Positions 1 to 64,000 of a stretch of 64,000 bases of DNA are shown here, piece after piece. The stretch is taken from NCBI GenBank assembly GCA_030141605.1, contig JAQGDQ010000511.1, positions 1-64,000 of the forward strand, read 5' to 3'. Position 1 is the stretch's first letter, and every line of letters starts with the position of its first letter. Below the pieces are notes generated by a model that was given only the letters and a program-made list of their open reading frames with translations, was not told where the DNA came from and did not search any database. This stretch comes from Tubiluchus corallicola. Lineage: Eukaryota > Animalia > Priapulida. The position numbers and the translations under genes were made by a program.

Positions 1-1066
1 TACTTGTTCGAAAATCTTTCAATCTCAATTCTGAATTCGGTTCGAATTTGAAACACTTGCAACACACCACCCGCACTGCCCCACACCACCCACACAATAG
101 TGTAACACAACACCATGCCACTCACACTATTGCACAACACCAACAACTCAACACTCAACACCAAACCACCTACACCCCTTCACATTATCCACACTACACC
201 ACACGTGCCAGACCACACTACGCAACTACCCAAGGTCCGACTCACAACACACCATCCACATCACACATCCACATTACAACATACCTTTGACATCACACCA
301 TAATACCACAGCACACCACACTCAAAATGCTGCATCAACGTAACCACTCTTACACCACCCAACACACCCCACCACATTTTTCTTTGCTCTCAGCAATTTG
401 TCCATGCTCAAGATCAGTAACAGAACCCGGATCTTAGAATTCTGCATTTAAAAGGTCTTTTGTTCGCATCGCTGAGAACTTAAAACTTTCTCTGTCTTAT
501 CCAAACAGCAATTATTTTTATGCGGTCTCGCCCTTTAATTTAGTAAAAAGGAAAACTAGTTTCTATCCCTGTGTTTGCGTTCAACATACTTTCTAGAGCT
601 TTCAAATCTGAAAAGGCATTGTATTCCTTTCAATCTTAACAAAACATCTTATTGTGTCTCTCCCAGGGCGTTAGTCATTATTTCAAGCAGCAGAAATAAT
701 AGAACACACCCCTGCTTTGCTAAAGGAAATTTGAACATAGAAACAAGTGCATTAACTCTCGTGGATTACCGGTCAACTGGTTTACATGTTGTATTTTTCT
801 GCTCCATAAAACTTTGATGTATTTATCCACTTCATTTTTATTATATTTGACGTTTGTGTTGTCCAAATTACCGACCGTCAACGTATCATTACGGCCAAGC
901 ATGAAGTGATCGCGACTTTAAAGTGATTTTACTAATCACACGAGGCTCTTATTGCTGTTTTATTACAAAATCTTTCTAAGATTTTTCGCGAACAGAGACA
1001 TAAGCCTAACCTCCTAGAAACCTTGATCTTTCTTTTAACTATTATTAAAACTCAAAACTTACTTAA

Positions 1067-1767
1067 AGTACAAGAGAATCCTTCATAAACATAAAGCTTG
1101 AAAAATTGGTTTTGAAATCACTTACATACTGCCTTTTTGCGTGCAGGACTTCAATCGGCAGTCACGCTGTATAAAACATGTAAATTTAAACTCCCGCGAT
1201 GATCGTTAGACGCAGCCATTTTCAGGACTGGTCGTTTGATACAAGTTTAGATAACATTTTGTAAAGTTTGAAAAAATAATCAGAGCATTCGTAGCGCACA
1301 AGTCACTAACTAAATAAAATTTAAAATTACTATATCTTGTCGATAAGATTAAAAATACGTTTTTTGGTTAGTGAGTGGTGCACCCTGGAGGGTGAGTCAG
1401 CGACATTTTACCAATTGGTGAAAACATTTTAAATTATTAATAATTTTCTTTTCTAGTTACATAACTAGAAAGTTACATAACTAGTTACATAACATAAGTC
1501 TTTCTAGCAGGTAAGCGAAAATCTAAGTAATATAGATTTGCACGGAGAGTCTTTTGAGACATAATTTAACATTTCCTTTTCTTCCCTTGATTTACGTTTG
1601 ACATAATCTGCATGACGTCATGTAATGGCGACTTCGGAACAGCATTGCGGGAGATTTAAAATGAAAACAAACTAAAATTCCTTTCAGTGCGAGTAACATG
1701 TACGCATAGAATTACTATAAGGTACGATTTTTCTGAAACCTACTTCAGGTACCCCTTTTCTTGTCCT
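1067..1767 (-). mobile_element. Non-autonomous TTAA-flanked DNA transposon, family A (Kolobok-like), copy 1
   Basis: TTAA at 1063-1066 and 1768-1771; AG...CT termini with AG(G/T)ACAAGA TIR; homologous to 8402-9098 and 35743-36416. Confidence 0.85.
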
Positions 1768-1861
1768 TTAAATCACTGATAAACCTTGTTGTGAGTTTCT
1801 TTTAACGTTTTTAAAACAAACTGTGCTGCAAGTTTTTTCTTTCTGTGTCCACATTTTTATA

Positions 1862-1925
1862 GTCACTCGATGGTCTAGTGCTGCGGCTTTGGTCTAGAGG
1901 TGCCCAGTTCGAGCCCCACTCACAC
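1862..1925 (+). other. tRNA-derived SINE head or degenerate tRNA pseudogene
   Basis: A-box-like tggtctagtgc and B-box gttcgagcc at Pol III spacing; no full cloverleaf. Confidence 0.35.
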
Positions 1926-2593
1926 AATATTTTTTCGATTTTTTCAACCTTCTGTCCAATCACATTCAACATCAATGACTGGGATCTATTGTGTTTTCTT
2001 TTTTATTCGTTTATTTATTCGTTCGTTTATCGGTTCCTTCATTCAATTTTCCTTTTACGTCCCTTAAACATCATTTATTCGTTTTCCAGTCATTTATTCA
2101 TTCATTCAGTCAGTCAGTCAGTCATTCATTCATTCAATCTTCCTTCTAGGATTTCCAGAGAGACGTTCAAACCACATTATGTCACATCCCGTGCCACTGA
2201 TTGGACAGCACTCGTTAACAAAGCGACCAATAGGGATAAACCAGCACGCCCACGCGAGAATGATAACCGTTCGCTCTTCTTCTTCTTCTTTTTCTGCATC
2301 GGAAACATCAAACGGCGCGCATATTTAGAATTATCCAGGATCCTGTCTTTGTCACCGCGGCGTGTGAAAAAACGTCTTGAATTACCGGATTAGAGCGGCG
2401 ATTATATTCTCATAAATCGAATTTAGTGGCGGATTCACAACAAGGGTGTCTACAAACTCGCCATCAGAGGGGGGTATCCGTTTTACGAACATGGCACAAT
2501 GCTTCTAATTAACAACTATGTTGAAATGAACGTTCTTCTGTCAATTGTGAAAATTTTAGCAGCACTGCGACGTACTTTTTCAATGTTTTTCTT

Positions 2594-2861
2594 AATTCTT
2601 GCAGCCTCCGTTTTCACAATCAAACATCCGCTTATTATTAGTGATAGCGAAGATTATTCTTGTCAAATCTGAAAAGAGAGGAGGATTTGTCGAATGAAAA
2701 TAAGAAAGAAGGGAGAATGCAAAGGAAGAGAGACGGAAAGAGAAGAAAGAGAGAGAGGGCGAGAGAGGAGAGAGAAAGAAACATAGAGAGAGAGGGCGAG
2801 AGAGGAGAGAAAAGGAAAGAGAGAGAGAGAAAGAGAAAGAGGGCGAAAGAGGAGAGAGAAC

Positions 2862-2904
<43 letters not shown>

Positions 2905-3264
2905 AGAGAGAGAGAGAGGAGAGAGAACGAAAGAGAGAGAGAAAAAGAAAGAGAGAGCGAGAGAGAGAGAAAGAGAAAGAGAGCGATAGAGGAGAGAGAA
3001 CGAAAGAGAGAGAGAGGAGAAGGAAAGAAAGAAAGAAAGAGAAAGAGAAAGAGTGCGAGAAAGGAGAGAGAACGAAAGAGAGAGGAGAGAGAAAGAAAGA
3101 AAGAGAGAGAAAGAGAGAGAGAAAACGAAATTCTTGCAGCCTCCGTTTCCACAATCAAACATCCGCTGATTATTAGTGATAGCGAAGATTATTCTTGTCA
3201 AATCTGAAAAGAGAGGCGGATTTGTCGAATGAAAAGAAGAAAGAAGGGAGAATGCAAAGGAAGA
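2594..3264. repeat. ~130-bp direct repeat (2594-2728, 3129-3264) flanking a degenerate (GA)n tract
   Basis: Both copies start aattcttgcagcctccgttt and end gggagaatgcaaaggaaga. Confidence 0.9.
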
Positions 3265-3594
3265 CATTGCAGAGCGAGTTTAGTAACCACAAAATTGCGT
3301 ATAAAAGAGCAGCAGTTTACTGAGAAGTTTTTGTTAGTTACTTAGTTGGTTGGTTGGTTGGTTGGTTGGTTGGTTGGTTGGTTAGTTGATTGGCTAGTTA
3401 ATTAGTTAGTTAGTTAGTTGGTATGTTGGTCGGTTGGTTGGTTAGTTGCTTGCTTGTTTCTTTGATAAGTTTTCGTTCTTTCTTTCTGTTTCTGATTATT
3501 TCATCAATCTTTCAATATATTTTTAATTCTTTTGTTTCCCTTCTATTTTTTTCATCTGGCGTTTAATTTTTTTCTTTCATTTGTTCGTTCTTCC

Positions 3595-5495
<1,901 letters not shown>

Positions 5496-6224
5496 GGAAA
5501 ATCAGTGTACAGTGCATACTATAACTTATTTATGCACCTTTGTGTACAGTAACGCTTGCACGTAAATCCCATGAACAATTTTTAACTCTAATTTTTAGCA
5601 CAGCTATGAATAAATCTTGCACAAATAATTTTCTCTTTCTTGAATTACCATTCTGCTTCAAATATGTAGTTTTACAACGGCTGAATCGCAGTTCATTTGT
5701 TTTATTATTTATTATGAATTCAATGATCTAAACTTATTTTTATTTTTGCTTTGGCTCTTTTGCACTCCCGTACACCTGCTATACCATCTATAGACTCTGA
5801 CGAAACGTCTGTTCGCAGTCTTTTCAAGGGCCAGCTAAAATAAACATTTTAAACCGGAATAATTCGTCACTGAATGGACTTTTCGGGATTGCCCGTATAG
5901 TTGAAACTCTCCTTAATCTCTTTCCTAAGCTTAGTTTTGGCTGTTGTTGTTTTTGTTTGATTGTATAATTATCTCAGACGCAGCAGGTGCGTCAGGTACT
6001 GCTGGGGTTTGACTACATTGATTAATTTGGATAATATGTAGAGATTGTTGCGAGTATTGTCTTCATCTAAAGTCTTCAATATTCATTCAGTGTTTTAAAC
6101 TTATTGAGTTTTCTGAAACATTAATCAGCACTTTTAAATTTATACGAAGAAAATTTATTTGTTTGTATACATTTCCCGTAGTTACTATTATCGTTGTCGA
6201 GGTGGAGGTGATAGTGATCGACGT

Positions 6225-6822
<598 letters not shown>

Positions 6823-7171
6823 CTACCATTAAAAAACAATTAAAGACACTGATTTTTTTCATTAATATAATTTTATTCATAAAGGTTTAAATCTATTTGA
6901 CACGTACGTTTCAATACAACAACAAAACGGCTCAGAACACCGAATGCAAAACACCAAAATGAACCATTGAAATATTTATTCACAACAAAAATCAGTAAGT
7001 GTTTGAATGTTTTTCAGAAAGAGTTTGAATGTTTAGCACGAGTGTTTTAAATTTAAAATTTCCTCAGTTTAGAAGCAAAAAAACGTTAAAATTCATGTCT
7101 AAATGAAATTCTAAAAAAAGCAAAACTTGCAAGACTCCAGTAAATCTTTTCACAGTTTGATAAAAATGTTA

Positions 7172-7417
7172 CGCCACGTTCAGACTATTGAGTTTTCTAT
7201 CGCGATTTGAACCGGTTTGTGAGTTACTACCGGCAAGTTATTGTTGAGTTACTGCCTAGTGTGAACGACTCGACGAATTACTCTCGACATTGCTCGCAGC
7301 AAACAGAGGAGTCAGCGTCAGCTCGCGCTCACTGTTGGAGAGTAACTCAATTTGCTCTCTAGTCTGAACACGCTTGTGAGTTACTCAACGAGAAAACTCG
7401 CTAGTCTGAATGAGCCT
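7172..7417. mobile_element. Palindromic MITE, family C (partial relatives at ~11203-11320 and ~54410-54575)
   Basis: Inverted ends ttcagacta..gagttttct / agaaaactc..tagtctgaa; internal gagttact repeats shared with the other copies. Confidence 0.6.
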
Positions 7418-7917
7418 TTAGTTAAACGAAAAACAAGACACAACACATTTAAAAATACTATAGGAGACAATATTGATAATTATATATAATCTCAGAATTG
7501 CAAAACAAAACATCTATCATTTTATGGAATTTTAATACAATACATATTTAATAATTACCACAGCAGACCGGTATATCACATTTAATAATTTCACACACTA
7601 AAGAAAATGTAAATTAAAATAAAATTATAATAAAAATTTAAAAAGTGAAATGAATTTTGAGAATTAAGTGCTGGTGCCTTCATGTAAATATTACTAATAA
7701 GAATAAACATTATGCTACGTCATTGCTGTACAATAATCTGTGCCTGAGCTAGTGAAAGTTAATGAAATTTTAATAGAAAATGTTAAAATAATAGTAGTAA
7801 TAATAATAATAATAATAATAATAATTAAAATTTAAACAAATTATATAGGCTATTATCACGAGTGCAAAGAAAATTCAAAACTACCACATCTTTGTCGTAA
7901 ATTCTCGGTAATTTCCG

Positions 7918-31508
<23,591 letters not shown>

Positions 31509-31635
31509 TCTTCCACACTCCAGAATCAAAATTATTTTTTCTGCAATTAAAAATTAAAAATAAACTTTTTACACTTCGGTGTCTAGAAGAGAACATCTGA
31601 CTACCAGCTAGGAAAAGAGGTACGATCCTTAAAAA

Positions 31636-32388
31636 TCTTAGCAAGAATGATTTAACAATCTTAGCAAGAATGATTGAGCAATCATAGCAAGAATGATTTA
31701 GCAATCTTAGCAAGAATGATTTAGCAATCTTAGCAAGAATGATTTAGCAATCTTAGCAAGAATGATTTAGCAATTATAGCAAGAATGATTTAACAATCTT
31801 AGCAAGAATGATTTAGCAATCACAGCAAGAATGGTTTAGCAATCTTAGCAAGAATGATTTAGCAATCTTAGCAAGAATGATTTAGCAATCTTAGCAAAAA
31901 TTATTTAGCAATCTTAGCAAGAATGATTTAGCCATCTTAGCAAGAATGATTTAGCAATCTTAGCAAGAATGATTTAGCCATCTTAGCAAGAATGATTTAG
32001 CAATCTTAGCAAGAATGATTTAGCAATCTTAGCCAGAATAATTAAGCAATCTTAGCAAGAATGATTAAGCAATCTTAGCAAGAATGATTTAGCAATCTTA
32101 GCAAGAATGATTTGGCAATCTTAGCCAGAATGATTTAGCAATCTTAGCAAGAATGATTTAGCAATCTTAGCCAGAATGATTAAGCAATCTTAGCAAGAAT
32201 GATTAAGCAATCTTAGCAAGAATGATTTAGCAATCTTAGCAAGAATGATTTGGCAATCTTAGCAAGAATGATTTAGCACTCTTAGCAAGAATGATTTAAC
32301 AATCTTAGCAAGAATGATTTAGCCATCTTAGCAAGAATGATTTAGCCATTTAGCCAATCTTAGCAAGAATGATTTAGCAATCTTAGCA
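31636..32388. repeat. 23-bp minisatellite, about 32 copies
   Basis: Unit cttagcaagaatgatttagcaat. Confidence 0.97.
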
Positions 32389-32534
32389 TAGAAGTGAAAC
32401 TCGCTCAGTCCAGAAGTGAAATAGATGGTAGGTAGAACTCAAGTTTATAATTAAACTACATAGTTTGAGCGATTCATACTCGCTGAAGAATTTTATGTAT
32501 AAATATATTTTTAGTACAATCTAGTACTACACTT

Positions 32535-32868
32535 TTTTTCCTGCATACGTAGGAAAGCTGTGTTTAGTCTCAGTAGCAGGCTGTTTTTTACTCTGTATAC
32601 TATGTTATTATTAACTTGCTGTACAATACTGATACAATTTTTAGATCAAACATTTTTAAGTCATGGCAAAGAATTTTATTTATCCGTTCTAATTAACCCT
32701 TTCTTGTATATAAGCTTACTATGTTTCTGTAAACTAACTCCGTGTTTTACCTGTGCCTTATTTTTATTGTTCTATGGACTGTAAATGTCTGAAATAAAAT
32801 AAAATAAAATAAATAATAATAATAATAATAAAATAAATAAATAAATAATAATAATAATAATAATAATA
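32535..32868 (+). mobile_element. Second copy of that retroelement-like 3' end (one unit plus tail plus (AAT)n)
   Basis: Collinear with 21160-21432. Confidence 0.65.
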
Positions 32869-34734
32869 CTCTGTACAATTATTATTATTATTATTATTAT
32901 GTGTTTATTTCGTATAAAAATATACAGTTTACAAAGATAAAGATGTTAGTAAAACAGGTAATGCGATATTAGTAAAGTAACACATCTACAGACATTCAAC
33001 TTTATAATAACCACACATTGTAGTTCCCTTGTAATTATATTACATTATACAGTGTTGTAAGGAGCTATAATATATATCTTAAAACATAATCTTTAAATGA
33101 GTTCTTAACCTTTAATTTTACATTTTCGTTTAGATCTACAGTACAACCATATTTAAATCTTAAATTTACTCGACTGTTATTTACATAATAGCATAGCTTT
33201 GGAATTCTCAATTGCAAGAGTTTACAATTTTTCTCACAAAGTTTAATTTTCGACTATCAATTATCTATTCACTTATCTATTCATTCATTTATTAATAATT
33301 TCATCCACGGATTCAGTACAATATCAGATTAAACGTGTCTCGTTATTGCATTTCATTTAATAATTACAAGATCAGCGGCATCTAATTATTCAATCCATTA
33401 TTAAAACTTCAACATTATTTAGAACCTGAACTGAATTACAATGTTGTGTTGAAGAGGAAACTCACGCGATTGTAAAAACCCTTAATGAAAAGTGCTTTTA
33501 CATCCGACCTTATCTGCTATTCGTGAGCTCTGTAAGGTAGCATTGGCTTAAGTTTGCTAGATAATTGTATTTCGCTAGAGATCCCTTGATAATGAGTTCG
33601 GTTCCAAGCTATTGGCAGTATTTGCACTCGCAGTACAAAGCCGGGCTACATTTTGTGAAAAATGCCCAAAAACTTCTACAATAAAAGAGACGGTTTTTCT
33701 CCAATAATCGGGTATTATGCGGCGAACTGTGGCTGAGAGCCGAAACGCTAACACGGCAGATAATTATAAATAATTTCCTTCAAAGCACTATTGATGCTTA
33801 ACAGATTAAACTACCAGACGCCGCTAATCGACAGACGCAAAACGCGAATTTCAACTTCGATTTTTCTGCATAAATTTAACCTGATTACCGCGCAATGATT
33901 TCCGATTAGTTCGAGTCGTGAGACGGTTAAAATTCAACGCCAGGCAAATTAAAAATTGCGTTTCGAAATTGATATGGTTTAGATGCGCCTGGGTGCAACC
34001 ACGGCCATGTTTGCCTACGTAATAGGCCCTTATGATCGTCTGCAAATTTCGTTGAGAACGAAAACGCCTGGTCTGTTTACTCAACTCTTATTACTAACAC
34101 TGAGATAATGAATAATTATATACTAGCAGAAGGATCTACGCATAAATTAACAGGCATAAAGAGACAAATGAAGGATCAACGTCAACAAAATGGCGGATTG
34201 GCACGCCGTGAGCCAAAACGCAAACTTGAACTAAACCACGAAGAGGGAAGTCGTGTGATTTCGTACCTCGATTCTGTGTTAGATAAAATCCACCATACAA
34301 AACAGAGAAAGGTAACAAAGTGCTTTGTGGCAAGCCAATGGAATCATTAGAAGATAAGGCTCTCGAGGACTCAATTACATTCGCTAAAGCGCTAAATAAC
34401 ACAGCGCTGCATCCAATGGTAATTTCATTGTATTAGAAATGCAAAAAAATAGATACTGATTTCATGCTTTTTCGCTTTAATGAGTTTGACCACCCCTAAA
34501 CGACGCGATGGTTGGTTTCGTGAGTGGAGAAATAGGCCCTATTGGTTTTACAAAATAGGTGTCAAGAAACGCATGCAGTCAACTGCGCAAATTGGGGCTT
34601 CCAAATAGGCCCTCATCAAATTCTGCAATACAGATCTTAATGCAAAGCCGCACCCAATCTTAAACTGTAGGTCAAAAGAACCTATTCCTCAAAATATTCA
34701 AAGTAAACGTGCTGTTTTTTAAATAACGCCTTGC

Positions 34735-35252
34735 GTGAAAGAATTATTACCACACAAACGCAATTTCACGTTCACGCCACTAGTTATTCGCTGTTACATG
34801 TATTTCACCATTTGCTAGTTAGATGGGCACTAGCGCCTGCATTTCGAAAACGCATTGCACAAAAAGGTGCTGTACCTCTCAATTCAAATGTGTTACTTTG
34901 TGACGAATTGCACACGTTCGACAGCTCATGTGTGAGCACAGCAGTAAATTTGAAATTTGAATTTTTATCTTTAAACTTGCCAAGTTTTAGTACAACACAC
35001 TGAATATCTTACAGTAACACCGCACTTCAATTTTGACTTTCGCAAACATGTGCAAAACGCTCGTGGAATATTTTTGCTGTTGAAAATTACGTTAGTTTGT
35101 GATGTCATCAATAGTTAGGCTCGCCCTTATTTGAAATGTTAGTCTATTACTTAACTGTCAGAAACACTTCTGCAGCATTATTTGTGTTAAAATGTATACT
35201 TTTTACCATACTTGAAAATGAGGTAGTATATGAAAACTCATTCTATCTTCCT
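34735..35252 (-). mobile_element. Family B copy
   Basis: Reverse complement of the family B core; ends CATTCTATCTTCCT|TTAA. Confidence 0.75.
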
Positions 35253-35256
35253 TTAA

Positions 35257-35600
35257 CCCTTTCATACCCGTTGTATCCCGTGGGATACGAGAATATTTTC
35301 TGCCTTTAAAATTAATAAAATTTTAAAACTTACATTTATTTGATCTGTTAATAGTTATTTTGATTTAAGCCAATAACAATAGTCTAAAAATAGCGATAAA
35401 ATGGCAAACTAGAAAATCTACATAGCATAAAAAAACTGCACAAGGTACAGTACTTTAGAGACGACTTTGTACAGATCAACATAGCATGCATACTAAATGT
35501 CTTAAATACTTTAAAAAATTATCAGCAGTTGCAAAATGAAGCACATTTTATGCTTCCATTGAATCCCAATGTATCCCGTGGGATACAGGCTATATTTAGC
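35257..35600. mobile_element. piggyBac-like terminal fragment
   Basis: TTAA|CCCTTTC start with the palindrome-like gtatcccgtgggatac repeated at ~35273 and ~35571. The other terminus was not found. Confidence 0.45.
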
Positions 35601-35742
35601 ACGCGGGCACAGGTAGAAAAAAATTATTATGTGTAACCACATAAAATTTCAAAACGATTTTTAAGAAAAATAAAGAATTATTTATCGATTATTCACTATT
35701 TATTTTTTCCTGTGAGCAGGCACAACTGGTCATACGTATTAA

Positions 35743-36416
35743 AGGACAAGAAAAGGGGCACCTAAAGTAGGTATAAGAAAAATCACCTGAAAAAATTACA
35801 TTACTTTACAGCAATTTTATGCGTATATTGTACTCGCGTTCAAAGGATTTTTAGTTTGTTTTCATTTTAAATCTCCCTCAATACTGTTCCCACGGCGCCA
35901 TTACATGACGTCACCTACGCAAAAGTAAATTAGGGGAAGAAAAGGAAATGTTAAACTATGTCCCAAAAAACTCTCCACGCAAATCTATATTAATTAGCAT
36001 TTCGTTTACCTGCTGAAAAGACTTACGTAATTAGAAATAATAATTTAAAATGTTTTCACCAATTGGTAAAATGTCGATAGCTCACAATCCAGGGAGAACC
36101 ACTCGCTAGCTAAAATACGTATTTTTAATCGTATTCACAAGATACAGTAATTTAAAATTTTACTTGGTTAACCACGTGTCCGCTAAGAATGCTCTGATTA
36201 TTTTCTTCAAACTTTACTCAATGTTATCTAAACTTGTTTCAAACGACCTTCTATCAAAATGGCTGCGTCCAACGGACATCGCGCAGTTCAAATTACATGT
36301 TTTACACTGCGTTGCAGCCGACGCAAGCACTGTATACAAAAAAGCATTATGTAAGTGGCATAAAATTTCAAGACGAATTTTCTAAGCTTTATGTGATTGG
36401 AGGGTTTTCTTGTGAT
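35743..36416 (+). mobile_element. Family A Kolobok-like element, copy 3
   Basis: TTAA|AGGACAAGAAAA ... TTTTCTTGTGAT|TTAA; collinear with copy 2. Confidence 0.88.
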
Positions 36417-37056
36417 TTAAGCTTTCAAAACCAGCATTTTGCTGGGAAACGCATTTCAAACACTGATTATGTAAAAACTAACTACACTACAGAAATAACG
36501 AAATTAGTCCCCCTTCGTTACTACGATATTATAATACCCCGTCTCCACAATTATTTCATAAGTCATAAGTCATTTATTTCACCTTACACATTTACAATGG
36601 TTACATATACAATATCTAGTGAAAGGGCCTACAATGGATATAATACAAATAAGAAATACTGCACAGGAAAAGCCTCAAACACTGTTCACCTATACACGAA
36701 GGTAAATGTGTTGCGGGCAATCAAAAAGCAGGGCTTGTTAGATTGTCCCACACAGTGATAGAAAAAAAAGTAATGAAAATAATCTGAAAATTTAAAGTGA
36801 ATCGTGATAAAAAAACATTAGTGCTTAAAATGGAATGATGTGATGAATATAGCAAATGATGCGCAGTCTATTGTTGACGATTGCAATTGTGAAATATTCT
36901 AAAATAAGTTTATCTTCGCCTAATGTGTTTATGCCTGCAATTCTAGTAATAATAATTAAGTGAGTAAAATGTTATAAAAATGATTCATTGCACACGACGT
37001 TTCGCTGAGAAGCTATCATGGCAAACGAAAAATACAGTATTCAATAAACATTTGAC

Positions 37057-37062
37057 TTTATT
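37057..37062 (-). promoter_or_regulatory. Candidate poly(A) signal of the Cys-rich gene
   Basis: AATAAA on the minus strand about 860 nt after the stop codon. Confidence 0.35.
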
Positions 37063-37444
37063 ACATAAATTTTGCAATAACTTTTCTACTTTAAAACTAA
37101 AATGGCGTCATTTTTATGTTTCACTGTACGAAACAATCTCTTGCATAAAAATATATACGGTTTTTACTGATGGCATTCTTATACTTGACACAAAACGAAT
37201 TAACTCATTATATAGGTCTACTCTCACTCAAGTGAGTAAATCATACACTCAAAGAAAACATTGATTCTTAACAATTTACTCTTTCACTTGCGCTACCATA
37301 ATTATAAATAGATTAAAAAACACTGAAAACATTAAGTCTTCAAACACAAGACATGGTATTACACAACACCACCATAATATAAGCACTTTGTATTCCATAA
37401 ACTGCTTTCTTGTACGGAATGCCATGCGTTTAACATCATGGATC

Positions 37445-37966
37445 TTGGACTAACACATATGACAGATGTAACAGGAGTAGCTAATAGATATCTAATAGAT
37501 TGTATCTAACAGATATTTAATATAGTATGAATCTCTATATCGTTTTCTGATATTTATATATCTACCAACAAACATGTGAAGATCTCAAAAAACATCTGAT
37601 AACCTTGTTTCCATTTGGACTAACACATATAACAGATGTAACAGGAGTAGCTAATAGATATCTAATAGACTATATCTGACTGATATTTAATAGACTATCA
37701 ATTTCTATATCGTTTTCTGATACATTTCTGAAATTTATATATCTACCAACTAACAAGTGACGATCTCAAAAAACATCTGATAACCTTGTCTCCATTTGGA
37801 CTAACACATATAACAGATGTAACAGGAGTAGCTAATAGATATCTAATAGACTATATCTAACAGATATTTAATATACTATGAATTTCTATATCGTTTTATG
37901 ATATTTATATATCTACCAACTAACAAGTGAAGATCTCAAAAAACATCTGATAACCTTGTTTCCATT
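37445..37966. repeat. Triplicated ~170-180-bp unit spanning the stop codon of the Cys-rich gene
   Basis: Three copies of ttggactaacacatat...catctgataaccttgtttccatt. Confidence 0.95.
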
Positions 37967-40900
37967 TTAAGGGAAAAATTTGGACACCTTGTGCCGAGAG
38001 GGGTGGATAAAATGTGTAATTGACGTTATAGTGTTGCGCAAAGAAAACTCCGCTTGTTTTACTGACCAGCTTGTCATCAGAGTTTTGTGACGGGGTTATC
38101 AGCTGGAACATGATCACGTTGTTCTTCAACTTGCTTCCTAAAGGTGGTTCACATTTGATTTTAGTCTTTGGTAATGGAAGATCAAGCAGACTCTGGGCGT
38201 CGACTCCATTACCGAAATATTTCTTATTAGTTTCTGTTAGACTGCCAAACCTACCCGAGAACTGATCGACTTTTTGCTCGTAGGTTTTTCGATCTCTTAA
38301 CGTCTTATAGTTGATCATTTCCTTAAAGTCGAATCTCACGGAAGCGACGCGGACAGATTTTTGCTTTTTGAACTTGACGGTGATACTGATCGGGTGGGTA
38401 CTAATTTCTGTTATGGCTTTTAATTTGCTAATCATTTTAGCAGAAACGCCCTCTTTTCTCCATTCTTCCCATTTCAGCTTCTTTAAGACCTTGTAGTTTT
38501 CTTTATTGCCTTTTCCAATGAAGACAGCTTCTACACAATCCTTCTGACAGGACTTTGCTTGACATACGATCAGCTTGCAAGATGAAACAGGTCCAGTATT
38601 AACGGATACATTTGTGGGAGTTTTGTCAATCTTTCGAGTAATTTTCAAGAATGGGAGAGGTTCGGTCGTCACGGGAGTCGAAGATGTAGATAAATCCTTA
38701 AGTATCGATGTACTTGTAGACGTTGTCGTAGGCAGTGACGTCATTGTCGTTACACGTGTCACAGGTGTAGACACTTCCTTAAGCGTCGATGCAACTGCAG
38801 ATGTTGTTGTATAGGATGACGTCAATGTCGTTATAGGTCTCAATGTCGTTATAGGTGTCAATGTCGTTATAGATCTCAATGTCGTTATAGGTCTCAATGT
38901 CGTTATAGGTGACAATGTCGTTATAGGTGCCAGCGTCGTTATAGGTGTCAATGTTGACGATGTACAACTTGTTCTACAGTTTGACTTGCAGGTAGATTTA
39001 TTTGCACCTTTGCACTTATTCTCACACGCACAACGACATTCACTCTCTTTTTCGCAGTTTCTCACACAATTTTCTCTGCACGCTGCTGCGTCTTCTCCAA
39101 CACACGTAGCATTACACGACGATTGACACGCTTGAACTTTATCACGCATGCACACGAATTTATTACAGTAAGTTTCACAATCCTTTTCGCAAGTTGGATC
39201 GTGTATCTCTGGACACATACTCTTACACATGCAAATGCAGTCACTCGTACGGCGGCAGTAGTCCTTACAATCTGATGTACACTGAACCAGATCTCTTCCA
39301 GTACAAGTCTTTTCACATTCAGGCAAGCAGTCTATCTTACAATCGCACATTTTTTTGCAATTGCTCTCGCAGTTTTCTTCCTTCCACTTGCCAACTGTAC
39401 AAGTAGTTCTGCATTTGAGCTCGCATTGACTCGGAGGCGTGGGTGCAGGTTTCTTTGTCTTAGGTTTCAGTTCAGCAGATGGTGCCATAGTCGTTTCCTT
39501 CACAGGTGAACTTTCTGTTGATGAGTTTGGCATATCTGTTTGCCATTCAGGGTGTTCTGTTGTTTGCTCCTGTTGATTATCGGTTGTAAACGTTACCATG
39601 GTAATTTGTGTTGTGTATGATTTTGGATTGAATGCAGAAGTTGGTGTACTCGTTGAAACAGTTGTGGTCACACAATTCGTTTTACACGTCTCCTTGCAAA
39701 TAGATCTATCTGCTTCTGTGCAGTTACTCTCACAGCCACAACGACATAGACTTTCACTCTCACAATGTTCCTCACAGGTTTTGTTGCATGCACCTGGGTC
39801 TTCCACGGCACATTCAGCATTACACGAAGCCTGGCAAGCTTCATTTTTATCACGCATGCAAACAAACTGGTTACAGTAGGTTTCACAAGCTTTTTTGCAA
39901 GTTGATCCCTTTGTACGTGGGCACATCCTCTTGCACATACAAGTACAGTCACTTGTTTGTTCACAGTTTTCTCTACAGCTTGTTTTACACTGAACCTGGT
40001 TTCTTCCAGTACAACTCTGCTCACATGCAGGAAAGCAATTAATCTTACAATAGCAGAAATCTTTGCAATTATTCTCACAGTTTTGTTCTTTCCACTTACC
40101 ACCTGTACAACTATTTCTGCAATCAAGCTCGCACTCACTAAGAGGTACAGGGGTGGGCTTCGTTATTGTGGGCTTTACTTTAGCTGAAGTTTTTGTAGCT
40201 CTTTGTGTTTTGTCAGTTGCAGAAGTGGTTTGCACCGTGGTGGGTGTTTGTTTTGTTGCAGAAGTTGCTGTACTTGCAGGTGTCGCTGTGGTAATCTTTA
40301 CTGTTAAGCAATTTACTTTACACTTCTCCTTACAAACAGATACATCTTCATCCGTACACTCACTCTCGCAACCACAACGGCATTCACTTTCTCTCTTGCA
40401 GTATTCTGCACAATCACTTTTGCATGCTGCTGCGTTTTTTCCAGCACATTTAATGCTACATGAAGACTTGCATACCTGGTTATTATCGTGCACGCATGTG
40501 TAATTATCACAGTAAATTTGACAAACTTCCATACAGTTTGCTTCCTCTGTGCCTGGTGGGCACATACTCTTGCACATGCACGTACAATCACTTGTACGCT
40601 TACACTTCTCTCTACAGTCTAACTTGCACTGATATTGATTTACTCCAGTGCAACTTTGCTCACACGCTGGCACACAGTTAGCCTTACAATTGCAGAATGC
40701 TTTACAAGTATTCTCACAGTTTTGTATTCTCACATTCCACTTACCACCTGTACAACTTTTTCTACAATGAAGCTCGCATTCATTCAGCGGTGTGGGCTTC
40801 TTTGTTTTAAGATTTGGTTTAGCAGAAGTTGTTGTAGCTGCTTGTGTTGTGTAAGTGTTGGAAGTAGTTGCAGAAGTCGTTTGCACGGTGTCGGATTTCG

Positions 40901-43900
40901 TTTTCGTTGCAGAAGTTGCTGTACTTGAAGGTGCAGCTGTGGTTGTCACTAATACTGTGCAATTTACTTTACAATTCTCTTTGCAAATAGATACATCTTC
41001 ATCCATACACTCACTCTCACAGCCACAACGACATTCACTTTCGCTCTTGCAGTATTCTACACAATCACGTTTACATGCTGCCGTGTTTTTTCCAGTACAC
41101 TTAGCATTACACAGCAACTTGCACACCTCATTTTTATAATGCACACACGTGTAATTATCACAGTAAGTTTCACAATTATTCTCACAATTTGAATCTTCTA
41201 CACTTGGGCACATACTCTTGCAAATGTACACGCAATCACTTGTGCACTCACACTTTTTCTTACAGTTTGATTTGCACTGAACTAGACTTACTCCCGTGCA
41301 GTTCTCTTCACACGCTGGTAGGCAGTTAGTCTTGCAATCGCATATCTTTTTACAATTGTTTTCACAGTCTTGCTTTTGCAGTAAATCACCTGTGCAACTT
41401 TCTTTACAATCAGACTCGCATTCACTAGGAGGTAACACAGATAGAATCGTTGTGGTTGAAGTTGTTCTTGGTTTTTGTGTAGTTATAGAGCCTGTTCTGG
41501 GTGTTGCAGATGTGTTGTGTTTTGTAGCAGCTATCGTTGTGGTTGAAGGTGTTCTTGGTTTTTGTGTAGTTATAGAGCTTGTTCTGGGTGTTGCAGATGT
41601 GTTGTGTTTTGTAGCAGCTATCGTTGTGGTTGAAGGTGTTCTTGGTTTTTGTGCAGTTACAGAGCTTATTCTGGGTGTTGCAGATGTGTTGTGTTTTGTA
41701 GCAGCTATCGTTGTGGTTGAAAGCTTACAGCGTATTTTGCATGTGATCTTACAAGTAGCTTTACCTGCAACAGTGCACTCACTCTCGCACCCACAACGAC
41801 ATTCATTCTCCTTTTCACAGTTTTCTGCACACCTTCTTTTGCACACTGCTGAGTTTTTGCCAGTACATGTTGTTTTACACGAAGACAAACAAGCTTTGTT
41901 CCTATCAAGTTTGCACATATGTTTGTTGCACTTTGTTTCACAATCCTTCTCACAATTCCAATCTTTTGCAAGTGAACATTGGCTCTTGCACATGCACATA
42001 CAATCTCCTATGCGCTCACACTTTTTCCTGCAGTCTGACGTACACTCGACCCGGTTCTTTCCAGTACAAGTCTTTTCACATGCAGGCAAGCAGTTGAGTT
42101 TGCAAAGGCATATTTCTTTACAGTTATTTGTGCAGTTTTGCTGTTCCCACTTGCCACCTGCACATTTGTTTCTACATTCCACCTCACATTTACTTGGTAG
42201 AACGGTAATAATATTTGGCGTAGATTCACTAGTTTGTTTTTGTTGAATGATGGTTGTAAAAGTAGCTGCAGAAGTAGTTTGCATTGCGTCGGATTTTGAT
42301 TTAGTTGCAGAAGTTGTCGTGTTTATTGGTGCAGTTGCAGCCGTAACTGGTGTCGAGCAATTTGCTTTACACATCTCCTTACAAATAGATCTATCTGCCT
42401 CTGTGCAGTTACTCTCACAGCCACAACGACATAGACTTTCACTCTCACAATATTCCTCACAGGTTTTGTTGCATGCATCTGGGTCTTCTGCGGCACATTC
42501 AGCATTACACGAAGCCTGGCAAGCTTCGTTTTTATCATGCATGCAAACAAACTGATTACAGTAGGTTTCACAAGCTTTTTTGCAAGTTGATCCCTTTGTA
42601 CGTGGGCACATACTCTTGCACATACAAGTACAGTCACTTGTTTGTTCACAGTTTTCTTTACAGCTTGATTTACACTGAACCTGGTTTCTTCCAGTACAAC
42701 TCTGCTCACATGCAGGAAAGCAATTAATCTTACAATAGCAGAAATCTTTACAATTATTCTCACACTTTTGTTCTTTCCACTTACCACCTATACAACTATT
42801 TCTGCAATCAAGCTCGCACTCACTAAGAGGTACAGGGGTGGGCTTCGTTATTGTGGGCTTTACTTTAGCTGAAGTTTTTGTAGCTGTTTGTGTTGTGTCA
42901 ATTGTAGAAGTGGTTTGCACCGTGGTGGGTTTTTGTTTAGTTGCAGAAGTTGCTGTACTTGAAGGTGCAGCTGTGGTTGTCACTAATACTGTGCAATTTG
43001 CTTTACACTTCTCCTTACAAACAGATACATCTTCATCCATACACTCACTCTCACAACCACAACGACATTCACTTTCTCTCTTGCAGTATTCTGCACAATC
43101 ACTTTTACATGCTGCTGTGTTTTTTCCAGTACACTTAGCATTACACAGCAACTTGCACACCTCATTTTTGTAATGCACACACGTGTAATTATCACAGTAA
43201 GTTTCACAATCATTCTCACAGCTCGAATCTTCTACACTTGGGCACATACTCTTGCACATGCACGCACAGTCACTTGTACGTTCACACTTTTCTTTGCAAT
43301 CTAATTTACATTGAACTTTATTTACTCCCGTACAACTGTCTTCACACGTTGGTAAACAGTTCATTTTGCAATTGCATGCTTTTTTACAGTTATTTTCACA
43401 GTTTTGCTTTTGCAGTAAATCACCTGTACAACTATCTATACAATCGAGCTCACATTCACTAGGAGGTAATACGGTTAATGTCGTTGACGATGTTTTAGGC
43501 TTTTGTGTTGTTACAGAAGTTATTTTAATCATTGTTGAATTGTCAGATTTTGTAGTAGTTGCAGTGGTAGTTGACGGCTGACATTTTGTTTTACATGTAG
43601 TCTTACAAGTAGCTTTATCTGCATCCGTGCACACACTCTCGCACGCACAACGACATTCATTCTCCTTTTCACAATTTTCTGCACACCTTCTTTTGCACAC
43701 TGCCAAATTTTTGCCAGTACACCTTGCATCACACAAAGACAAGCATGGTTTATTGTTATCAAGTTTGCACATGTATTTCTCACACTTTGTTTCGCAATCT
43801 TTCTGACACTTCCACTCTTCCGTACCTGAACACTGATTCGTGCACATGCACACACAATCTCCTGTGCGCGCGCACGTTTCCGTGCAGTTTGACGTACACT

Positions 43901-44867
43901 CGTCCCGGTTTTTTCCAGTACACTTTTTTTCACATGCAGGCAAGCAGTTGAGTTTGCAATTGCAGATTTTCGTACAATTATTCTTGCAATTTTGCTGTTC
44001 CCCGCCCACACATCTACCTCTACATTTCACCTCACATTCACTTGGCAAAACAGTAGAAATACTTGGAATCGTTTCAGTTGTTTCAGTCTTTGTTGTGGTG
44101 CTAGAAATAGCTGTAATTTCTGGTGTAACTGTTTGCCCAACTATGGTTGTCGAAGCCACTGCAGGCTTTGATGTAGTCATTACAGATGTATCCGGTTTTG
44201 TTGCAGAACCCACCGTGGTTTGCTCTTCTACAGGTGGTTCTAGTGGATTCAGTGTTGGTATTGTTGGTATTCCAGTTTGTTGTTGAACGTCTGTTGTAGT
44301 CGTGATTTCACTAGTAGGAGTAATCGTAACTGTGACCGTAGATGATGCAGTAGTAACGTCAGGAAAACTTAGTGTCAAATCATCATCTGTTTGCTCTTGC
44401 AGACCTGCTTCAATTGGAGGAAGAAGCCCAGAAGAGGAAGGTTCCCCATCTGTTAACTTTAGTGATGTTGTTGGTTGTTCATCTGTAGATGGAGCTGTCT
44501 GGTCACTTGATGATGATCGTGTTGTAGCATATTCAATGTAAGGTATTCGTATGAAAATAGGTTTGGGCCAGCGGGCCCTCATTAGCGGATGAAAAATCTC
44601 TTTGTACACGCATTCTACGTGTACAGGAGGAATTAGACAAACCACGCCTAGTTTGTACACCAGTTGTTTTTCATAGACCTTGTATTCTAGCTTTAACTCA
44701 CCAGAAAATGTCCAAATTGGTGAATTTGGCACTTTACATTCATACACTGAGCCCGCGACTCTGTGTAAAAGACCTGATGTTAGGTTTTGCTTACTGTCTG
44801 ATAAAACATTCTGAATTATCCACATCATGATCTTGCATAATATTAACAACTTCATCTTCAACTTCAT
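37920..44867 (-). CDS. 2315-aa predicted secreted cysteine-rich repeat / mucin-like protein with C-terminal discoidin (F5/8 type C)-like region
   Basis: Uninterrupted 6.9-kb ORF. Basic/hydrophobic N-terminus MKLKMKLLILCKIMMWIIQNVLS. Eight CX3CX3C-rich modules separated by Thr/Ser/Pro linkers. C-terminus FYPPLSAQGVQIFPLKWKQGYQMFFEIFTC resembles the F5/8C terminal motif. Confidence 0.93.
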   Translation of the reverse strand: MKLKMKLLILCKIMMWIIQNVLSDSKQNLTSGLLHRVAGSVYECKVPNSPIWTFSGELKLEYKVYEKQLVYKLGVVCLIPPVHVECVYKEIFHPLMRARWPKPIFIRIPYIEYATTRSSSSDQTAPSTDEQPTTSLKLTDGEPSSSGLLPPIEAGLQEQTDDDLTLSFPDVTTASSTVTVTITPTSEITTTTDVQQQTGIPTIPTLNPLEPPVEEQTTVGSATKPDTSVMTTSKPAVASTTIVGQTVTPEITAISSTTTKTETTETIPSISTVLPSECEVKCRGRCVGGEQQNCKNNCTKICNCKLNCLPACEKKCTGKNRDECTSNCTETCARTGDCVCMCTNQCSGTEEWKCQKDCETKCEKYMCKLDNNKPCLSLCDARCTGKNLAVCKRRCAENCEKENECRCACESVCTDADKATCKTTCKTKCQPSTTTATTTKSDNSTMIKITSVTTQKPKTSSTTLTVLPPSECELDCIDSCTGDLLQKQNCENNCKKACNCKMNCLPTCEDSCTGVNKVQCKLDCKEKCERTSDCACMCKSMCPSVEDSSCENDCETYCDNYTCVHYKNEVCKLLCNAKCTGKNTAACKSDCAEYCKRESECRCGCESECMDEDVSVCKEKCKANCTVLVTTTAAPSSTATSATKQKPTTVQTTSTIDTTQTATKTSAKVKPTITKPTPVPLSECELDCRNSCIGGKWKEQKCENNCKDFCYCKINCFPACEQSCTGRNQVQCKSSCKENCEQTSDCTCMCKSMCPRTKGSTCKKACETYCNQFVCMHDKNEACQASCNAECAAEDPDACNKTCEEYCESESLCRCGCESNCTEADRSICKEMCKANCSTPVTAATAPINTTTSATKSKSDAMQTTSAATFTTIIQQKQTSESTPNIITVLPSKCEVECRNKCAGGKWEQQNCTNNCKEICLCKLNCLPACEKTCTGKNRVECTSDCRKKCERIGDCMCMCKSQCSLAKDWNCEKDCETKCNKHMCKLDRNKACLSSCKTTCTGKNSAVCKRRCAENCEKENECRCGCESECTVAGKATCKITCKIRCKLSTTTIAATKHNTSATPRISSVTAQKPRTPSTTTIAATKHNTSATPRTSSITTQKPRTPSTTTIAATKHNTSATPRTGSITTQKPRTTSTTTILSVLPPSECESDCKESCTGDLLQKQDCENNCKKICDCKTNCLPACEENCTGVSLVQCKSNCKKKCECTSDCVYICKSMCPSVEDSNCENNCETYCDNYTCVHYKNEVCKLLCNAKCTGKNTAACKRDCVEYCKSESECRCGCESECMDEDVSICKENCKVNCTVLVTTTAAPSSTATSATKTKSDTVQTTSATTSNTYTTQAATTTSAKPNLKTKKPTPLNECELHCRKSCTGGKWNVRIQNCENTCKAFCNCKANCVPACEQSCTGVNQYQCKLDCREKCKRTSDCTCMCKSMCPPGTEEANCMEVCQIYCDNYTCVHDNNQVCKSSCSIKCAGKNAAACKSDCAEYCKRESECRCGCESECTDEDVSVCKEKCKVNCLTVKITTATPASTATSATKQTPTTVQTTSATDKTQRATKTSAKVKPTITKPTPVPLSECELDCRNSCTGGKWKEQNCENNCKDFCYCKINCFPACEQSCTGRNQVQCKTSCRENCEQTSDCTCMCKRMCPRTKGSTCKKACETYCNQFVCMRDKNEACQASCNAECAVEDPGACNKTCEEHCESESLCRCGCESNCTEADRSICKETCKTNCVTTTVSTSTPTSAFNPKSYTTQITMVTFTTDNQQEQTTEHPEWQTDMPNSSTESSPVKETTMAPSAELKPKTKKPAPTPPSQCELKCRTTCTVGKWKEENCESNCKKMCDCKIDCLPECEKTCTGRDLVQCTSDCKDYCRRTSDCICMCKSMCPEIHDPTCEKDCETYCNKFVCMRDKVQACQSSCNATCVGEDAAACRENCVRNCEKESECRCACENKCKGANKSTCKSNCRTSCTSSTLTPITTLAPITTLSPITTLRPITTLRSITTLTPITTLRPITTLTSSYTTTSAVASTLKEVSTPVTRVTTMTSLPTTTSTSTSILKDLSTSSTPVTTEPLPFLKITRKIDKTPTNVSVNTGPVSSCKLIVCQAKSCQKDCVEAVFIGKGNKENYKVLKKLKWEEWRKEGVSAKMISKLKAITEISTHPISITVKFKKQKSVRVASVRFDFKEMINYKTLRDRKTYEQKVDQFSGRFGSLTETNKKYFGNGVDAQSLLDLPLPKTKIKCEPPLGSKLKNNVIMFQLITPSQNSDDKLVSKTSGVFFAQHYNVNYTFYPPLSAQGVQIFPLKWKQGYQMFFEIFTC

Positions 44868-45532
44868 TCAAGAGAATACTTTAGAGACTTTCAAACATTT
44901 ACTGTACACGTTTAACTGACTGTCATAAAATGCAAATAATTATATTGTACAGTAGCTACGTTTCCGTTAAGAATGATTAAGTGTACAATCACCATCATTC
45001 CTTTTTCATGCTTTCATTGTTATCTATGACACGTATGCGAAAAAAACTGATATTGAAAACAATGATTGTGATTTCATATTTCAAGGTTCGAAAGTCTGTA
45101 ATCCAAATTTCGTCACGTGAAAACTCCATTGTTATGTTGATATTCGTGATGTCATTGTTAGGTAGGCCTACTACCGTTCCTACCTTTTGGCTTTCAATGT
45201 CACGTTTTCCAAAACAATGCAGGTCGGAGTGCTTACAGCGAATCAAAAAGCAGAATGCTTTGTTTTCAAATATTTCATGGACCACATGTAAACATTGTTA
45301 TTCGGTATTTTAAAAATGCGATATTCATTTGGTAGGGACTGTGAAAACAAAAAACGAAATGCTTGAGGTAAGGCCTAATTTCATTACCGTCTCCATTTTA
45401 CATTCAGGCCTTAATGTTTTCTAGCTATATGATATATACAACATACTCTATTGTAATAAAAAAACGTATACAAAACGTACAGCAATGAAATTACGATACA
45501 TGTAAATAATTGTTTATGTATAGTCTCTGGAC

Positions 45533-45616
45533 TAACCTAGCCCCTGGGGGGGGGGGGGGGGCAAGCCAACCCAACTTAGTGCCGGTCCCAAGCCCGGATA
45601 AATAGGGAGGGTTAGG
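45533..45616 (+). ncRNA. Twister ribozyme (P1-type) at the 5' end of an RTE-derived element
   Basis: Reads T^AA CCTA GCC-[P3 insert]-GCCGGTCCCAAGCCCGGATAAA-TAGG-GAGGG. The core at 45581-45602 matches the rice twister core as I recall it; P2 CCTA/TAGG pairs; both pseudoknots (CCC:GGG, GC:GC) are possible. Confidence 0.85.
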
Positions 45617-46032
45617 GTCAGGAAGGGCATCCGCCTGTAAAAACTGCGCCAAAACTTTCTATGAATGAGTCGGTGAGACTTAAAGGGAAAGTCCACAAAG
45701 AAGTGGTCAGACCCTCTCTAATCTATGGGCTGGAAGCAGCTTCTCTAAAGAAGACCGAAGAGAAGAAAATGGGTGTGGTGGAGATGAGGATGTTGAGATG
45801 AATGGTGGGAATAACAAGAAGGGATAAATTAGAAATAATAATATCAGAGGAACAGTAAAAGTAGTGGAAGCCTCGCAAGATTGCGATGGTATGGACACCT
45901 GAAAAGAAGAGTCGGTGAAGATCATGTGGGAAGGGAAGACATAAATGAAGAGATGGTCAACAACAGGAATGCGTGGAGAAGACTCATTCACAACGGCGAC
46001 CCTGCATAGGGAAAAGCTGGGAAGAAGAAGAA
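45534..46032 (+). mobile_element. Bipartite non-autonomous RTE-derived retroelement (RTE 5' UTR fused to RTE ORF 3' end)
   Basis: 16-bp TSD gta[t/c]agtctctggact at 45518-45533 and 46033-46048; (GAA)n tail; 45676-46032 is clearly homologous to the RTE copy at 16833-17330. Confidence 0.88.
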
Positions 46033-46233
46033 GTACAGTCTCTGGACTGATGTTTAACAATAGTGTCAAATTGTTCGTAAATTTCTCATGTTTAAAAACA
46101 TTAATGATGCTATTGTTAGTAAATATGTAAAAACACAAGAAAATTTACATTTCAGAAAAGTTTATATGCAATTAAAACACAGAATCAAACAGTCTAACGT
46201 GTAATATCCAATTTTATGAAACAAGTGATATAT

Positions 46234-47025
<792 letters not shown>

Positions 47026-47579
47026 AATAAGAATATATTTACATATAGGCCTATAAAATTTTATGGGGTTCATTTAATAATACATGCTTAAAAATTATAA
47101 TTTTAAAAATTAGAATTAATTTCAATTAAATTTCTTGATTTCTTTTTAATTGTTGTTCATCAATAATATTGCTAAATTGCAGAGTAAAGTTATTTTCAGT
47201 TGCAGGTAAAGTGAACGGATAGTGTGCAGGAGAGATTAGTATCAGTGTTGTCTAAAGTGAAGCAATGCACAAGCCTGGTGAGTGAACAGATGGGTACCTG
47301 CGACAAAATGGCATCTCGGCGGTCTCATTGCCATTTAGCTATCGATTGTTTCTCTTTTGTAAAGGACATTATTTCAAATAGGGTTAATTAAGACACTTAA
47401 TAATCCATTGTCTATTTTTAGAGGTCCTTGGTAATGAGTTACGTTTCACAACAATCTACATCCTATGAAACGTCACTGAAAGTTTTGGTATTTGTTTGTT
47501 TGTTTGTTGTTTGTTTGGGTGTTTGTTTGTTAGCTGGCTTGTTTCTTTGTTAATGTATTTAGTTATCTGGTAGGTCACT

Positions 47580-47718
47580 CAGTCAGTCAGTCAGTCTCTC
47601 AGTCAGTCAGTCAGTCAGTCAGTCAGTCAGTCAGTCAGTCAGTCAGTCAGTCAGTCAGTCAGTCAGTCAGTCAGTCAGTCAGTCAGTCAGTCAGTCAGTC
47701 AGTCAGTCAGTCAGTCAG
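47580..47718. repeat. (CAGT)n microsatellite
   Basis: Direct reading. Confidence 0.95.
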
Positions 47719-48604
47719 TATTTTAGAATGTTAGTTTGTTAGTAGATTGTTAAATAATTTGCTTGTTATTGCAGAATCAAGGAATTTTTCAGTTTTGTTC
47801 ACCTGTGAAAACCGAATCAACGGCTCACGTATCTAATAACAAAGCGAACTAAACAAGCCTTTCACTCAGGTTGATATGTTCACAAACACCAAGTGTAGCC
47901 GTTGATTCTGCGCTTTGCAGGTGTGAATGCGAATTTACCGTGCGAATCGATTCCCTAAATGCGCTTGTTCGTGTGCGAATTTGTGCACGAATAAAAGACA
48001 TAATCTACATTATGCGAGCGAAGGTGTTTACTCTTGCCTGCAATACTGCATTAGAGAAGCTTGTTCAAACACGTCTTGTGTTAGGTAATATCGAACATTG
48101 TATTGTATACATGTGTAAAAACCTTTCATCTGTCGGTGATATATACAGTAATGTAATTTTACACACACAGAGAGAGAACCGTACTGCTTTTTGTGTAACA
48201 TTGATATTGTTCCAAATTTCTTTGTAATTTTATCAAACGAGGTGACTGGGCGTTGATTAGTAATATCGACATGTAGTCAATCGCTAATGCATTCATCAAC
48301 ACACACGCGTGATTCTAGTGTACATGCGAAAATTATACGCCGTTGTTTTGTTAAGCTTTTGCAAATCGTTTGTTTAACTTGTGATTAAGCAAACCGAACT
48401 ACTTTACAGGGTTTCACACGATTGATTCGTTTTTACATCGTGTGGGCCTGTGCTTTGTGAAGGTTTGGAAACGAAGATTTCTCGTATTTCCACATGATAA
48501 TCAGTCAGAGATTTAACTACACCCTTTCTATCTTCTTGTGTGACTAAATTATCTCTCTCCCTCACTTATTCTTTCTCTCTCTCCGTCTCTCTGTCGCTTA
48601 CTAT

Positions 48605-49046
<442 letters not shown>

Positions 49047-50217
49047 AGAAAAACTTGGCACTGAAATTTGCATAAACACATTAAAGGAGATCATTGACTA
49101 CTACATTAGTCGTGATAGCTCTGTTCACATTGTTTTTATCGACGCATCAAAGGCATTTGATAGGGTTAATTTCTTCAAGCTTTTTCTTAAACTCACAAAG
49201 ACTTCAATCCCGAATATTGTAATCCGCTTGCTCACATTTTATTACACGCAGCAAGGCATGTCTGTCAGGTGGGGACATAGTCAGTCTACAACTTTTAATA
49301 TTGGAAATGGTGTACGCCAAGGTGGCAAGATGTCACCTTTTCTTTTTAATTTTTATTTTAAAGATCTAAGTGTTAAGCTTTCATCCACCCAACTTGGTTG
49401 CAATGTGTCGAACATGGTTATGAACCACCTGATGTACGCTGACGATGTTTGTTTGTTAGCAACAACGATTACGGCCCTACAGCAACTACTAGACGTGTAT
49501 AAATTGTATGCTGAACAGTATGACATAAAAATTAATGTAGCTAAAACTAAACTTATGTCTGTTAATTCAAACATTATGAGAAATTTTATGTTTGGTAACA
49601 TCAAACTAGATAATAATGTTTTACGTACCTGTGATAATGAAAAATATTTGGGACATATTATTTCAAATGATAACCGTGATGACCTTGACATTATTAATCA
49701 AAGATCCCTATACTATTGTCGTGCAAACCAACTTATGAGAAAATTCAGCAATTGTTCTGTTGATGTTAAAAGATATCTATTTAATGCTTACTGTAATACA
49801 TTCTATTGCATGTCTACTTGGAGACATTTTAATAATGGTAATATCTTAAAACTTAAAATTGCGCACAATGTGTCAAAAAGATTATTTTTCGGATATGCAT
49901 ATGATTACAGTGCTCGTGAGATGAGTGTTGAAATTCACGTGATGTATTTTGAGGTATTACGTAGAAAATCTGTGTTAAGTTTAATGAAAAGATTTGATAC
50001 TAGTGATAATTTAATGTGCCAGAAAATTTTAGTAAGCGATGCCAAATTTACATCGCACATAAGACAGCAATGGTGGAGACTATTATTGTAATTTTCATGT
50101 TTAACTAAGTTTGTGTGAGATTTGTTTGTAGTGGTTTTTTGTTTTTATAATGTTGTATGTTGTATATATGTAATTTATATTATGAACTTATGTTTGAAAT
50201 AAAGAATTAAATCAAAT

Positions 50218-50222
<5 letters not shown>
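49047..50222 (+). mobile_element. 5'-truncated LINE reverse transcriptase (RTE-X-like)
   Basis: Open frame with FIDASKAFDRV, GVRQGGKMSP, HLMYADD and KYLG motifs; stop at 50091; AATAAA followed by an (AAATC)n tail. Confidence 0.9.
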
Positions 50223-50277
<55 letters not shown>

Positions 50278-51194
50278 CCCTCTCTCTCTTTCTCTCTCTT
50301 TCTCTCTTCATCTCTCGAACTAAACCTACCCTAAAAGTACACGAAGCATTTATCTCAAAGTTTCCTCCACAGTACAACCTCTATGACTATGAAATGTGGT
50401 TAAATTTTCTCTGCACTGTGTCAAATGCGAAAGCCAAATTTACACAAGGCGATGAATCGTCCAAAACCAATTATGGCCGCTGCTGAATTTATTTCCTATC
50501 CGCGTGTGAGACAATTACCGAGCGTTTAACTGTCCTTCTAACCGTCTCTTTGCTGTTCCTCTTCGGATCAAGAGGAAGCTCCAATCTGGTTAATGAGAAT
50601 GTCCAGTGACGTCACGCTGAACAAACAGCACAGGCGCCACCTCGGGGGAAAACACGGGCAAGTATTAAATGAGTTAATGGGATGAAAGAGCGACGAAAGG
50701 CATCATGGGTAAAATCATTTGTTGAAAAAGCTTTTCTGGGATGAATGTATTTGATAACTTATCAGGATAAAGGAAGTGGATCCAGAAGAAGGGGGAACAG
50801 CTGATGAACAAAATGGACTCCGCCTTTATTCCGCAAGCTTTTAACCCTTTTCCACTGATTCCACTGAAACTGCCTATTTAAAGCTAAATTTCATGAGAGA
50901 AATTTATTACAAATAAACAGCTAATAACAAAAAACTGTCATTTGCGTCAATGTTACAATCACAATAATTATTTTATTATCAATAAAATTTAATTATTGCT
51001 CGGTTAATTTGTACTTAAATGATTTCTTTTTTAAGAATTCTTATTTATGATTATTTGTTTTAAGAAAAAAAACGTGTCCAAAAATGTCTATTTCAATAAT
51101 GACGATAATGATGATGACAGGGATGATAGTGATGATGATGACGACGACTACAACAACAACAACCGCAACAACAACAACAAACAACAACAACAAC

Positions 51195-51942
<748 letters not shown>

Positions 51943-52649
51943 TTTGAAGTGTCTGTACGATGCCTTTTGTCAGTATTTAAAACGCATCTAGCGTCTTGTT
52001 TATTTTTCACCGAAAATTAAATAAAAACCACATTTTGATTCCGTTTGATGGATTTGACTTGAGGAATGTTCGGCAGGCGGCGGGCGCGGCGCAGAGAAGA
52101 GAGTTGAGTTGTTTTTGCGAGTTGTTTAATAAGAGTTACAACTGATTACGCTTGCTTAAGATTCGATGCTGCGGCACCTCTAATCTTCGCAATCTTTGAC
52201 AATCTACGTCAGGGTAATGGAGCTCAGACTTTGAAATCCGGCTCGCAAATCTCTGTGCAAATACGTGGATAACAATTCTGAGTTTGTGCGCCTGACAGAT
52301 GCATAAATACACCAAGCGGCCGGTGAGCAGTCTACAGTAGGGATAAATGCAGAATAGATATTCAGCAAAGTTTGAGCAAACAGACGCCGAATTCTCTAGA
52401 AATTGTGTCCATCCAAGCGATTGTTGTTTCAAGCCAGGAATCCCAACTTGGCGGGTTTATACACAATTTTCGGGCGGCTTAAGGCCCAGATTTCCAAAAG
52501 CGCTCAGTTGAACAAAAACACGGTAGGTCAATAGCGCACGAACCGAACGCCCGTCTTGGATAAGGAGGTTCCTTTATTTATGTAAAAGAAAAGCCTCCAA
52601 GTTCTAGAAAATACAATTTAATTCTACCATTAACAAATAATATTGAACC

Positions 52650-53188
52650 TAAAAACTGTTGCTTCCCTAATACCCGCCTGCAAAGTGGTAAAATGCCATT
52701 TATTTCAGTGTTTCCAGGGGTTCCTCAAGGAAGAGTTTTGTTGCCATTGTTATTAGAACATTTTGTAAACGACTTCTCTAGCAAAGATAATTTTTGGGGT
52801 CTGGATCGCTGGGATTTCATTTTACATAGTGTCATAATCAAACTGGGTGCAGATATGATAGAAAAGGTCATAGATATGATACGATAGTAGCAAATAAACG
52901 TCATAGCAATTGTACAAAAATGAACAAGAAATCACGCTAAAGAAGAAACAATTGTTCCACTTTCTGACACGCATGTTTAAGCTAACTATTATATACTAAA
53001 AACTGTTGCTTCCCTACTGCCCGCCTGCAAAGTGGGAAAATGCTATTTATTTCAATGTTTCCAGGGGTTCCTCAAGGAAGAGTTTTGTTGCCATTGTTAT
53101 TACAAGGTTTTGTAAACGACTTCTCTAGCAAAGATAATTTTTGGGGTCCACTTTCTGACACGCATGTTTAAGCTAACTAGTATATACT
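52650..53188 (+). repeat. Local duplication (X-spacer-Y-X-Y) of a degenerate CR1/L2 RT fragment
   Basis: 52650-52801 is repeated at 52998-53148 and 52957-52997 at 53148-53188. X encodes GVPQGRVLLPLLLEHFVND. Confidence 0.7.
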
Positions 53189-53884
53189 CATCTGAATACC
53201 GCTTGCTGTTAAGTTACGTTCTAAAAACGACAAAACTCATTAAAGGAGCAATCAAAGCAATTTCTTAATGGCAAACAACAAGAATCGTTCTTTTTGCAAC
53301 TGGCCCAATCAATCATACTCGACAATGAACTGCGCCATATATGGAAGTGAAGAAGTTAATTAACCCCTCTTTTCCGTAATTTGCACAATGGCGTGTTTAC
53401 ACGAGTAAATTAGAACTGGATTACCCGATGATGAACGAGGCTTATTATCATCCTAGCCAGGATTCCCTAGCATATCCAGTTTCGTTTGCCAAGCTTTGTA
53501 AAACTCATTGGATTAATGGGCTTGGTTCAGGGATGAAATTTCTATTTCAGCACTGTGCAAACACAGACTGGAAGCCACGGCTTTTAGAACCGCGTTACCT
53601 ATTAACAGACAGAAGGGCCGCTTTGTGAGCTCGTAGATAAACTCTTACATTAGATGCTTTGTGCTCTGGTTTCCCTGTTCGCCGATCAGTAATCGGGATC
53701 ATTGATCGCGCGTAATTGCCCACGACTAAGTGCTTATGTGTGTAAAGAACTTGGAAAAGGATAAAATCTTTGATTCGAAGCTTTTTGCGGAGATTTATTA
53801 AGAACCACTGGATGAAAACGCACGAGGTCCCGGGAAATAGATAATCAGGGGATGAAATTAAAGAAACAAAACGTTAAAAATACT

Positions 53885-54361
53885 GAATTTGAATTGAATT
53901 GTGAATTTATTCCACAGCAACTCAAACATGCATACAAGTTGATATTACTTTGAAAAAAAGTAAATAAACTATGCGAGTTACTGTGAGGATGAGGAAGGAG
54001 CATTGAGCTTTCGAGTCCTCCTCCAGATAAGTGAGACAATTGACAATTAACATTACATTTTCATCAGTTATAACGTACATTAGAACTAAATAAGTTTTGT
54101 TAGTAACTTAAGATCAGGATGAGTAAAATTGTAAGTTAATTATACCGTTGTAGTAGGTAATTCTTTGATGCTTTTTTAAATTGATAAAAATTAAGAGTTT
54201 TCATTTCACGCGGAATTGATGACCATATTTTAATAGCATTATATTTAGATGACTGTTTCATTATATTTGTTTTTGGAAGAGGGAGTACATAGTTTCCGAC
54301 TGAATATCTTGTGTAATGATCATGTTGATTTGAAACTGGTCTAAAGTATGACTGAAAAGCT
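53885..54361 (-). mobile_element. Second copy of the CR1/L2-group LINE 3' fragment
   Basis: Reverse complement of about 15178-15645 with few substitutions. Confidence 0.85.
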
Positions 54362-57300
54362 AATAAAGTATGACTGAAAGAAACACTATCAAATGTTTTT
54401 ATTTGCTACGAGTTACTCTCCCACAAGCGTTCACACTAGACAGTAACTCAACTCACAGCAACTGTCGGAAACTTTGCAATTTCTTGTCGACAATAACTCC
54501 CAAAATTGTTCACACTTGAGAGTTTGCTGTTAGAGAGAAAACTCTCAACAGAAAACTCGTTAGTCTGAACGCTCCACCAATTGGCGTGTAACACAATGTC
54601 AATCATTTTCGTTGACTGCCCAATCAGCGTGCAAGTTATTTCACACCCCTGCAGAGCTTACTTAACGCAGGTACTTTCGGGACATTTAGCTACAGCTGCG
54701 TCTAACACCGTTATGAAAAATGCTCAACTTTTCATTAGTTAGCGGGAGAAATATTGGCCTGGTTCTAGATTTTGTTATTGTCAATTGAAATTGCAAGTGA
54801 ATTAGTGGAAATATATAGTCTAGTTTCGTTTATAGGAAGAAATGCACAACGCTTACGTCTATGAGTTGCTGATTAAACCATTTTGTAATCAAGAAAATAC
54901 GCAGTTTAGTTTAGTTTATGGCTTTGCAAGTTAGATAAAAACAACTATTTGATTAACTTTAAATAAGGACAAAACAAAATGTTTTCTTTTCTGGCCAGTT
55001 TTTAAAAACCTCATCGTCACAGTCAAAGCCAATTCAAATGTGTTCAAAACTTATACATTTTTGTAAGCTAACTCTAAGCTATTTTTCTGGTTATAATCAT
55101 GGTTAAAAGATGCCATTGGGACTTATGTAACGCGGGCATTCAATATAAGGGTCGTTTATGGAATGGAAAAATCAAATTTATTCCATTTCCGTAGCCTGAC
55201 AAACGGAAACATACGAAAACTGAATAAATCTTGCAGAAGAGTACATGAGTTAATTTAGAAAAAATACATCGCATGAATGATGTTCGTATGTTTAAAAGCA
55301 AAAGAGACTTAATATTTTTGTTGCTCATTTATTGTAAAGCAAAGCTAACTGGCTTAGTTTCTTTATTATACTCATGTCTCTGTATTTTGTAGCGCTTTGA
55401 AACTTCATTCTGTTTAAATTGAAAAGTCATTTTTTGGCAACTTGGAGCGTTAATTTCGTGTTAAAATAGCTGCTGCTCTGCAAATTTGTGTTTATGAAAA
55501 AGAGCAATCAGTTTATGTGCTGATTTGACATTAGTTGTGACTGTCATGTTGTTTAGTTTAGTTGAGACAGTTATTGTCCAGAGTGAGCTGTTGTTCCGAA
55601 TGCTGCTTACGTTACAGCGGGGGCAGAGCGATAGACCAGTATGTTTGACGTCAATTGCTGCTGAGAGAACATTGGTTTCTTTTACTTTTTTCTTTTCCCT
55701 TTTTGTTCCACAATTTTACTTTCCCTCCGTGTGTTACTAGTAACAATTGATGCGTCTTAATTTACAAGACAATTTATGTGAGAGAAAAGAGATTGCTGTT
55801 GTAAAGTAATACCTCTGACCACATTTGATATCAGGTGTGTTACGTTTTGATGTCACCTGCACAAAAGCCTCACGAAAACATCACCGAACAATCATCCACA
55901 TTACACCTGATCCAGGAAAGAGGAGGTTTAGCTGATTTAATTAGAGAAGCCATGTTGCACCACTTAGGATAGTTAAAGCTTTATTTACCTGGATTTTGTT
56001 GAATCTGCAGGTGAGAATATGAGCTGCTTGGCGCTTCAGAAGAAAGGATTATAATGATCTGCATTTGATGGTCATCTCTCTGCCTGTTGTAATTATATCT
56101 GAATAGAGCGCTAATATGGCTAATCTTATAAACTGCGTGTCGTTTCAACAAGTTTTATTTCCAATGATCTTCACTCTTTGAGAAATCCACCGAATTTTCC
56201 TCCGAATTGATTGATAATCTTTATTTTCGTTTTCGCTGTAAGTTTTTTTCTTTTCCAATGTCTCCCTCTTCGCTTCTTCTTGTTTTTCGCATTTTCTTTT
56301 TCTTCTATCAATGCGTTTTAAAAAATGAAGAAATTTGTGAGTCAAGGAATTCATTCTCGTTGTCGTCACGGCGTCACCGTCATCAGCACGTGCAGGACAC
56401 ACGGCCATCTTTTTCAACATCTTTTTCTTCTTTGTTTTCGTCGTTACCATGACGACCCGGTTTCCCTTAGCAATTTTGCTTTTACTTGCAAACAATTACA
56501 AAAATTTATGTTGATCATAAATTGCAGTTACATGCGCAAAAATAGTTAAAATAGCTGATGAAAATCAATGCGCAAATTATCTGATTAACATTACATTGTA
56601 ACTGTTATCTACAATTTAACGTTGTTGCTGTTTTTCAAATGCCTTGTACTTACATTACGGCAACCCATGATTATTTATAATAATTTATGAATTTGTTATG
56701 CTAAAGTAATTCAACTATTTCGCAATTTGATTCAATTTTGAATTGTCATTATGGCTAGGTTATCAATAAAGATATTGCTACCCGTGGCCATCTCGTCACA
56801 CTGTCTATAACTACTCAATTGCGTATTATAATATAAGATACAACCCTATGTTGTTTCAACCTCGCTATTTGACAGGACTGTGTTAATGAAAGAGCATGTC
56901 AAACCTCTCTAGACAGACCACGCTGAATAGCAAACACCAACAAACTCTAATTAGTCATAAACACTAATTGTATTAATTTCCAGAACATCAGACAAAAAGC
57001 AAGCAGACTGACACACCGAACTCCGTCTCACTCTCTCTTGGCAAGAACAGAAATCTTCTTCCTACTTACAAGAGCATATCTGTGGACAACGCCCACGCTA
57101 CACTATGCTTAGATCGTGGGCATCGTATAAAATTCTGTAAATCCACAAAATAAAGGGACCAGTAAAAATCATCCTTGACGAACACCATTTTTTCATAATC
57201 AACTGCGTTTGAGTTCCTTATACAATGCTACAAAATAAAGGGCTATAAAAGTAATCCTTGACGAACGCCATTTTTAATAACGAATTGCCTTTGAGTTCCT

Positions 57301-58063
57301 TGTACAATACGTTTGGCTGTTCAGAAAACAATTGTTAATTAATTTGGTTATCAGATTTAAATCAGGTAAATTCTGTTCAACATCTTTTCAAAGCTGCTAC
57401 ATTTGACATGGCTTCTTCCACCAGAACTGTAGCTTTCCTATAATAAAATACGAGAGCACTAACAGAAACTGTAGTTGTGATTATTGGTGGCTTTATTCGA
57501 TTTAACTTTTTTTACGAATTAAGGCGACATCGACATTAACAGTCACCGAAGCGCTTATTAATCATTTCACAAATTATTATTTCTTTTTAAATCTTATTAT
57601 TTTTATTAAAAATTAAGAAATCTAACATTGATCAGGCGAATGGCACCTTCCATCTTTTATTTGTTTTTTTTGTATAATTTTGTGTTTAATATGCTAAATG
57701 TTGAATCAATACAGAATAAGAAAGTGGCGCAACAATGGTAATCAGGCCCGTATCTCTCAATCTTAGCTGCTTTTTTACTTTTTCTGATCAACATCAATTG
57801 TGCTTTCAACACAAATTGTTACTTCCATATTATTAAGAATTTTCTATCTAGAAATTTTTACGATTATGCATTCACAACCTCATTGAGAATTAAAACTGCA
57901 ATGTTTCCCTTACAGATGTATCATTTACGTAAATAGCTTCTTTCTTCTCTTTAATCAACTTTCTCATTAATCATTCTTAACTCGTAAATTATAATTTTAT
58001 CTATGTAACTTGTTTTATTTTGTATTTTTTAAATATTGAATTTTATAGCTTGAGTATTGAATT

Positions 58064-58132
58064 GTATGTATCTATGTATGTGTGTGTGTATGTATGTATG
58101 TATGTATGTATGTATGTATGTATGTATGTATG

Positions 58133-58163
<31 letters not shown>

Positions 58164-58585
58164 GTATGTATGTATGTATGTATGTATGTATGTATGTATG
58201 TATGTATGTATGTATGTATGTATGTATGTATGTATGTATGTATGTATGTATGTATGTATGTATGTATGTATGTATGTATGTATGTATGTATGTATGTATG
58301 TATGTATGTATGTATGTATGTATGTATGTATGTATGTATGTATGTATGTATGTATGTATGTATGTATGTATGTATGTATGTATGTATGTATGTATGTATG
58401 TATGTATGTATGTATGTATGTATGTATGTATGTATGTATGTATGTATGTATGTATGTATGTATCTATGTATGTATGTATGTATGTATGTATGTATGTATG
58501 TATGTATGTATGTATGTATGTATGTATGTATGTATGTATGTATGTATGTATGTATGTATGTATGTATGTATGTATGTATGTATGT
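58064..58585. repeat. (TATG)n microsatellite
   Basis: Direct reading. Confidence 0.97.
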
Positions 58586-59559
58586 CTACTAGCTGAAATA
58601 GAAGAATAAATAAAAATAAAAACAGATTTGTTGCGGTTATTGTTGTCGTCGTTTCTGTTGTTGCTGTTGCTGTTGCCGTTAAGGCATGTGGTAGGCCTAT
58701 TTATTTGTTGCATTTGCTACGTTTTGTATATATAAACGTTACTTGTTATAAACAATATCAATTTGTTGCTAAAACGATTCATGTAATTTGATTCTCATGA
58801 TCTGATTCTCATCAGCTGTGATTTGTTCAGATTGTACCTTAGACAGCATTTTCATGTTCCGTTTGGTCCCTTTAAATCTCGTAATTTAACAAATAAAAAG
58901 TATTAACGGTGACAAAATGCTTACTTGACGAACACCTTTCTCTTACACAGATTCTGCACATTTTCTGCTATATCTTCTTGTTTAATTTCAAGTACCTACA
59001 GTAACTGCGAGCGTTGTTTCTTTGATCTGTGATGCTTAGTCTGGTACTGAAACAGTGTCTTTACCTACGATGGATTAATACAAATAACGTGATGTCGCGA
59101 TGACAACAAAACATCTATCCAAAACAAATATTATTTCAGTGCGCAGGGCGGCGTCACTCTGCCTCGCGTATGTTCTATTATCACTAGTAAAAAGTGGTCT
59201 TACAAAGATCATGCATATTATTAGATTTTGTTCTGCAGTAAAGCCACTATTAGTCTGCTAAAAATTTTGCATAGAAACTGCAGCTACATTGCACTAATTA
59301 CATGCCGCATCAAAACATTTTAATGATAAAGAAGGTACGCGGCTGAAATGCTGAATTATTCGAATCTATAATTTTATGTTCGAATCGAATTCGAAGTAAA
59401 AAACTCGTTCGAACTCAAATGTTCGATGAAACTAAAATTACAGTAGCCAGTAATAAGAGGAAAAACATGTGCAAAAGAGGCAGAATAGCGAAGATTAATT
59501 GGGAAAGGATGAAGGAATCGTCATCAATGAATCACACGTCCAGGGACATGATTCTGCTC

Positions 59560-60310
59560 ACCTCCCTATGCCAAGACTCCCTACACACTGCAATGCCCCA
59601 AGTGGATTTATTTCTAAGGATCAATGCTGAAGTGTTTAAGCAAAATCTAAGCATCTTAACATTTGTCCTCCTGCAGGTTTTTTAGCTGGTTCTATGGCTT
59701 GTTGAAGAGCTATCTTCACTGGAATATCATCAGGTAGTCTAAGCATGTGTACAATCCATCTTAAACGGCGTCTTTTTATTTTTTTTTTGTCCAAGGTTCT
59801 TCTTTTATTTTTTTCATATAGATCTTTGTTTGAAATTTTCTTTGGCTATCTAATACCCAAAATGTTTCTGTAATTTTGCCTTTGAAATGCATCGATTTAA
59901 GCTTTATGATTTGCTTTTAATGTCCAGAGCTCAGAGTTATACAGAAATACAGTTTCAACTAAGGCTTAGAATATTCTAATTTTCGTTTCCAAAGAAATTT
60001 TCGTATTTTCAAAAACTTTTGTGAGTTTTGAGTAAGCTGATAATGCCATTATCTTCCGTCTTGATATGTCGTCCTCTGTTGCCAGCAGACTACCGAGATG
60101 CTTGCATCTTTGCCATGATTCATCACCATGGCGTGTTACATGAAACTCTTCAGTTTTTTTTTTTTTTTACAACGAGATCCATTCTGTTCAGTTTCTCCTC
60201 TATTGAGTTTTTTATTTCATCTACTTCTTCTTTGTTTCTTGTAATCCATGCCACATCATCAGCATACGGACGGAATGATAGTGGACGATTAATGATACTC
60301 AGATAAACAA
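59560..60310 (-). mobile_element. Degenerate frameshifted LINE RT/C-terminal fragment (RTE/RTE-X-like)
   Basis: YADD at 60255-60266 and IKRRRLRWIVHMLRLPDDIPVKIAL near 59710-59780. Confidence 0.7.
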
Positions 60311-60454
60311 GTATAATGCTGTAATATTTCTCTCAAAATAATTGTCTAATGAAACAATGTTAAAATTTTCATTTTTTTAAGTGAATTTGTTGCCATTGGC
60401 TAGGTCAATAATGTTTGTAAATCAACCTCCCCCAACAATAGCAACCTTATAATT

Positions 60455-60555
60455 TAATTATCAGAAATGCGTTTGCAGTACTAATTGTGTTAAAATGTAT
60501 ACATTTTATCGAATTTGAAAATGGGGTGGTATTTGAAAAATCATCCTGTCTTTCT
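60455..60555 (-). mobile_element. Family B terminal fragment
   Basis: gaaaaatcatcctgtctttct|ttaa is the reverse complement of the 12455 terminus. Confidence 0.65.
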
Positions 60556-62249
60556 TTAAATTTCATTTTTTATCTTTCAGCTAATTAGCAGTCCTAAACA
60601 TTTTTGCATCATAATGATTTACAAGGTAGTTTCATGATAGGTACTAAAGGAAAAAAACGGAAAAAAGGGAAAAAGGAAAAGGAAAACCAGTCTGAAATAT
60701 TTATTGAAACAGTTTGAAACATTTAAAGGATGGCTTTAAAGTAAAATATAATATATATGTATATATATATATGTGCGCGTCTAATTTAGTCCTCACAATT
60801 TCAAAACTTTTCCACTTTAATACATATTGATATGATAAAAAAATGCCTTTATAATTTTAAACTATATATTATGCTCATTATGCTTTATGTTAATGAACTT
60901 ACTATCCTGGCAAAGCCGGCCAACATATCCATCCGGACATTTACAGGCAAACCCACTTGTGCCCGGCAGACATTCTCCTCCATTTTGACAAGGATTATTC
61001 CTACAAGGCCTTGGTGATTCTGAAAATAAAACAGGCCTATTAATAATCGAAACAAAAGGTAAAATATATTGTATACTAGTGTATGGTACATAACTGTGTA
61101 CTGTACAAATTTAAATTTACCGTATGTAAATCACTTAGCGAGTTAGGACGGGATTCATTAAACAAAATGTTGTCTCAGCTGCATGCCTAATTTTACGACA
61201 CCTACGGAGCTGTCGTAACTGGTTGAATAGTGTTGTTTTTACTGCACATCAAAAAATCATATAGGTCTATATTCTGGAAATATTGCAATTACGAGAGTTA
61301 TTAATCGTTAATATTTATCTTCTCTTTTCTTTTCTCTTCTTCTCAAGCGTTCGAACCCTGTCTGTAGTTGCTCATTAATTCAGGTTTATTAAAATGTTAC
61401 ATGTTACAGTGCTCGCGACTTGCTAAAGCTAGCACCGCCCAGTGTGTCTCAACTTAAGACAAAATTTTTGATCAAATTCAAGCAGCAGACTTAAGTGAAC
61501 CCTAAGACACTTTTAAGAATTCCAACTAACAGCAAAATTACGAAAATTAGCAAGATGGACTGAAGTGCACAGTAAGACATGAATACGGTTTACGACGCTG
61601 TCTTAGATGTGTCGTAAGACAATGCAATTAAGTGCATAAATTTATGACGCGTACACGAATCTGGCCCATGGCTAGTTAAAAGGTCGAGAACCAGCAGATT
61701 TTAATTCACACTTATTTTCCCCTGCACATATCATTTATAGTCATAACGTTACTAGCTGGTCATGTAACTGGGTAAGTGGTAATATTCGCTGTCACATCAT
61801 TGCACGAGCACTGCATCATAACTACCGTAGCATCATTATAGCCAACGCTATATACGTGTACTACAGTAATTCATTTTAAATTATGGAAAAGAAAGAGCAG
61901 TTTCTTCCTCTGTAAAAAAGAAATTCTGCGACTTGGCGTCTACATAGAAATCAAGTTCTGATAACTGAAAAGGTTAAAGCAAGCAAATAAATACCAGCAG
62001 TAAGCACAACTTCTGTTGAATTTTGAGATTCTTACGCCAAAATACACAGCAAGATGCGAAATCTTCTGAGATAAAAAACTTATAATTTATAAAACTGTCG
62101 CTTGGCGCTGCGCTTGTATCCACGGGCAGTTCGTTGCAAAGCAAAAGTGGGGCGACTTCTGGAGAATACAGTAGTGACATGCAGACACTTTAGACATAGA
62201 CCTTTATTTTCAACACTGATATTACAAATATTCCCTTTCGCGAAGTACT

Positions 62250-62950
62250 CCAATCTACTCATGGAGGTGGAGTTGAGATGAGGAAAGACTGCCAGTAGCT
62301 CATTTGATTCAGAACCTTATAAATTAGTACTTAGACAATAACCATAATTTTCCTAATGAGTTCTGGTTAACAAACTCAACCATCAGGTTGTATGGTTTGC
62401 CTAAAAATCTTTCAATTCTGGACTAATTGCCAATGTTTTAGTGAATCACTAGACTTACCAGTTTCACAGTGAGTACCCTCATATCCAACAGGACACTCGC
62501 ATTCATAATTGAATTGCCTATTTATGCATAAGCCATCATTTTCACAGGGTTCTTGCAGACAAGGAGGTCCAGCAGCTGAAAAAAGAAAATTAAGTTATAG
62601 TCGAGTAATACGAAAACTCTTTGTCGTTATAGATGTTGTACAGCTATGGTACATTGTAAATCCAAATGTCATTATACTGGTTGAAAGCCAGCAAACTGAG
62701 ACAAAGGAATTAAAGAATACTTGACTGCCATTCTTATGTCTACAGTTTTGCACTCATAACTCCAATGCTGATCTACCATACCCACAGGAAACCAGACCAT
62801 CTCCACTGACCATCTCCATTTAATTGAATTCATTTACTAAACTGGATCAGATTTAACATCTGACCGGAGGGTAGTCAAACGCAAATACGTCATACCCATT
62901 TACAAAAGATTTCTTTTGAAACTCATAGTCTGACATTGCGTCTTTTAAAC
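62250..62950 (+). mobile_element. Highly degenerate Penelope-like RT remnant
   Basis: RLYGLPK at 62385-62405, LFVVIDVVQLW resembling the LDVxSLY motif, and HRKP resembling YRKP. Frames are broken and boundaries approximate. Confidence 0.45.
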
Positions 62951-64000
62951 ACCTCTCTGATGATTTGAATTTAGGTTTCTATTGAAGTACGATTTATTAT
63001 AAACTGTCTTAGCGGAAAGAGCAAGCCAACTGGTAACCCGGGCTTGTTTTTATGAGTGCGGAAAATGTCAGAAGGATTTAGTGATAAAAGTGTGATAAGT
63101 GCAATGTGTAGTTGGTAAAATCACATTAAAGTTACGATTATTTCACGCTTGCGCGCTCGAATTTTGAATGCCCATTTTCCACCACTGACGCCATTCATCA
63201 GCTGAAGAAAAGCAGTACTCTGTGAATTCCTGTCAAGAAGTTTTTACGAAAAACAAGTAGCTAACTTTGTGATGTTTCTGTATGCACATTAGGTAAGCTG
63301 CAGAAGTTTGAATTAGATTAAGCAACCTTACGGAAAGCCACGATGTGCTTACAAATCATCACAAATTCATAATCTTATGAACTCCACCAATTACGTCATA
63401 CTTTCAAGTGAATAGCGGCTACCACCGAGCCTGAAATTTTGAGTACAACGGTAGCATAAATTTACTTTATGCTTTGTAGATAGTTTTTTGCAAATTTATT
63501 TGTTATAATTATTAATTTTTGTCTAAGTTTAAGTGATAGCAGTATGAATATGAATATGAAGTTTTTCAAACGGCCTGTAGAAAAAGCGCTCTAGCGGCGT
63601 CTGGTGGGACTCTTGGAAGGAGATATATGGCAATTTGGAAAGAGGAAGAATAGGGCTAAACGATAACGTGGGCTATATTTTAGGGCAGGTCCATCAAGAG
63701 GAGTGGCGACGAGTTAATTAGATGTTCCATTTTCGGCAATTTTCGCTTAGAAAACTGCTGACGCAAAGCCATTGTTGTGACGTCATCCATTATACTCTGT
63801 CTATAACTTTAATTCAGTAAAAGCTGCTGGCTTTGCGTTAGGAAAATAAACGAACACTAGGTAGGATGTTCGAGCATTGTTGATTATAAGTGGATTTAAA
63901 GGCAAAATTTTTTTGCGGGGACTTTGCTAGTAATTATTAATTTTTTCTAAGTTTAAGTGATAACAATAGAATAAATCCCACATGCTATGCGGCTTGTCCT

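What the first reader, a model, noticed from the sequence alone, without database searches (positions are those of the whole stretch)
45518..46048. Twister-ribozyme-headed ~500-bp non-autonomous retroelement whose 5' end sits exactly at the ribozyme cleavage site
Seen: a 16-bp TSD brackets 45534-46032. The element starts AACCTAGCC, carries GCCGGTCCCAAGCCCGGATAAA-TAGG-GAGGG, then joins at ~45676 directly to the last part of an RTE ORF and a (GAA)n tail, with no endonuclease or RT core. Established: this is the twister core, twister cleaves U^A leaving AAC at the start of the 3' product, and RTE LINEs are known to carry 5' self-cleaving ribozymes. The TSD ends in T at 45533 and the element begins at the A+1 position, so the inserted RNA looks like a full-length ribozyme cleavage product. 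Inference: a promoter-less SINE-like parasite (a twister analogue of hammerhead retrozymes) that cuts itself out of host transcripts and borrows the RT of the RTE family represented at 16833-17330.
Basis: partly seen in the sequence, partly recalled or inferred. Interest (0 to 1): 0.85.

Follow-up and report, generated by a model that had tools for sequence, protein, structure and literature searches.

The report
Twister-headed mini RTE with paired ends
This 499-base insert is one of many copies of a shortened jumping gene that keeps only the two ends of a larger retrotransposon; it starts exactly at the cut site of a predicted self-cutting RNA that likely made its front end, and its two ends are predicted to base-pair, which may explain why such elements keep both ends.

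Summary
A 15/16 target-site duplication flanks 45534-46032. The element begins at the twister scissile A. Rfam twister-P1 scores 49.5 bits (E 3e-10, below the 67.2 cut-off); the core and both pseudoknots are intact and only P1 is broken. Public contigs show a multi-copy family: divergent contigs from two samples cross the junction, summed depth is flat across it, and nothing is shared upstream of the cleavage site. The head is the RTE's own 5' UTR, since the same twister and box precede full endonuclease-RT ORFs elsewhere. It is therefore a bipartite, internally deleted non-autonomous RTE, like R2 SIDEs, and not a retrozyme. Twister-headed RTEs and bipartite RTEs are each published; I found no paper on the combination. 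This scan noted the same kind on other DNA (e1-7942443, e1-8158600). One addition: the last ten retained 5' bases are complementary to a segment before the 3' stem-loop. Relatives show different-sequence pairing at the same two places (permutation 5-16 of 362,880, windows chosen after viewing; one held-out element ranks first; one relative fails). Cleavage, transcription source, mobilisation and the pairing are untested.

The parts
45518..45533 (+). Left target-site duplication; its last base is the U before the scissile bond and it supplies the mismatched 5' strand of P1
   Evidence: empty-site paralog contigs
45534..45611 (+). Twister-P1 ribozyme as the 3' cleavage product: A45534, P2 45536-39/45603-06, pseudoknot 45540-41/45592-93, P3 with a G16 run 45546-61, P4 45582-84/45595-97, G45585, pseudoknot 45587-89/45609-11
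   Evidence: Rfam RF03160 49.5 bits, E 3.2e-10; pair check; the catalytic roles of the A and G are recalled, cleavage untested
45617..45643 (+). Conserved RTE 5'-UTR box after the ribozyme, also found before full APE-RT ORFs
   Evidence: L002, L003, L004; L006, L013, L021
45662..45671 (+). 5' arm over the parent's likely start codon (ATG 45665); last bases of the retained 5' part; complementary to 45981-45990
   Evidence: inverted pair I5; X4 loose end after 45671
45672..45674 (+). Internal-deletion junction shared by other copies
   Evidence: bridging contigs with 6, 8 and 7 other letters in X1, X2, X4 (records 3, 11, 20); flat depth
45675..46020 (+). Remnant of the RTE ORF end and 3' UTR, with 16-nt and 90-nt deletions, a 1-nt deletion and a stop
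   Evidence: alignment to 16833-17293; other contigs cross both larger deletions (records 13, 14, 15, 24)
45981..45990 (+). 3' arm, just upstream of the terminal stem-loop
45994..46019 (+). Predicted 3' terminal stem-loop, likely RT recognition element
   Evidence: fold; near-identity to the RTE copy; function inferred
46021..46032 (+). (GAA)4 tail
   Evidence: loose ends behind 46033 in 30 X1 contigs with agreement 0.45, which may include full RTE copies
46033..46048 (+). Right target-site duplication
16833..17330 (-). 5'-truncated copy of the related coding RTE, with its own 18-bp TSD (16815-16832, 17331-17348); it represents the likely partner lineage

Best explanation
This is one copy of a multi-copy, internally deleted RTE retrotransposon that keeps its parent's twister-headed 5' end and its 3' end; the ribozyme likely cuts the RNA free at the element's first base, a resident full-length RTE likely copies it into new sites, and the two ends are predicted to base-pair. 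Steps: (1) A full-length RTE lost nearly all its ORF between its second codon and the ORF's last 150 or so codons, plus two smaller pieces. The structure is shown; the order of events is not. (2) A copy is transcribed, likely by read-through from host DNA (inferred; no RNA data). (3) The twister folds with whatever flank the insertion site provides as P1 and cleaves before A45534 (predicted from the intact core and from Perere-3 work). (4) The RTE endonuclease-RT binds the 3' stem-loop and GAA tail and inserts the RNA by target-primed reverse transcription. The TSD and the multi-copy state are shown; the donor is inferred. (5) The start-codon arm pairs with the arm before the 3' stem-loop, so that both ends form one cis-acting structure (predicted from covarying complementarity; less certain than the rest).
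For: TSD beyond chance and empty-site paralogs. Twister match with intact core; P1 defects are tolerated in tested natural twisters (PMC11662667, passages) and in Perere-3 variants (PMC8501958, section 19). No depth above the single-locus level upstream of bin 45529-36 in X1 (177.6), and none at all in X4; X4 has 3 contigs with unrelated flanks ending at 45533 and 3 more whose loose part ends in the element's first bases. Of 26 pieces listed out of 9,244, three cross the junction with at least 31 bases on each side and differ from this copy at 6, 8 and 7 places; they come from two samples. X1 summed depth is 0.74-0.90 million at 45657-45688, and only 95 of 2,179 X1 contigs are partly laid. The same twister plus box precedes RTE ORFs in L002, L003, L004 and L013. 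After setting aside this copy's private changes, the last 92 bases differ from the RTE copy at 1 position against 20 of 262 further in (Fisher p 0.02). End pairing.
Against: The Rfam score is below the family cut-off. Cleavage was not assayed. Folded without pseudoknots, this copy's ribozyme region prefers a rival helix between its first bases and 45609-45616. No full-length copy with both TSDs other than this one was seen, because no assembly is held and contigs break inside the repeat. Depth falls steeply upstream of 45590; I read this as break-up at the G run, but 5' truncation would look the same. The full-length head is seen in only 2 X4 contigs. The 16833 copy is not the direct parent: 14 of 21 differences are synonymous against 26% expected, so the two are separated by coding-lineage evolution. 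In this copy the long-range helix has a predicted probability of about 0.25 against 0.75 for a local hairpin at the junction.
Confidence: 0.8

Rival explanations
1. The family is real, but the ribozyme is a passenger. Copies are transcribed from an internal Pol II promoter in the RTE 5' end, and the 5' edge is simply inherited from the parent.
For: Kojima states that bipartite LINEs are very likely Pol II transcripts and that LINE 5' extremes drive transcription (PMC5786205, section 23). P1 is broken here and a rival helix is predicted. A young family would keep an intact core without selection.
Against: The start coincides to the base with the scissile A. No position of the core shows another letter in 2% or more of the laid depth (table 3: 4 positions listed, none in 45581-45611). 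Perere-3 variants with mismatched P1 cleave in vitro and in reporter cells (PMC8501958, sections 19 and 22).
Confidence: 0.13
2. A one-off decayed or deleted copy of an ordinary RTE, not a family.
For: It has three deletions, a 1-nt deletion and a stop. Only one copy lies in the window. Few junction-crossing contigs were listed.
Against: Divergent contigs from two samples cross the main junction and both smaller deletions. Depth is flat over the junction and no junction loose end is among the six best supported in X1 (81 more rows were not shown).
Confidence: 0.04
3. A twister analogue of hammerhead retrozymes, propagating through unit-length or circular RNA cut out by ribozymes at both ends.
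For: It is small, non-coding, ribozyme-bearing and flanked by a TSD.
Against: There is a single ribozyme, no LTR or tandem unit, and a LINE-derived 3' end and tail. Retrozymes need ribozymes bounding the monomer and are circularised (PMC7761336, passages). No joint from the 3' end back to the head is among the 15 listed of 20.
Confidence: 0.03

Closest known systems
Perere-3 RTE with twister 'T-variant' ribozymes, Schistosoma mansoni (PMC8501958; abstract, section 18 part 1 of 2, sections 19 and 22, passages)
   Same: Twister at the 5' end of an RTE; TSD directly against the AA of the cleavage site; TSD supplies the 5' strand of P1; short tandem 3' repeat; no fixed target site reported.
   Different: Perere-3 is described as autonomous, with an APE-RT ORF. 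The parts read describe no internally deleted family, though 18.6% of 813 variants had no conserved domain downstream. PMC7761336 (passage) also states that truncated twisters are conserved at RTE 5' ends, as unpublished work.
Bipartite ORF-absent non-autonomous RTEs, such as RTE-N1_Lch, RTE-N2_Lch, Bov-A, WALLSI3 (PMC5786205, sections 3 and 23, passages; PMC7245038, passages)
   Same: Only the 5' and 3' parts of the parent LINE are kept; the true 5' end is retained; no small-RNA head; a few hundred bases long.
   Different: The word twister does not occur in PMC5786205. That paper leaves open why RTE, Ingi and R2 make such elements, and the parts read propose no pairing between the two ends.
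R2 SIDEs of Drosophila (PMC3414825, abstract) and NARTc/RIME of trypanosomes (named in PMC5786205 section 3; PMC4035085 seen as a search listing only)
   Same: Same logic: a 5' self-cleaving ribozyme plus the LINE 3' end, copied in trans by target-primed reverse transcription.
   Different: Those use HDV-like ribozymes and R2 or Ingi-clade partners; R2 SIDEs are confined to 28S rRNA genes. This one uses a twister and an RTE.
Hammerhead retrozymes (PMC7761336, passages; PMC4918200, search listing only)
   Same: Small, non-coding, ribozyme-bearing, dependent on another element's RT.
   Different: Retrozymes have ribozymes in LTRs or tandem repeats, make circular RNA and are not deletion products of their partner. 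None of that is seen here.

Membership tests
Twister-P1 ribozyme (Rfam RF03160) | Covariance-model score at or above the gathering cut-off | tested here: not met
   49.5 bits against 67.2, E 3.2e-10, whole model matched; P1 is mismatched. All seven twister matches in relatives also fall below (31.9-63.9 bits).
Twister-P1 ribozyme (Rfam RF03160) | P2, P4, both pseudoknots and the conserved A and G | tested here: met
   4/4, 3/3, 2/2 and 3/3 pairs; A45534 and G45585 present
Twister-P1 ribozyme (Rfam RF03160) | P1 stem | tested here: not met
   1 of 4 pairs; reported as dispensable (PMC11662667, passages)
Twister-P1 ribozyme (Rfam RF03160) | Self-cleavage leaving a 5'-OH AA end | not testable with these tools
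   needs a cleavage assay
Bipartite non-autonomous RTE | 5' part derives from the 5' end of an autonomous RTE | tested here: met
   same twister and box before APE-RT ORFs in L002-L004 and L013; two X4 contigs continue from this head into other sequence that reads like an RTE ORF start (that reading is by eye)
Bipartite non-autonomous RTE | 3' part derives from the 3' end of the LINE, with tail and TSD | tested here: met
Bipartite non-autonomous RTE | No endonuclease or RT coding capacity | tested here: met
   the remnant lies beyond the RT domain of L004 and has stops
Bipartite non-autonomous RTE | Multiple copies share the internal junction | tested here: met
   copy number not measured
Bipartite non-autonomous RTE | Partner belongs to the RTE clade by RT phylogeny | not tested
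   no tree with named references was built; the assignment rests on the single APE-RT ORF of a relative, the atlas name 'Endonuclease-reverse transcriptase' and recalled RTE motifs
Bipartite non-autonomous RTE | Mobilised in trans by the partner's RT | not testable with these tools
   inferred from the near-identical 3' end
SINE (Pol III, small-RNA head) | tRNA, 5S or 7SL head with A and B boxes | tested here: not met
   no tRNA; no box by a crude recalled pattern; no such Rfam hit
Retrozyme | Ribozymes at both ends of the unit (LTRs or tandem repeats) | tested here: not met
   one core in the window; LINE-type 3' end
Retrozyme | Circular RNA intermediate | not testable with these tools
   no RNA holder listed

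The most novel reading that the evidence does not exclude
RTE retrotransposon RNAs close into a panhandle. A short arm over the start codon pairs with an arm just before the 3' stem-loop, and this two-ended structure, with the 5' end trimmed by a twister, is what the RTE protein recognises. That would explain why RTEs keep spawning elements with both ends, why this family's deletion stops at the last base of the arm, and why the shortest relatives reduce the whole ORF to a hairpin loop of a few bases.
Probability: 0.5. Interest if true: 0.72.

Novelty: new variant of a known kind. Interest (0 to 1): 0.45.

Why it matters
As a family it is a modest addition: it joins two published facts, twister-processed RTE 5' ends and bipartite RTE derivatives, in one short abundant element. 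Because each insertion gives the ribozyme a new P1 partner, the family is a natural library for asking whether flank-dependent cleavage decides which copies spread. The end-pairing signal matters more if it holds. It offers a testable answer to a question left open in PMC5786205 (why RTEs give rise to bipartite elements and why RTE-driven SINEs keep an internal piece of the 5' UTR). It also bears on RTE-based gene-insertion templates, which carry both cognate UTRs (PMC13708176, passages).

Tried and rejected
No assembly is held, so the copy census was replaced by contig laying; summed contig depth is not a copy number. No RNA holder was listed, so expression is open. Run X5 held only two unrelated twister cores. 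Viral contigs gave 0 matches to the box pattern. My first TSD control counted self-hits (4 of 5,000) and was redone without them. Plain folding does not recover the pseudoknotted twister (z 0.51 for the head region) and was not used as support. The first end-pairing test, with 45-base windows, was not significant by energy for any of 5 elements (55-275 of 1,000 shuffles as good); only this element's 10-bp match stood out (1 of 1,000). L001's apparent arm lay in its terminal hairpin and was set aside. TSD searches in L001-L005 gave no convincing duplication for any element. Pfam found no family for the 160-aa RTE fragment. Rejected readings: retrozyme, Pol III SINE, one-off deletion, and the 16833 copy as direct parent. 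Searches of earlier findings by sequence and in this genome gave nothing.

Full report
OBSERVATION. The sequence is as described. The repeats at 45518-45533 and 46033-46048 match at 15 of 16 bases; 0 of 5,000 random window stretches did as well. Two contigs of flank paralogs join the left flank to the right flank with the 16-mer region present once (tables 5 and 5c), which is what an empty site looks like. Rfam finds twister-P1 at 45529-45615 with 49.5 bits, E 3.2e-10, below the gathering score of 67.2; the whole window has no gathering-level hit. P2, P4 and both pseudoknots are fully paired and P1 has 1 of 4 pairs. The U-A-A of the cleavage site is at 45533-45535, so the duplication ends on the U and the element starts on the first A. 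The 3' part (45675-46032) aligns to the 5'-truncated RTE at 16833-17330 with deletions of 16 and 90 nt, a 1-nt deletion and a stop. It corresponds to residues 864 onward of a 1,019-aa relative whose RT domain is 589-829.

IS IT A FAMILY? No assembly is held, so I laid public contigs on the locus. X1 and X2 are one sample and may be the window's source; X4 is another sample and study, organism not on record. In X1 the summed contig depth is 177.6 on the left flank and about 0.7-0.9 million over most of the head, junction and body. The tool warns that this is no copy number, and overlapping contigs inflate it; hundreds to a few thousand copies is my rough inference. 2,179 X1 contigs lie on 240 bases, only 95 of them in part. 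Of the 26 pieces listed out of 9,244, three cross the junction with at least 31 bases on both sides (X1 record 3, X2 record 11, X4 record 20) and carry 6, 8 and 7 other letters; three more X1 pieces cross it with 28-30 bases on the left. Other divergent contigs cross the two smaller deletions (records 13, 14, 15, 24), while undeleted ends appear as loose ends at 45936 and 45939. The three deletions are therefore shared by several copies. This copy differs from the majority letter at 7 listed positions.

THE 5' EDGE. Depth above the single-locus level starts in bin 45529-45536 in both runs, with none upstream. In X4, three contigs with unrelated flanks end at 45533, and three more have loose parts ending in the element's first twelve bases, offset by a different G-run length. 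Depth drops steeply from about 45590 towards the 5' end. That is within one 31-base word of the G16 run, so I read it as contig break-up, but 5' truncation is not excluded.

WHERE THE HEAD COMES FROM. A pattern for the twister core plus the box behind it found 5 loci in metagenome contigs; all 5 match twister-P1. In L002, L003 and L004 an RTE-like ORF follows; L004 has one ORF with endonuclease and RT domains. L005 joins such a head directly to the end of the RT region, an independent deletion. The box alone found 17 loci in prokaryote genome records, which I take to be animal DNA binned with them (inference). They hold 17 distinct heads: three followed by RTE ORFs (L006, L013, L021), several very short two-ended elements, and a twister core in 2 of 17 (L013 and the roughly 150-base L019). 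In X4, two contigs leave this family's head after 45671 into sequence that by eye reads like an RTE ORF start from ATG 45665. The head is thus the parent's own 5' UTR plus two codons. The copy at 16833 is a relative, not the parent: 14 of 21 differences are synonymous against 26% expected (p 1e-4), while the last 92 bases are nearly identical. RTE-clade membership was not tested with a tree.

END PAIRING. The last ten retained 5' bases (45662-45671) are the exact complement of 45981-45990, just before the 3' stem-loop. With broad 45-base windows, energies were not significant in any of 5 elements; only this element's 10-bp match was rare in shuffles (1 of 1,000). I then fixed 20-base windows on two anchors, after looking at the sequences. 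Of 23 heads, 11 had both anchors; I dropped L012 (same family as L015) and L014 (anchor 1,353 bases away in unrelated DNA) and used 9. The 12 without a 3' anchor were left out. For L003 the 3' window comes from the RTE copy just upstream, not shown to be the same family. Cognate pairs beat mismatched pairs: 16, 5 and 7 of 362,880 permutations did as well on three scores, and 16, 5 and 7 of 40,320 without the window's element. By energy the cognate partner ranked first in 7 of 9 rows, second in one and eighth in one (L008, whose hairpin starts further in). Moving the 3' window 30-90 bases upstream weakened the pairing in all 4 long elements. L006, added after the windows were fixed, ranked first both ways, and 0 of 1,565 windows of its body paired as well. 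The arm sequences differ between elements, so the positions and not the letters are conserved. In the shortest elements the two arms close a hairpin with a loop of 4-6 bases. Against: the sample is small and its members are related; in this copy a local hairpin at the junction is predicted at 0.75 and the long-range helix at 0.25, though forcing the latter costs only 0.7 kcal/mol.

MECHANISM. Shown: insertion with TSD, two-ended structure, shared junctions, 5' edge at the cleavage site, intact ribozyme core. Inferred: read-through transcription, cleavage, copying in trans by the resident RTE. Predicted and least certain: the panhandle between the ends. Confidence 0.8 for the family and its route, about 0.5 for a functional panhandle.

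WHAT IS KNOWN. Twister variants at the 5' end of the RTE Perere-3, with the TSD against the cleavage site and forming P1, were shown to cleave (PMC8501958; abstract, section 18 part 1, sections 19 and 22, passages). A review states that truncated twisters are conserved at RTE 5' ends (PMC7761336, passages). Bipartite non-autonomous RTEs are common and usually keep the 5' end of the parent (PMC5786205, sections 3 and 23, passages; PMC7245038, passages). Ribozyme-headed deleted R2 elements are published (PMC3414825, abstract; PMC6765202, passages). P1 defects are tolerated (PMC11662667, passages). A 3' hairpin shared by RTEs and their SINEs is described (PMC6007223, passages). Judging by titles and abstract openings, searches listed no paper on a twister-headed non-autonomous RTE family, and searches none on pairing between RTE ends. 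The library lacks most subscription journals, I had no Repbase or Dfam, and I read no supplements; those of PMC8501958 and PMC5786205 may bear on both points. This scan noted the same kind on other DNA.

VERDICT. Real, and a new variant of a known kind: a twister-headed bipartite RTE derivative that works like an R2 SIDE. It is not a retrozyme and not a Pol III SINE. Interest 0.45, most of it from the end-pairing signal.

Noticed in passing
window 45529-45620: Without pseudoknots, the first bases of the element pair with 45609-45616 in an 8-bp helix that would exclude the active twister fold. By eye a 5-6 bp version exists in L002, L003 and L013. It may be a misfold, a post-cleavage switch or a by-product.
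   Followed up: partly
window 45573 and 45611-45613 (loose ends): Other twister-headed families exist in runs X1 and X4: one with a different P3 and others with a different box after the ribozyme.
   Followed up: no
window 45380-45533 and 46033-46133: The insertion site is itself a low-copy repeat; paralogs lack the insert.
   Followed up: partly
window 16410-16805 (-): DDE_3 transposase remnant; the truncated RTE at 16833-17330 lies right beside it.
   Followed up: partly
window 37920-44867 (-): A 2,315-codon stop-free frame with Cys-rich repeats and Thr-rich spacers, mucin-like by eye, about 670 bases from the element on the opposite strand.
   Followed up: no
window 7918-8397 (-) and 13654-13956 (-): Frames with an OAR-like motif and the end of a paired-type homeodomain, resembling a Dmbx-type gene (recalled; Pfam gave no hit for the second piece).
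   Followed up: partly
window 49069-50091 (+): Fragment of an unrelated LINE RT (25% identity to L004).
   Followed up: no
L019:416-560, L005:825-1332, L001:4460-4790: Independent twister-headed short elements in other DNA; L019 is about 150 bases with the two arms joined as a hairpin.
   Followed up: partly
L006-L022: Animal-type RTE elements and derived SINE-like repeats lie inside prokaryote genome records, several at contig ends, likely binning contamination; L014 and L017 have tRNA-like sequence upstream of the RTE box (by eye).
   Followed up: no
run X4 against X1: Head depth is about 60% of 3'-end depth in X1 but about 5% in X4, so the balance of short family and coding RTE seems to differ between the samples.
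   Followed up: no
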